Of a stretch of DNA of 64,000 bases, positions 1 through 64,000 are shown in pieces. Position numbers and translations under genes: made by a program. The stretch spans positions 35,618 to 99,617 of the forward strand of contig JACKOJ010000008.1 of the NCBI GenBank assembly GCA_024234325.1, written 5' to 3'. The notes beneath the pieces are model-generated. The model was not told the DNA's origin, searched no databases, and was given only the letters and a program-made list of their open reading frames with translations. Positions within the stretch are counted from its first letter, which is position 1; every line of letters begins with the position of its first letter. Origin of the DNA: Pseudomonadales bacterium (GTDB lineage Bacteria; Pseudomonadota; Gammaproteobacteria; Pseudomonadales; Pseudohongiellaceae).

Positions 1-858
1 ATTACCGGACGCACGACAGTGATTGCGGTCTCCGGCTCCTTTCACGGGCGCACACTGGGCACGTTGTCCCTGTCGGGCGGGCGGGAGAATGCAGCTCGCT
101 ACCTGCCCCAGGTGCCGGGCAATCTCTTTGCGCCATTCGGAGACATTGCGGCACTCGAAAATTTGATGAGCGACCAGGTGGCCGCTGTCATTCTGGAACC
201 GGTACAGGGGGAAGGGGGTGTCAGAGCCCAGAGCGGTGAGTACATGAAGGCGCTTGAGCAGTGCTGTCGAGCGCACGGTGCCCTGCTGATTGTGGACGAG
301 GTGCAGACTGGATTCTGCCGTACGGGAACCTTCTTCGCCGTCGATGCGCTGGGCATTGCACCGGACATTCTTACCATGGGCAAGGGCATTGCCAGCGGTT
401 TTCCCTTCGCTGCATTTGCGGTGACCGAAGCGGTCGCTGCCGGGGTTGCGAAGGGCGATCACGGCGGCACCTACTGCGGTAATCCGCTTGGCTGCGCGGT
501 CGCTGATGCGGTACTCGAATATCTGCTGGACAACAGTGTTGCTGATGAGGTGGCACGCAAGGGTGGTTCCTTGCACACGGCGCTGCGAGGGCTGCAGCAG
601 GACTACCCGGAGGCGATTCAGGAGATCAGAGGAAAGGGGCTGCTGTTCGGATTGCAGTTGCAAAGCGACGAACAGGTGATGAATCTGACCCGGCTCTGTC
701 TGGACAGGGGCTTGATGGTAACGCCAACGCGCAATGCAGTGCTGCGTCTGATTCCAAGCCTGCTGGTCAGCGACGAGGAGATTGCCCAGGCGCTGGAAAT
801 TCTGAGAGGCTGTCTCGCGCAGTTGCAGGCTGAGCAGAGAAGCGATGTGGCGGCATAG
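1..858 (+). CDS. Class III PLP-dependent aminotransferase (ArgD/acetylornithine-type), 5'-truncated by the window edge
   Basis: The frame is open from nt 1. Motifs seen: DEVQTGFCRTG and TMGKGIASGFP (PLP-lysine region). Good length downstream. Confidence 0.85.
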   Translation: MTGRTTVIAVSGSFHGRTLGTLSLSGGRENAARYLPQVPGNLFAPFGDIAALENLMSDQVAAVILEPVQGEGGVRAQSGEYMKALEQCCRAHGALLIVDEVQTGFCRTGTFFAVDALGIAPDILTMGKGIASGFPFAAFAVTEAVAAGVAKGDHGGTYCGNPLGCAVADAVLEYLLDNSVADEVARKGGSLHTALRGLQQDYPEAIQEIRGKGLLFGLQLQSDEQVMNLTRLCLDRGLMVTPTRNAVLRLIPSLLVSDEEIAQALEILRGCLAQLQAEQRSDVAA

Positions 859-928
859 AGGTGCATGCCTGTCTGCGCTAGTATGCGTTCAGGAACCCAG
901 AAACGTGGAATCGGGAGAGGCATGAGAC

Positions 929-1945
929 ATGAAGAACACACGCGTACTGCTGGCCAAACGGCCAAGTGGAGAGCCAGGGGACGACTGTTTCCGTTTTGAA
1001 ACGGTGGAGACGCCTGAACTCAAGGACGGGCAGGTGCTGATCAAGGTGCTTTACCTGTCGCTGGATCCGTATATGCGCGGGCGCATGAATGACGTGAAGT
1101 CCTATGCCAGCCCTTTGCAGATAGGGGACGTAATGATTGGAGAGTCTGCCGGGGTAGTGGTGGAATCAAAATCGTCGCGTTTCGCTGTGGGGGACTACGT
1201 TACGGCGCATATGGGTTGGCAGAGTGCGCTGGTGGCAGATGACAGCTATCCGATGCTCGCCAAAGTGGATGTCACCAATGCACCGCTGTCTGCCTATCTG
1301 GGCGTGGTGGGCATGCCGGGACGTACGGCGTATTTCGGTCTGACGGAACTGGGCAGGCCGCAGGCCGGCGAAACCCTGGTGGTGTCGGCTGCATCCGGCG
1401 CGGTGGGCTCGGTCGTGGGTCAGATTGGGCGCATCCTGGGCCTGCGGGTGGTGGGTATCGCGGGAGGTGCCGAGAAATGTGCCTATGTCAGAGACGAGCT
1501 GGGCTTTGACGCCTGCATCGACTACAAGGCGGGCAATCTGCCGGCAGATCTGCAGGCGGCGTGTCCGCAGGGCATCGATGTCTATTTCGAGAATGTGGGA
1601 GGCGATGTGGCAAGGGCAGTGGCGCCTCTGCTGAACGAAGGAGCCAGGGTGCCCATTTGCGGCTATGTCTCCAGTTACAACGCCGAGGACATCAGCAAGG
1701 CAGTGACGCCGATGCAGATCTTCGGTGCTCTGGCCAATCCCCCGGAACATCGTTTCTTTGTCGTCACGGAATGGATGCCACAATGGCCGGAAGCGACCCG
1801 GCAACTCGGCCAGTGGCTGCGTGAAGGAAAGCTGCAGTACCGGGAATCCATTGGTGACGGGCTGGAAAATGCCCCAGAACTTTTCCGCGGGCTGCTGAAG
1901 GGCAAAAACTTCGGCAAGCAACTGGTGCGGGTGGCAACGGAATAG
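929..1945 (+). CDS. NADP-dependent oxidoreductase, MDR superfamily (alkenal/enone reductase, YncB/CurA-like)
   Basis: 338 aa. Rossmann motif AASGAVGSVVGQ. C-terminal GKNFGKQLV is typical of this subfamily. Confidence 0.8.
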   Translation: MKNTRVLLAKRPSGEPGDDCFRFETVETPELKDGQVLIKVLYLSLDPYMRGRMNDVKSYASPLQIGDVMIGESAGVVVESKSSRFAVGDYVTAHMGWQSALVADDSYPMLAKVDVTNAPLSAYLGVVGMPGRTAYFGLTELGRPQAGETLVVSAASGAVGSVVGQIGRILGLRVVGIAGGAEKCAYVRDELGFDACIDYKAGNLPADLQAACPQGIDVYFENVGGDVARAVAPLLNEGARVPICGYVSSYNAEDISKAVTPMQIFGALANPPEHRFFVVTEWMPQWPEATRQLGQWLREGKLQYRESIGDGLENAPELFRGLLKGKNFGKQLVRVATE

Positions 1946-1955
1946 GGCGAGCGTT

Positions 1956-3047
1956 TCAGGACTCTGCGGGGAGAAGATGGATGGTTTCTCCGCGCAGCCG
2001 CACCGGCAGCCCCTGGCCGACAAGCAGGGAAAAACGCTGTGCGAGATAGCGGGGAACCTGCATGGTCAGGCGATCGTCCCCGGCGCTCAGGGTGATGCGA
2101 TAGTTTTCCCCCAGCGCCAGCATGCTTTCAATCTGCACATCGATTGGATTGTCGAGCATCTCATCTTCATGAGGGCGCGTCGGCATCAGCAGCACGCCCG
2201 ATGTAGGCATGACCCACTGTATCGTGTCACCCGGCTGGAACCTTGGGTGAAGGCGTACGCGCAGCCGCCATTCATTCCACTGGATCAGGGTGTGTGTCGC
2301 TTCATGTTGAATGACACGTCCAGAAAAGAGATTGCGCATCCCCATCAGTCGCGCTACTTCCGCGCTGGCCGGTGCACGCAATACCCGGTCGGGGGTGTCG
2401 GTCTGCAGTGTCTGGCCGTGGTTGAGAATGCTCATGCGGTCCGCCAGCAGGGTAGCTTCATCGAGATCGTGTGTGACCAGGACCACGGGCATTTTCAGTT
2501 CTTCCCGCAGTTCTGCCAGCTCCTGATAGAGTGCTTCGCGGGTCGCCCGGTCGACTGCTGAAAAGGGTTCGTCGAGAAGCAGGGCGCGCGGTTGTCTTGC
2601 CAGGGCTCTGGCAACCGCCACGCGTTGTTGCTGTCCGCCGGAGAGTTGTCGCGGCAGGCGCGTTTCCATGCCGCCAAGGTGTACCCGCTGCAGCCAGGAG
2701 CGTGCGCGTTTGTAGCGTTCCTTCAAGGGCAGGTCGAGCATGGCTTCCGCGACATTGTCCAGTGCATTGAGGTGAGGGAAGAGTGCGAAACTCTGGAACA
2801 CCATCCCTACCCGGCGCTGGGCGGTAGCCATGTTGATGCCGGCTGTACTGTCGAACCAGGTTTCTCCCGCACAGGTGATCTGGCCATATCGCGGCGAGTA
2901 GAGCCCCGCGATACTGCGCAGCAGGGTGGACTTGCCACTGCCGGAGGGGCCAACAAGCGCGAGCACTTCCCCCGGGGCGCAGGCAATTTCCGCATTCAGT
3001 GGAATCGGCGATTCCTGTGTCAATCTCAGGTGCAGTCCGTCAGGCAT
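1956..3047 (-). CDS. modC: Molybdate ABC transporter ATP-binding protein
   Basis: Walker A GPSGSGKST, signature LSGGQQQR, Walker B LLLDEP, and a C-terminal TOBE/Mop-like domain. Start trimmed to MPDGLH; its ATG overlaps the modB stop (ATGCCTGA). Confidence 0.9.
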   Translation of the reverse strand: MPDGLHLRLTQESPIPLNAEIACAPGEVLALVGPSGSGKSTLLRSIAGLYSPRYGQITCAGETWFDSTAGINMATAQRRVGMVFQSFALFPHLNALDNVAEAMLDLPLKERYKRARSWLQRVHLGGMETRLPRQLSGGQQQRVAVARALARQPRALLLDEPFSAVDRATREALYQELAELREELKMPVVLVTHDLDEATLLADRMSILNHGQTLQTDTPDRVLRAPASAEVARLMGMRNLFSGRVIQHEATHTLIQWNEWRLRVRLHPRFQPGDTIQWVMPTSGVLLMPTRPHEDEMLDNPIDVQIESMLALGENYRITLSAGDDRLTMQVPRYLAQRFSLLVGQGLPVRLRGETIHLLPAES

Positions 3048-3714
3048 GGGACTGCTCCCGGTGAATGCGCGTGCCGGCAAAATAGGACAGGCTGATGGCG
3101 ACGAGGGAGATCAGCAGCAGCACTGCAGACATGACCGCGGCCGCGTGATTGTCGAAGGCCTGCACGCGATCGTAGATGGCGATGGCGATGGTACGGGTTT
3201 CCCCCGGAATGCTGCCCCCCACCATGAGGACAACCCCGAATTCACCGAGCGTGTGCGCGAAGGTCAGCACCAGGGCAGATAGAATGCCGGGCCATGCCAG
3301 GGGCAGTTCAATGCGGTGCAGGATGCGCCAGGGAGAAAGACCGCAGCAGCGCGCAGCCTCGCGCACTTCCTGCGGAATGGCCTCGAAGGCTCTCTGCATC
3401 GGCTGTATGGCGAACGGAAGATTGAAGATCAGTGACGCAATGAGCAGACCGGAGAACGAAAAGGTCAGTTGCTGCCCGAACAGTGTTTCATAGGCCTGCC
3501 CGATCGGAGAGCGGTTGCCGAGTGCCATCAGCAGATAAAAACCCAGCACGGTGGGCGGCAGAACCAGAGGCAGCGTGAGCAATGCTTCCACAACACTCTT
3601 GCCGGGAAATGCGCGCCATGCCAGCAGGCGACCGAGCCAGATGCCCAGGGGAAGCAGGATGAGCATTGTCCACAGAGACAATTCCAGGGAAAGCTGAAGT
3701 GCGGACCAATCCAT
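3040..3714 (-). CDS. modB: Molybdate ABC transporter permease
   Basis: 224 aa, multi-TM, with an EAA-type loop (EAARCCGLSPWRILHRIELPLA). Lies between modA and modC. Confidence 0.9.
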   Translation of the reverse strand: MDWSALQLSLELSLWTMLILLPLGIWLGRLLAWRAFPGKSVVEALLTLPLVLPPTVLGFYLLMALGNRSPIGQAYETLFGQQLTFSFSGLLIASLIFNLPFAIQPMQRAFEAIPQEVREAARCCGLSPWRILHRIELPLAWPGILSALVLTFAHTLGEFGVVLMVGGSIPGETRTIAIAIYDRVQAFDNHAAAVMSAVLLLISLVAISLSYFAGTRIHREQSHA

Positions 3715-3744
3715 TACACATTCTCGGGGAGGCTTCCGGAAGTC

Positions 3745-4530
3745 TCAGCGAGCCTCCGGCAGTTCAAAACCAAAGTCACGCATGATCTCCCGTGCCCGCG
3801 GACCCTGTAAATAGGCATAGAACTCATGCAGCGCCGGGGGAGCAGTTCTGAGCAGCACCATGCGCTGGTGCAGGGGTTCATGCCAGTCCTGTGGAATCAG
3901 TGCGTAATCGCCCAGACGTGACACATTCGGAGACAGCGCCAGGGAGTAGGCGATGATGCCGCCCTGGGTGCTGCCTGAGGTGGCAAACTGCGCTGCCTGA
4001 GACACGTTTTCTCCCAGTACCAGATGTCCCTGCAGGGCCTCCCACAGGCCCGCGTGGCGCAGTGCTTCCTCGGCACGACGACCGTAGGGCGCGTGCTCGG
4101 GGTTGGCAATGGCAAAGCGTTGAATCTGATGATTGTCCAGTGCTTCGCCCAGGCCCTGCAAGCCGGTATCCGCCTTGAGGACGGAGCCATGGGGTGTGAT
4201 CAGCACGATCCTGCCCTCGGCGTACAGAGTGCCTGCATCTTCCGTCAGCCCCGCGTCAGCCAGTTGCTGCACGTAGCTCTCGTCGGCAGACATGAACATC
4301 TGGAAGGGCGCGCCCTCACGGATCTGGCGATAGAAATTGCCGGAGGAACCATACACCACCTGAACCTGCCGCCCCGTGTCGAGACGGTACTGCTCCCGCA
4401 CTGCCTCCAGCGCAAACTGCAGATCGGAGGCTGCCGCGATGGTGGCGGGCTGGGCCTGTGCAGGCGCTGAACCGAGGACGCAACTCACCAGCAGGCAGGC
4501 GAGGCGGGTCAGAAATGCAGGCTTGAGCAT
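3745..4530 (-). CDS. modA: Molybdate-binding periplasmic protein
   Basis: 261 aa with a signal peptide (LGSAPAQA). ModA-like YGSSG and ANP..APYG motifs. First gene of modABC. Confidence 0.9.
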   Translation of the reverse strand: MLKPAFLTRLACLLVSCVLGSAPAQAQPATIAAASDLQFALEAVREQYRLDTGRQVQVVYGSSGNFYRQIREGAPFQMFMSADESYVQQLADAGLTEDAGTLYAEGRIVLITPHGSVLKADTGLQGLGEALDNHQIQRFAIANPEHAPYGRRAEEALRHAGLWEALQGHLVLGENVSQAAQFATSGSTQGGIIAYSLALSPNVSRLGDYALIPQDWHEPLHQRMVLLRTAPPALHEFYAYLQGPRAREIMRDFGFELPEAR

Positions 4531-4557
4531 GACGGAATTCCATGTCGATGGGCTGAG

Positions 4558-4581
4558 CGCTGTATCATTTCATATATAGCG
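4558..4581. promoter_or_regulatory. ModE-type Mo-box operator upstream of modA
   Basis: CGCTGTATC-ATTTCA-TATATAGCG has 9+6+9 architecture matching the remembered consensus CGCTATATA-N6-TATATAGCG. It lies 28 nt upstream of the modA ATG. Confidence 0.55.
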
Positions 4582-4756
4582 ATGGAGCGTCCACCGCTTT
4601 GCGTCCTGTCGGGGGAGATGTCGGCAGTTCGTGACGGCACAAAGTCCTTGTTCCGTTCCGCGAAAGCCTGCTAATTTATGATAATGCCAGCCAGTATTAT
4701 TCATGAAATCAATGCTGTCTATTGAGGCAAATGATTGTGGAGAGGGGGAGAGCAGA

Positions 4757-5521
4757 GTGAGCCTATTCGATCTGACAGGGAAATCAGCATTGATTACCGG
4801 CTCAACCAAGGGCATTGGTTTGGCAATCGCACGCCGGATGGCGGAAGCGGGCGCCCGTGTGGTCATTTCGAGCAGGAATCAGGAAGCCTGCGACGAAGTG
4901 GCCGCACAGATCAATGCCGAGGGGGGGAGTGCTGTTGCAGTTGCCTGCAATATCAACTACAAGGCGCAGCTCGAAGGTCTCGTCAAGAAGACCATAGAGC
5001 ACTTCGGCGCCATTGATATTCTGGTCTGCAATGCCGCACTGAATCCGCATTATGGTCCTTCACAGACCATTCCCGACGAGGCATTCGACAAGATCATGAA
5101 TGCCAACATTGGCAGCGCTCACCGTCTCTGTCAGCTCGTCATTCCGGGCATGGCAGAGCACGGGGGGGGCGCGGTCATCATCGTGTCATCGGTGGCCGGG
5201 CTCAAGGGCAACCGCATGCTGGGTGCCTACGGTATCTCCAAGGCGGCGGACATGCAGATGGCGCGAAATCTGGCCGTCGAATGGGGGCCCAGGAATGTAC
5301 GGGTCAACTGCATTGCTCCCGGCCTGGTGCGCACTGATTTTGCCCGGGCGCTATGGGAGAATCCTGAAACCTACGCTGCCACGGTTGCCCAGTATCCCTT
5401 GCGGCGCATTGGCGAACCGGATGAAATTGCCGGTGCCGCCGTTTATCTTGCTTCTTCTGCCGGCAGTTTCACCACTGGTCAGACCCTGGTCGTTGATGGT
5501 GGCGGCACCATTGCCAGCTAG
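4757..5521 (+). CDS. Short-chain dehydrogenase/reductase (SDR)
   Basis: TGSTKGIG cofactor motif and YGISKAA catalytic Y-x3-K. A GTG start at 4757 is preferred over the track ATG at 4703 because GGAGAGGGGGAG lies just upstream. Confidence 0.85.
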   Translation: MSLFDLTGKSALITGSTKGIGLAIARRMAEAGARVVISSRNQEACDEVAAQINAEGGSAVAVACNINYKAQLEGLVKKTIEHFGAIDILVCNAALNPHYGPSQTIPDEAFDKIMNANIGSAHRLCQLVIPGMAEHGGGAVIIVSSVAGLKGNRMLGAYGISKAADMQMARNLAVEWGPRNVRVNCIAPGLVRTDFARALWENPETYAATVAQYPLRRIGEPDEIAGAAVYLASSAGSFTTGQTLVVDGGGTIAS

Positions 5522-5575
5522 TCTCACGTGCACACGCGTCGCGTGTGCCAAATCAGTCGATAGAGGATTATCCCG

Positions 5576-6796
5576 ATGATGAATTTGGGCCTGTCTCCCG
5601 AGATGGAGGAAGTCCGCGAGAAGATTCGTCACTTTGTGGCAAATGATGTTGCGGCGGTGGAACAGCGTTATCAGGACGAGATCGCTGTCGGCGATCGCTG
5701 GTCCCATACGCCGGTGCAGGAAGAGATCATGGAGGGGCTGAAGGCCAAAGCCCGCGCTCTTGGACTGTGGAACTTCTTTTTGCCCAGAAGCCAGGGGGGC
5801 GCGGGAATCAGCAATCTGGAGTACGCCCACCTTGCCGAGGTCATGGGCCGCAGCCGCCTGGCCTCAGAGGCCTTCAACTGCAGTGCGCCGGACACAGGCA
5901 ACATGGAGGTGCTGGAGCGTTATGGCTCCGAGCAGCAGAAGGCGCAATGGCTGCAACCCCTGCTGGAGGGGAAGATTCGCTCCGCCTTCGCCATGACTGA
6001 GCCGGACGTGGCCTCTTCCGATGCGACCAATATCGCCACCTCGGCAGTGCTGGACGGGGAGGAATGGGTGATCAACGGAGAGAAATTCTATATCTCCGGC
6101 GCCGGAGACAAGCGCTGCAAGATCATGATCGCGATGGTGGTCACCGACCCCGACGCCCCCAAATACAACCGCCAGTCGCAGATTCTGGTGCCGATGGATA
6201 CCCCGGGAGTCGAAATCGTGCGACCTATGGCGGTATTCGGGCACGACGATGCGCCGCACGGCCACATGCACATTCGCTTCAGCAATGTCAGGGTCCCGAA
6301 GGAAAACCTCATCCTGGGGCGTGGCAGGGGCTTCGAAATCTCTCAGGGGCGTCTGGGGCCAGGGCGGATTCACCACTGCATGCGCTCCATCGGCGCAGCG
6401 GAGAAGGCACTGCAATTGCTGTGTGAACGGGCAGTCAGTCGTCAGGCCTTCGGCAAACCCCTGGCGGAGCTTGGCGGCAATTACGATGTCATTGCCGACT
6501 GCCGCATTGAGATCGAGATGTGTCGTCTGCTGGTGTTCAAGGCCGCCTGGCTGATGGACACGGTGGGCAACAAGGCCGCGCGGGATGCGATTTCCCAGAT
6601 CAAGGTCGCCGTGCCGAATATGGCGCTGCGCGTTATCGATCGCGCCATTCAGATATACGGTGCTGCGGGGGTGTCACAGGATTTCCCGCTGGCGGCGCTG
6701 TGGACAAATCAGCGCACCCTGCGTCTTGCCGACGGGCCGGATGAGGTCCATCGACGGGTGGTGGCGCGGGCCGAGCTGGCCAAATACAGGGAATGA
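5576..6796 (+). CDS. Acyl-CoA dehydrogenase
   Basis: 406 aa. Motifs [16 protein letters not shown] and a C-terminal QIYGAAG...[10 protein letters not shown], typical of ACADs. Confidence 0.9.
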
Positions 6797-6801
6797 GAAA
6801 G

Positions 6802-6830
6802 CCCGGGTGCCACGGGCAGGGGCACCCGGG
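6802..6830. terminator. Hairpin between convergent genes (probable bidirectional terminator)
   Basis: Perfect 10-bp stem CCCGGGTGCC / GGCACCCGGG with a 9-nt loop. It sits between the ACAD stop and the regulator stop. Confidence 0.55.
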
Positions 6831-6838
6831 GCAGCGGC

Positions 6839-7927
6839 TCAGGAGAGCCAGTCGAAGCGTTTGGTGAGGCTGGTCAGCTTGAAGCCGTGCCCTGCACTCT
6901 TGCTGTCAGCGGATTTGTCGGCATTGACATCAGGCCCCTGAATGACACGGGTGGTAAAGCTGTCGATGTCGAACATGACCAGGCTTGCCTGCTCTGCCGG
7001 CAGCACTGCGGCGGGCGTGATGCGCGGAGCCTGGGCGAACAGCAGGGCGCGATCGATAGGCGACCACTGCAGGTTGTACAGCGTATCGGGCGTGCTCAGC
7101 ACCGCCACAGGCGAGTTGGGCAGGTCTGTTGACCCCAGCAACAGGCTGGAGCCCTCATCGTCATATCGAATCTGTGCGAACAGACGTCCGTCACGGGAAA
7201 TGACCGGCTGTGTGCCATGACGCAGCTCTGCCGTGGAAACGGGAATTTCCCCCTGGGATGAGACCACTTTTTCCAGCCTTCCCCCCATCAGCGTATTCAG
7301 CTCGCTGGCATCCTGCACCTGCAGGTCGGCCAGGAGCGGATTCACGGCAGGCTCCGTGACGGGTGTGAACTGCAGCCCCAGCACAAACAGGGATGCCACG
7401 GCAAACGCGCTCGCGGCAAACTGCCGTGGCGCTCCCAGCCAGGGCATGGCATGACGCTGCCAGAAGCCGGCTTGTATTGCCACATCGTCGGCATCAATAC
7501 GAATGTCGGTGTCAGAGGCTACCGCGGGCACGGTTTGTTTGCCGGTGTGCGCCAGGGGCGCATCTGCCACCTGGCAGTCTGCCGCCAGGCGATAGCCGGT
7601 CTTGGGAATGGTATCGATCAGGCGTTTGCCGCCCTTGCCGCTTTCCAGTTTCTTGCGCAGTTCGGAGACGGCCCGGGTCAGGGAATTTTCGTTGACGATG
7701 ACACGTGGCCAGATCTGGTTGATGAGGGATTCGCGGCTCTGTACCTTGCCGGGGGCGCCTGCCAGGATGCACAAAAGCAGCATCAGGCGGGGTTCGAGTG
7801 AGCGACACTCGCCGCTGTCAAGGCACTGCAACTGATTGGCGGCCGGTTCGACGAGCCAGTGTTCCAGTTGGAACGGCTCGGTCCGAATTCCGTCAGTGTT
7901 TGCTGCAACCCATTCGCTGTCAGTCAT
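6839..7927 (-). CDS. ToxR/CadC-like membrane-anchored winged-helix regulator with a periplasmic TolB-like C-terminal region
   Basis: N-terminal OmpR/PhoB-type DNA-binding domain (SRESLINQIWPRVIVNENSLTRAVSELRKKL...IPKTGYRL), one TM segment (FAASAFAVASLFVLGLQF), and a beta-propeller-like tail. Confidence 0.75.
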   Translation of the reverse strand: MTDSEWVAANTDGIRTEPFQLEHWLVEPAANQLQCLDSGECRSLEPRLMLLLCILAGAPGKVQSRESLINQIWPRVIVNENSLTRAVSELRKKLESGKGGKRLIDTIPKTGYRLAADCQVADAPLAHTGKQTVPAVASDTDIRIDADDVAIQAGFWQRHAMPWLGAPRQFAASAFAVASLFVLGLQFTPVTEPAVNPLLADLQVQDASELNTLMGGRLEKVVSSQGEIPVSTAELRHGTQPVISRDGRLFAQIRYDDEGSSLLLGSTDLPNSPVAVLSTPDTLYNLQWSPIDRALLFAQAPRITPAAVLPAEQASLVMFDIDSFTTRVIQGPDVNADKSADSKSAGHGFKLTSLTKRFDWLS

Positions 7928-8244
7928 GATGTAGTCTCTTGTTGACGTTGTTCTTGCCTGCCGGGGCCGGTCTTACTGCCTTTGACTGTAGACTGCCGCC
8001 GGGGTTCCTTGATCGTCACTTCTTCTTACGGCCCAGAATGCCTCTTTCCGTCTGATTCTAGCCCACTTTCCCTGATGCACCCATTGCTGGGCCGTTTCTT
8101 CACCTTTTCTGGATAAAAAGTTCAGGGAATCCGAAGGTATTTCCTCTGGCTGCGCCCTAGATTAGGTCCCATGAAGCTTCCTGTCTGCGTTTCCCGACGC
8201 AGTAGGCTGAAACCGAAGTTCCTTATCTCCATGAGGGCAAGTGT

Positions 8245-9648
8245 ATGAAAAATCTAGTTGTGAGGTTGTTACTGATTGTTTCTATGAGTGGTGCCTTGGC
8301 CGCCAACGCAAGTGCTGCCGGAGACATCCTTCGTGCCAACGGCGTCCCGTCACTGGCGCCCATGCTGGAGAATGTCACGCCAGCAGTTGTGATTGTTTCC
8401 ACCACCCAGTCAGCCAGTGGTCCCGAGTCCCTGCGCTTTATGGATGAAGATGATCTGCGCCGCTTCTTTACAGACCCCTCCGCCCGGGGCCAGCAACAGC
8501 GCGGTGTTGTTCGCGGCATGGGTTCTGGTGTGATTGTAGACGCCGACCAGGGCTACATCGTCACCAATAACCACGTGATCGCGAACGCCGATGCGATCAA
8601 TGTCAGCCTGCAGGATGGCCGTGAATTCAAGGCCAGCCTGGTCGGGGCAGACCCGAGCACGGATGTTGCCCTGCTGCAGATTGAGGCAGACGACCTGATG
8701 GCGCTGGACTTCGCCGATATCGACCGGGTCCGGGTGGGCGACTATGTCGTGGCGGTAGGCAACCCCTTCGGTGTTGGGCAGACCGTGACCCAGGGCATTG
8801 TCAGTGCACTGGGACGTGGTGGCCTCAACAACGAGAACTACGAAGATTTCATTCAGACCGACGCGGCGATCAACATGGGCAACTCCGGTGGTGCGCTGGT
8901 CAATCTGGACGGTGAGCTGATCGGCATCAATACCGCCATCATCAGCGGCAGTGGCACCAGCGCCGGGATTGCCTTCGCAGTGCCCGTCAACATGATCACC
9001 GCGGTCATGGATCAACTGGAGCAGTACGGCGAAGTGCGCCGTGGCCAGTTGGGTGTCCAGATTCAGGATCTGACCTCTGCCATGGACTCTGCCCTGAAGA
9101 CCGGCGCGAGCAAGGGCGCCCTGGTCACCAGCGTAATGCCCGGAAGCGCTGCCGAGCAGGCGGGTCTGGAGGTTTCTGATGTGATTGTGGCGGTAGACGA
9201 TCAGGCGGTTGAGAACGGTCGCGATCTGCGCAACATCATCGGCCTGATGCGCGTGAACCAGGATGTGAAGCTGCACATCTTCCGCGATGGCAAGGCCCAG
9301 ACTGTCAGTGCTGTCATCGGCGGTGCCGAACCCACGGTAGCGGCGAACGATGCACAACCCAACCGCAGCCTGAGTGATCCGGTCTATCTGGGTGCCGAGC
9401 TGCGCAGCCTGGACCAGAACGCCGTGGCATCCCGTAACGGGCTGCACGGTGGCGTGGAAGTGCTCTCTGTTGAACAGGGCAGCCCCGCCTGGAGTGCCGG
9501 TCTGCGCCCGGGCGATGTGATCTACGAAGTGAACCGCAGCGATGTTGCCAGCCTGCAGGACTTCAACGAGGCGGTAGCAGATCAGTCCCAGGTCACCGCT
9601 CTCGGAGTGGTACGGGACAACCGCAGAATGCTGGTGATCGTGTCCTGA
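8245..9648 (+). CDS. Periplasmic serine endoprotease, DegP/DegQ/MucD family (two PDZ domains)
   Basis: Signal peptide. Triad contexts TNNHV, DVALLQ and GNSGGAL. Two PDZ-like regions. GAGGG RBS 8 nt upstream. Confidence 0.9.
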   Translation: MKNLVVRLLLIVSMSGALAANASAAGDILRANGVPSLAPMLENVTPAVVIVSTTQSASGPESLRFMDEDDLRRFFTDPSARGQQQRGVVRGMGSGVIVDADQGYIVTNNHVIANADAINVSLQDGREFKASLVGADPSTDVALLQIEADDLMALDFADIDRVRVGDYVVAVGNPFGVGQTVTQGIVSALGRGGLNNENYEDFIQTDAAINMGNSGGALVNLDGELIGINTAIISGSGTSAGIAFAVPVNMITAVMDQLEQYGEVRRGQLGVQIQDLTSAMDSALKTGASKGALVTSVMPGSAAEQAGLEVSDVIVAVDDQAVENGRDLRNIIGLMRVNQDVKLHIFRDGKAQTVSAVIGGAEPTVAANDAQPNRSLSDPVYLGAELRSLDQNAVASRNGLHGGVEVLSVEQGSPAWSAGLRPGDVIYEVNRSDVASLQDFNEAVADQSQVTALGVVRDNRRMLVIVS

Positions 9649-9742
9649 TGGGCACGGTCTCCACCGACGAACAGAGGAGCTTTCCTCGACTGACGTAAAT
9701 GGGAGGTAGTTGGTACTTAGCAGTTTGCTGTGCCTGACTTTG

Positions 9743-9779
9743 GCCGATCCTGGTGCACGCCACGATCGGCTTTTTTTTT
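9743..9779 (+). terminator. Rho-independent terminator after the DegP-family gene
   Basis: GCCGATCCTGG / CCACGATCGGC stem with 1 mismatch, followed by T9. Confidence 0.75.
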
Positions 9780-9901
9780 GCCGATCGGAATACTGCAAGG
9801 CAGCAGTCAGGACACTTGTGCCGGGTGCCGACGCTTGCAATTCCAGTGCGGCGTGTTACCTTCCTGCGCGAGTCCTCTTCTCATCCCGTTCCGGAGAATC
9901 C

Positions 9902-11095
9902 TTGTTGTTCCTCAGCCGATTCCATGCCCTTCTGCCGACTGCCCTGCTGCTTTTCTTGGCGCCCGGGGGGCAGGCACAGACACTGCCAACCCCGATTGTC
10001 ACAGCCGGTAGCGGCCAGATTCTGCGTTCCGACAACAAGCCGGCTCTGCCAGGCGCGGACTTCAGCCCCTATATGGAGTGGCTGGACGCCGAGATCACCA
10101 CACTGGGCGTCCCCGGGGTGGCCATGGGCGTCGTGAACTCGCATCAGGTGCTGGCGCTGAAGACCTGGGGGGTGCGCAGTCTGGGCGAAGACGCGGCAGT
10201 GGACAGCCATACCCTGTTTCGCATTGCCTCTGTCTCCAAGACCTTTGCTGGCGCTGTGGCAGCCATGCTGGTACATGATCAGCGGCAGAGCTGGGATACC
10301 CCGATCATCAGCATCCTGCCCCAGTACGCCATCGGCACAGAGTCTGCGACCCGCGAGATGACCCTGCGTCATGTGCTGAGCCACACCACGGGACTGATGC
10401 CCCACGCCTATTCCAATATGCTGGATTCCGGTGTTGCCTACGAAAAGATTCAGGAGAAGTTCCGCGAGATTCCCACCGTATGCCCGCCCGGGCGCTGCTA
10501 TGGTTACCAGAACGTGGTGTTCTCCCTGGTGTCCGACGTGGTCGAAGTGTCGGAGCATGAGAGCTACGAGCAGTATGTGCAGGAGCGCCTGTTTACGCCG
10601 CTCGGCATGACGACCGCCTCCGTCGGGCTGGAGGGGTATACCGGGGCTGACAATGTCAGCACGGCGCATCAACTACGGGGAGAAACCTGGCGCAACGTGC
10701 CGACCAACCCTGCCTATTATTCTGTGGGGCCGGCGGCAGGGGTCAACGCCAGTGTCGAGGACATGATGGTATGGGCCCAGGCCAATCTGGGTGCGTTCCC
10801 TCTGGTACTGCCGCCCGAGGTGCTGGCGGAACAGCAGACTCCGGTGGTGGAGACGCCCCGCGGCAGTTACTTCAACCGCTGGCCGCGCCTGGACAAGGCC
10901 TGGTATGGCCTGGGCTGGCGCATCTTCGATTACGCGGGCGTGCGGGTCATCCACCACGGCGGCGGGGTGCGGGGGTTCCGTTCCGAGCTGGTCCTGGTGC
11001 CCTCATTGGACATCGCGATGGTGGTTCTGTTTAATGGCGAGACTCCGCTGGCCAACGATGTCGTCCCGCATTTTCTGGACACCGTGCTGCCCTGA
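9902..11095 (+). CDS. Serine hydrolase of the beta-lactamase/PBP (class C-like) fold
   Basis: SVSK (S-x-x-K), YSN (Y-x-N) and HGG motifs. The track start at 9710 lies upstream of the terminator, so I trimmed to the in-frame TTG just before the signal-like LLFLSRFHALLPTALLLFLAPGGQA. The exact start is uncertain. Confidence 0.7.
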   Translation: MLFLSRFHALLPTALLLFLAPGGQAQTLPTPIVTAGSGQILRSDNKPALPGADFSPYMEWLDAEITTLGVPGVAMGVVNSHQVLALKTWGVRSLGEDAAVDSHTLFRIASVSKTFAGAVAAMLVHDQRQSWDTPIISILPQYAIGTESATREMTLRHVLSHTTGLMPHAYSNMLDSGVAYEKIQEKFREIPTVCPPGRCYGYQNVVFSLVSDVVEVSEHESYEQYVQERLFTPLGMTTASVGLEGYTGADNVSTAHQLRGETWRNVPTNPAYYSVGPAAGVNASVEDMMVWAQANLGAFPLVLPPEVLAEQQTPVVETPRGSYFNRWPRLDKAWYGLGWRIFDYAGVRVIHHGGGVRGFRSELVLVPSLDIAMVVLFNGETPLANDVVPHFLDTVLP

Positions 11096-11147
11096 GTCTG
11101 CGCGTTGAGTCCCGCCCCGTGTTTCTTTTCAGGAGGTATCCGTTTCC

Positions 11148-11885
11148 GTGAATGACGTTCACCAGTTGCTGTTTGCCCATCGCAGTATTCGCAAATACAC
11201 CGATCAGGCCGTTGATAAAGAGTTGCTGCGCACACTGGTGCAGGCAGGGCAGGCCGCTGCGACCTCCAGTTTCCTGCAGGGGGCAACGGTGATCCGGGTG
11301 CGTGATCCCGAGCGCCGGGAGCGAATTGCCACCCTGGCCGGCAATCAGGTGCATGTGCGTACGGCGCCGGAATTCCTGGTGCTCTGTGCCGACCTGAAGC
11401 GGCCAGGAAGCTGCTGTGAGCAGTACAACAAGCCTTTCGCCGGAGATTTCACGGAGCATTTCATCATTGCCACAGTGGATGTTGCCCTGATGGCGCAGAA
11501 CATGGTGGTGGCCGCAGAAGCGGCGGGTCTGGGGGTGTGCTATATCGGGGGAATTCGCAACAACCCCCGCGAGATATCCGATCTGCTGAAGCTGCCCCGG
11601 GGCGTCTATCCCGTGTTTGGCCTGTGTCTTGGTTATCCTGCCCAGGACCCGGAAGTAAAACCCCGCCTGCCTTTGGACGTGGTGCTGAAAGAAGAGTGCT
11701 ACAGCGACGAAGGCGACGCGCAACGAATCGCCGAGTACGACGAGGTGGTACGCGAGTATTACCGGACCCGCACCGGGGGCGGCCATGGCATCTGCTGGAG
11801 CGAGCAGGTGGCGGGTTTGCTGAGTGAAAAATCCCGCCCGCACATGCGCCAGTTTCTCGCCGATCAGGGCTTCACCATGAAATGA
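11148..11885 (+). CDS. nfsA: Oxygen-insensitive NADPH nitroreductase
   Basis: 245 aa. HRSIRKYT...SSFLQ...FLVLCADLKR is collinear with remembered E. coli NfsA. Confidence 0.85.
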   Translation: MNDVHQLLFAHRSIRKYTDQAVDKELLRTLVQAGQAAATSSFLQGATVIRVRDPERRERIATLAGNQVHVRTAPEFLVLCADLKRPGSCCEQYNKPFAGDFTEHFIIATVDVALMAQNMVVAAEAAGLGVCYIGGIRNNPREISDLLKLPRGVYPVFGLCLGYPAQDPEVKPRLPLDVVLKEECYSDEGDAQRIAEYDEVVREYYRTRTGGGHGICWSEQVAGLLSEKSRPHMRQFLADQGFTMK

Positions 11886-11895
11886 GCCGCAGGGC

Positions 11896-13086
11896 TCAGA
11901 CCGCGCGCGCTTCCCGTAACGCAGCGATCTCCGTCTCGCTGTAGCCAAGCTCCGTGAGAATCGCATCGGTATGCTCGCCCAGGGTCGGTGCGCGTTGGCG
12001 GATGCCTGCGGGGGTCTCCGACAGTCGCACGGGCGGGGTCATCACGGGGGCCGGTTTCTGCAAACCCGGATAGTCCACTCGCTGGAACAGACCCGCCGCC
12101 GCCACGTGGGGGTCGTCCAGAACATCCTGCAGGGACATGACCGGGCCGGCCGGCAGACGCGCTGCTTCCATTTCCTCCAGCACCTGTGCCGACGTGCGCT
12201 CCGCGCACCAGCGTGCCAGCCGCTCGCTGATAATCTCGCCATGGTCGCCGCGGCTGATGTCGTCCTTGAAGCGCGGGTCTTCCAGCCAGTGGGGTTCGCC
12301 CATTAACTGCACCCAGCGCTCAAAGAGCGGCCCCCCCACGCTCTGCACCAGCACCCAGCCGTCGCGCGTCCGGAAGGTGTCTGCCGGGGCCGACGTCTGT
12401 GAGCGGTTCAGGGTGGCCTGGCGATTGATGGCGAGCGCATCCTGCTCGATGGTCGTGCCATTCATCAGGGTGAGGGCGGTGCTGAATAAGGAGGCTTCCA
12501 CCACCTGGCCACGCCCGGTTTTCTGGCGCTCATACAGCGCGGCCATCGTGCCGTAGGCACTCAGACTGGCGGTGCAGAAATCGATAAACGGAGCGTAGGA
12601 CTTTGTCGGCTGTTCGGGCGTACCCGACATGTACATGGCGCCGGACATGGCCTGGCCCAGCCCGTCAAAACCCACGCGCTGGCTGTAGGGGCCACCGCTG
12701 CCGAAGGCGGTGATCAGGGTGAGGATGATGTCCGGCCGGATTTGGCACAGGCTCTCGTAGTCCAGCCCCATGGCTTTCAGGGTATCCGGTGGCAGATTGG
12801 CTACCACCACATCGGCTGTGGCCACAAGCCGACGCACCACCTCGCGTCCCTCCGGTTTCATCGGGTTCAGCGTCATGCCGCGCTTGTTGCGGCCCATCTG
12901 CATGTACAGCGCACCGTCGCCCTGGGGGGTCACGGGGGACAGGAAGCGGTCTTCGCTGCCGCTGAGTTTCTCGATGCGGATGACGTCTGCACCCAGGTCT
13001 GCCAGCAGGCTGGCACAGAAAGGACCCGCGATATAGCGCCCGAAATCGAGCACCCGGATGCCACTCAGAACTGCATTGCTGTTCAT
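11896..13086 (-). CDS. Family III CoA-transferase (CaiB/BaiF/formyl-CoA transferase type)
   Basis: 396 aa. N-terminal LSGIRVLDFGRYIAGPFCASLLADLGADVIRIE is the hallmark. Confidence 0.85.
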   Translation of the reverse strand: MNSNAVLSGIRVLDFGRYIAGPFCASLLADLGADVIRIEKLSGSEDRFLSPVTPQGDGALYMQMGRNKRGMTLNPMKPEGREVVRRLVATADVVVANLPPDTLKAMGLDYESLCQIRPDIILTLITAFGSGGPYSQRVGFDGLGQAMSGAMYMSGTPEQPTKSYAPFIDFCTASLSAYGTMAALYERQKTGRGQVVEASLFSTALTLMNGTTIEQDALAINRQATLNRSQTSAPADTFRTRDGWVLVQSVGGPLFERWVQLMGEPHWLEDPRFKDDISRGDHGEIISERLARWCAERTSAQVLEEMEAARLPAGPVMSLQDVLDDPHVAAAGLFQRVDYPGLQKPAPVMTPPVRLSETPAGIRQRAPTLGEHTDAILTELGYSETEIAALREARAV

Positions 13087-13228
13087 GTCTCACGCCCCCT
13101 TTAAGGTGAGAATCACGATCGGATCAAGGCGCAGGATTCTAGCACAGCCGGAGTGACCGGACCGCGCCACGGGGAAAGATTGAAGGCGGTCACAGAACGG
13201 GGTGGGTGTGGGGCAGGGGACGCAATTT

Positions 13229-13244
13229 TGTGAACATGTTAACA
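13229..13244. promoter_or_regulatory. Near-palindrome (possible operator) in a divergent intergenic region
   Basis: TGTGAACATGTTAACA is self-complementary at 14 of 16 positions. No regulator can be assigned. Confidence 0.2.
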
Positions 13245-13370
13245 CCATCGTTTTCCGCGGCGGCCCATAATCGCCACAAGTCTGATGAAAAGCCCGCTGC
13301 GAACACAATCGATCAGGGCCTGACAGCAGTACCGAACCTTACAGACACGCGAGAACGAAGGAGCCCCGGC

Positions 13371-13547
13371 ATGAGCGCAGACATTCAGCATATCCGCAAC
13401 GTACAGGCTTACCGTGAACTGCTGGCGATTCTGCAGAAGCCCTACCAGGATGTGTGTCAGGTATGCGATGGCACAGGCAAAATGTCCAACGCCCATGTGT
13501 GTCTCACCTGCAAGGGCAGTGGCAGCCGCTGGCTGAAGCTGATCTGA
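13371..13547 (+). CDS. 58-aa protein with two DnaJ-type CXXCXGXG zinc-finger motifs
   Basis: CQVCDGTG and CLTCKGSG motifs. GAAGGAG RBS 8 nt before the ATG at 13371. The 5' part of the track ORF (from 13206) has no support. Confidence 0.55.
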   Translation: MSADIQHIRNVQAYRELLAILQKPYQDVCQVCDGTGKMSNAHVCLTCKGSGSRWLKLI

Positions 13548-13661
13548 TCCTTCCCCTGATGGCCCGGAGCCTCCCGGGCCGTCGCGTTCCTGTCATTCCC
13601 CCAGCCCTTCCTCTACAATGCCACGACGACCGCAATCCGCCATGTAGAGGGAGCCCCGATT

Positions 13662-14390
13662 ATGAACACGCATCGCATTCTTACCTGTCTGCTGCTGGCC
13701 CTGAGTCTGGCAGCTCCCCTTGGTCACGCCCAGACTCCGACACCCCCTGACGGCACGTATATCTATGCGCCGCAGCGCAGCACCGGTGGCATCGGTCGCT
13801 TCTACATGGGCCGGGAGATTTCCGGCGTGATGGGACACCAGGCGGCCGGCTGGCTGGAGCGCCCCCAGCGCACCCATGAGGAAATGCCGGACGAGGTGGT
13901 TGCCAATCTGAATCTGAAGCCGACGGACGTGGTTGCCGACATCGGTGCCGGTTCGGGGTATTTCTCTTTCCGCATGGCGAAGCTGCTGCCCCAGGGCAAG
14001 GTGCTGGCGGTGGACATTCAGCCCGAGATGTTGACCCTGATCGAGAATCGCAAGACCAGCGAAGGCGTCAGCAACGTGGAAACCATCCTGGGTGCCATCG
14101 ACAATACCCATCTGCCCGCGAACTCCGTGGATCTCGTGTTGCTGGTGGATGCCTACCACGAATTCTCCCATCCCTGGGAGATGATGCAGAGCATGGTGTC
14201 CGCGATGAAGAGCGGCGGCAGGATCGTGCTGCTGGAGTACCGTGCGGAAGACCCCACCGTGCCCATTCGCCCGCTGCACAAGATGACTCAGGATCAGGTG
14301 AAGAAGGAAATGGGGGCGTTCGGCCTGCAGTTTGTCGAAACCCTGGACTTCCTGCCCTGGCAGCACATGATGATTTTCAGCAAGCCCTGA
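13662..14390 (+). CDS. Class I SAM-dependent methyltransferase fold with an N-terminal signal peptide
   Basis: Signal-like LLALSLAAPLGHAQ and motif I VADIGAGSGYF. 242 aa. Confidence 0.8.
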   Translation: MNTHRILTCLLLALSLAAPLGHAQTPTPPDGTYIYAPQRSTGGIGRFYMGREISGVMGHQAAGWLERPQRTHEEMPDEVVANLNLKPTDVVADIGAGSGYFSFRMAKLLPQGKVLAVDIQPEMLTLIENRKTSEGVSNVETILGAIDNTHLPANSVDLVLLVDAYHEFSHPWEMMQSMVSAMKSGGRIVLLEYRAEDPTVPIRPLHKMTQDQVKKEMGAFGLQFVETLDFLPWQHMMIFSKP

Positions 14391-14397
14391 GCGGCAG

Positions 14398-14841
14398 CTA
14401 GAGATAAATGATCTCGCCGCGCAGAGCGGCGAGTCGTTCCAGCAGCCGGTTCTGCGCCGCCAGAGTCACGCCCGCCTTGTTCATTGCCGCGATCAGGTCT
14501 TCCACGATCGCGTTGAAATCCCCTTCTGTGACATGCATTCCGACGTGGGTATCCACCATGGTGTCCCCTGTGTACTCGCAGGGGCCATCGCTGATCACGC
14601 ACAGATGTTCGCTGAACTTCTCACGAAAGCGCTGCACGTTGGAGACTTCAAAGTAGTGAATGACGCGTGCGTCGTTGGCGATTTCCAGAATGAACAGTTC
14701 CGTGATGCGGGAAATGCCCGGCTCGCCGCCCAATGCCCTGTACAGATTTGTCTGTGCGCCTGCTCCCGTGCAGGCGCACAGAGCAAGAGCGATGGTCAGG
14801 GCTGAGGCTTTTCGGAGGGTTTGCAGGAGAGGGCTGCTCAT
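14398..14841 (-). CDS. Group 1 truncated haemoglobin (trHbN-like) with a lipoprotein-type signal
   Basis: ALGG motif and proximal His in MVDTHVGMHVT. Gapless by-eye alignment over about 67 aa to remembered M. tuberculosis HbN. N-terminal LALCAC lipobox-like sequence. Confidence 0.8.
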   Translation of the reverse strand: MSSPLLQTLRKASALTIALALCACTGAGAQTNLYRALGGEPGISRITELFILEIANDARVIHYFEVSNVQRFREKFSEHLCVISDGPCEYTGDTMVDTHVGMHVTEGDFNAIVEDLIAAMNKAGVTLAAQNRLLERLAALRGEIIYL

Positions 14842-14843
14842 GA

Positions 14844-15683
14844 CTAGAAGGCTCCCTGAAAGGAGAGGTAGAACCCGTTCTGGTCACTGGCACCGGCGAT
14901 ATCTCCGAGACGAACCCAGGCGCCCGTGACGGAGAAGTGCTTGTTGGGAAACCAGGCCAGGAAAATATCGCTCGCACTGTCTTCCTTCAGGGCCAGCAGA
15001 TTGTCCGGTTTCTGGCGGTATTCGGCGCCGATCGCCAGGCGGCGACTGAGGAAGACAGCCGCAGCGGCTTCAAGTTGCAGAGTCCGGTCCTGATCGTCAC
15101 CGCCGTGACCAAGAATGCCGTACTGGTTGGCGCGGGAATAACGCAGGTTGATATTGATCATGCCGGTGCGATGCAGCGGTCCGTCGATCCAGGCGCGTGC
15201 CACACTGGCGTAGTAATCCGTGCCATCGTTCCTGGCGGCGCCCACGGCCTGTGCAGTGGCAGGATCGTGCAGATGATGGTGCTCAGCCCCGATCGCAATC
15301 TGGGGTATCCCGCCATAAACAAGGTCACCTGCCACTTTCAGCTTGAGCCCTGCGACATTCTGCCGAATCCTGCTGTCGTTGGCCTTGATGGTGAACTCGC
15401 GCTTTGCCAGCGAGAGTTCCAGGCGGTTGCGCAATGTGACGGCGGCACCGGCAACATCGAGCTGAAAGTCATCCACATCCGTACGCGTTACGAACGCGAC
15501 GGCTCCAAACTGATCCTGTGTTGCCAGTGAACTGAGTGTCGCCCAGGGGATCAGACCGCCGCCGCCGGCACCGCTGATGGAGCTGACGCCTCCGGTTCCG
15601 GTCAGGCGACCCTGTGCGAATGCCGCTTGCCCCCAGGGCAACAGGAACAGGACGAGCAGGGCAGAAGCAAGGATTCGGGGCAT
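14844..15683 (-). CDS. Probable outer-membrane beta-barrel protein (DUF3034-like as I recall that family)
   Basis: Signal peptide ending AFAQG, alternating beta-strand pattern, C-terminal ...YLSFQGAF. 4-nt gap to the upstream gene and 2-nt gap to the downstream gene. Confidence 0.6.
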   Translation of the reverse strand: MPRILASALLVLFLLPWGQAAFAQGRLTGTGGVSSISGAGGGGLIPWATLSSLATQDQFGAVAFVTRTDVDDFQLDVAGAAVTLRNRLELSLAKREFTIKANDSRIRQNVAGLKLKVAGDLVYGGIPQIAIGAEHHHLHDPATAQAVGAARNDGTDYYASVARAWIDGPLHRTGMININLRYSRANQYGILGHGGDDQDRTLQLEAAAAVFLSRRLAIGAEYRQKPDNLLALKEDSASDIFLAWFPNKHFSVTGAWVRLGDIAGASDQNGFYLSFQGAF

Positions 15684-15687
15684 CGCA

Positions 15688-16359
15688 TTACTCCGTTATC
15701 AGGGCGCGGAATCCGAACACCTGCGCCGGTTCTGCAATCGGGATTTGTATCGTGAACCTGCCTCCGGAGACCCCATCGATTGTGCGCACGATGCGCCGAT
15801 TGTCGGGGTCCTGGGACCAGGGGTGCCAGACGAGAACCTCGTCGGGCGTCTGGATATCCTCGAAGCGCGCAATCCCGTTGTCGTCACTGACGGCGAACTG
15901 CTGCCATTCACTGACGTAGATGTAACCCACCATGCTGTCATGAATGTTGCACCCCAGCACGGCGACACCCGCCTTGTCGAATTCGATGGGATTGCCGGGA
16001 ATGTCTGCATACAGTTCTGTTGAGAACTGCTTGATGGCGGAGAAGGAATACACATGGTGCCGAATGTTGTCATTGTTCGGAAAGTTGACACGCTGCCCGC
16101 GCTGCACGGCGATCACCATGGGGACGAAGTGCTTGTTTATCTGGTCAATGATGGCGACGGTCTCGGGGGCCCGGGTCACGGGATTGCGGGGGATTTCCAC
16201 TACTGCGTTGGCAACAGCCTTGCCCTGTTGATCCGTGACCAGAATCTCCAGATTGTCGCCATAGGCGGTGTTTGCAGCCATGAAAAATGAGCCTGCCAGA
16301 AATGGGAGGCATAGCAGAATGAACATCGGAACAACTATTTCCTGTAATAAACCCGTCAT
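15688..16359 (-). CDS. Amicyanin-like cupredoxin domain protein (often annotated 'methylamine utilization protein')
   Basis: N-terminal hydrophobic segment. Type-1 Cu ligand pattern: H in RHHVYSF, then GCNIHDSM (C-x2-H-x2-M) about 36 aa later. Confidence 0.7.
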   Translation of the reverse strand: MTGLLQEIVVPMFILLCLPFLAGSFFMAANTAYGDNLEILVTDQQGKAVANAVVEIPRNPVTRAPETVAIIDQINKHFVPMVIAVQRGQRVNFPNNDNIRHHVYSFSAIKQFSTELYADIPGNPIEFDKAGVAVLGCNIHDSMVGYIYVSEWQQFAVSDDNGIARFEDIQTPDEVLVWHPWSQDPDNRRIVRTIDGVSGGRFTIQIPIAEPAQVFGFRALITE

Positions 16360-16443
16360 GCGGGAGGTGGTGGCGACGAGCAGAACGCGGGGTATTGAAC
16401 GGGCAAGGGCGCGGCTATTCAGTCAGATACCGCGTATACGCTA

Positions 16444-16494
16444 CCGGGGAGGCAACGGATCAGATTATTGCAAAACTGTCCGTTGCCTCCCCGG
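16444..16494 (-). other. 16-bp perfect intercistronic hairpin between the TonB-dependent receptor and cupredoxin genes
   Basis: CCGGGGAGGCAACGGA / TCCGTTGCCTCCCCGG with a 19-nt loop. There is no U-tract in the transcribed sense. Confidence 0.6.
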
Positions 16495-16512
16495 CAGGAG
16501 AGGGGGAATGAA

Positions 16513-18657
16513 TCAGAATGTGGTGCGAATCTTCAGAGCCACTTTCTGACCGCCACCGGCGCTGCAGGAATCCTCAATCTCCGTCAGTGCGCTGACTGCA
16601 ACCAGGCCGTCGTAACGGTAGCGGTCGCGGCAGAAATCACTGCGCAGTGTGTTCATGGATTCCAGGCGGAACGTGACGTTATTGAACGCAACTTTGGAAA
16701 TGAACAATTGCAGGTTGGGACCAGGCAGGTTCTGTTCGATCGTGTCCACGTCGATGTCCTTCTCGCCTCCCGTAATTTCCGCACTGAAATTGAACCCGTA
16801 GTTCAGGCCCAGGGCGGGAATGTCGTGGCGGAAGCCCAGTTCAACATTGCCACGACGGTTGAAACGACGGTCGGCGTGCAGAATGGGGTCGTAGACGCTG
16901 GAGTCGAAGACGTTCAACGCGCTGGTCACCAGCGCATCGGGCATGCCCAGGAAGCCGAGGCGTGTGCTGGTATCGATGAAGATGCCGTAGCGAATGCCCG
17001 AGCCGACATTGCCGGTGGTGGAAACTGGCTTGGTCGGGTCGCTGGAGATATTCACCTTGCCGATGATGTCGTCGATGTCGCGGAAGAACAGGCGTGAATT
17101 GACGACACCGCCATCATTGGGCAGGCGGTATTGCAGGCCCAGCTCGTAGCGGATTTCTTTCTCCTGGCGCAGGTCGGGGTTGCCCAGGTTGGTGTCCTTG
17201 GATGTATCCGAATTGTTGGTGGTCGCCGTGAAGCTCTCGAAGCTCAACTGGGAAACTGCGCGCTCTACGGTCGCACGCAGTTGCAGTGAGGGGTTGAGGT
17301 CAAAACGGTAATCCACTTTCGGGCGCAGGAAACCGAAATCGCGGCTGCGCTTGGCGACGCCGGTCTGATCAATGGTTGACGCCTCGTAGAGCAGGGTGCT
17401 CTCAAGGGTCATGCGCTCGTTCAGGGTCCAGTTGTGCACGGCAAAGCCTTCGTAGCGCATTTCCTGCACCGTGGAGCCGGCATTGGACGCGCTGAGTACG
17501 GGAGGCAGATTGCCGAATTCCGGTCGTGCGGCACCAGAGGCGGAGGACGAACCCAGGTACAGGGCGGTGTCCAGAATCGTCTGTGCGCGCTCCAGGCCCA
17601 GTTGCATGTCCTGCCCCTCACTCAGGTTCCAGCTATAGGAGGCCTGGGCGATGCGCTCGCGCGTGCGCTTGTCGGAACGAAGATACTGATTCAGGTCATG
17701 GGCATCGTTCAGCGTGGTGTAGCGCTCGCGAACACTGTTGCGAATCTCGTTATTGGTAATGAACAGGAACTGGAAGCGGCTGCCGCTGGTGAAATTGTGT
17801 TCGTAATTGCCGCCAATTTCCCAGTTGTTTTCTTCGCGATCCGTCAGCTCCTGTTCGGATTTGGTAATGACCGAGAGATCGGATCCGAGGAAGTTCCTGC
17901 GGTTTACAGTGTTGGGATGGCTGCCGTCAGAATACAGGGCGTTGAACTGAATGCGGTCGCGCTCGAAGTCGTAGCCCAGGTTCATGGTGGTTTGCACCGC
18001 ATCCTGATCGCGGCGGTTGGATTCCTTCACCAGCTCGGTCAGCGTCAGGTCCGGAGAATAGTTGTACTCGGTCCGCATGTAGGAGTTATAGCGGGGGTCG
18101 AGCTGCAGGCCGAACAGGTAGTTCAGGTTGCCGGTCTGGCCGCCATAGGAAACCGAGGCACCGGGATCCACCTTGTCGTCGTGATGGTAGTCCATGTTGA
18201 CTTCGGCAGACAGGCTGGAGCGGCTCAGGGCTTCCTTGAGCACGACATTCACTACCTGGCTGGCGCCACGGACATCCAGCGCGCCGGAGCTGCCGCGGAT
18301 GATTTCGATGCGGTCCACCTGATCAGCGGCGATACGCTGCAACTGGTCGTTGGCGGAGTTGTCCTTGCCGGCGAGGCGTTTGCCGTTAATCAGCAGGTCG
18401 CCGCCAGAGCCGAGGCCGCGGTTGTTGCCGCCGCCCCGTCTGTTGTCCAGGTTGACCCCGGGAATACGGGCAATCATGTCATTGGCAGATACGGGTGTGT
18501 ACTGATCGAAGAATGACGCTTCGTAGACGACGGTGGTGTCATCACCACCGGCTTCCTGCGCCTGCAGATGCGTGGCGGCAAGGATGGATGCTGTAAGTGC
18601 GGTAAGTCTTAATGTGTTGCGAAATGCAGGCTGAAAAAACAACTGCCCCATTGTCAT
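16513..18657 (-). CDS. TonB-dependent outer-membrane receptor
   Basis: 714 aa. Signal peptide, plug-region motifs (IEIIRGSSGALDVRGASQVVNVV), and a terminal ...KIRTTF aromatic residue. Confidence 0.9.
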   Translation of the reverse strand: MTMGQLFFQPAFRNTLRLTALTASILAATHLQAQEAGGDDTTVVYEASFFDQYTPVSANDMIARIPGVNLDNRRGGGNNRGLGSGGDLLINGKRLAGKDNSANDQLQRIAADQVDRIEIIRGSSGALDVRGASQVVNVVLKEALSRSSLSAEVNMDYHHDDKVDPGASVSYGGQTGNLNYLFGLQLDPRYNSYMRTEYNYSPDLTLTELVKESNRRDQDAVQTTMNLGYDFERDRIQFNALYSDGSHPNTVNRRNFLGSDLSVITKSEQELTDREENNWEIGGNYEHNFTSGSRFQFLFITNNEIRNSVRERYTTLNDAHDLNQYLRSDKRTRERIAQASYSWNLSEGQDMQLGLERAQTILDTALYLGSSSASGAARPEFGNLPPVLSASNAGSTVQEMRYEGFAVHNWTLNERMTLESTLLYEASTIDQTGVAKRSRDFGFLRPKVDYRFDLNPSLQLRATVERAVSQLSFESFTATTNNSDTSKDTNLGNPDLRQEKEIRYELGLQYRLPNDGGVVNSRLFFRDIDDIIGKVNISSDPTKPVSTTGNVGSGIRYGIFIDTSTRLGFLGMPDALVTSALNVFDSSVYDPILHADRRFNRRGNVELGFRHDIPALGLNYGFNFSAEITGGEKDIDVDTIEQNLPGPNLQLFISKVAFNNVTFRLESMNTLRSDFCRDRYRYDGLVAVSALTEIEDSCSAGGGQKVALKIRTTF

Positions 18658-18948
18658 GTGATCTCCGGAATGTAACGAAAATACGTTGAATGTCGTTAGA
18701 GGTTCCGTTCAACGCCTGACATGGCCCTGAGCGAATTCTTAAAAAAAGCCAATCTTACAACAACTTAGCGTATCCAAGAAAGTAATAAATTGTGATCAAT
18801 ACCGACTAATTGCACGTGAATTATGGCAATTTTCTGGCAATTGGCCCTTTGGCGCCTGTTGTGCCGTTGCCTGGCCGGGGGGCGTGCTTTGCGATTTCAG
18901 GCGCATTTGCTCATAATGTGCGCCTTCATTTTACGGGGGTAGGGGCCT

Positions 18949-20619
18949 ATGCAGCGCGAATCAATGGAAGTGGATGTAGTGATTGTCGGAGCCGGGCCAG
19001 CCGGGCTCTCCACTGCCTGTCGCCTGTTGCAACTTGCTGCCGAAGCCCAGGCCGAGATCAGCGTCTGTGTGCTGGAAAAGGGCTCCGAGGTCGGGGCACA
19101 TATCCTCTCTGGCGCAGTATTTGAAACCAGCGCACTTGATGAGCTCTTCCCCGACTGGAAGGACCGTGGCGCTCCCCTGAACACCGCGGTCACGGGCGAT
19201 GACGTCTACTATCTGTCCGGCCCGGAAAAGGGCATTCGCTTCCCGGGCCTGCTGGTGCCGCGTCCGATGCACAACGATGGCAACTACATCATCTCCCTGG
19301 GCAATCTCTGCCGCTGGCTGGCGGAGCAGGCGTCAGAGCTCGGCGCCGAAATTTTCCCGGGCTTCGCTGCTGCGGAAATCCTGTATCACGAAGATGGCAG
19401 TGTAAAAGGCGTTGCCACCGGTGATATGGGGGTGGATGCCGAGGGACAGCACAAGGACAGTTTCGAGCCCGGTTTCGAGTTCCACGCCAAATACACCATT
19501 TTTGCCGAGGGTTGCCGCGGTCATCTGGGCAAGGAGCTGATCAAGCGTTTCAATCTGGACGCCAATGCCGACCCGCAGCACTATGGCATCGGCTTCAAGG
19601 AGATCTGGGAGATCCCGCCCGAAAAGCACAAGGAAGGCCTCGTGGTGCATACCGCCGGTTACCCGATGGTGGGGGCGAGCTATGCTGGTTCCAGCGGCGG
19701 CTATCTCTATCATTTTGAAAACCATCAGGTCTCCCTCGGCCTCATCGTGGACCTCGCCTACAGCAATCCGCATATCAGCCCGTTCGACGAGTTCCAGAAG
19801 TTCAAGCAGCACCCCGTCATCCGGCAGTATATCGAGGGTGGCAAGCGGGTCAGCTACGGTGCCCGCGCGCTCAACAAGGGGGGGCTGAACTCCCTGCCCC
19901 GGATGCATTTCCCCGGCGGCCTGCTGATCGGCTGTGACGCCGGCACCCTGAACGCGGCCAAGATCAAGGGCAGTCATACGGCAATGAAATCCGGCATGCT
20001 GGCGGCGGAAACGCTGTTCGAGTCCCTGCAGTCTGTGGCAGAGGGGGGGGAGGTTCAGAAAGATCTCGACACCTATGCGGCGCGCTTCAAGGCATCCAGC
20101 CTTTATGCGGAGCTGTATAAAACGCGCAATTTCAGTGCCGGTTTCCACAAGTTGGGTTTCTGGCTGGGCAGTGCGCTGGTGTTTCTGGAGCACAATATTC
20201 TTGGCGGTCGTTTCCCCATGACCTTCCGAGACAGGACGCCGGATTACGCACAGTTGAAACCTGCTGCCCAGTGTCCCCGAATCGACTACGCGAAGCCTGA
20301 CGGCAAGATCAGTTTTGACAAGCTCTCCTCGGTGTTCCTGTCCAACACCAATCATGAGGAGAATCAGCCCTGTCATCTGAAGCTGCTTGACCCTTCCATT
20401 CCCATCGGGAAGAACCTGCCGCTCTACGACGAGCCGGCGCAGCGCTATTGCCCTGCCGGGGTGTATGAAGTCGTGAGCGAGGCGGATGGCAGTCACCGTT
20501 TCCAGATCAATGCGCAGAACTGCGTGCACTGCAAGACCTGCGATATCAAGGACCCGGCACAGAATATCCAGTGGGTGGCGCCCGAGGGTGGGGGCGGCCC
20601 GAATTACCCGAACATGTAA
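18949..20619 (+). CDS. Electron-transfer flavoprotein:ubiquinone oxidoreductase (ETF-QO)
   Basis: 556 aa. FAD motif VIVGAGPAGLS and a C-terminal 4Fe-4S region CVHCKTCDIKDP...PEGGGGPNYPNM. Confidence 0.92.
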   Translation: MQRESMEVDVVIVGAGPAGLSTACRLLQLAAEAQAEISVCVLEKGSEVGAHILSGAVFETSALDELFPDWKDRGAPLNTAVTGDDVYYLSGPEKGIRFPGLLVPRPMHNDGNYIISLGNLCRWLAEQASELGAEIFPGFAAAEILYHEDGSVKGVATGDMGVDAEGQHKDSFEPGFEFHAKYTIFAEGCRGHLGKELIKRFNLDANADPQHYGIGFKEIWEIPPEKHKEGLVVHTAGYPMVGASYAGSSGGYLYHFENHQVSLGLIVDLAYSNPHISPFDEFQKFKQHPVIRQYIEGGKRVSYGARALNKGGLNSLPRMHFPGGLLIGCDAGTLNAAKIKGSHTAMKSGMLAAETLFESLQSVAEGGEVQKDLDTYAARFKASSLYAELYKTRNFSAGFHKLGFWLGSALVFLEHNILGGRFPMTFRDRTPDYAQLKPAAQCPRIDYAKPDGKISFDKLSSVFLSNTNHEENQPCHLKLLDPSIPIGKNLPLYDEPAQRYCPAGVYEVVSEADGSHRFQINAQNCVHCKTCDIKDPAQNIQWVAPEGGGGPNYPNM

Positions 20620-20705
20620 ACGCTCCCAGCGCCGGGCAGGGTGACTTGCCAAGCCGATCTGTCGCAGAGTACCCTCAAGGGGTGCTTGCAGACGGAGCGT
20701 TTATC

Positions 20706-22265
20706 ATGCGTGTATTGCTGGTCCTCATCGCCCTTGTCGCCTTGCAGAGCCAGGCGGCGGAAGAGCAGACGCTTGCCACCGCCCGCTGGTTCACCGTGCA
20801 GACCGAAAACTTCGACTTTTTCTCCCGTCTTTCCCGCGAGCAGACAGAGCAGCGTGCACTGGCATTTGAACAGTGGCGCCAGGCAGCGCTTGAGGTGCTG
20901 GGCGTGGCCGACACCCAGTCACGGGACCCCATCAGAACAGCGATCTATCTGTTTGAAGACGACGGCGATTTTGCCCTGTTTGCCGACAACAACGATCCCG
21001 CCTATCTCTACTCTTCACCTCGCGAGAACTTCATCATCGCCCGCAACAGCGATGCAGGTTTTGACCTGGCTCAGCACCACTATGCGCATTTCCTCATCAA
21101 CAACAATCCGGCGGGAGTGCCGCGTTGGTATGAAGAGGGTATGGGGCAGTACCTTGGGCGCCTGGAGGCGACCCGGGACGGCATCGAGTTGCGCGCGCTG
21201 ACAGCAGAGGAAACTGCGGTCGCCGCAGCGTTCAACCGGGAGCTGGGCATGGATGAACTGCTGTACGACGATGCAGCGCTGGCGTCTCCCCGCCAGATCC
21301 AGATTGCCAATCTCAAGGCTGCCTTTCTGGTGCAGTTTCTGCTGCATGGGCACGAACACGATGGCTTCGCCGATCGTCGCGACGTGCTGCGCCGCTATCT
21401 CGAATTTCTGCAGCAGGGGCGCAACGATCGTTTCGCCTATGACCAATCGTTCAAGGTCTCTGTAAGGCGCCTGAGCAGAGAGTTTGAGGACTACCTGGAT
21501 GCGCTGCAGAAGAAACCGGACGAGACCCATATCGTGTTCCCCGTAACACCCGTTCCGGAACTGCAGGTGCGTGAGATTGTGGGTGACGAAGTGGAGCTGG
21601 CGCTGGCCGAGCTGGCGCTGTTCTCCGGCCGCTTTCCCATGGCCAGGTTTCTGTTTGATGGCCTGAAGGGCTCGGAGCTTGCCGGTGGGCGTGCCTGGTC
21701 CGGTTTTGCGGACGCAATCCGCATGAGCGAGGATGGCCAATTCATCGCGGTGAACGAGGCGCCGGTTGCGGATGACCTCGAATCTCTTTATGAACAAGCC
21801 ATTGCCGTGTCTCCCCAGGACTACCAGTTGTATCTCGACTTTGGTCAGTTTTACGACGCGAGCCTGAGCGATTGTCAGCGCCCCCTGGATGCTGCTGAAC
21901 GTCAGCGCATGGAGAACGAAATGGCGCGCCGTTTCGGGGAAGCTCTGGCGCTGAATCCGGAGCCGGCAGAGGTCAATCTGTCCTATGCGCAACTGTTCCT
22001 GCTGGAAGGGAAAGACTGGCACGAAGGTCTTGTTTACCAGGATAAGGCCTTTGCACTGCTGCCTTCCGATACCTTTGTGCTGGAGCAGCAGATCGAGTAT
22101 GCCATTGCGGCCAGGGATTTTGACCGTGCCGAGGCCCTGATAGCCCGTATGGCGCGTCCGATGCATTTTCTGGGGGATGCGCCCTGGATCAGTGAACTGA
22201 GAGAGAGGCTGCGGGCGGCCAGGCGGGGCAGGGCCTTCGACCCTTGCGCCGAGGTCATGCCCTAG
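20706..22265 (+). CDS. Exported protein: degenerate gluzincin (MA)-like region plus C-terminal TPR-like helical repeats
   Basis: Start trimmed to MRVLLVLIALVALQSQA (signal peptide); the track start at 20571 overlaps ETF-QO. HHYAH occupies the HExxH position, followed by WYEEGMGQY. Confidence 0.6.
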   Translation: MRVLLVLIALVALQSQAAEEQTLATARWFTVQTENFDFFSRLSREQTEQRALAFEQWRQAALEVLGVADTQSRDPIRTAIYLFEDDGDFALFADNNDPAYLYSSPRENFIIARNSDAGFDLAQHHYAHFLINNNPAGVPRWYEEGMGQYLGRLEATRDGIELRALTAEETAVAAAFNRELGMDELLYDDAALASPRQIQIANLKAAFLVQFLLHGHEHDGFADRRDVLRRYLEFLQQGRNDRFAYDQSFKVSVRRLSREFEDYLDALQKKPDETHIVFPVTPVPELQVREIVGDEVELALAELALFSGRFPMARFLFDGLKGSELAGGRAWSGFADAIRMSEDGQFIAVNEAPVADDLESLYEQAIAVSPQDYQLYLDFGQFYDASLSDCQRPLDAAERQRMENEMARRFGEALALNPEPAEVNLSYAQLFLLEGKDWHEGLVYQDKAFALLPSDTFVLEQQIEYAIAARDFDRAEALIARMARPMHFLGDAPWISELRERLRAARRGRAFDPCAEVMP

Positions 22266-22297
22266 CGCCCACAAGAGAAACAAGCAGGAGTCCTGTT

Positions 22298-23728
22298 ATG
22301 CGATTCCTTATGCGGGCCGGTATCTGTGCACTGGTGCTTTGCGGCACTGGTGCCCATGCCGGCATTCTGGATCCGGAAAGCGAAGCGAACCCGGCGCTGG
22401 CAGCCATTGCCGATACGCTGGAGAGCCAGGGTCTGGACATTGCCTTCAATCTCAACCTGCGCGAGCTGGCATCGCGCACGCCCGTACGGCCCCGTGTCGG
22501 CCAGCTTGCCGATCTTCCCGCCATGAGCCTGCCTTTGAGTCCCGAACTGCTGCAGTGGGAGCAAGCCTTCGCGCGCGGAGAAATTGGCGTGCTGGCGCTG
22601 TTGCCTGCTGCAGAAGGCCTGCCCCTGTCTCAAGCGGTCTTCTATCCCCACTGGCTGGCGGCAGCACCTGAGAGCCGTATGCTGATCAGCTACGCGTCCG
22701 GGGACGCGGATCTGGCCGCCGCGCTTGCGGCAGCGCTGGGAGACGAGCTGTCGGTCCTGCTTCTTGCGCCGGGAGATGGAGAACTGCCGGAGCAGGCCGG
22801 CCGTCTTTATGCCGTCGCCGGGCAGCGCTGGGTGCTCGATTCCGTGGCGGCCCGAGAGTACCGCAGCGAAATTCCGGAATTTCAGTATCTGGGGGAAAGC
22901 CTGCGTCGCGACAGCGATTCGGTGTTGAACCCCGACAGCCGAGCCAACCGGCGCCTGGCGTCTGCGGAACCCGCCATCTTTCTGAAGGAGAGTCTGGGAG
23001 ACGAATTCGAGGCTTCCACCATCCCCGAGATCATTGTGCCGGGCGGTATCGCCTTCGGCGAGACGGCCACGTTTCCCGTGAGCGATCTTGCGTTGAGGTT
23101 CGAGCAGCAACGCCTGTGGCTGATGGACGGCGACGGCGTGCGTTACTCTCTGCCGCAGGAGGCCTTGCCGCTCTGGAAAGCCGCCTACGATTTTTCGGCA
23201 AGGTCGTCACGGATCGACTCCGACGCGATTGTGGACATAGACGAGAGAGGGCGGGTGCGCATTTCCTCAGCGCTTGAAGACACTGATCTTGGCTACGATC
23301 TGGTGCGTATTGACACGGAGCCCTTCAACTACGTCCAGCGCCTGGATGTGCGCAAGAGCGTCATCATTGACAGTCGGGTTCAGTTTGACAGTCAGGGTGA
23401 GGCGATGGACTTCACGACGGACTACGAGGTGCGTTTCCTGCAGGCGGACCGCATGCGTATTGCGCGCACCCAGGCAGCCATTGTGTACCGCTATCGCTCG
23501 CTCGATGGCGGTATCACCCATATCGATGACTGGGGGCCGGAGGCCTTCAAGCTGGAAGGTCGCACCGACTTCGACGGGCTTGGCGACAGCACCCTTCCAG
23601 CGGCACGTTATGCCGCCTGGATTGCGCTGTTCCGGAGTGTGCACGAGCAGACGCTGCCCTTCACCTACGGGCGTTATGAATTCCTCAAACTGGAGAAGGC
23701 AGGCCGGGCGACGCCTGCCAGAATGTGA
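22298..23728 (+). CDS. Exported protein of unknown function
   Basis: Start trimmed to MRFLMRAGICALVLCGTGAHA (signal peptide). 476 aa with no motif I recognise. The stop overlaps the next start (GTGA). Confidence 0.6.
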   Translation: MRFLMRAGICALVLCGTGAHAGILDPESEANPALAAIADTLESQGLDIAFNLNLRELASRTPVRPRVGQLADLPAMSLPLSPELLQWEQAFARGEIGVLALLPAAEGLPLSQAVFYPHWLAAAPESRMLISYASGDADLAAALAAALGDELSVLLLAPGDGELPEQAGRLYAVAGQRWVLDSVAAREYRSEIPEFQYLGESLRRDSDSVLNPDSRANRRLASAEPAIFLKESLGDEFEASTIPEIIVPGGIAFGETATFPVSDLALRFEQQRLWLMDGDGVRYSLPQEALPLWKAAYDFSARSSRIDSDAIVDIDERGRVRISSALEDTDLGYDLVRIDTEPFNYVQRLDVRKSVIIDSRVQFDSQGEAMDFTTDYEVRFLQADRMRIARTQAAIVYRYRSLDGGITHIDDWGPEAFKLEGRTDFDGLGDSTLPAARYAAWIALFRSVHEQTLPFTYGRYEFLKLEKAGRATPARM

Positions 23729-24927
23729 TTGTGATGAGTGTTGAAAAATCTCTGACAAGAATCGTATTGCTTGGCTTCATGTGCCTGCTGCTGCCGGCGT
23801 GCAATTTCGCCCGTCTGGACATGGATTTTTCAGCCGACCGCCGCTTTGAGAATCGTATTCTTGACCAGAAGCAGGACATGTTTGCGGATGTCGATCCCAT
23901 GGCCCTGAACCAGGAGATCATCGATTACATCGAGGAGCATGTGCGCAACCGGACCTCGTCGATGAAGATCGTCGATCAGCTTCAGACTCTGCTGTTCGAC
24001 CCGGAGTTTCTCAATATCGAGTACGATGACCAGATTACCCGGACCGCCATCGGGACGTTCGAGGATCGCCGCGGCAATTGCCTGTCTGTGGTCAATCTTT
24101 ACATTGCCATGGCCCGGCACTTCGGGGTGGATGCCCGCTTTCAGACCGTAAAGGTACGCCCGAGCTGGGATCGTCGAGGCGAGATGCTGGTGCTCAGTCA
24201 GCATATCAATGCCATCGGGCGCTTCAGTCAGAGCACCATGTACGTGGTGGACTTTACGCCGGAGATCACCTTGCAGCAGCTCACCGCCAGCACGGTTGAT
24301 GATCGCGAGGCGCGCGCCCTGTACTTCAATAACCTGGGTGTGGAGGCGTTGATTCTCAACGACTACGACACCTCTGTGGCCTATTTCAAGAACGCGCTTT
24401 TTCTGGACCCCAAGCTCTCCATCGCCTGGAACAATATTGCAACCGCCTACAGCCGAATGGACGACAAGGAGATCGCCGAGTACGCCTATCGCAAGGCCTA
24501 CACGCTGGATCAAAGCAATGCCACTGCCATCAACAATCTGGTCAAGTATTACAACAGCATCGGCGATACCGAAACCGCCGAGCGCTACAGCCGGGCCATC
24601 GAGCGCTTCAACAACAGAAACCCGTATTTTCATTACACACAGGGCAATCTTGCCTACGCCGACGGAAACTACGAGCTGGCAAGAGACCACTACCGGGAAG
24701 CGATTCGACGTAAGGATGCCGAGCCGGATTTCTACCTGGCGCTGAGTAAAACCTACGAACAACTGGGCAATGCGGAAGAAGCGACCAGAATGTATGACAT
24801 GGCACGTCTTATCGTGATCGCCATGGGCGATATGTATCTTCCAAGCAAGAACAAGGTGCGTATTGTGGATGACAAGAGCATCCTGCGCTCCACCAGTACA
24901 GGAATCAGCGTGCGCACCAGCCGTTGA
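23725..24927 (+). CDS. Lipoprotein with a transglutaminase-like Cys protease core and TPR repeats
   Basis: LLPAC lipobox. Cys-His-Asp contexts RRGNCLS, SQHINAIG and YVVDF. Several TPR-like repeats (AWNNIATAYSRM..., AINNLVKYYNSIG..., YLALSKTYEQLG...). Start could be 23725, 23731 or 23734. Confidence 0.7.
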   Translation: MIVMSVEKSLTRIVLLGFMCLLLPACNFARLDMDFSADRRFENRILDQKQDMFADVDPMALNQEIIDYIEEHVRNRTSSMKIVDQLQTLLFDPEFLNIEYDDQITRTAIGTFEDRRGNCLSVVNLYIAMARHFGVDARFQTVKVRPSWDRRGEMLVLSQHINAIGRFSQSTMYVVDFTPEITLQQLTASTVDDREARALYFNNLGVEALILNDYDTSVAYFKNALFLDPKLSIAWNNIATAYSRMDDKEIAEYAYRKAYTLDQSNATAINNLVKYYNSIGDTETAERYSRAIERFNNRNPYFHYTQGNLAYADGNYELARDHYREAIRRKDAEPDFYLALSKTYEQLGNAEEATRMYDMARLIVIAMGDMYLPSKNKVRIVDDKSILRSTSTGISVRTSR

Positions 24928-26817
24928 TCAGCCGGTGCCCAGTACGACTTCGACAGGCAGGGGAGCCAGCAGGTCCTGCGCGAGCGCCTGCTGGGAGGCA
25001 GTTTTCAGGGTGACATGCATCAGCAGGCCCTTCTGTTTGTCCTGCTGTCCTGTCACCGTCGCTTCAATGCCCTTGTCCTGCAGCAGTTCTCTCAGCACCA
25101 TTTCCGTAATGCGCAGTCGCAACGCGGGCCGGTAAATCTTGCCAACTGCCGTCAGGGGCATCGCGTCGATGAACTCGATCCGCTTGGGAGTCGCCGCCCG
25201 TTCCGTGATGTGGGTTTCCGCAAACCTGTGCAGTTCGTCCACGCTGCAGCTCTGGCCCGGGCGCAGCACGACAAAGGCCATGGGCAGCTCGCCGGCATAG
25301 GCGTCCGGCATACCGATCGCGATGCAGGAAGCCACTGCCGGATGGGCGCTCAGGCACTCCTCGATGATGGCCGGATCAATGTTGTGCCCGCCGCGAATGA
25401 TCAGATCCTTGGCGCGACCCGACAGGTACAGGAAGCCCTGCTCGTCGAGGTAGCCCAGGTCTCCCGTGTTGAACCAGTCACCCTCTACCCACGCGGTTGC
25501 GTTGTCGCTGGCGGCCTTGTAGCCGCAGAACACCTGCGGACCCCGCACCAGAATCACGCCGCTCTCATTCAGTCCGCATTCCTTGCTGACCTCACCGTCG
25601 TGGAGGTGCACGACGCGCACCCGGGAGTAGGGGAGGCGAATGCCAACGCTGCCCGGGGGCTGGTAGCTGGGAGCGCGGGCGATCAGGGCGGTGGTCTCGG
25701 TCATGCCGTAGCCGTTGGAGACCGCGACGTCGAAAGTGGTCTCGAAGCGCTGCTCGAAGCTCGGTGACAGCGGGGCCGCGCCGGAGTTGATGGCTTTCAG
25801 CGAGCTGATGTCGGCATCGCCCACCGGAATCTGTGACAGCGCCATCAGCACGGTCGGCACCGTTGAGAAACCCCGTATGCGAAAACGCTCGATGTGGTAC
25901 CAGAAGTTCTTCATGCCCTCCTGGGAACGGAACCCGGCCGGCGTCAGCAGCACAATGCGGTAGCCAATGGCGAAGGCGGCAATGCCCTGAATGATGACCC
26001 CGTAAATATGAAACAGGGGCAGGCCACACAGAATGGTATGCCGGGGCAGATGCGCGGTATACACACGCATCAGTTGCCCAAGAAAGGCCATGTTGCCGTG
26101 GGTCAGTTGGGCGATCTTGGGATGTCCGGTCGTGCCTCCCGTGTGGAAACAGGCCGCGATCTGATCGCCCCTGAACTGGCGTCCACTGAGAAGCGCCTGC
26201 GCGGGCTGCCCGGCAATCGCCTCGTCGTAGTTCAGCACGCGGATATCGGGCCGGGTCGGCAGCACTGCCTCTCCACTCGTGAAATGGGGCTGGGTTACCA
26301 CCAGAACGGTGTGCACCCGCGCCAGTCGTGGCAGGGCGCTCTGCAGTTTCTGCCACAGGTCGGAGTGGGCGGACGGCCCGAGGCATACCACCAGCTCGGA
26401 CTCCGCGGCCTCGATGATGTCGGCGATATGCTCCGCCTCCAGCAGGGGGTTGATCGGATTGACGATCCCGGCAGCCTGCGTCCCCCAGATCACCGGATGA
26501 CTCTGCGGCAGTGTGGGCAGCAGTACCGAGACCGTGGTCGCCGGGTTGACGCCGAGGGTGTGCAGCAGGTTGGCGGTCTGCGTGATCCGGTCTGCCAGCT
26601 CCTGAAAGCTGATGCTCTGGGGGGCTTCATTGCGTTGCCCGGTCAGCAGAAACTCAATCGCGGTGTCGTCGCCGAACAGCGCAGCGCTCTGCTGGAACAG
26701 GTCGTAGGAATTGGTGTGCGGGAACTGTTGCGCCAGGGGCGTCTGTTCGAAGGCTTCGACATCGGCCAGGCTTTCGAGTACGGGTGCCTCCACGGGTGCG
26801 TTGCGTAGATCGGTCAC
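24928..26817 (-). CDS. AMP-forming acyl-CoA synthetase/ligase
   Basis: AMP-binding motifs FHTGGTTGHPK, GYGMTE and TGDLGYLDEQGFLYLSGRAKDLIIRGGHNI. A GTG start at 26817 is preferred (GGGGGA about 10 nt upstream); the track start at 26886 is possible. Confidence 0.85.
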   Translation of the reverse strand: MTDLRNAPVEAPVLESLADVEAFEQTPLAQQFPHTNSYDLFQQSAALFGDDTAIEFLLTGQRNEAPQSISFQELADRITQTANLLHTLGVNPATTVSVLLPTLPQSHPVIWGTQAAGIVNPINPLLEAEHIADIIEAAESELVVCLGPSAHSDLWQKLQSALPRLARVHTVLVVTQPHFTSGEAVLPTRPDIRVLNYDEAIAGQPAQALLSGRQFRGDQIAACFHTGGTTGHPKIAQLTHGNMAFLGQLMRVYTAHLPRHTILCGLPLFHIYGVIIQGIAAFAIGYRIVLLTPAGFRSQEGMKNFWYHIERFRIRGFSTVPTVLMALSQIPVGDADISSLKAINSGAAPLSPSFEQRFETTFDVAVSNGYGMTETTALIARAPSYQPPGSVGIRLPYSRVRVVHLHDGEVSKECGLNESGVILVRGPQVFCGYKAASDNATAWVEGDWFNTGDLGYLDEQGFLYLSGRAKDLIIRGGHNIDPAIIEECLSAHPAVASCIAIGMPDAYAGELPMAFVVLRPGQSCSVDELHRFAETHITERAATPKRIEFIDAMPLTAVGKIYRPALRLRITEMVLRELLQDKGIEATVTGQQDKQKGLLMHVTLKTASQQALAQDLLAPLPVEVVLGTG

Positions 26818-27064
26818 GGTGCTGCGTTCCCCCTTTTTCGGATGGTCGGTGCGGTGTCGTCGGCTGCACTCCCTGCGTCCGCGCACTGCTGCTTATATCA
26901 CCTCATCCGGGCTTCCGCCAGTCCCCGCCAAGGCTGGCTATCTGTGCTGCGATGGCGCAGAATGAGCCGCATGCCGATGAACCAGGCAAGCCGGTCCTCC
27001 GGTCTAAGATCAGGTCAAACCTGACGCTATTGATGTTTACCAAGCTACCGAATGGAGTTTTATT

Positions 27065-27496
27065 ATGGCAAAGAGTTTATTCAAGGTGCTGGGAGTCAGC
27101 GCCCTGTTGCTGGGTTCCACTGTGCTGCATGCCCAGCAGCCTGAGAAATCACCGTCGCCCAGCGGCGCACAGGCCTATATCGTGACACCGGTGAACGGTG
27201 CGACGGTTCCCACCACGTTCACGGTGGTTTTCGGTCTTAAGGGCATGGGCGTCGCCCCGGCAGGTGTTCAGGCCAATAACACGGGCCACCACCACCTCCT
27301 GGTGGATGGCATGCAGGTGCCTGACATGAACAACCCCCTGGGCACTGCAGTGACGCATTTCGGTGGTGGCCAGACGGAAACCACCCTGACCCTGACACCG
27401 GGGCAGCACACGCTGCAACTGATCCTCGGTGATTACCTGCACATTCCCCACAACCCGCCCGTGGTATCCGACAAGATCACGATCACTGTTCAGTAA
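27065..27496 (+). CDS. Small exported protein, DUF4399-like
   Basis: Signal peptide. GHHHLLVDG motif as I remember it for that family. 143 aa. Confidence 0.65.
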   Translation: MAKSLFKVLGVSALLLGSTVLHAQQPEKSPSPSGAQAYIVTPVNGATVPTTFTVVFGLKGMGVAPAGVQANNTGHHHLLVDGMQVPDMNNPLGTAVTHFGGGQTETTLTLTPGQHTLQLILGDYLHIPHNPPVVSDKITITVQ

Positions 27497-27499
27497 GTT

Positions 27500-28516
27500 G
27501 TGACCGGTCTTACCCTCAGTGTGCTCGACCAGTCGCCGATCCGCAGTGGTGGATCGGCGGCTCAGGCCCTGTCCGAGACAGTGGCCCTGGCCGGGTACAC
27601 CGAGGCCCTGGGCTATCATCGCTACTGGGTCGCCGAGCACCATGGCTCGGACAGCTTCGCAGGCTGTGCTCCGGAAGTCCTTCTGGCCAGAATCGGGGCA
27701 AGTACCCGTCATATCCGCATTGGCTCCGGTGGCGTCATGCTCACCCATTACAGCCCCTTCAAGGTCGCTGAGAACTTTCTCCTGCTGCAGACCCTGTATC
27801 CGGACCGGGTGGATCTTGGTGTGGGGCGGGCGCCTGGCAGCGACGGCCTGACGGCTCAGGCCCTGGCCTACGGTTCGCCAATCGGCGTCGAATACTTTCG
27901 CAGCAAACTGGCAGACCTGATGGCCTTCGCTCGTGGCAGGGCGCCGCTGACGCAGGCGTTTGGCAGAGTCAGGGCGACGCCTCGTGCAGCAGTGCCGCCC
28001 GAATTCTGGCTGCTGGGTTCCAGTGAACAGAGCGCCATCTGGGCGGGCGAACTGGGCATGCGCTACTCTGTGGCGCATTTTCTCAATCCCCGCCACAGCC
28101 ACGACCTGGCGCAGTTGTACCGCGAACACTTCGTCCCCTCCGAGCTGCTGGCAGAGCCACAGATCAATGTAGGGGTGTTTGTTCTGTGTGCACCGACGAC
28201 GGGCGAGGCCGAGGATCTGGCCCTGACCCGTGACATCTGGCGTCTGGGGCTGGAGCGGGGCGAACCGGGGCCGATTCCGTCGGTGGACGAGGCAAAGGCC
28301 TACCCGCTGACGGAACCCGAGCGGGAGCTGATTCAGCAGCGGCGTCGTCATGCCATCTGCGGTACGCCGACCCAGGTCGGGGAAACCCTGCGGGCGCTGG
28401 CAGCCCGGCACGGTACGCAGGAACTGGTCGTCATTTCCAATTGCCACGATTTCGCCGTGCGGCGACGCTCCTATGCCTTGCTGGCGCAGGAGTTCGGTCT
28501 GCAGTCCAGAGAGTGA
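27500..28516 (+). CDS. Luciferase-like (LLM class) flavin-dependent oxidoreductase
   Basis: 338 aa. N-terminal LSVLDQSPI...GYHRYWVAEHH is typical. The GTG start is 3 nt after the previous stop. Confidence 0.85.
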   Translation: MTGLTLSVLDQSPIRSGGSAAQALSETVALAGYTEALGYHRYWVAEHHGSDSFAGCAPEVLLARIGASTRHIRIGSGGVMLTHYSPFKVAENFLLLQTLYPDRVDLGVGRAPGSDGLTAQALAYGSPIGVEYFRSKLADLMAFARGRAPLTQAFGRVRATPRAAVPPEFWLLGSSEQSAIWAGELGMRYSVAHFLNPRHSHDLAQLYREHFVPSELLAEPQINVGVFVLCAPTTGEAEDLALTRDIWRLGLERGEPGPIPSVDEAKAYPLTEPERELIQQRRRHAICGTPTQVGETLRALAARHGTQELVVISNCHDFAVRRRSYALLAQEFGLQSRE

Positions 28517-28520
28517 AGGT

Positions 28521-29510
28521 TCAGGTGCTGCGCTGCACCGAGAAGCGTGCCATGTCTTCCAGCGCGCGTCGGTAGGGGGAATCGTTGAGGGTGGCGAGCA
28601 GGGCCAGGGCCTTGTCGGCCTCGGCATTGGCCAGTTGTCGCGTGTACTCCAGACTGCCGCTGCCCTGAATAATCGCAATGACGTCCTTCAGCAATTGCGG
28701 GTCCAGCGTGTTCTTGCCATCCTTCGCCGCGCCTTCGATGCAGCGCTTGATGAGAGCGGCGTCCTCGGCGGAACCGTTGCGCATGGCGTGAATCAGCGGC
28801 AGGGTAGGCTTGCCTTCGGCGAGGTCGTCGCCGATGTTCTTGCCCATCGCCGATGCGTCGCCTTCGTAATCAAGCACGTCGTCGATCAACTGGAAAGCCA
28901 GGCCGATATGCATGCCGATATCGCCCAGTGCCTTCTGCTGTTCGGCGGGCGCCTTGGCCAGAATCGCGCCACAGGCTGCAGCGGCCTGGAACAGAATGGC
29001 GGTCTTGTGGCGGATCACCGCCATATAGCTTTCCTGGGTGGCGGCGCTGTTGTTCTTGTTGATCAGTTGCAGCACCTCGCCCTCGGCGATGCGGTTGGTG
29101 GTGTCGGCGATGATGCGCATGATGTCCATGCTGCCGATGGACACCAGCACCTGGAAGGCGCGGGAATAGATGAAATCGCCCACCAGTACGCTGGAAGGGT
29201 TGCTCCACTGCTCATTGGCGGTGGGGCGCCCGCGGCGCATGGAAGACATGTCCACCACGTCGTCGTGCAGCAGGGTGGCGGTGTGGATGAATTCGATCAC
29301 GGCGGCCAGGTCGATGTGCTGACTGCCTTCGTAGCCGCAACTGCGGGCACTGAGCAGCACCAGTACCGGGCGCATGCGCTTGCCACCTGCATCAATGATG
29401 TAGTGGCCAATGCTCTCGACCAGCGCTACATCGGAGTACAGTTGATCAACAATGAACTGATTGACGGCGTCGAAGTCAGTCGCAACGACTGCGCGGATAT
29501 CTTTGTACAT
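28521..29510 (-). CDS. ispB: Octaprenyl-diphosphate synthase
   Basis: Two Asp-rich motifs, LLHDDVVD and FQLIDDVLD. Divergent from rplU, as in E. coli and Pseudomonas. Confidence 0.9.
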   Translation of the reverse strand: MYKDIRAVVATDFDAVNQFIVDQLYSDVALVESIGHYIIDAGGKRMRPVLVLLSARSCGYEGSQHIDLAAVIEFIHTATLLHDDVVDMSSMRRGRPTANEQWSNPSSVLVGDFIYSRAFQVLVSIGSMDIMRIIADTTNRIAEGEVLQLINKNNSAATQESYMAVIRHKTAILFQAAAACGAILAKAPAEQQKALGDIGMHIGLAFQLIDDVLDYEGDASAMGKNIGDDLAEGKPTLPLIHAMRNGSAEDAALIKRCIEGAAKDGKNTLDPQLLKDVIAIIQGSGSLEYTRQLANAEADKALALLATLNDSPYRRALEDMARFSVQRST

Positions 29511-29835
29511 GGGCTACCGTGAGCGATCCTGCTGTATTGGACGGCTGTGTTTTATGGAGTTATCAGCTTCATTCAGTGCCTTGCTCAGGATGCGGGTTGG
29601 CCAATGAGAAGCCAACAAGTAGTGTGCCCGCTTTCTGCTGAAACCACTACTCACTCCCCAAAAGACCGGGAAATAGCGACATGTTCAGGACGTGCAAGGT
29701 AAAATCGAGCCTGCATGCTAGGGGTGAAGCCTGTGCCTGTCAAGACAGCCACTCCGTTGTTCGGCTGGTGCCAGGCTGCCAGAATGCATCCCTGCAGAAG
29801 GTCTGGAAAAGCATGAGATTTTCACCGATTTAGGC

Positions 29836-29864
29836 TTGCCTGCGTCGGCCTCTTCCCGTAAAAT
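29836..29864 (+). promoter_or_regulatory. Sigma70-type promoter for rplU-rpmA
   Basis: TTGCCT, 17-nt spacer, TAAAAT, followed by a GC-rich discriminator (GCCCGCCC). About 70 nt upstream of rplU. Confidence 0.5.
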
Positions 29865-29934
29865 GCCCGCCCCTATAGGTACTGCTGGGCAGTGCCACAA
29901 AGAATTTGAACTTATACCCATTCGGGAGTGAGAT

Positions 29935-30246
29935 ATGTACGCGGTAATCGAAAGTGGTGGCAAGCAACACCGAGTTGTAGAGGGCGAAGTCCTCAAGCTC
30001 GAAAAGCTGGAAGCTGCCACAGGTGAAGAAGTCAGCTTTGACAAGGTGCTCATGGTTGGTGAGGGCGAATCCGTCAAGATTGGCGCACCTTATGTGGAAG
30101 GCAGCAAAGTGACTGCAGAAGTGGTATCTCAGGGCCGTGCCAAGAAGGTCACCATCCTGAAATTCCGTCGCCGCAAGCACCACATGAAACACCAGGGCCA
30201 CAGACAGTGGTACACAGAAGTCAAGATCACAGGAATTTCAGCCTAA
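29935..30246 (+). CDS. rplU: 50S ribosomal protein L21
   Basis: [14 protein letters not shown]... 103 aa. Confidence 0.95.
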
Positions 30247-30277
30247 GCCGCGGCTTTGGACTGGCAGGAGATAACAC

Positions 30278-30535
30278 ATGGCTCATAAAAAAGCAGGTGG
30301 TAGTACCAGTAACGGTCGCGAGTCGCATTCCAAACGACTGGGTGTGAAGCGTTTCGGCGGTGAGAACGTTCTCGCCGGCAACATCATCGTGCGTCAGCGC
30401 GGTACCCATTTCCACCCCGGTGAAAACGTCGGTCTGGGCAAGGATCACACGATCTTCGCGACTGCCAACGGCACCGTGAAGTTTGAAGTAAAAGGCCCGC
30501 AGCGCAGAAAATACATCAGTATTGTCACTGCCTGA
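30278..30535 (+). CDS. rpmA: 50S ribosomal protein L27
   Basis: [24 protein letters not shown]... 85 aa. Confidence 0.95.
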
Positions 30536-30591
30536 TATCGGTGTCCTGATTTCATTCCGCTGCGGCCAGCCGATAGTGGAATGACAGAAGA

Positions 30592-31856
<1,265 letters not shown>

Positions 31857-31883
31857 CAGATCCCAAAGGCTGGATAACGGACG

Positions 31884-33002
31884 ATGCGCAAGAATTTGCT
31901 GAAGACACGCTGCTGGGTCATCAAGATTGGCAGTTCCCTGATTACCAATAACGGCCTGGGGCTGGATCAGGAAGCCATTGCGGCCTGGGTGCAGCAACTG
32001 GTGACTCTGCAGCAGCAGGGCATTCAGGTGGTGCTGGTGTCGTCCGGTGCGGTGGCAGAGGGCGTTGCCCGCCTGGGCCTCAAGAAGCGTCCCAAGGAGA
32101 TTCATCTGCAGCAGGCGGCAGCAGCCGTCGGCCAGATGGGCCTGATCCAGACCTACGAAAGCTTTTTCACGCGCTACGGCGTGCATACCGCACAGATCCT
32201 GCTGACGCACGACGACCTCTCCAACCGCACCCGCTACCTGAATGCCCGCAGCACCCTGACCACGCTGGTGGCCATGAAGGTGATTCCGGTAATCAACGAG
32301 AACGACACGGTGGCAACTGCCGAACTGTGCTTTGGCGACAACGACACCCTGGGCGCCCTGGTCGCGAATCTGGTAAACGCCGACGCGCTGGTGATTCTCA
32401 CCGACCAGAAGGGGCTGCACAGCAGCGACCCGCGCAAGGATCCGACGGCGCCCGTTATTACTACCGCCATGGCAGGCGATCCCAGCCTCACGGCGATGGC
32501 GGGCAGCAGCAACAATGTGGGGCGCGGCGGCATGGTCACCAAGGTGTCGGCAGCCAAGCTGGCAGCCCGCTCCGGCGCCTGCACGCTGATCGCCAATGGG
32601 CGTGAGATGGATGTGCTGATCCGCCTGGCGGCAGGGGAAGAGATCGGTACGCTACTGCTGCCGGAAAAGCAGCCGGTGGCGGCGCGCAAGCAGTGGCTGG
32701 CGGGTCAGCTCAAGCCCAAGGGGCGTTTGCTGCTGGATGCCGGTGCCGTAAAGGTTCTGCAGCATTCCGGTCGCAGCCTGCTGCCGGTGGGCGTCATCGG
32801 CTGTGAGGGCCGCTTCGATCGTGGTGACGTGGTGACCTGCGTGGACGAACAGGGCAATGAGATCGCCCGGGGGCTGGTGAATTACGACAGCCAGGAAGTC
32901 AGCCGCCTGCTGCGCACTGCCAGCGATCGTATCGAGGAACTGCTGGGCTATGCCGGGGAAGAGGAAGTGGTGCACCGCGACAATCTGGTGCTGCTGGAAT
33001 AG
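31884..33002 (+). CDS. proB: Glutamate 5-kinase
   Basis: [10 protein letters not shown]..., VSSGAVA, and a C-terminal PUA domain. 372 aa. Confidence 0.95.
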
Positions 33003-33060
33003 CGCCTGGAAACCCTGGCATTCATTTAATGAAGAGTGCAGAGACTTTTCTGCAGGCATG

Positions 33061-33086
33061 AAAAAACCGGCATCAGCCGGTTTTTT
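33061..33086. terminator. Bidirectional terminator between proB and rpsT
   Basis: AAAAAACCGGC-ATCA-GCCGGTTTTTT. Confidence 0.75.
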
Positions 33087-33124
33087 CACATTCAGAGTGC
33101 CTGAAAAGGCCTGATCAGATTGTA

Positions 33125-33394
33125 TCAGGCAGCTTTCAGAGCCAGAACGGCAGCATTCAGACGGCTCTTGTGGCGAGCGGCCTTGTTCTTGTGAATGATG
33201 CCCTTGTCGGCCATTCTGTCGATGACAGGAACGGCAGCCTGGTAAGCCGTGGACGCTGTGTCGTAGTCGCCTGTCTGGATTGCCGCAATGACTTTCTTCA
33301 GGTAAGTACGAACCATTGAGCGAAAGCTTGCGTTGTGACGACGACGTACTTCCCCCTGACGGGCGCGCTTTCGAGCTTGTGCAGAGTTAGCCAA
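33125..33394 (-). CDS. rpsT: 30S ribosomal protein S20
   Basis: [13 protein letters not shown]... 89 aa. Confidence 0.95.
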
Positions 33395-33550
33395 CTGGTG
33401 CTCCTTTGTTGCAAATGCAATGCTTGATGAATACGGTTCACGGGATGTCTGCGGCTCCCGGATTGTTTGAGGGGGGAGGCATCAGACCTGGCGAGGCAAT
33501 GCCCCGGCAGCCGAATTTAAGACGCGGTACTATGCCGATTTAAAGTGGTG

Positions 33551-33578
33551 TTGTCAAGGCCGGGTTCGGCACTATAAT
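33551..33578 (+). promoter_or_regulatory. Sigma70-type promoter upstream of fabV
   Basis: TTGTCA, 16-nt spacer, TATAAT. About 85 nt upstream of the ATG at 33664. Confidence 0.45.
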
Positions 33579-33663
33579 GGCCGCCTTCCACAGGGTGTCC
33601 GTTGTACAGGCCGATGTGCTGGCAGCGGGCAAGCCTCAGATTTTACTGGAGAAAGGACGTTTT

Positions 33664-34848
33664 ATGATTATCAAGCCAAAAGTACGCGGGTTCATTTGTA
33701 TCAACGCACACCCCCAGGGCTGTGCCGCCAATGTGGCAGAGCAGATTGCGTACACGCAGGCCAAGGGGCCTGTTGCAGGCGGACCCAAGAACGTTCTGGT
33801 TCTGGGTTGTTCCACGGGCTACGGTCTCGCCTCCCGCATTACAGCGGCCTTTGGCGGCGGCGCCAGGACCCTGGGTGTCTGCTTCGAGAAGCCACCCACG
33901 GAAACCAAGACGGCCTCTGCCGGTTACTACAACACTGCCGCGTTTCACGCCGAAGCCGAGGCAGCGGGCCTGTATGCCCATACCATCAATGGGGATGCCT
34001 TCTCCCAGGCCTGCAAGGAGCAGGTGGTGGAGAGAATCCGCGAAGACATGGGCAAGGTGGATCTGGTGGTCTACAGCCTGGCGGCGCCCCGTCGTACCGA
34101 CCCGGTGAGCGGTGAGGTGTATTCCTCCGTGCTCAAGCCCATCGGCAAGGCCTATACCGCCAAGAACCTGAACACCGACACGCTCAAGATTGCCGATGTC
34201 ACCATCGAGCCCGCGAGCGACGAGGAAATTGCGGCCACCGTGAAGGTGATGGGGGGCGAGGACTGGGAACTGTGGATGAAGGCACTGGCGGACGCGGACG
34301 TGCTGGCGGATGCCTGCCAGACCGTCGCCTATACCTATCTGGGCGACAAGCTGACCTGGCCGATCTACGGCCATGCGACCATCGGCAAGGCGAAGGAAGA
34401 CCTGGATCGTGCCTCACGCGTCATTCAGTCCGAGCTGAAGCTGGTTCAGGGCGATGCCCGCGTGGCGGTCTTGAAGGCGCTGGTCACGCAGGCCAGCTCC
34501 GCGATTCCGGTCATGCCGCTGTATCTGTCCATTCTCATTCGCGTGATGACGGAAGAAGGCAGCGAAGAGGGCTGCATCGAGCAGATTCAGCGTCTGTTTA
34601 CCGAGTGTCTGTACAACGATGAGCCACGTCTGGACGACAAGGGGCGCTTCCGCGTGGACGATCGTGAACTCAACCCCGCCGTCCAGGCACGGGTGGAGGA
34701 GCTCTGGGACCAGGTCACCGAAGAGAACCTGTTCGAGCTGACCGCGTTCAAGACCTATCAGTCAGAATTCCTCAAGCTGTTCGGTTTTGGTATTGACGGC
34801 GTGGACTACGACGCCGAAACCTCTCCGCTGGTCAGCCACAACTTCTGA
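33664..34848 (+). CDS. fabV: Trans-2-enoyl-ACP/CoA reductase (NADH), FabV type
   Basis: Canonical N-terminus [20 protein letters not shown]. About 394 aa. The track start at 33577 would run through the promoter. Confidence 0.9.
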
Positions 34849-34851
34849 ACC

Positions 34852-34873
34852 CTGCCGGACGACTGTCCGGCAG
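34852..34873. terminator. Hairpin between convergent fabV and the hydrolase gene
   Basis: CTGCCGGAC-GACT-GTCCGGCAG, a perfect 9-bp stem. Confidence 0.55.
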
Positions 34874-34894
34874 CGCGATATCCGCTGCGCCGCC

Positions 34895-35581
34895 TCAGGG
34901 CGCGCGCAGCCGGGTGTTCAACCACGGGTCGAGCGTTTCCCACTCCATCTGGAACATGTGCGGAGACATGAACACCAGGCCCGCATCCACTTCCGCTCCT
35001 GCTTCTTTCAGCGCTGTCTCCGTTTCCGGCAGACGGGCAAACCAGCTCATCTCGTCCTGGTCACCAATGCGCAGATAGATCGGCATGCCCTTGAGAGCCC
35101 CCACGTTCATGCCACGGGGCACAATGGCGGGCACGGCCATCACGCCGCGATAGCGTTCGGGATTGGCCGAGGCGATCTCCAGTGCCGACATGCCGCCGTT
35201 GGAAATCCCTGCCAGCAGTGTGCGCCCGCGACGAATGCGCGTGCCGTCCTGCAGGGCGTCGATCAGCAGCGGAATGAGGGCGTTGTTGTCGCCGCGAAAG
35301 GAGCGTTGATTGGGGGACACCGGAATGGCCACGGCCCAGCCGCGTTGCCGCATTTCCTCGCCAAGCCAGTAGTACAGATCACGTGCCAGCGCTTCTTCGC
35401 CGGAGCCGCCGGGCATCAGAATCACCAGATCGTTTGGCTGCGTGCTGGTGTCTTCGGGAAGCAGCAGGTAAACGCCCAGCGTTGCGCCGTTGGCCAGCGC
35501 GACCTCCATGCGTTGTGCAAACGCACCAGTGCTCAACACAGACAGAAGCAGCACGACAAACGGGCGGTAAAGCAATCTCAT
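34895..35581 (-). CDS. Exported alpha/beta hydrolase (esterase/dienelactone-hydrolase-like)
   Basis: Signal peptide and nucleophile elbow GISNGG. 228 aa. Confidence 0.75.
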   Translation of the reverse strand: MRLLYRPFVVLLLSVLSTGAFAQRMEVALANGATLGVYLLLPEDTSTQPNDLVILMPGGSGEEALARDLYYWLGEEMRQRGWAVAIPVSPNQRSFRGDNNALIPLLIDALQDGTRIRRGRTLLAGISNGGMSALEIASANPERYRGVMAVPAIVPRGMNVGALKGMPIYLRIGDQDEMSWFARLPETETALKEAGAEVDAGLVFMSPHMFQMEWETLDPWLNTRLRAP

Positions 35582-35715
35582 GCGGGAACTCCTTGGGAAA
35601 GTCCTGGTTTGAATTCGGACATCGCCTCGCTACACAGAAACGCGCCAAAACAGTGCAGTACTCTACCTCGAAACCGCCTGTTTTAGCGAGAAAAGACGTT
35701 CTCAAATTCCAAGGA

Positions 35716-35746
35716 TTTGCAAGAGCTTGCAAACAAAATATATAGT
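35716..35746 (+). promoter_or_regulatory. Candidate promoter with an overlapping 7-2-7 inverted repeat upstream of the GH17-GT2 gene
   Basis: TTGCAAG-AG-CTTGCAA is a perfect inverted repeat. The first TTGCAA can serve as a -35 with TATATA or TATAGT 16-18 nt downstream. Confidence 0.35.
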
Positions 35747-35833
35747 GGAGGCGCTCTATTGACCGACACCCGGCGCGTCACTACCATGCGCGCCGTTTGC
35801 CCCCTCACAAGCTTTGCAGGTGCCGTGTTGCCT

Positions 35834-38440
35834 ATGCGTATTTCGACCCTGTTTGTCGCGATCGTGTTTGCCGTTGTCACGTTTTTTATCTGGGCGCTCA
35901 TCAATCGCCCCACCGAGGTGGTGCCCTGGCCGGCGCAGGTCAGCGGTTTCGCCTTTTCTCCCTTCCAGCGTGGTCAGGATGCCATCTTCAATGTCATGCC
36001 GACGCCGGAAGAAATCCGTTCCGATGTGGCGCTGTTGGCGGACAAGTCCCGCGCGCTGCGCAGCTATTCCAGCCTTGGCAGCCTGGCTGAAATTCCGGCT
36101 TTGGCTCGCGACTATGGCATGAAGGTGACGCAGGGCATCTGGCTGGGCACCGATCCGCTGGTCAATCAGCAAGAGATCGAGGCAGGCATTGCCCTGGCCA
36201 ATCGCTACGACAACATTACGCACGTCATGGTGGGCAATGAAACCTTCCTGCGCGGCGAATTCAGCGTGGCGGATCTCGCCGTGCTGCTCGACCGGGTGAG
36301 GGCGCAGGTGTCCCAGCCCGTGAGCACGGCAGAGCCCTGGCATGTGTGGCTGCGCTACCCGGAGCTGGCCGAGCATGTGGACTTCATCAGCGTGCACATG
36401 CTGCCTTACTGGGAAGGCATTGGCGCCGATGTGGCGGTGGACTACATCATTGAGAAGATGCAGGAGCTGCAGGCGACCTTCCCCGACAAGCCGATCATGA
36501 TCGGCGAAGTGGGTTGGCCCTCCGATGGACGTACCCGTGAAGCGGCCGTTGCCAGCGAGGCGAATGAAGCCCTGTTCCTGCGGCGCTTCCTCTTTCGCGC
36601 GGCCCAGTTGCACTACGACTACTTCCTGATGGAGGCCTTCGATCAACCCTGGAAAGCGCAGAATGAAGGCGGCGTTGGGGCCTACTGGGGAGTGTACGAT
36701 GTTGATCGCAAACCCAAATTCTCGTTTGCCGAACCGATCGTTCGTGTGCCGGACTGGCATGTGCTTGCGGTCATCTCCATTCTGACCTCGGTCATCATGC
36801 TCGGCATCTTCTGTCTCAACAGCAAGACGCTGAAGACCAAGGGGCACGGTCTGTTGGCGCTCGTGGCGTCCGGCACGGCCACGGTGCTGGTCTGGATCAT
36901 CTACGATTATTCCCAGCAGTACCTTACTGTCACCTCGCTGATTGTGGGGGCTCTGCTGGTGATTGGCATGCTCGGAGTCGTGACGATTCTGCTGACGGAG
37001 GCACACGAGTGGGCGGAGGCGCACTGGTATACCGTGCGACGACGCCAGATGCAGCCCGGAAAACTGAACCCGGCGCACATCCCCAAAGTGTCCATTCATG
37101 TGCCTGCCTACAACGAACCGGCAGATATGATGATCGAAACGCTCGACGCGCTGGCGGCGCTAGACTATCCCGATTTCGAGGTGCTGGTGATCGACAACAA
37201 CACCCGCAACGAGGCCGTGTGGCGTCCCGTTCAGGAGCATTGCGAGAAACTGGGTGCCAGGTTCCGCTTTTTCCATGTGTCGCCACTCTCCGGCTTCAAG
37301 GCCGGCGCTCTGAACTTTGCCCTGCGCCATACCCACCCGGATGCCGAGGTCATCGCCGCTATTGACAGCGACTATCAGGTGGAGCCGAGCTGGCTGTCCG
37401 ATCTGGTCGGTGCTTTCGAGAATCCGCGCATGGCCATCGTGCAGTCGCCGCAGGATTACCGCGACCAGGATGCCAACGCCTTCAAGTCCATGTGCTTTGC
37501 CGAATACCGTGGCTTTTTCGAGATTGGCATGGTGACCCGCAACGAACGTAACGCGATCATTCAGCACGGCACCATGACCCTGGTGCGTCGCCGGGTGCTG
37601 GAAGAAGTCGGCGGTTGGGGAGAGTGGTGTATCACCGAAGACGCCGAGCTCGGTCTGCGCATTTTCGAGGCGGGCTATGAGGCCATGTACCTGTCCTACA
37701 GTTATGGCCGCGGACTGATGCCCGACACCTTTATCGACTACAAGAAGCAGCGCTTCCGCTGGGCCTATGGCGCAATGCAGATTCTGCGTCGGCATACCGC
37801 GCAACTGTTCCGTGCCAAGTCGTCCGCACTGACCAATGGCCAGCGCTACCACTTCCTGGCGGGCTGGCTGCCGTGGATTGCCGATGGCTTCAACCTGGTG
37901 TTCAACCTGGCGGCCATCGCGTGGTCGCTGGCGATGATTGTCTCGCCCACGCAGATTGACGCGCCGCTGGTGATGTTCTCGGTACTGCCCTTGTCACTGT
38001 TCGTGTTCAAGCTGTCGAAGATGGTCTACCTCTACCGTTCACGGGTGAAGGCGAATCTGCGTCAGACGCTCGCAGCCGCGATTGCGGGCCTGGCGCTGTC
38101 GCACACCGTAGGGCTGGCGACACTGAAGGGCTTGTTCACGGACAATATGCCGTTTGTGCGCACGCCGAAGCTGGCAAAACCGTCAGCGGTGCTGCAGGCC
38201 CTGGCTGCGGTACGGGAGGAGAGTCTGATGCTGCTCAGCCTGTTGGCGGTGGTGTCGATGCTGCTGCTGGTGCCGCGCGAGTACGGCAGTCCCGACCTGC
38301 GCATCTGGAGCCTGGTATTGCTGATTCAGGCGATTCCCTATGCTGCAGCGGTGTTCGTGTCCTTCGTCAGCGTGTTTCGCTGGCCGGCGCGCCTGCTGGG
38401 GGGCAGCATCAAGCGCAATCTGCATGTGCGGCAGGCCTGA
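35834..38440 (+). CDS. ndvB: Bifunctional membrane glucan synthase, GH17 domain plus GT2 domain (NdvB-like cyclic/periplasmic beta-1,3-glucan synthase)
   Basis: GH17 catalytic contexts MVGNETF and IGEVGWPS. GT2 motifs VSIHVPAYNEP, IDSDY and KKQRFRWAYG. Multiple TM segments. Start trimmed to MRISTLFVAIVF. Confidence 0.8.
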   Translation: MRISTLFVAIVFAVVTFFIWALINRPTEVVPWPAQVSGFAFSPFQRGQDAIFNVMPTPEEIRSDVALLADKSRALRSYSSLGSLAEIPALARDYGMKVTQGIWLGTDPLVNQQEIEAGIALANRYDNITHVMVGNETFLRGEFSVADLAVLLDRVRAQVSQPVSTAEPWHVWLRYPELAEHVDFISVHMLPYWEGIGADVAVDYIIEKMQELQATFPDKPIMIGEVGWPSDGRTREAAVASEANEALFLRRFLFRAAQLHYDYFLMEAFDQPWKAQNEGGVGAYWGVYDVDRKPKFSFAEPIVRVPDWHVLAVISILTSVIMLGIFCLNSKTLKTKGHGLLALVASGTATVLVWIIYDYSQQYLTVTSLIVGALLVIGMLGVVTILLTEAHEWAEAHWYTVRRRQMQPGKLNPAHIPKVSIHVPAYNEPADMMIETLDALAALDYPDFEVLVIDNNTRNEAVWRPVQEHCEKLGARFRFFHVSPLSGFKAGALNFALRHTHPDAEVIAAIDSDYQVEPSWLSDLVGAFENPRMAIVQSPQDYRDQDANAFKSMCFAEYRGFFEIGMVTRNERNAIIQHGTMTLVRRRVLEEVGGWGEWCITEDAELGLRIFEAGYEAMYLSYSYGRGLMPDTFIDYKKQRFRWAYGAMQILRRHTAQLFRAKSSALTNGQRYHFLAGWLPWIADGFNLVFNLAAIAWSLAMIVSPTQIDAPLVMFSVLPLSLFVFKLSKMVYLYRSRVKANLRQTLAAAIAGLALSHTVGLATLKGLFTDNMPFVRTPKLAKPSAVLQALAAVREESLMLLSLLAVVSMLLLVPREYGSPDLRIWSLVLLIQAIPYAAAVFVSFVSVFRWPARLLGGSIKRNLHVRQA

Positions 38441-38454
38441 TACGTATAAGGTCG

Positions 38455-38486
38455 TGTAGGAGCCTGGCTGCAGGCTGGCTCCTACA
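38455..38486. repeat. REP-like palindrome/terminator hairpin between convergent genes
   Basis: TGTAGGAGCC...GGCTCCTACA has 10-bp perfect arms. It resembles Pseudomonas-type TGTAGGAGC REP words and overlaps the NRAMP stop codon. Confidence 0.5.
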
Positions 38487-39714
38487 ACGTGGTGATCCAC
38501 CACACGATATAGCCGGCAGCAAACGCCGTCAGGTAGATCAGCCCCACCCAAGCCAGCGCGTTCATGCCTCGCGAGATGTGCGTCTTGCGCACCAGGTCGA
38601 AGTTCAGCCAGGCGAAGAAGGGCGTGGTGATGAAGGCCAGCGTCATCGCGAAGCCGAGCATCGGCGCCAGTGCACTCTGGAAGAACAGGATGATCGCCAT
38701 GCCCGTCAGCGCCTGTGCCACAATCCAGGCGTTCAGCGTCCAGCGCTTCGGCTCCTCCTTTGTGTTGCGCAGCAGATGGAAGGCATCGTCCAGGGTGCGG
38801 GCGTAGCCATCCATCACCGCCAGGGTCGTACCGAACATGCACATGAAGGCAATCGCCGCCACCAGATAACGTGCCCAGTCCCCGATGGTGGCCGCGTACA
38901 TCGACACCAGTTGCTGCGCGAAGGCGGCGCTCGCCAGCGCGATCTCCTGGTTGGAGCCATGCTGAACAAGCGCCCCCAGAGCCAGGAACACCACCGCCAG
39001 CAATACCGCCACTCCATAGCCCACGTTGAAGTCAAACAGCGCATCCGACAGGTTCACCGTCGTCAGGCGCTGTTTCGAGCGCATCCACAGGGAGCTGATC
39101 GCCGAGATCTCGATGGGCACCGGCATCCAGCCGATCATTGCCACCAGAAAGGCCAGTGCCGAGAGCTGCCAGGGGGACGGGCTGACAAAATCCGGCGGCA
39201 CGGCGGGGCCACGCTGCCAGGCGATGATCACGGCAAAAATCGTGGTCACGGTGAGCACGAACATGATCAGTTTGGACAGGCTGTCCAGCAGCTTGTAATG
39301 GCCAGCCAGCAGAATGAACAGGCACAGCACCAGCAGCAACCAGCACAGCGTGGTCAGCGACAATTGCCACGGAATGAAGTACTGCAGCAGGCTGGCGGTG
39401 AGGATCAATACGCCTGCCGTGTTGACGACGGCAGCCACCACGTTGAGTGCGGTGAAGCCGATGAGTGTCCAGCGGCCCTTGCGCAGGTAGCCGTGAATCA
39501 GGCTTTCGTTTTCCCGCAGCGTGTACTGCACCCCGAAGCGGAAGAACGGGTATTTCAGCAGGTTCACCAGCAGAATCAGCCACAGCAGTTGCCAACCGAA
39601 CAGGGCACCGGCCTGGGTGGACGCCACGAGGTGGGACCCGCCCACGGCGGCCGAAGACATGACCAGGCCGGGGCCCATTGCCCGCCAGCGGGACTTCAAT
39701 TGCGTTTTTTCCAT
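38482..39714 (-). CDS. NRAMP-family divalent metal cation transporter
   Basis: About 410 aa, 11-12 TM segments, N-terminal GPGLVMSSAAVGGSHL motif. Start trimmed to MEKTQLK. Confidence 0.85.
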   Translation of the reverse strand: MEKTQLKSRWRAMGPGLVMSSAAVGGSHLVASTQAGALFGWQLLWLILLVNLLKYPFFRFGVQYTLRENESLIHGYLRKGRWTLIGFTALNVVAAVVNTAGVLILTASLLQYFIPWQLSLTTLCWLLLVLCLFILLAGHYKLLDSLSKLIMFVLTVTTIFAVIIAWQRGPAVPPDFVSPSPWQLSALAFLVAMIGWMPVPIEISAISSLWMRSKQRLTTVNLSDALFDFNVGYGVAVLLAVVFLALGALVQHGSNQEIALASAAFAQQLVSMYAATIGDWARYLVAAIAFMCMFGTTLAVMDGYARTLDDAFHLLRNTKEEPKRWTLNAWIVAQALTGMAIILFFQSALAPMLGFAMTLAFITTPFFAWLNFDLVRKTHISRGMNALAWVGLIYLTAFAAGYIVWWITTL

Positions 39715-39810
39715 GAGTGCCTGTTCTTCTTGTGTTGTGCGGCCTGTGGCCGGGGGGAAGGCGTCAGCGCGCATCATACAGGGCGCGGCGTACGGGACTC
39801 AAGGCAGGCC

Positions 39811-40410
39811 CTAGCGGTAGGAGCGCTCCCGGAACCACAGATTGCAGGCCCATTTTTCGCCTTCCTGCACCGGCATGCCGCCGTGCAGGCTGTGGGGGTG
39901 GCGCACGCTGCTGCCCAGCAGGCAATTATGAAAGACCAGCAGGCTCCCCTTGCGCGCGGCGACTTCCAGTTTCAATTTGGGAAACGTGGTACCTCCACCG
40001 GCAGGCACGTCGTTCAGATAGAACAGGCAGGTCACCAGCCGTTGCCCGCCGCGTTTCATGCAGCGTATGCCGGCTTCCGAATCTGCCTCCCAGGCATCGA
40101 AATGGGGGGCGTACTCCTGGGTGTTGCCGTAGTGGATGAGCTGCAGGGATTCCGCATTGTCGAGAGGCTGCCCGACCAGGGCGCTGGTGCGCTCGCAGAC
40201 GCCGGCAATCACGCTGTCATGACGATGGGGAATCCAGCAGTTGCGCCCGGTGCGCCCCTTGCTGACGACGCCTTCCGCGGGGCCGGTGACCAGTGCCTGC
40301 TCCAGCAGGTGTTCGCCCGCAAGACGAATGTGGGCAATCTCCTCATCGCTCAGATAGTTTTCGATGAGATAGACAATGGGATCGGTACGAAGCAGGTGGG
40401 TGGTTTGCAT
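39811..40410 (-). CDS. 2-oxoglutarate/Fe(II)-dependent oxygenase, prolyl 4-hydroxylase-like
   Basis: H-x-D in PHFDAW, distal His in LHGGMPV, and R..LxxF pattern. Start trimmed to MQTTHLL. Confidence 0.8.
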   Translation of the reverse strand: MQTTHLLRTDPIVYLIENYLSDEEIAHIRLAGEHLLEQALVTGPAEGVVSKGRTGRNCWIPHRHDSVIAGVCERTSALVGQPLDNAESLQLIHYGNTQEYAPHFDAWEADSEAGIRCMKRGGQRLVTCLFYLNDVPAGGGTTFPKLKLEVAARKGSLLVFHNCLLGSSVRHPHSLHGGMPVQEGEKWACNLWFRERSYR

Positions 40411-40543
40411 GCAGGCAAGTCTATCGCCTCGCGCGGCATCCGGCCAGATGGCAATCATGAGACTTGGCGCGGCGCCCGCGCTTCATTACCCTATGCGCTC
40501 TGATGAGCACTGCACCTTGCAGTGCATGCCCCTGAGAACGCCA

Positions 40544-41473
40544 ATGTCCGATACCCGCACCGCCTGGCTGCAAATCCATCTCTGTGTGTTTCTGTGGGGC
40601 TTCACGGCGGTGCTCGGCCGTTTGATCAGCATACCGGCCCTGAGCCTGGTGATGTGGCGCATGGCGGTAGTGGCCGTGCTGCTGTTCTGTCTGCCCCAGG
40701 TCTGGCGTGGTGTGCGCGGCCTCAGCAGACGGCATTTCTGGGCGTTCTGTGGTGTCGGTGTGCTGGTCGCCCTGCACTGGCTGAGTTTTTACGGGGCCGT
40801 CAAACTGGCCAATGCCTCGGTGGCAGCAACCTGCATGGCGACGATCCCGATTTTCCTGTGCGTCATTGAGCCCATGGTCACGGGGCGTCCCTTTGCTCCC
40901 CGCGAGCTTTTGCTTGGCCTGCTTGTCCTGCCCGGCATCGCGCTGGTCGTGGGAGGCACTCCGGAGGAAATGAATGCGGGGGTGTGGACCGGAATTCTGT
41001 CTGCTTTCCTCGCGGCCCTGTTTGGGGCCTACAACAAGCGCCTGATCCATCGCACGGACGCGCTCAGTGCCACGGCGCTGGAAATGCTCAGTGGCGGCCT
41101 TCTGGTGCTGCTTGTGAGCGTGCTGCTTGCCCTGGGGCCGCAGAGTGCGGGTGACGGTGCCATCCTGCCTGCGACCGGGGATCTGTTTCGGATTCCCGGC
41201 GCACAGGACAGGGTGTATCTGGGGCTGCTGGCGGTGCTGTGCACGCTGTTGCCCTTTGCCCTTTCCCTGCGGGCGCTGCGACATCTCTCCGCCTATGCGT
41301 CGGCGCTGGCAGTGAACCTGGAGCCTCTCTACGCCATGGCCTTTGCCATTGTGCTTCTTGGTGAGCAGAGAGAGCTGGGGCTTGCCTTCTATGCCGGGGC
41401 TGCCATTATTCTGGGCGTGGTGTTTGTCTATCCGCTGATATTCCGGCCGCGGGCACCCGCGACCATCGTTTAG
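40544..41473 (+). CDS. EamA/DMT-family transporter
   Basis: 10 predicted TM segments and a duplicated EamA-like architecture. Start trimmed to MSDTRTAWLQIHL. Confidence 0.8.
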   Translation: MSDTRTAWLQIHLCVFLWGFTAVLGRLISIPALSLVMWRMAVVAVLLFCLPQVWRGVRGLSRRHFWAFCGVGVLVALHWLSFYGAVKLANASVAATCMATIPIFLCVIEPMVTGRPFAPRELLLGLLVLPGIALVVGGTPEEMNAGVWTGILSAFLAALFGAYNKRLIHRTDALSATALEMLSGGLLVLLVSVLLALGPQSAGDGAILPATGDLFRIPGAQDRVYLGLLAVLCTLLPFALSLRALRHLSAYASALAVNLEPLYAMAFAIVLLGEQRELGLAFYAGAAIILGVVFVYPLIFRPRAPATIV

Positions 41474-41494
41474 GACAAGTAGAGATCAATCGAT

Positions 41495-41788
41495 ATGAGT
41501 AAAGACACATTGTTCGCCGAAATGCTGGACGAGGAGGCATCCGTCCTGGAAATTGCCCGGGCCATGACCCGGCAGTATCCCGAGGAGGGGGAGCCTGCAA
41601 TCCGTGCCTGGATTAGTGACAAGGCCTTGTCAATGGCGGGCGACGGAGAGCTGGGTTTCTATCTGGACGAGTTCGGTGCCCGCGATACCCTGGAATGCGA
41701 CGAGGACGAAGCACGTGAGCACATGGCAGCGGACGAGGTGTGGTCGGTAGACAGCGAGACCATGCTGCACGTTTTTCCGCTCGACTGA
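41495..41788 (+). CDS. Small, highly acidic hypothetical protein (97 aa)
   Basis: The ORF fills the gap and is on the same strand as its neighbours. No recognisable motif and a weak RBS. Confidence 0.45.
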   Translation: MSKDTLFAEMLDEEASVLEIARAMTRQYPEEGEPAIRAWISDKALSMAGDGELGFYLDEFGARDTLECDEDEAREHMAADEVWSVDSETMLHVFPLD

Positions 41789-41909
41789 GGACGTTATGCA
41801 TGCGCCAGGCAGGCGTTCGCGGGTTTGAGCTTGCCGGCATTTCACCGTATGATCAGCCACCCGCAAGACTCGGTAAATCAGCACGCAAGACAGGAATGAA
41901 AGAGACATC

Positions 41910-42608
41910 ATGGGCGCACAGTGGAAAGCAAAACATAAAGAGATTGCCGCCAACGTCAAGGGGCGCATCTTCACCAAACTGACCAAGGAAATCATGGTCG
42001 CAGCGCGCAACGGCGCCGACCCGGACATGAACCCGCGCCTGCGTCTGGCAGTGGAGCAGGCCAAGAAGGCCTCCATGCCCCGCGACACACTGGAGCGCGC
42101 GATCAAGAAGGGAGCGGGCCTGCTGGACGACCCGGTGAACTTCGAGAAACTGACCTACGAGGGGTTTGCCCCTCATCAGGTGCCTGTAATCGTGGAATGC
42201 CTCACGGACAATGCCAACCGGACCTACTCCAGCATGCGGGTACTGTTCCGCAAGGGGCAGCTTGGCACCTCCGGCTCTGTCTCCTGGGACTTCGATTACC
42301 TCGGCATGATAGAGGCCGTGCCCACCAGTGCCGATGCCGATCCGGACCTGGCGGCGATCGAGGCCGGTGCCCAGGACCTGGAGCCAGCAGAAGAGGGCGC
42401 GACCCTGTTTCTGACCGAACCCACAGATCTGGACGCGGTGTGCAAGGCGCTGCCGCAATACGGTTTCACCGTGGAGTCCGCCAAACTGGGCTACCGCCCC
42501 AAGAATCCTGTTACCCTGGACGACGCGGCGCGCGAAGAGGTGGAAGCCTTCCTGGATGCCATCGATGAAGACGACGATGTGCAGACGGTGTATGTAGGGC
42601 TCGATTGA
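41910..42608 (+). CDS. YebC/PmpR-family transcriptional regulator
   Basis: [20 protein letters not shown]...[16 protein letters not shown]. 232 aa. Confidence 0.9.
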
Positions 42609-42708
42609 TACATAAAAATTATCAATACTGAGAAAATAATTTGAAATTGAGATTGCTGGGGCGGTGTGACATACTGAACACCGTCAATCAAGCATGGAAA
42701 GGAGTTAA

Positions 42709-43182
42709 TTGATGACCAAGATCGACATCGGAATCAAAGAAGCGGACAGACTGAAAATTGCAGACGGCCTCAAGCGCCTGCTGGCCGATTCCTACACTCT
42801 TTATTTGCAGACGCACAATTTCCACTGGAACGTGACCGGCCCGCAATTCCGTGAGCTGCACCTGATGTTTGAAGAGCAGTACACCGAAATGGCGGTAGCG
42901 GTGGATGACATTGCGGAGCGCATCCGTACGCTCGACGTTCCGGCACCGGGGACCTACAAGGAATTCGTCACCCTCAGCTCCATCAAGGAAGTGGACGGCG
43001 TGCCCGAGGGCAAGAAGATGGTGGACATCCTGACCCAGGGCCATGAGATGGTGGTGAAGACCTGCCGCGACGTGCTCAAACTGGCACAGGACGGCGACGA
43101 CGAATCCACGTCTGCTCTGGTGTCCGACCGCATGCGTCTGCACGAGAAAACGGCCTGGATGCTGCGCGCGCTGAACAAGTAA
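42709..43182 (+). CDS. dps: DNA starvation/stationary-phase protection protein (Dps ferritin-like)
   Basis: [26 protein letters not shown] ferroxidase-site context. 157 aa. AT-rich upstream region. Confidence 0.9.
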
Positions 43183-43271
43183 GGGTGCTAGGACTCATCC
43201 GGTAAGGTCCATTCATCAACGGTCCGCCTTCGGGCGACGGGGTCGCTGCCCCGTGCAATGGGCTTCACGGC

Positions 43272-44867
43272 ATGACGGAACAACCCCAGGAACAAAGCAG
43301 CAATCAGAACAGGCCGTCCCGCTCGCGGGGCGGCCTGCTTCGTTCCAGCCTCGTCACCGGCAGCATGACCATGGTGTCGCGCGTGCTGGGCCTTGCCCGC
43401 GACGTGGTGCTGGCACGCATGTTCGGCCCCGGCGATGGGACGGATGCCTTTTTCCTCGCTTTCAAGATTCCCAATTTTCTGCGTCGCCTCTTCGCCGAAG
43501 GCGCATTCAACCAGGCCTTTGTGCCGGTGCTTTCGGAGTATCGCACTACCCGCCTGCATGAAGAGGTGAAGGAGCTGGTGGACAGCGTGGCGGGCAGCCT
43601 CAGCAGCGTGCTGATGCTGCTGACTATCGTTGTCATCATAGCCGCGCCGCTGATTTCAGTGCCCATTGCCTACGGTTTCCGCGAAGAGCCGGCGAAATTT
43701 GCGCTGTTTGTGGACATGCTGCGCATCACCTTTCCCTATTTGTTGCTGATTTCCCTGACGGCGTTTGCCAGTTCGATTCTGAACAGCTACGACCGCTTTG
43801 CGATTCCGGCCCTGACACCGGCCCTGCTCAATATTTCGCTGATTGCCTCGGCGCTGTTTCTCAGTCCCTATATGGCGCAGCCGGAGGTGGCACTGGCCTG
43901 GGGCGTGCTGATTGCCGGGGTGTGCCAACTGGTGTTCCAGTTGCCCTATCTTGCACGCCTGCGTCTGCTGCCGATCCCCAAACTCCGGCCGCAGCACGAG
44001 GGCGTGCAACGGGTCATGAAACTGATGATTCCCGCGCTGTTTGGCGTGTCGGTCAGCCAGATCAACCTGTTGCTGGATACCTTCATTGCCTCACTGCTGG
44101 TCTCTGGCAGTGTATCCTGGCTCTATTTCTCCGACCGCCTGGTGGAACTGCCGCTAGGGATATTCGGCATCGCGATTGCGACCGTGGTGCTGCCGAACCT
44201 GTCACGCAAGTATGCGGACGGGGCCGATAGTGGTTTCTCCGTCACCCTGGACTGGGCGCTGCGCATGATCATGCTGATCGCGGTGCCCGCCAGTCTGGCG
44301 CTGATCCTGCTTTCCCAGCCGCTGATCGTGACGCTGTTCCAGGGGCAGAATTTCACGGCTACCGACGTCAGCAAGGTCACCACCAGCCTGCAGGCATACA
44401 CCCTGGGGCTGCTGGCCTTCATGGCGATCAAGGTGCTGGCACCGGGTTATTATTCGCGCCAGGATACGTCCACGCCGGTGCGCATCGGCGTCATCGCGAT
44501 GGTCAGCAATATGGTGATGAACCTGATGCTGGTCTTTGTGTTTGATCTGGCGCACACCGGCCTCGCGCTGGCGACCTCGCTGGCGGCCATGCTGAACGCG
44601 GGCCTGCTGCTGAGAGGACTGCTGCTCAAGGGCATCTTCCGTTTCCAGACGGGCTGGCTCGTATTTCTGGCGCGTATGCTCGTGGGCAATGTGCTCATGG
44701 GGCTGTTCCTGTGGTGGCTGGCGGGTGACTGGCAGCAGTGGCTGGACTGGAGCACGTGGCACCGGATTCAGGAGATGGCGATCCTCACGATCGGGGGCTT
44801 TGTACTCTATTGCGTGGGGCTGGCTGCGACCGGCATGCGCTTGCGGCATATTCGTGGGCATGTTTGA
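43272..44867 (+). CDS. murJ: Lipid II flippase MurJ/MviN
   Basis: SRVLGLARDVVLARMFG...FFLAFKIPNFLRRLFAEGAF. 531 aa, multi-TM. Confidence 0.92.
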   Translation: MTEQPQEQSSNQNRPSRSRGGLLRSSLVTGSMTMVSRVLGLARDVVLARMFGPGDGTDAFFLAFKIPNFLRRLFAEGAFNQAFVPVLSEYRTTRLHEEVKELVDSVAGSLSSVLMLLTIVVIIAAPLISVPIAYGFREEPAKFALFVDMLRITFPYLLLISLTAFASSILNSYDRFAIPALTPALLNISLIASALFLSPYMAQPEVALAWGVLIAGVCQLVFQLPYLARLRLLPIPKLRPQHEGVQRVMKLMIPALFGVSVSQINLLLDTFIASLLVSGSVSWLYFSDRLVELPLGIFGIAIATVVLPNLSRKYADGADSGFSVTLDWALRMIMLIAVPASLALILLSQPLIVTLFQGQNFTATDVSKVTTSLQAYTLGLLAFMAIKVLAPGYYSRQDTSTPVRIGVIAMVSNMVMNLMLVFVFDLAHTGLALATSLAAMLNAGLLLRGLLLKGIFRFQTGWLVFLARMLVGNVLMGLFLWWLAGDWQQWLDWSTWHRIQEMAILTIGGFVLYCVGLAATGMRLRHIRGHV

Positions 44868-44900
44868 TTCGTGCCTCAGTGTTGATGTGCTTCGTAGTAC

Positions 44901-45019
44901 GCCCCGAGTGGGAGGAGTGGCAGTCAGGACACGCCAAAAAGCGCACATCCATGTGCGGGCTCGGGGTCGCGCCATCCAGGCGCTCTACGGTCCTGCCAGC
45001 CACTCCTCCCACCCGGGGC
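44901..45019. repeat. Structured repeat copy A (about 119 nt, long hairpin)
   Basis: Arms 44902-44921 / 44999-45018 pair at 19 of 20 positions. They enclose a 67-nt core (44927-44993) shared with copy B. Confidence 0.6.
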
Positions 45020-45101
45020 TGACATGGTTGCCAGCGAATTCGCTTGTCTGGTTGTGGAACGAATGTGTTGCAGAACAAATTTGGCAGGGAACGAGAGCCG
45101 T

Positions 45102-45208
45102 GTAGCAGGCTTGATCGTGGCGGAGCGTCTGGCGCCAGGGACGGCGCCTGCCGAGCCTTCACAGGGATGTGAGCTTTTTGGCGTCTCCGACACGATCAAG
45201 CCTGCTGC
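45102..45208. repeat. Structured repeat copy B (about 107 nt, inverted relative to A)
   Basis: Arms 45104-45119 / 45191-45206 form 16 perfect pairs, plus extension. The reverse complement of the core 45122-45188 matches the first 38 nt of the copy A core at 33 of 38 positions. Confidence 0.6.
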
Positions 45209-45317
45209 GCGGATCGGCTGGCAGAGTGACACGCCAACGCGAGTCTCGTGATACTGCCTTTAAAATATTCAAAGAAGACCCGATATAACGCTAAGACAGA
45301 TACTGGAAGAGACTGCT

Positions 45318-46394
45318 ATGAACCAGAAAGAGAACGATAATCTGCACATCGTGCTGCAGGAAGAACTGCCCTCGCCCCGCGAGCTGAAGAACGCCATGCC
45401 CGTGACCGGCGCCGCGCTCGACACCGTGCTTGCCGGGCATAAGGGCGTCAAGAATATTCTCGACCACAAGGATCACCGCCTCATCGTCGTCGTAGGCCCC
45501 TGTTCCATCCACAATGTCGAAGAAGCCATGGCCTATGCCCGCCTGCTCAAACCCCTGGCCGACGAACTCAAAGACACCCTCATGATCGTCATGCGCGTCT
45601 ACTTCGAGAAGCCCCGCACGACCGTGGGGTGGGAAGGCCTGATTTATGACCCCAATCTCGACGGCACCCACCGCATCGAGCACGGCCTGCGCATCGGGCG
45701 TCAGCTCATGCTCGACATCAACGCCCTCGGTCTTCCCATCGCCATTGAAGCACTCGACCTGATTTCCCCGCAGTATCTGCAGGATCTCGTGTCATGGACG
45801 GCAATCGGCGCGCGCACCACCGAGTCGCCCACCCATCGCAAACTCTCCAGCGGCATTTCCTCCGCGGTCGGTTTCAAGAACAACGTGGACGGCAGCCTGA
45901 CGGTGGCCGTGAACGCGATCCGTTCCGCGTCCTCCGCCAACTCCTTCATCAGCATCACGGAAGAGGGCCGGGTGGCCGCCTTCCGTACCTCCGGTAACCC
46001 GCACTGCCACGTCATTCTGCGCGGCGGCAAGGAACCGAACTACGATGCCGCCAGTGTTGCCCAGTGCGAGGACGATCTGCGCAAGGCGAACCTGCCGCTG
46101 AACCTGATGGTGGACTGCAGTCATGGCAATTCCCAGAAGCAGCACCTGCGGCAACTGGACGTGCTGAAAGACGTGACGCAGCAGATCGTCAACGGCAACC
46201 GATCCATTATCGGCGTGATGCTGGAGAGCAATCTGTGCGAGGGCAATCAGCCGATTCCCGACGATCTGGAAGAGATCAAATACGGGGTCTCCGTCACCGA
46301 CGCCTGCGTCAACTGGGAGAGCACAGAGTCGGCGCTGCGGGACATGGCGGCGAAGCTGCGGACAGTGCTTCCCACGCGTCGCAAGGCGCAGTAA
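45318..46394 (+). CDS. 3-deoxy-7-phosphoheptulonate (DAHP) synthase, class I
   Basis: 358 aa. LIVVVGPCSIH, KPRT and DCSHGNS motifs. The isoenzyme (Phe/Tyr/Trp-sensitive) cannot be told from sequence alone. Confidence 0.92.
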   Translation: MNQKENDNLHIVLQEELPSPRELKNAMPVTGAALDTVLAGHKGVKNILDHKDHRLIVVVGPCSIHNVEEAMAYARLLKPLADELKDTLMIVMRVYFEKPRTTVGWEGLIYDPNLDGTHRIEHGLRIGRQLMLDINALGLPIAIEALDLISPQYLQDLVSWTAIGARTTESPTHRKLSSGISSAVGFKNNVDGSLTVAVNAIRSASSANSFISITEEGRVAAFRTSGNPHCHVILRGGKEPNYDAASVAQCEDDLRKANLPLNLMVDCSHGNSQKQHLRQLDVLKDVTQQIVNGNRSIIGVMLESNLCEGNQPIPDDLEEIKYGVSVTDACVNWESTESALRDMAAKLRTVLPTRRKAQ

Positions 46395-46440
46395 ACCGGG
46401 CGAGAGAACGCCAGGCCTGGGAAACCGCGCGCAATAAAAT

Positions 46441-46465
46441 AGGCAGCCCGGTGGCTGCCTTTTTT
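46441..46465 (+). terminator. Rho-independent terminator after the DAHP synthase gene (probably bidirectional)
   Basis: AGGCAGCC-CGGT-GGCTGCCT followed by a T-run; A-rich tract upstream. Confidence 0.75.
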
Positions 46466-46501
46466 GTTTCCGGAACCCTGGCTCCGGCACTCCACCGACA
46501 A

Positions 46502-47695
46502 TCAGCCGATGACTTTCTTGATGCTGTTGACCAGGTAGTCAATATTGTGGTGGTTGATGCCGGCAACGTTGATGCGGCTGGAATCCACCAGATAGATACT
46601 GTAATCCTTCACCAGCGTCTGTACCTCTGCCACGCTCATGCCGAGGAAAGAGAACATGCCCTTCTCGTGCTGAATGAAGCGGAAATCGCGGCTCACACCG
46701 GCGGCATGCAGACGCTCCACCAGCAAACCGCGCAGGCTGTTGATGCGCTCGCGCATCTGCGTCAGTTCCTGTTCCCAGTCCGCGCGCAGCGCGCTGTCCT
46801 GCAGAATCATTTCCACCACCGTGGCGCCGTGATCCGGCGGCATGGAATAGATGCCACGCGCCGTGGAGGCGATCAGGCTGGCGGCTGCCTTTGAGGATGC
46901 TGCGTTCTCACAGATCACGGTCAGGGCGCCCACGCGCTCGCGGTAGAGCCCGAAATTCTTGGAGCAGGAGCTGACGATGACCAGTTCCGGCAGGGCGTCG
47001 CCCAGCAGGCGGACCCCGTAGCAATCTTCGTCCACGCCATCGCCCAGTCCCTGATAGGCCAGATCGATGAAGGGAGTAAAGCCGTTCTTCAGCGCCAGGT
47101 CACGCACGGCAGCCCATTGCTCGTGATTCAGATCGGCCCCGCAGGGGTTGTGGCAGCAGCCGTGCAGGAGTACCAGATCGCCCACTTTGGCCTGCTGCAG
47201 CGCGGCCATCATGTCGTCGAAGCGGATGCTGTGGGTGCTGTAGTCGTAGTAGGGGTATTTCTCGATCTGCAGCCCGGCATCGCCCAGCAGCGGGATGTGG
47301 TTGGCCCAGGTCGGGTCGCTCACAAAGATGCGTGCGCCGGGCTTGCTCTTGTTGATGAACTCCGCTGCCAGACGCAGGCCGCCGCAGCCACCCGGTGTCT
47401 GGAAGGTGCAGCGGCGATCCTTTGTCTTGTCAGCAAGCGCCTTGCCCAGCACCAATTCTGCCACTTCTTCGTTGTACAGCACGGCACCAGCGGGTCCCAC
47501 ATAGGTCTTGGTCTTCTGGCTGGCCAGCAGGCGGGTCTCGGCCTCCTTCACGGCGCGCATGACGGGGGTGTCACCGGCTTCGTCCTTGTAGACGCCAACG
47601 CCGAGGTCGATCTTGCGGGGATTGCTGTCAGCGCGGTACGCACTCATGAGTCCCAGAATGGGATCGGCGGCGAGGGGGCTGAGGTGCTGGAACAT
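46502..47695 (-). CDS. Aromatic-amino-acid/aspartate aminotransferase (class I, TyrB/AspC type)
   Basis: MFQHL...DPILGL...IDLGVGVYKDE...SCSKNFGLYRERVG (PLP-Lys). 397 aa. Confidence 0.9.
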   Translation of the reverse strand: MFQHLSPLAADPILGLMSAYRADSNPRKIDLGVGVYKDEAGDTPVMRAVKEAETRLLASQKTKTYVGPAGAVLYNEEVAELVLGKALADKTKDRRCTFQTPGGCGGLRLAAEFINKSKPGARIFVSDPTWANHIPLLGDAGLQIEKYPYYDYSTHSIRFDDMMAALQQAKVGDLVLLHGCCHNPCGADLNHEQWAAVRDLALKNGFTPFIDLAYQGLGDGVDEDCYGVRLLGDALPELVIVSSCSKNFGLYRERVGALTVICENAASSKAAASLIASTARGIYSMPPDHGATVVEMILQDSALRADWEQELTQMRERINSLRGLLVERLHAAGVSRDFRFIQHEKGMFSFLGMSVAEVQTLVKDYSIYLVDSSRINVAGINHHNIDYLVNSIKKVIG

Positions 47696-47726
47696 GGGAG
47701 TACTCCGGTCAGGGGTTCGCTGTTGT

Positions 47727-48608
47727 TTATTTCTGCAGGTGCATGGCCTGGGCTTTGAGTGTGTTCATCAGCAGTGCTGCCCGCGTCATGGGGCCGACGC
47801 CACCGGGAACCGGGGTGATGAACGAACACTTGTCCTTCACTGCCTCGAAGTCCACGTCGCCGACCAGACGGAAACCGGAGGGACGTGTGCTGTCTTCCAC
47901 GCGGGTGATGCCGACGTCGATCACCACCGCGCCGTCCTTCACCATGGACTCATTGACGAAATTGGGTTTGCCGATGGCGACGATGAGAATGTCGGCAGTG
48001 CGACAGATGGCGGCCATGTCCGGGGTGCGGCTGTGCACCAGGGTGACCGTGGCATTGCCCGGGTTGCTGTTGCGCGACATCAGAATGGACATGGGGGTGC
48101 CGACGATGCTGCTGCGCCCCACCACCACGCAGTGTTTGCCGGCTGTCTCGATCTTGTAGCGCGCCAGCAGTTCCATGATGCCGTGTGGCGTGGCGGAGAC
48201 GAAGGTAGGCAGACCCAGGGTCATGCGACCCACGCTGGCGGGGGAGAACCCGTCCACGTCCTTCATGGGATCGATGGCAAGGGTTACCCGTGTCTCGTCG
48301 ATGTGCCTGGGCAGAGGCACCTGCACGATGAAGCCGTCGATGTTCTTGTCCTTGTTCAGGTGGTCGATGCGGCTCAGCAGCTCCGCTTCCGTGACATCGG
48401 CGTCCAGACGAATCAGGGTGGATTCAAAACCCACCTGGCGGCAGTCGAGTACCTTGTTGTTCACATAGGTTTCGCTGGCCCCGTCATTGCCTACCAGAAT
48501 GGCGGCGAGGTGGGGCACCTTGCCACCACTGGCCTTGATGATGTTGACCTGCTCTGCGATCTCGGCCTTGATCTGTTCCGAAGTCAGTTTGCCGTCGAGT
48601 AATTGCAT
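47727..48608 (-). CDS. folD: Bifunctional methylenetetrahydrofolate dehydrogenase/cyclohydrolase
   Basis: LLDGK..., [11 protein letters not shown] and [11 protein letters not shown] motifs. Confidence 0.95.
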
Positions 48609-48640
48609 GGCGTGTTTCCCGCGTCAGTAAAAGAAAGAGG

Positions 48641-49060
48641 TTACCACTTGCCGGTGTTCGGCATGCTCTGCCAGGGCTCCTGCGGGGGCAGGGGCGTGCC
48701 CTCCTGCAGCAGCTCAATGGATATATTGTCCGGCGAGCGGATAAAGGCCATGCGGCCGTCGCGAGGGGGGCGGTTGATGGTCACGCCCTTGCTCTGCAAG
48801 GCCTCGCAGGTGGCGTAGATATCCTTCACGCAATAGGCCAGGTGGCCGAAGTTGCGGCCCTCGCCATAGGCTTCCGGATCCCAGTTCCAGGTCAGCTCGA
48901 TCTGGGCGTCTTCGTCACCGGGCGCCGCCAGGAAGACCAGCGTGAATCGCCCCTGTTCGCTTTCGCGCCGCTGCAATTCCTGCAGACCCAGCTTGTTGCA
49001 GTAGAAATCCAGAGAGGCGTCCAGGTCGCTGACACGGACCATGGTGTGCAGATATTTCAT
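48641..49060 (-). CDS. gloA: Lactoylglutathione lyase (glyoxalase I)
   Basis: [22 protein letters not shown]...ELTWNW...GHLAY. 139 aa. Confidence 0.9.
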
Positions 49061-49082
49061 CTCGTGGCTCCTTTTCGGCTTC

Positions 49083-49493
49083 TCAGGGTTTGCGGGTCAG
49101 GGTGATGGGAATGAATTCCCCGGCCTGGCTCCAGTCGCCGTCGATGCGCACGGGCTTGCCGTCCGTGCCCAGATCGGCGTGAATAGTGCCGTAGTACTCG
49201 CCGCGAATGCGCGGCAGGGTGAAACGCACGTCGCGGCCGGTGCGGACGATGTTCTCGATGGCAATGGCCATCATCCCGGCTGAGGGATCGTCAAAGGTGC
49301 CGCTAAGCACGCCGTCGGTCTCGACCAGGGTAAACGTGACCTCGCGGTCGCCGTCGATATTGATGTTGTAGGAGCCTTTCCACACTCCCACGAGGTCGGA
49401 CTGCTGGGCGAGGGCAAAAGAGGCCAGCGACAGGCCCAGCACTGCGAGCAGGAGGCGGGCGAAGGCGAGAGGGTGGAAACGGTTGCGCTGCAT
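49083..49493 (-). CDS. Exported hypothetical protein (136 aa)
   Basis: Signal peptide [10 protein letters not shown]. No recognisable catalytic motif. Confidence 0.5.
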
Positions 49494-49609
49494 GATTCTT
49501 TTTCCTTGGAGGCTGGATGCGACGGCGCTCAGCTCTCCTGTGGTTCTGTATGCGGCGTATTATAGGGGAAGGCCCGGATGGGGCACAGGAAAAATTCAGG
49601 AGGAGCGGT

Positions 49610-49972
49610 GTGGAGAAAGCCAATCTATTGCGGGGGCTGCCGGACGCAGGTGCAGCGGAGCAGTTTGAACCCCTGCTGGAGGCTGAGGGTGTGCTGGTGG
49701 AGCGCATCACCTCGCGGGGGCAGTGCAGTGCTGCGGATGACTGGTATCAGTCAGCACGGGCCGAATGGGTGACGGTGGTGCAGGGGCGGGCGCGCCTGAT
49801 GTGGGAGGATGGTTCTGTGCTGGAGATGGAGGCGGGCGACCATGTCACCATTCCTGCCGGGTGCCGTCATCGGGTGGACTGGACCGACCCGGCTCAGGAC
49901 ACGGTGTGGCTGGCGGTGCATCTGCCGGAATCAAGGGGGCAGGCTCCTACGGTGAGAAATCAAGGAACCTGA
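49610..49972 (+). CDS. Cupin-domain protein
   Basis: Cupin beta-barrel pattern (GDHVTIPAGCRHRV). GTG start at 49610 is preceded by AGGAGGAG. The track start at 49517 lacks support. Confidence 0.6.
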   Translation: MEKANLLRGLPDAGAAEQFEPLLEAEGVLVERITSRGQCSAADDWYQSARAEWVTVVQGRARLMWEDGSVLEMEAGDHVTIPAGCRHRVDWTDPAQDTVWLAVHLPESRGQAPTVRNQGT

Positions 49973-49984
49973 CCCCTTGATGCA

Positions 49985-50019
49985 AAAAAAAACGGCCCCG
50001 GAAAAACCCTCCGGAGCCG
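49985..50019 (-). terminator. Rho-independent terminator of the 50042-51055 gene
   Basis: CGGCCCCGGA / TCCGGAGCCG stem with 1 mismatch. A8 on the plus strand gives U8 in the transcribed sense. Confidence 0.65.
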
Positions 50020-50041
50020 TGCTTCACTTTTCGAGCAGTGA

Positions 50042-51055
50042 TTACAGCTTGGTGTACACGTACTTCAGCTTGTAGCTGCTGCTGACGGTAAACCCGTTGG
50101 ACGTGGTGGAACCGGTGAACTCGATGACAAAGGAGAACTCGGCGCCCGCTGTGCTGACTTCAGACACGTTGATGGTGCCTGTGAAGTTCACGTCGGTCAG
50201 GGCCTTCTTCACGGCATCACGAATGTCATCGATGTCGCTGGACTTCGGTGCGTCGATCTTGTCGATCACCAGCGGCCCGAACGCTACAGACACCCCGAAG
50301 GTTGCCACAGTACCGGTCACGCTGAGTTTGTAGTCACCCTGGGGAATGGTCGGAACTTCCACAGTCGTCCCGCTCAGCTCGGACAAAATGGCATCCAGGG
50401 TACCCGCTTCCTTCGGTGAATTGCCGTATTCGCCGCCCATCACATAGACCTTTCCATCGGCGATGGCCAGGTACATGCCGGTGCTGGGGTAGTGGCGGTA
50501 GGTGTATCCCTCAAGCGTCTGGTTCACCGCGTTGGCGCTGGCCGGGAAATACTGGGCGAACTTCTCCTGGGCCTTGGTGAACAGCTCATTGATCTTGGTC
50601 AGGTCCGGCGTTGGAGTCGTGGTGCTGCCACAGCCGGTGGTGGAAGTGCTTGTCTTGCTGCCACGCAGTTGTCCCCACCAGGTGCCGGAGGTGGAACCCA
50701 CGTTGATTTCGTTATAGCCATTGACCAGGCTGGACAGGGCCAGTTCGATGCCGACGGTGGATTCCTTCCAGATGGCCTCGTGCTGGTTGCCGTTGCGCAG
50801 CACCGGATTGGTCAGCGTGTAGCCGCCCACACACATGGTGTTGCCAGGAGCAATCACGACAGTAACAGCGGTGCCGTTGCTGATCGGTGAACCTGCCTGG
50901 GCATAGTCGTAAGTCAGCTCATAGGTTCCTTCGAAGGAGCTGGGCACGGTGGCCGGGGTTTCCTGCGCCAGGGCAGCGGTGCTGGCCAGAGCGGCGGTCA
51001 GCAGGGCCGCACAGGTGCGGGTAAATGTGTGACGGGGGGTATTGGCAGCTTTCAT
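50042..51055 (-). CDS. Exported two-domain hypothetical protein with a Ser/Thr-rich linker
   Basis: Start trimmed to MKAANTPRH...ALASTAALAQ (signal peptide). Linker GSKTSTSTTGCGSTTTPTPD. No family recognised. Confidence 0.6.
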   Translation of the reverse strand: MKAANTPRHTFTRTCAALLTAALASTAALAQETPATVPSSFEGTYELTYDYAQAGSPISNGTAVTVVIAPGNTMCVGGYTLTNPVLRNGNQHEAIWKESTVGIELALSSLVNGYNEINVGSTSGTWWGQLRGSKTSTSTTGCGSTTTPTPDLTKINELFTKAQEKFAQYFPASANAVNQTLEGYTYRHYPSTGMYLAIADGKVYVMGGEYGNSPKEAGTLDAILSELSGTTVEVPTIPQGDYKLSVTGTVATFGVSVAFGPLVIDKIDAPKSSDIDDIRDAVKKALTDVNFTGTINVSEVSTAGAEFSFVIEFTGSTTSNGFTVSSSYKLKYVYTKL

Positions 51056-51206
51056 TGATTTTCTCTCCGAACGAGGACGGCTGAATGAAAAAGGAGACGG
51101 CACGAACCACTTGGAATTCGTTCAGGAAAGCGTAACGGGAAGGGGTTTGGCAACAAACCCCCCGATCAGGGGGTTGCTGCAGAAATGTCGGGAAATCAGC
51201 GGGATA

Positions 51207-52313
51207 TCAGTACAGGATGACGGAGCGGATGCTCTTGCCTTCGTGCATCAGATCGAAGGCCTTGTTGATGTCTTCCAGCGGCATGGTGTGGGTAATCAGC
51301 GGGTCGATGCTGATCTTGTTGTTCATATACCAGTCCACAATTCGGGGAACGTCTGTGCGCCCCCTGGCGCCGCCGAAGGCACTGCCGCGCCAGGAGCGGC
51401 CGGTCACCAACTGGAAGGGGCGGGTGGAGATTTCCTGTCCCGCTCCGGCCACCCCGATGATGAAGGATTCGCCCCAGCCCTTGTGGGTGCACTCCAGCGC
51501 CTGTCTCATGGTCCTCACATTGCCGATGCACTCGAAGCTGTAGTCCACGCCGCCACGGGTGATCTCGATGATGTGGGCAGTCACGTCGTCCACGTCCTTC
51601 GGGTTGACGAAGTCGGTCATGCCGAACTGGCGCGCCAGGGCCACCTTGTCGGGGTTGAGGTCCACCCCGATGATGCGATCAGCCCCTGCCATGCGGGCCC
51701 CCTGAATCACGTTCAGGCCGATGCCGCCGAGGCCGAACACCGCCACCGTGCTGCCGGGCTCCACCTTGGCATCGAAGACCACGGCGCCAATGCCGGTGGT
51801 GACGCCGCAGCCGATGTAGCAGATCTTGTCGAAGGGCGCATCGCTGCGCACCTTGGCCACGGCAATCTCGGGCAGTACGGTGTAGTTGGAGAAGGTCGAG
51901 CAGCCCATGTAATGCAGAATGGGTTTGCCCTCGAAGGAGAAGCGGCTGGTGCCGTCGGGCATCAGACCCTTGCCCTGGGTGGCGCGAATGGCCTGGCAGA
52001 GATTGGTCTTGGGGTGCAGGCAGAACTCGCACTGGCGACACTCCGGGGTGTACAGCGGAATCACGGTGTCCCCGGGCTTGACCGAGGTGACGCCGGGGCC
52101 GACCTCGACCACCACGCCTGCGCCCTCATGTCCCAGGATCGCCGGGAAAGCCCCCTCGGGGTCGTCCCCGGACAGGGTGAAGGCGTCGGTGTGACACACG
52201 CCAGTGGCCTTGATCTCGACCAGCACCTCGCCAGCGCGAGGGCCTTCCAGATCGACTTCAACGATTTCCAGGGGTTTGCCGGCGGCAAAGGCAACAGCGG
52301 CGCGGGATTTCAT
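51207..52313 (-). CDS. adhC: S-(hydroxymethyl)glutathione dehydrogenase / class III alcohol dehydrogenase
   Basis: 368 aa. [14 protein letters not shown] and GLGGIGL motifs, with the class III signature region. Confidence 0.92.
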
Positions 52314-52483
52314 AGGCGTGTCCTTCTCATGAATGGGGGTCCTGGGCCGATTGTAAACAGGGGCAGTTCAGCGACGCAAATGGTGGTACCATCATGCGCC
52401 GCGAAAGGCCGCACAATATCAGAACGGCGTAATCCGAAGGCTCAGGCCGGAAGCAGCGCCGCAAACACGGATGCAACACACTC

Positions 52484-53353
52484 ATGAACCAGAAAGAACC
52501 CCGTCAATACGTCCTCACCGTCTCCTGCCCGGAGGCCAATGGCATCGTGCGTGCCGTGAGTGACTTTCTCTTCCAGCGCGGCGCTACCATCAGCGATGCC
52601 GCCCAGCACCGGGACCCGGTCATTGACCGCTTCTTCATGCGGGTGGAATTCGAGGAGGCGGGGCATGACCTGCCGCACCGGGAACAGCTCGACGCGGATT
52701 TCGGCGAGCTGGCGCGCAGTTTCGACATGCAGTGGAATTTCTTCGACATGGCGGTACGCCCGCGCGTGCTGCTGGCGGTATCGAAGCATGGGCATTGTCT
52801 GCACGACATCCTGCACCGCTGGAGCAGCGGCATGCTGCCTGCCGATGTTGTTGGCGTGGTTTCCAATCACGAGGACATGCGCGGCATCACCGAGTGGTAC
52901 AACATCCCCTACCATTACCTGCCGGTCGGCCCGGAGAACAAGGCCGAGCAGGAGGATGCGATTCTGGAGGTCATCCGCGCCAACAATGTGGATCTCCTGG
53001 CACTGGCGCGCTACATGCAGATTCTCTCACCCAAGATGTGTGAGGCCATGGCGGGGCGGGCGATCAATATCCACCATTCTTTCCTGCCGGGCTTCAAGGG
53101 CGCCAACCCTTACCGCCAGGCCTATATGCGCGGCGTGAAGATCATTGGCGCCACCGCTCATTATGTGACGACCGATCTCGACGAAGGCCCGATCATCGAA
53201 CAGGCGGTGGAGCGCATCGACCACAACTTCGATATCGACGAGCTGGTGCAGATCGGCCGCGATGCCGAGTGTGCGGCGTTTGCCCGCGCGCTGAAGTGGC
53301 ACTGCGAGCACCGCATCATCGTCAACGGCAACAAGACGGTCGTCTTCAAATAG
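52484..53353 (+). CDS. purU: Formyltetrahydrofolate deformylase
   Basis: N-terminal ACT domain plus formyltransferase core (INIHHSFLPGFKGA...TAHYVT.DLDEGPII). Confidence 0.92.
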   Translation: MNQKEPRQYVLTVSCPEANGIVRAVSDFLFQRGATISDAAQHRDPVIDRFFMRVEFEEAGHDLPHREQLDADFGELARSFDMQWNFFDMAVRPRVLLAVSKHGHCLHDILHRWSSGMLPADVVGVVSNHEDMRGITEWYNIPYHYLPVGPENKAEQEDAILEVIRANNVDLLALARYMQILSPKMCEAMAGRAINIHHSFLPGFKGANPYRQAYMRGVKIIGATAHYVTTDLDEGPIIEQAVERIDHNFDIDELVQIGRDAECAAFARALKWHCEHRIIVNGNKTVVFK

Positions 53354-53374
53354 ACACCGATGCTGGCACTGCCG

Positions 53375-59032
<5,658 letters not shown>

Positions 59033-59057
59033 GGCGTGAGGGTCTCGATGACGGAGG

Positions 59058-59073
59058 CTGTATTAATATACAG
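59058..59073. promoter_or_regulatory. LexA (SOS) box upstream of the tandem UvrA gene
   Basis: CTGTATTAATATACAG is exactly CTGT-N8-ACAG with an AT-only spacer. It lies 26 nt upstream of the ATG at 59032. Confidence 0.7.
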
Positions 59074-59349
59074 TGATCGTTCTGCTGCTGACAACGGTGA
59101 ATTCAGCCGATTTGCGGTTGAGCAATTTGGCTAAGATGTTGGTTAGATTTCTCAAAAGCAGGGATTTTGCATTCGGTTTAATCTCCATAAAAACATACAA
59201 AACAATGCGTTACTAAAAAATTAAAAGTTGGCGCAGTTTGTGCTCATCTCCTTCCCAAGCAATCGCAGAAGCCGCCAGAAGCTTCGCACGTTCGCCAACC
59301 AGACAAGGCAAACCTTTACGACATTCATCCCTTTGGAGATCACAACATC

Positions 59350-60096
59350 ATGCAGACACACAATCGCCTGTTCAACCGCAAACGCGTCACCCTCATGGGA
59401 GCGCTGCTGATGAGCCTGCTGCCCGTCGTCGTCCTCGCGGAGGACGATTGTACCCATCAGAAGCGAGTGGAGTTCTCTCTGCCCGCCGACGCCGTGCAGA
59501 CACTGGATATCAGCGCCGGTGCGGGTTCCCTGCGGGTTTACAGCACTCCGACTGTCAAAGAGTTTATCGTCAGTGCCCGGCTGTGTACCCGACGCGAGCG
59601 CAATCTGGAAGAAATGGGTGTGGATCACATGGTGCAGGGCGACGTGCTGCACCTGTGGACGAAAATTCCCCGTACCCGCAGCAGCTTCTGGACCGGGGAC
59701 AGCGAGTCCATCGATCTGGAAGTGCAAATCCCGGAAGGCATGGCAGCCCGTATCACGGATGGAAGTGGCAGAGCCTTCATCAGTGGCACCGGCGACCTGG
59801 AAGTGGTGGACGGTTCCGGTGAGCTTGAAATCACCGATATTGCCGGGAATGTCAGAGTGGACGATGGCTCGGGCGGGCTGACCATAGAAGACGTGCGCAG
59901 CAATGTGAGCGTGGATGACGGTTCCGGCGAGATCAACATTGCCCGGGTGGGCGGCTCGGTCACCCTGCGCGACGGCTCTGGCAGCATCAATGTGCACGAG
60001 GTGCAGCAGGAGGTCACGATTCTGGAAGACGGCTCCGGTTCCGTGAACGTGGACCGCGAGATGCGTTACACCTCGGCCGCTGCGAATCTGGAATGA
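59350..60096 (+). CDS. Exported beta-helix-type repeat protein (DUF4097 / putative adhesin-like)
   Basis: Signal peptide LLPVVVLAED and six DGSG-centred repeats. Confidence 0.7.
   Translation: MQTHNRLFNRKRVTLMGALLMSLLPVVVLAEDDCTHQKRVEFSLPADAVQTLDISAGAGSLRVYSTPTVKEFIVSARLCTRRERNLEEMGVDHMVQGDVLHLWTKIPRTRSSFWTGDSESIDLEVQIPEGMAARITDGSGRAFISGTGDLEVVDGSGELEITDIAGNVRVDDGSGGLTIEDVRSNVSVDDGSGEINIARVGGSVTLRDGSGSINVHEVQQEVTILEDGSGSVNVDREMRYTSAAANLE
59752..60054 (+). repeat. Six tandem ~18-aa (~54-nt) DGSG repeats inside the CDS
   Basis: DGSG occurs at aa 137, 154, 172, 190, 208 and 227. Spacings are 17, 18, 18, 18 and 19. Confidence 0.7.
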
Positions 60097-60186
60097 ACGG
60101 GCATTCGGTGATGCGAAAGTCCTGACACCGGGGGAGGTGACCTGTTACCATCTGCGCCCGTATCCTCCAGCGCGTGCGGTTCGCCG

Positions 60187-60897
60187 ATGGAAATCCTGAT
60201 CGCCTGTCTCGTCATCACGATGGGTGCCTTCGTCCAGACCGCCATTGGCTTCGGCCTGGCGGTGGTCGCGGCACCCATTCTCTATTTTCTGGATCCGAAC
60301 TATGTGCCCGCGCCCATCACGATGTGCGCGTTTGTACTGTCCGTGTTCAATGTCTACAGCTATCGCGCACAGGTCTCATTCAAGGGGCTGGGCAGCGCGG
60401 TAGCGGGGCGCATTCCCGGCTCGCTGCTGGGAGCGATGCTATTGGTGTGGATCGATCACGATACGCTGGCGCTGTGGATCGGGCTTTCTGTGCTGGGGGC
60501 TGTGGCGGTCAGCACCAGTTCCCTGCGCTGGCATCCCACGCCCGGACGCATGGCGTTCGCGGGCTTCATGTCGGGCTTTATGGGCACCAGCTCTTCGATT
60601 GGCGGCCCGCCCATGGCGCTGCTGTGGCAGCATCAGGAGGTGAACCTGATTCGCGCCAATCTCGCTGCCTTTTTTACGGTGAGCTGTCTGATGTCGCTGA
60701 TCATCCTCGCGCCCTTCGGGCAGTTCGGCCTGCCCCAGCTCAAACTGGGCCTGCCCCTGCTGCCGGCCACCTTTCTCGGCTTTGTGCTGGCCCGGCGCAG
60801 CATGACCCGTGTGCCGCACCGGCAACTGCGCATGGCATCACTGATGCTGTGCGCAATCACCGGTTTGTACGCGGTGTTCTCCTACTGGCTGGAGTGA
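60187..60897 (+). CDS. TauE/SafE-family anion (sulfite) exporter
   Basis: 236 aa, about 7-8 TM segments, G-rich TM motifs typical of the family. Confidence 0.75.
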   Translation: MEILIACLVITMGAFVQTAIGFGLAVVAAPILYFLDPNYVPAPITMCAFVLSVFNVYSYRAQVSFKGLGSAVAGRIPGSLLGAMLLVWIDHDTLALWIGLSVLGAVAVSTSSLRWHPTPGRMAFAGFMSGFMGTSSSIGGPPMALLWQHQEVNLIRANLAAFFTVSCLMSLIILAPFGQFGLPQLKLGLPLLPATFLGFVLARRSMTRVPHRQLRMASLMLCAITGLYAVFSYWLE

Positions 60898-62673
60898 TTA
60901 CTCCGCCTTCGGGAAGGGAGGCAGTGTGCCGACCCCGGCACGGATACCGGCGGCCAGCGCCAGTGTGCGCGGCAGCAGTCGTTCAAAATAGAAACGTGCG
61001 GTGTTGAGTTTGCCCTGGTAGAAGTCACGGTCAGCCGTTTCCCCTGCCAGTGCCTTGTCTGCCACCACGGCCGCCTGTGCCCAGATCCATGCCAGCACGG
61101 TGTAGCCGGAATACATCAGGTATTCATAGGCGGCGGAATTCACCTCATCGGCATCCTGCATGGCCTTTGCGCCCAGTTCCCGTGTCAAAGCGATCCATTC
61201 CTGTATCTGTTTCTGCACAATCGGCGTGTAGGCGGATTCGGGGTTTTCCTGGCAGAAACCCAGCACGAGCTTCACGAAGGGTTCCAGCGCCTTGCCACCG
61301 CTGGCGAGAATCTTGCGGCCCAGCAGGTCCAGCCCCTGAATGCCCGAGGTGCCTTCGTAGATGGAGGTGATGCGTGCGTCACGGAAATGCTGCTCCTGAC
61401 CCCATTCGCGGATGTAACCGTGCCCGCCCAGAATCTGGATGCCGTAGCTGGTGGCCTCGATGCTGACTTCGGAGAGAAAGCCCTTGGCGATGGGGGTCAG
61501 CAGCGAGAGCAGGGCGTCTGCCTGTTCCTTGTCAGCAGCACTCTCACTGTAACGTTCGAGGTCTGTCTGCATGGCGAGGAAATAACTCAGGGCACGGCCC
61601 CCTTCAATGAAGGCCTTTTGCGTGAACAGCATGCGGCGGATATCCGGGTGCACGATGATCGGGTCTGCTGCCGCTTCCGGGTTCTCGCGCTTTGTGCCAC
61701 GGAACTGCACGCGTTCGTGTGCGTAGCGCAGCGCGTTCTGATGGCTGGCTTCCATCTGCGCCAGGCCTTGCTGTGCTACGCCCATGCGTGATTCATTGAT
61801 AAAGGTGAACATGGCACTCATGCCCTTGTGGGGCTCGCTGATGAGATAGCCCTTTGCACCATCGAAGTTGATGACGCAGGTGGCGTTGCCGTGAATGCCC
61901 ATCTTGTGTTCGATGGAGCCGCAGCGCACCTGATTGCGTTCGCCCACATTGCCCTGTGCGTCCACCATAAACTTGGGCACCAGAAACAGGGAGATGCCCT
62001 TGATGCCGGGGGGAGCATCCGGCAGACGTGCGAGCACGATGTGCACAATGTTTTCGGTGAGGTCGTGTTCACCGGAGGAGATGAAAATCTTGCTGCCGGA
62101 AATCGCGTACATGCCGTCTTCCACCGGCACAGCTTTCGTGCGCAGCAGGCCCAGGTCGGAACCGCAGTGAGCCTCTGTCAGGCACATGGTGGCCGACCAG
62201 GTGCCGGCTACCAGTTTGGGCAGATAACGTGCCTTGATGTCTTCACTGGCATGGGCATTGATGGTGTGAATGCCACCGAGGCTGAGGCCGGGATACATGG
62301 TCCAGGCATGGTTGGCGGTGGTGCAGATTTCCATGCAAAAACCCGCCAGAGATGCGGGCAGCCCCTGGCCCCCGAGTTCCACCGGCATGGCGAGGCTGGT
62401 CCAGCCATTGGCGATGTATTCCTGGTAGGCGTCCTTGAACCCCGGCGGAGTCGTGACCTCGCCATCCTGCCACTGGCAGCCGTGCTCGTCACCCACGGCA
62501 TCCAGGGGGGCCAGTACGTTCTCGGCGAACTGGGCGGCTCCGTCCAGAATGGCCTCGACGATATCCGGGCTTGCTTCCTGGCCCTGGGCAAAACGGGCGT
62601 AATGTGCCGGGAAATCGAGTACTTCCTCGATCTGGAATTTCATGTCGCGTAAGGGTGCCTGGTACTGAGACAT
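60898..62673 (-). CDS. Large acyl-CoA dehydrogenase (FadE-like, about 590 aa)
   Basis: MSQYQAPLRDMKF..., CLTEAHCGSDLG and ILGGHGYIREWG motifs. Start trimmed from the track's 62778. Confidence 0.88.
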   Translation of the reverse strand: MSQYQAPLRDMKFQIEEVLDFPAHYARFAQGQEASPDIVEAILDGAAQFAENVLAPLDAVGDEHGCQWQDGEVTTPPGFKDAYQEYIANGWTSLAMPVELGGQGLPASLAGFCMEICTTANHAWTMYPGLSLGGIHTINAHASEDIKARYLPKLVAGTWSATMCLTEAHCGSDLGLLRTKAVPVEDGMYAISGSKIFISSGEHDLTENIVHIVLARLPDAPPGIKGISLFLVPKFMVDAQGNVGERNQVRCGSIEHKMGIHGNATCVINFDGAKGYLISEPHKGMSAMFTFINESRMGVAQQGLAQMEASHQNALRYAHERVQFRGTKRENPEAAADPIIVHPDIRRMLFTQKAFIEGGRALSYFLAMQTDLERYSESAADKEQADALLSLLTPIAKGFLSEVSIEATSYGIQILGGHGYIREWGQEQHFRDARITSIYEGTSGIQGLDLLGRKILASGGKALEPFVKLVLGFCQENPESAYTPIVQKQIQEWIALTRELGAKAMQDADEVNSAAYEYLMYSGYTVLAWIWAQAAVVADKALAGETADRDFYQGKLNTARFYFERLLPRTLALAAGIRAGVGTLPPFPKAE

Positions 62674-62799
62674 CGGTGGAACTCTCCCTGGTAATAGTTC
62701 TGTGGCGCCTGCGCAAAGCCATGCTTTCACGCCTCTACAGGCACAGCATAGCATGTAAAAACTGTTCGTTTGCGTCACAGCAGCCGCGAATTAAATCTG

Positions 62800-62840
62800 T
62801 ATAATTGCCCGGTGTTTTCGGATTAGCCTGGCGCGCCAGG
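62800..62840 (+). promoter_or_regulatory. Extended -10 (TGTATAAT) plus a perfect 14-bp palindrome upstream of the TetR gene
   Basis: TATAAT at 62800-62805 is preceded by TG. CCTGGCGCGCCAGG lies at 62827-62840. No convincing -35. Confidence 0.25.
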
Positions 62841-62906
62841 AACAAGCAATCCGCAGTGGGTTGCAGGGAGTCAAGACAAGTGAGCAAATGGCCAGAAACC
62901 ATCAGT

Positions 62907-63590
62907 ATGGACGCTTTCCGGGAGACCTGGGTGCTGGAAGGGGAGCCGCTGTGGCAGCGCGTTTTTGAGACACACCGTGACAAAATGCAGATCAAAAGCC
63001 CGCAGGTTGCTCTCGGCAATCTGGAGAAAATTTTCAACAGTACCTTCCGCCTGGCCAACAGCAAGGGCTTTCAGGCCATGAGCCTGCGCGATCTGAGCCG
63101 TGAGACCGGCATCAGCATGGGCGGGCTCTACGCCTATATCGGCAGCAAGGACGATCTGGCTTCCGCCATCGAGGAAGTGCTGCGCAAGGCCATCGACGAT
63201 GTCATGTCCGATGAGGCTGTGCTCAGGCTCTCCCCGGTGAACCGTCTCAAGGCCATCCTCTACGGCGACATCTTCATGAACGAAATCATGCTGCCCTGGT
63301 ATTACTTCTGTTATCTGGAGGCCAAGGGGCTGTCCCGCGAACAGCGCGAGGCGGCGATGCGCATGGAACTAAAATTCGACGAACGTCTGCTGGACACCTT
63401 CAAGGCAGGGGTAGCTACAGGGCTGTTCAAGGCGGACCGCCTGGAGCTGCTGGCGGCCAACACCACGGCCATGCTGCAGCAATGGTATCTGAAGCGCTGG
63501 AAGTTCGGGCTGATGGGCGTGCGCACGGAAGAATACGCCGCCTATGTGTTCGACACGACCCTGCATAGCCTGCATTACCACGAGGCCTGA
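62907..63590 (+). CDS. TetR/AcrR-family transcriptional regulator
   Basis: HTH region FQAMSLRDLSRETGISMGGLYAYIGSKDDL. Divergent from the FadE-like gene. Start trimmed to MDAFRE. Confidence 0.8.
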   Translation: MDAFRETWVLEGEPLWQRVFETHRDKMQIKSPQVALGNLEKIFNSTFRLANSKGFQAMSLRDLSRETGISMGGLYAYIGSKDDLASAIEEVLRKAIDDVMSDEAVLRLSPVNRLKAILYGDIFMNEIMLPWYYFCYLEAKGLSREQREAAMRMELKFDERLLDTFKAGVATGLFKADRLELLAANTTAMLQQWYLKRWKFGLMGVRTEEYAAYVFDTTLHSLHYHEA

Positions 63591-63602
63591 TGCCGGAGTG
63601 CC

Positions 63603-64000
63603 TCAGGCGTTTTCCGGGTTGATGCCTACCTTGTCGGCATAAAAGGCCCGGATTTTCGGCATGTCTTCCTCCAGATTCCCGATGGGCTGGAAAAAGTCTG
63701 CCAGCCCCGCTTCCCTGCGCGAGGCGTCCACATAGCCCAGCACTATCGGCACCCCGGCATTGACGGCAATGTGGTAGAAACCGGTTTTCCACTCCTTCAC
63801 CTTGCTGCGCGTGCCCTCGGGGGGCACCAGCACCACCAGTTCCGGGTTGTCGCGGTACTGCTGCACCGTCTGTTCCACCAGGTTGCCTGCACGGCTGCGG
63901 TCCACCGGAATGCCCCCCAGCCATTTCATGAACCAGCCAACGGGGAAGGGGAACAGGCTGTTCTTGCCCATCCAGAACACCTGCAGGCGCAGTTTGAGCA
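63603..64000 (-). CDS. PlsC-family (lysophospholipid) acyltransferase, N-terminus beyond the window
   Basis: The PEGTR block and downstream conserved region are present. The frame stays open to nt 64000, and the H-x4-D block is expected upstream. Confidence 0.7.
   Translation of the reverse strand, partial: LKLRLQVFWMGKNSLFPFPVGWFMKWLGGIPVDRSRAGNLVEQTVQQYRDNPELVVLVPPEGTRSKVKEWKTGFYHIAVNAGVPIVLGYVDASRREAGLADFFQPIGNLEEDMPKIRAFYADKVGINPENA

What the first reader, a model, noticed from the sequence alone, without database searches (positions are those of the whole stretch)
14398..18657. TonB-dependent receptor operon continuing into a blue-copper cupredoxin, a DUF3034-like OM protein and a haemoglobin lipoprotein
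Seen in sequence: four same-strand genes. They are a TBDR (16513-18657), a cupredoxin after a 153-nt gap containing a 16-bp hairpin (15688-16359), an OM beta-barrel-like protein after a 4-nt gap (14844-15683), and a truncated haemoglobin after a 2-nt gap (14398-14841). All four carry export signals. The cupredoxin shows the amicyanin-type type-1 Cu ligand set: His in RHHVYSF, then Cys-x2-His-x2-Met in GCNIHDSM about 36 residues later. Established knowledge: amicyanin uses His53/Cys92/His95/Met98. TBDRs import metal chelates. Truncated haemoglobins are normally cytoplasmic O2/NO-handling proteins. Inference: this is an envelope-located metal (Cu or Fe/haem) acquisition or redox module that couples TonB-dependent import to a periplasmic electron-transfer protein and a haem protein. 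I know of no characterised system with this combination.
Basis: partly seen in the sequence, partly recalled or inferred. Interest (0 to 1): 0.7.

Follow-up and report, generated by a model that had tools for sequence, protein, structure and literature searches.

The report
Exported haemoglobin–cupredoxin–barrel cassette beside unrelated receptor
The four genes are real, but the TonB-dependent receptor is only a chance neighbour: the other three (a blue-copper-type protein, a small outer-membrane barrel and a lipid-anchored exported truncated haemoglobin) are the accessory genes of a widespread, apparently undescribed envelope signalling operon that in most bacteria also encodes a membrane sensor making or breaking cyclic nucleotides.

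Summary
Observation confirmed: four minus-strand genes, the 153-nt gap with a 16-bp hairpin, and the 4- and 2-nt junctions are all as described. Gene identities hold. The TBDR has a Plug domain and a TonB box. The cupredoxin has an amicyanin-like fold and His/Cys-x2-His-x2-Met invariant in 79 homologues. DUF3034 models as a 12-strand OM barrel. The fourth gene is a group-1 truncated haemoglobin with an invariant lipobox.

Interpretation only partly holds. Cupredoxin–DUF3034–globin co-occur in about 70 of 80 related loci. Their usual partner there is an inner-membrane sensor, not a TBDR. It has a dCache_3-like periplasmic domain, HAMP, and GGDEF-EAL or class III cyclase output. The TBDR is adjacent only in the window's own clade. 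Its orthologues in Pseudohongiella and in isolate LSUCC0112 sit in the same ETF-QO…methyltransferase block without the trio. Hairpins follow the TBDR stop in most relatives (T-tract in two).

The globin belongs to a large exported subfamily: signal peptide or lipobox, conserved Cys…GPC pair, proximal His kept, TyrB10/GlnE7/GlnE11 replaced by apolar residues.

Best reading: an envelope haem/copper gas- or redox-sensing module, here without its sensor gene nearby. I found no literature on it.

The parts
16513..18657 (-). TonB-dependent receptor of unknown substrate. It is a separate unit and not part of the cassette.
   Evidence: Plug PF07715 6e-9. Orthologues carry PF00593 barrel hits. TonB box DDTTVVYEA and C-terminal ...KIRTTF are read from the sequence. 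Its orthologues sit in the same syntenic block without the trio. No Fur box above background and no riboswitch upstream.
16444..16494 (-). 16-bp perfect hairpin with a 19-nt loop, starting 19 nt after the TBDR stop. Probably the 3' end or boundary of the TBDR transcript. It has no T-tract.
   Evidence: dG -57.3 kcal/mol for the 153-nt spacer, z -5.8. Strong hairpins of unrelated sequence occupy the same position in most relatives, clearest in L001, L002, L004, L007 and L010, with T-tracts in L001 and L002. The only Rfam match is a sub-threshold miRNA family.
15688..16326 (-). Exported cupredoxin-like protein with a type-1 Cu site (H101, C137, H140, M143 in numbering from the ORF-maximal start at 16359). 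The cupredoxin core carries extra N- and C-terminal beta strands. NCBI names the family 'methylamine utilization protein'; JGI names it 'plastocyanin'.
   Evidence: The ligands are invariant in 79 homologues. W178-H179-P180 is also conserved. A homologue has a faint CarboxypepD_reg hit.
14844..15683 (-). DUF3034 outer-membrane 12-strand beta-barrel, preceded by a conserved Gly-rich N-terminal segment (G38, G41-43, W47).
   Evidence: PF11231 3e-92. AlphaFold model with pLDDT 81 and 12 strands. Foldseek matches to FapF, OmpG, Omp33, the COG4313 channel, KdgM/NanC and autotransporter barrels at TM about 0.5. The C-terminus ...SFQGAF is read from the sequence.
14398..14841 (-). Lipoprotein group-1 truncated haemoglobin. 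Lipobox Cys24 with Thr at +2 predicts outer-membrane sorting. Proximal His99 is present. The distal pocket is apolar: Ile51 (B10), Phe72 (E7), Phe76 (E11). Cys81 and Cys88 are conserved.
   Evidence: PF01152 4.5e-13. Best PDB match is Tetrahymena trHbN at 1e-13, aligned without gaps, which allows the residue mapping.

Best explanation
The region holds two independent units. (1) A stand-alone TonB-dependent receptor gene of unknown substrate, ending in a strong hairpin. It belongs to a conserved housekeeping block running from ETF-QO through the TBDR to a methyltransferase, a CoA-transferase and a nitroreductase. (2) A three-gene operon that was relocated into the gap downstream of that TBDR in this lineage. 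It encodes a periplasmic type-1 copper cupredoxin, a 12-strand outer-membrane barrel (DUF3034) and an outer-membrane-anchored truncated haemoglobin.

These three genes are the accessory part of a widespread four-gene envelope signalling operon of Gammaproteobacteria. It is found in Pseudoalteromonas, Alteromonas, Methylophaga, Oceanospirillales, Cellvibrionales, Pseudohongiella and Xanthomonas. The fourth gene encodes an inner-membrane sensor. It has two transmembrane helices flanking a dCache_3-like periplasmic domain, then HAMP, then either GGDEF-EAL or a class III nucleotide cyclase.

Inferred mechanism: the haem of the lipoprotein globin has a fully apolar distal pocket, which disfavours stable O2 binding. 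It binds a diatomic gas (NO is the best guess) or changes redox state in the periplasm. The cupredoxin exchanges electrons with it and/or docks on the sensor's periplasmic domain. The sensor then changes c-di-GMP or cNMP levels. DUF3034 holds or threads the globin at the outer membrane. In the window's lineage the sensor gene is not adjacent and is absent from the 64 kb. The trio therefore either reports to a sensor encoded elsewhere or acts alone as a periplasmic haem/copper redox pair.

Shown: gene identities, ligand conservation, folds, export signals, co-conservation, the sensor partnership, and the independence of the TBDR. Inferred: cofactor loading, the nature of the signal, the protein contacts, and the direction of signalling.
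For: Co-conservation: cupredoxin, DUF3034 and globin occur together in about 70 of 80 loci from different orders with unrelated flanks. Architecture tally: 44 loci have cupredoxin-sensor-DUF3034-globin on one strand; 16 have a divergent sensor plus the trio; 10 have a TBDR plus the trio; 5-6 have cupredoxin plus sensor only. Junctions mostly overlap by 1-4 nt or more.

Sensor: its domains are dCache_3-HAMP-GGDEF-EAL in L038 and HAMP plus Guanylate_cyc in L019. The two types share a homologous periplasmic region (24% identity, E 9e-22) between two transmembrane helices. So the sensory input is constant and the output is swapped. The same four-gene operon occurs in Xanthomonas sp. GPE39 (L082) and in L086 and L087. 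A variant places an OmpR-type response regulator next to DUF3034-globin (L088).

TBDR independence: synteny without the trio; the two are unlinked within the LSUCC0112 genome; hairpins or terminators after the TBDR; no sensor homologue in the window.

Cupredoxin.

Globin: the lipobox Cys, the Cys81/Cys88 pair and His F8 are invariant, and B10/E7/E11 are apolar. Among 97 further single-domain relatives from a 1.84-billion-protein library, 79 sequences of the 98 (the window's included) have a lipobox and 14 a plain signal peptide. In that set 97 of 98 keep the Cys pair and 98 of 98 the proximal His, and none has Tyr at B10. Highly hydrophobic distal pockets are associated with very fast O2 dissociation in trHbs (PMC4720485).
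Against: No experiment exists on any member. The signal, the contacts and even haem or Cu loading are inferred. In the window itself the sensor is missing, so the signalling role is extrapolated from relatives. The trio has been kept intact in the sensor-less clade at 47-65% cupredoxin identity, which argues for a function that does not strictly need an adjacent sensor. Gases do not need an outer-membrane channel, so the role of DUF3034 is unexplained by simple gas sensing. A type-1 Cu centre usually has a higher potential than a haem b globin, so the direction of any electron transfer is unclear. The loci were retrieved with the cupredoxin as bait, so the counts say little about DUF3034-globin pairs that lack a cupredoxin (L088 shows that these exist).
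Confidence: 0.55

Rival explanations
1. All four genes form one TBDR-led operon for envelope metal (Cu, or Fe/haem) acquisition. The TBDR imports a chelate, and the cupredoxin and globin process it.
For: Same strand. Adjacency is kept across the window's clade (10-11 loci, TBDR identity 55-79%). The hairpin lacks a T-tract, so read-through is possible. No sigma-70-like promoter was found in the spacer.
Against: The adjacency is confined to one clade in which all flanking genes are also conserved, so it carries no functional information. Orthologous TBDRs sit in the same block without the trio. None of about 65 other loci has a TBDR next to the trio. Hairpins or terminators follow the TBDR stop in most relatives. 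There is no Fur box above background and no riboswitch.
Confidence: 0.07
2. The trio is a self-contained periplasmic redox or detoxification system. For example it might consume or buffer NO, nitrite or peroxide at a haem that is re-reduced or oxidised through the cupredoxin. The neighbouring sensor is merely co-regulated, or senses the same stress independently.
For: The trio persists intact without an adjacent sensor in the window's clade. Cupredoxins are classical periplasmic electron carriers to NirK and N2OR, which is established knowledge. The Foldseek hits include the cupredoxin domains of NirK and N2OR. Mycobacterial trHbN is an NO dioxygenase (established knowledge).
Against: The residues that support NO dioxygenase or O2 chemistry in trHbN (TyrB10, GlnE11) are replaced by aliphatic or aromatic residues throughout the subfamily. 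The cupredoxin is translationally coupled to the sensor gene, and 5-6 loci keep only cupredoxin plus sensor. That arrangement fits a binding-partner role like NspS-MbaA. The sensor input domain stays constant while the outputs vary.
Confidence: 0.2
3. DUF3034 is a dedicated translocator that displays the globin lipoprotein on the cell surface. There the globin captures external haem or another ligand, in a haemophore-like or surface-receptor role.
For: DUF3034-globin is the tightest pair. It is always adjacent, often overlapping, and is retained without a cupredoxin in L088. The best structural matches of DUF3034 are 12-strand barrels that pass polypeptides: FapF, the autotransporters EstA, EspP and AIDA-I, and intimin/invasin. 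The conserved Gly-rich N-terminal segment is modelled with low confidence, as expected for a plug or linker.
Against: TM-scores are only about 0.5, and porins (OmpG, KdgM, NanC) match equally well. There is no evidence of surface exposure. The proximal-His globin pocket is that of a stable haem protein rather than a haem shuttle. This model assigns no role to the cupredoxin or the sensor.
Confidence: 0.1
4. A copper-homeostasis module. The cupredoxin-like protein would sequester or oxidise periplasmic Cu in the manner of CopI, with DUF3034 as a Cu channel.
For: Invariant Cys/His/Met site plus a further conserved His179. Weak P1B-ATPase-type matches of the N-terminal region in NCBIfam, at E about 0.05 and far below cutoff.
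Against: No cop, cus or pco genes lie nearby in any locus. The site is a canonical electron-transfer type-1 ligand set. This model gives no reason for a haem protein partner.
Confidence: 0.05

Closest known systems
YfiBNR (TpbB) system of Pseudomonas aeruginosa and E. coli
   Same: The same envelope-spanning logic. An outer-membrane lipoprotein and a soluble periplasmic protein control an inner-membrane enzyme that has a periplasmic sensor domain, HAMP and GGDEF, and all are encoded in one operon. This comparison rests on my knowledge of YfiBNR; it is not tested here beyond the operon architecture.
   Different: I saw no sign of homology. YfiB is OmpA/Pal-like and YfiR is a small cofactor-less protein. 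Here the lipoprotein is a haem globin, the periplasmic protein is a Cu cupredoxin, and there is an additional outer-membrane barrel. The sensor also carries EAL, or a class III cyclase instead. The window has no sensor gene.
NspS-MbaA of Vibrio cholerae (a periplasmic binding protein plus a GGDEF-EAL sensor)
   Same: The gene for a periplasmic partner protein lies immediately upstream of, and is coupled to, a membrane-bound GGDEF-EAL protein with a periplasmic domain. The cupredoxin-sensor pair looks the same, and 5-6 loci contain only that pair.
   Different: NspS is a polyamine-binding PBP-fold protein. Here the partner is a redox-type cupredoxin, and two further outer-membrane components are present.
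Haem-based gas sensors coupled to c-di-GMP: H-NOX/HaCE, NosP, and the globin-coupled sensors DosC/DosP
   Same: A haem protein encoded next to a c-di-GMP enzyme. An apolar distal pocket lacking a Tyr H-bond donor is the feature known to exclude O2 in NO-selective H-NOX. That is established knowledge.
   Different: All of those are cytoplasmic and have a different fold or a 3/3 sensor globin. Here the haem protein is a 2/2 truncated globin, exported, lipid-anchored and probably disulfide-bonded, and the signal would be read in the periplasm.
Amicyanin, pseudoazurin and plastocyanin (type-1 cupredoxins); MauL ('methylamine utilization protein')
   Same: The fold and the His...Cys-x2-His-x2-Met ligand loop of amicyanin length. 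The NCBI product name of the family presumably derives from MauL (the MauL link is recalled, not tested).
   Different: About 190 mature residues with extra beta strands on both sides of the core. No Pfam or NCBIfam cupredoxin model is matched. There are no mau genes nearby. The genomic partners are a sensor, a barrel and a globin.
Group-1 truncated haemoglobins (Tetrahymena, Paramecium, Mycobacterium HbN, Shewanella benthica HbN)
   Same: The PF01152 domain, with 1e-13 to 1e-8 matches to solved trHbNs. Proximal His F8 and Phe CD1 are conserved.
   Different: Exported through a lipoprotein signal. A conserved Cys-x6-Cys pair is present. TyrB10, GlnE7 and GlnE11 are replaced by Ile/Leu/Val, Phe/Leu and Phe/Leu/Ile. 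Neither of the two trHb papers I searched for those terms mentions export. The only exported globin-fold protein that surfaced was the Tat-secreted latex-clearing protein Lcp of Gram-positives (PMC5522427; its globin fold and Tat secretion are recalled, not checked in the paper).

Membership tests
Type-1 (blue) copper cupredoxin | Greek-key beta-sandwich cupredoxin fold | tested here: met
   AlphaFold model pLDDT 87. Foldseek against the PDB gives amicyanin, pseudoazurin and plastocyanin at prob 1.0 and TMt about 0.7.
Type-1 (blue) copper cupredoxin | Ligand set His ... Cys-x2-His-x2-Met | tested here: met
   H101, C137, H140 and M143 are invariant in 79 sequences and in the Xanthomonas copy. 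H101 aligns with plastocyanin His37.
Type-1 (blue) copper cupredoxin | Match to curated sequence models (Pfam Copper-bind / Cupredoxin_1, NCBIfam) | tested here: not met
   No cupredoxin model is matched at E <= 0.1. PDB phmmer gives plastocyanin only at E 0.25, and the profile search gives NirK at E 0.89.
Type-1 (blue) copper cupredoxin | Binds Cu, with an absorption band near 600 nm and a narrow A-parallel EPR signal | not testable with these tools
   Needs purified protein.
MauL / methylamine utilization cluster | Homology to MauL and location in a mau gene cluster | tested here: inconclusive
   Only the NCBI product name is available. I had no MauL reference sequence. No mau or MADH genes lie in the window or in any of the 88 loci.
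Group-1 truncated haemoglobin (trHbN) | PF01152 2/2 globin domain with proximal His F8 and Phe CD1 | tested here: met
   His99 in 70 of 71 sequences (the other has a gap) and Phe64 in 71 of 71.
Group-1 truncated haemoglobin (trHbN) | Polar distal network (Tyr B10 with Gln/Leu E7 and Gln E11) that stabilises bound O2 | tested here: not met
   B10 is Ile, Leu or Val. E7 is Phe or Leu. E11 is Phe, Leu or Ile. The mapping comes from the ungapped alignment to Tetrahymena trHbN and its Y25F and Q50E mutants.
Group-1 truncated haemoglobin (trHbN) | Cytoplasmic location | tested here: not met
   The lipobox Cys is invariant. In the wider set, 93 of 98 sequences have a lipobox or a signal peptide. Localisation itself has not been measured.
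DUF3034 (PF11231) | Full-length match to the Pfam model | tested here: met
   3.4e-92, covering profile positions 1-255 of 255.
Outer-membrane beta-barrel | Signal peptide, even number of antiparallel strands, C-terminal aromatic residue | tested here: met
   The model has 12 strands. Foldseek hits are all outer-membrane barrels. The C-terminus ...QGAF is read from the sequence.
TonB-dependent receptor | Plug domain, TonB box, 22-strand barrel | tested here: met
   The Plug domain is matched. The TonB box DDTTVVYEA is read from the sequence. The barrel model PF00593 is not matched by the window protein itself, but it is matched by its 60-80%-identical orthologues.
Accessory-protein-dependent periplasmic c-di-GMP/cNMP sensor system (YfiBNR-like logic) | Inner-membrane sensor enzyme encoded together with the periplasmic and outer-membrane accessory proteins | tested here: inconclusive
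   Met in about 65 of 80 related loci. Not met in the window, where no sensor homologue occurs within the 64 kb.

The most novel reading that the evidence does not exclude
Gammaproteobacteria possess a previously undescribed extracytoplasmic haem/copper sensory system. An outer-membrane-anchored truncated haemoglobin, possibly held in or displayed through the DUF3034 barrel, detects NO, O2 or redox state outside the cytoplasm. It relays this through a dedicated blue-copper protein to dCache-type membrane sensors that set c-di-GMP or cAMP/cGMP levels. The exported, disulfide-bonded, apolar-pocket trHbNs would then be a functionally distinct globin class.
Probability: 0.35. Interest if true: 0.8.

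Novelty: new variant of a known kind. Interest (0 to 1): 0.62.

Why it matters
Bacterial globins are generally treated as cytoplasmic proteins. Here there is a large, conserved subfamily that is exported and lipid-anchored, and that has lost the O2-stabilising distal residues. It is genetically wired to a dedicated cupredoxin, an outer-membrane barrel and a cyclic-nucleotide sensor.

If the inferred role holds, it would be the first periplasmic globin-based gas or redox sensor. It would also be a new input route into c-di-GMP control of biofilm and motility in marine bacteria and in plant-associated Xanthomonas.

It would give DUF3034 and the mis-named 'methylamine utilization protein' family a testable function.

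The analysis also corrects an attractive but wrong operon call: the TBDR is a positional neighbour only.

Tried and rejected
1. TBDR regulation. I looked for a Fur box upstream of the TBDR and of the cupredoxin. The best match is 11 of 19, which is within background. Rfam finds no riboswitch, only a sub-threshold miRNA hit on the hairpin.

2. Hairpin as a repeated element. It is not repeated elsewhere in the window.

3. Promoter or operator in the TBDR-cupredoxin spacer. An alignment of 11 spacers shows no shared promoter, only a recurring TGATCC(A) near the hairpins. The sigma-70 scan finds nothing there.

4. Conserved flanking genes. The ABC, FtsX and DUF3299 genes are conserved only within Pseudoalteromonas. 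A Pst-like transporter lies upstream in L040, and an ABC ATPase of the same cluster lies next to the cupredoxin in L067. These are lineage-specific synteny.

5. Sensor homologue in the window. tblastn finds none. Pfam scans of the other large ORFs found no signalling protein.

6. Literature. I used ten searches covering DUF3034, lipoprotein or periplasmic globin, MauL/cupredoxin, methylamine utilization protein with diguanylate cyclase, and truncated haemoglobin with GGDEF or Xanthomonas. None described this cluster. A possible orthologue, XOC_2944 (a HAMP GGDEF-EAL protein of X. oryzae pv. oryzicola, PMC4823724), could not be verified because I have no sequence for it.

7. Sequence-only PDB searches were uninformative for the cupredoxin and the TBDR. 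Fold comparison was needed for the cupredoxin.

Full report
**1. Observation**

They are a 714-aa protein (16513-18657), a 223-aa protein (15688-16359), a 279-aa protein (14844-15683) and a 147-aa protein (14398-14841). They are separated by 153, 4 and 2 nt.

The spacer after the first gene contains a perfect 16-bp inverted repeat, with arms at 16479-16494 and 16444-16459 and a 19-nt loop. As RNA the spacer folds far better than shuffled sequence (-57.3 kcal/mol, z = -5.8). No run of U follows the hairpin.

Pfam assigns a Plug domain to the first protein, DUF3034 (3e-92) to the third and Bac_globin (4.5e-13) to the fourth. The second protein matches nothing.

**2. The four proteins**

*Receptor.* It has a signal peptide, a FepA-like TonB box (DDTTVVYEA) and a C-terminal Phe, all read from the sequence. 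Its 60-80%-identical orthologues carry the barrel domain PF00593. Nothing indicates a substrate. There is no Fur box above background and no riboswitch. By sequence it is only remotely similar to BtuB, through the plug.

*Cupredoxin.* The second protein belongs to a family of more than 5,000 sequences. NCBI calls the family 'methylamine utilization protein' and JGI calls it 'plastocyanin'. An AlphaFold model built on 47 homologues (pLDDT 87) matches amicyanin, pseudoazurin and plastocyanin at Foldseek probability 1.0. His101, Cys137, His140 and Met143 are invariant in 79 homologues. His101 aligns with the plastocyanin ligand His37. The most likely start is Met12 (16326).

*DUF3034.* It models as a 12-strand outer-membrane barrel (pLDDT 81). 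Its nearest solved structures are FapF, OmpG, Omp33, the COG4313 channel, KdgM/NanC and autotransporter barrels, at TM about 0.5.

*Globin.* The fourth protein is a group-1 truncated haemoglobin. Its best PDB match is Tetrahymena trHbN at 1e-13, aligned without gaps.

**3. The globin is an unusual one**

The lipobox cysteine (Cys24) is invariant in 71 sequences, and the +2 residue is never Asp. Cys81 and Cys88 (C-x4-G-P-C) are invariant. The proximal His99 and Phe CD1 are conserved.

The ungapped alignment to Tetrahymena trHbN and its Y25F and Q50E mutants fixes B10 as Ile51, E7 as Phe72 and E11 as Phe76. Across the family these positions are Ile/Val/Leu, Phe and Phe/Ile/Leu.

I searched 1.84 billion representative proteins with the globin and recovered 97 further single-domain relatives. 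Counting the window's own sequence as well, 79 of 98 have a lipobox and 14 have a plain signal peptide. In that set 97 of 98 keep the Cys pair, 98 of 98 keep the proximal His, and none has Tyr at B10.

This is therefore a large subfamily with four shared traits. It is exported, it probably carries a disulfide bond, it keeps the residues needed to bind haem, and its distal pocket is fully apolar. In trHbs such pockets go with very fast O2 dissociation (PMC4720485). In H-NOX proteins the absence of a distal H-bond donor is what makes the haem NO-selective (established knowledge). Neither of the two trHb papers I searched for those terms (PMC4720485 and PMC11904497) mentions export.

**4. Gene neighbourhood**

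A scan of species-representative genomes with the cupredoxin returned 80 loci. They come from Pseudohongiella, Pseudoalteromonas, Alteromonas, Methylophaga, Oceanospirillales, Cellvibrionales, Hahellaceae and others.

tblastn and ORF clustering show that cupredoxin, DUF3034 and globin travel together in about 70 loci with otherwise unrelated flanks. Their usual fourth partner, however, is not a TBDR.

| Arrangement | Loci |
|---|---|
| Cupredoxin-sensor-DUF3034-globin on one strand | 44 |
| Divergent sensor plus the trio | 16 |
| TBDR plus the trio (window's clade only) | 10 |
| Cupredoxin plus sensor only | 5-6 |

- In the 44 one-strand loci, a gene of about 780 aa lies between the cupredoxin and DUF3034. 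Its junctions mostly overlap the neighbouring genes. It encodes TM, dCache_3, TM, HAMP, GGDEF and EAL.
- In the 16 loci with a divergent sensor, which are Pseudohongiella and its relatives, a gene of about 680 aa is transcribed divergently from the cupredoxin. It encodes a periplasmic domain, HAMP and a class III adenylate/guanylate cyclase.
- The two sensor types share a homologous periplasmic region between two transmembrane helices (24% identity, E 9e-22). The input is the same and the outputs differ.
- Looking up DUF3034 homologues independently gave the same four-gene operon in Xanthomonas sp. GPE39, where each junction overlaps by 4 nt. Two further assemblies show the same operon.
- One variant has an OmpR-type response regulator next to DUF3034-globin.

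**5. The TBDR is a neighbour, not a member**

A TBDR precedes the cupredoxin only in the window's own clade (L001-L013 and L027). In that clade all flanking genes are also conserved, so the adjacency carries no functional information.

The orthologous TBDR of Pseudohongiella (P0200, L081) lies in the same block: TPR, ETF-QO, TBDR, methyltransferase, CoA-transferase, nitroreductase, beta-lactamase. There it converges directly on the methyltransferase gene, with no trio in between.

In the isolate LSUCC0112 the TBDR block is on scaffold SPIB01000005.1 (L084). The trio, with its cyclase sensor, is on SPIB01000002.1 (L014). The two are therefore unlinked within one genome.

The parsimonious reading is that the trio was transplanted into the gap between the TBDR and the methyltransferase in the window's lineage, leaving its sensor behind. 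Most relatives have a strong hairpin of unrelated sequence just after the TBDR stop, clearest in L001, L002, L004, L007 and L010. In L001 and L002 it carries a T-tract. This fits the 3' end of a monocistronic TBDR transcript.

No sensor homologue lies in the 64-kb window. Pfam scans of the other large ORFs found no other signalling protein.

**6. Mechanism (inferred)**

The constant features are:
- an exported type-1 Cu protein coupled to a periplasmic-domain sensor;
- an outer-membrane barrel coupled to an outer-membrane lipoprotein with a haem pocket;
- interchangeable cyclic-nucleotide outputs.

This is the logic of accessory-protein-dependent envelope sensors such as YfiB-YfiR-YfiN and NspS-MbaA, combined with the chemistry of haem gas sensors (H-NOX/HaCE, NosP).

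I propose the following sequence. The globin haem binds a diatomic ligand, with NO favoured by the apolar pocket, or it changes oxidation state. The cupredoxin is its redox partner and/or the component that docks on the dCache_3-like domain. The sensor converts this into a change in c-di-GMP or cNMP. DUF3034 positions, or possibly threads, the lipoprotein.

In the window the output component is either encoded elsewhere or the trio works alone.

Confidence is high (about 0.85) for the structural and genomic statements: two units, and a conserved cassette whose normal partner is a sensor. It is moderate (about 0.5) for a sensory role and low for NO specifically.

**7. Rivals**

- A self-contained periplasmic redox or detoxification pair remains plausible, because the sensor-less clade keeps the trio intact. 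It fits poorly with the loss of the catalytic distal residues and with loci that contain only cupredoxin and sensor.
- A surface-display or haem-capture role for DUF3034 plus globin is suggested by the FapF and autotransporter-like fold matches. The TM-scores are modest, and porins match equally well.
- A copper-homeostasis role has no contextual support.

**8. Novelty**

Ten literature searches found no description of this cluster, of DUF3034 function, or of exported bacterial truncated haemoglobins. The library lacks most subscription journals, so prior mention cannot be excluded.

I rate this a new variant of a known kind: an accessory-protein-coupled envelope sensor with a haem-based input. 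The particular window shows only the sensor-less derivative next to an unrelated receptor.

Noticed in passing
window 13662-14390 (+): A SAM-dependent methyltransferase (Methyltransf_31/25/11) with an apparent N-terminal signal peptide (MNTHRILTCLLLALSLAAPLGHA|Q). It converges on the globin gene with a 7-nt gap. In Pseudohongiella and LSUCC0112 it is the conserved convergent neighbour of the TBDR. An exported SAM-dependent enzyme would be odd.
   Followed up: partly
window 16440-16500; L003, L004, L006, L010, L012, L013, L027 just after the TBDR stop: The hairpins downstream of the TBDR differ in stem sequence, but most contain or abut a shared TGATCC(A) motif. This could be a conserved 3'-UTR or processing element of the TBDR transcript.
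   Followed up: no
P0361-P0373 and similar hits: Proteins with 3-10 tandem trHbN domains, up to 1,882 aa. P0361 has a signal peptide and three domains with the same Cys...GPC pair. P0369 is a lipoprotein with three domains.
   Followed up: no
L088 4236-6651: A variant cassette: OmpR-type response regulator, DUF3034, globin and cupin_2, with no cupredoxin and no dCache sensor. It shows that DUF3034-globin is the minimal pair.
   Followed up: no
L021, L034, L039, L047, L065, L066 sensor genes: Many of the cassette-associated sensors lack a GG[DE]EF motif by a simple motif scan, yet still show an EAL-type motif. This suggests a phosphodiesterase-only output in those lineages. The Pseudoalteromonas copy (L038) keeps GGDEF.
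   Followed up: partly
window 15688-16359 (-): NCBI's gene call for the identical protein (P0001, 197 aa) starts at Met27 and removes the signal peptide. Homologues are about 212 aa, which fits a Met12 start at 16326.
   Followed up: yes
window 53375-59032 (-): A 1,885-aa protein with duplicated UvrA-like ABC modules (UvrA_inter, UvrA_DNA-bind and multiple P-loops). It is an unusually long UvrA paralogue.
   Followed up: no
window 20571-23728 (+): Two consecutive large ORFs (564 and 494 aa) with no Pfam match. They are followed by a transglutaminase-core/TPR protein (23725-24927), and that TPR gene is syntenic in Pseudohongiella.
   Followed up: no
L038 4060-6546: In Pseudoalteromonas a DUF3299 protein, an FtsX/MacB-type permease with a long His/Glu-rich insert (HAEAEHEHEHEH...) and an ABC ATPase lie just upstream of the cassette. 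Judging by the clustering, this is conserved only within that genus.
   Followed up: partly
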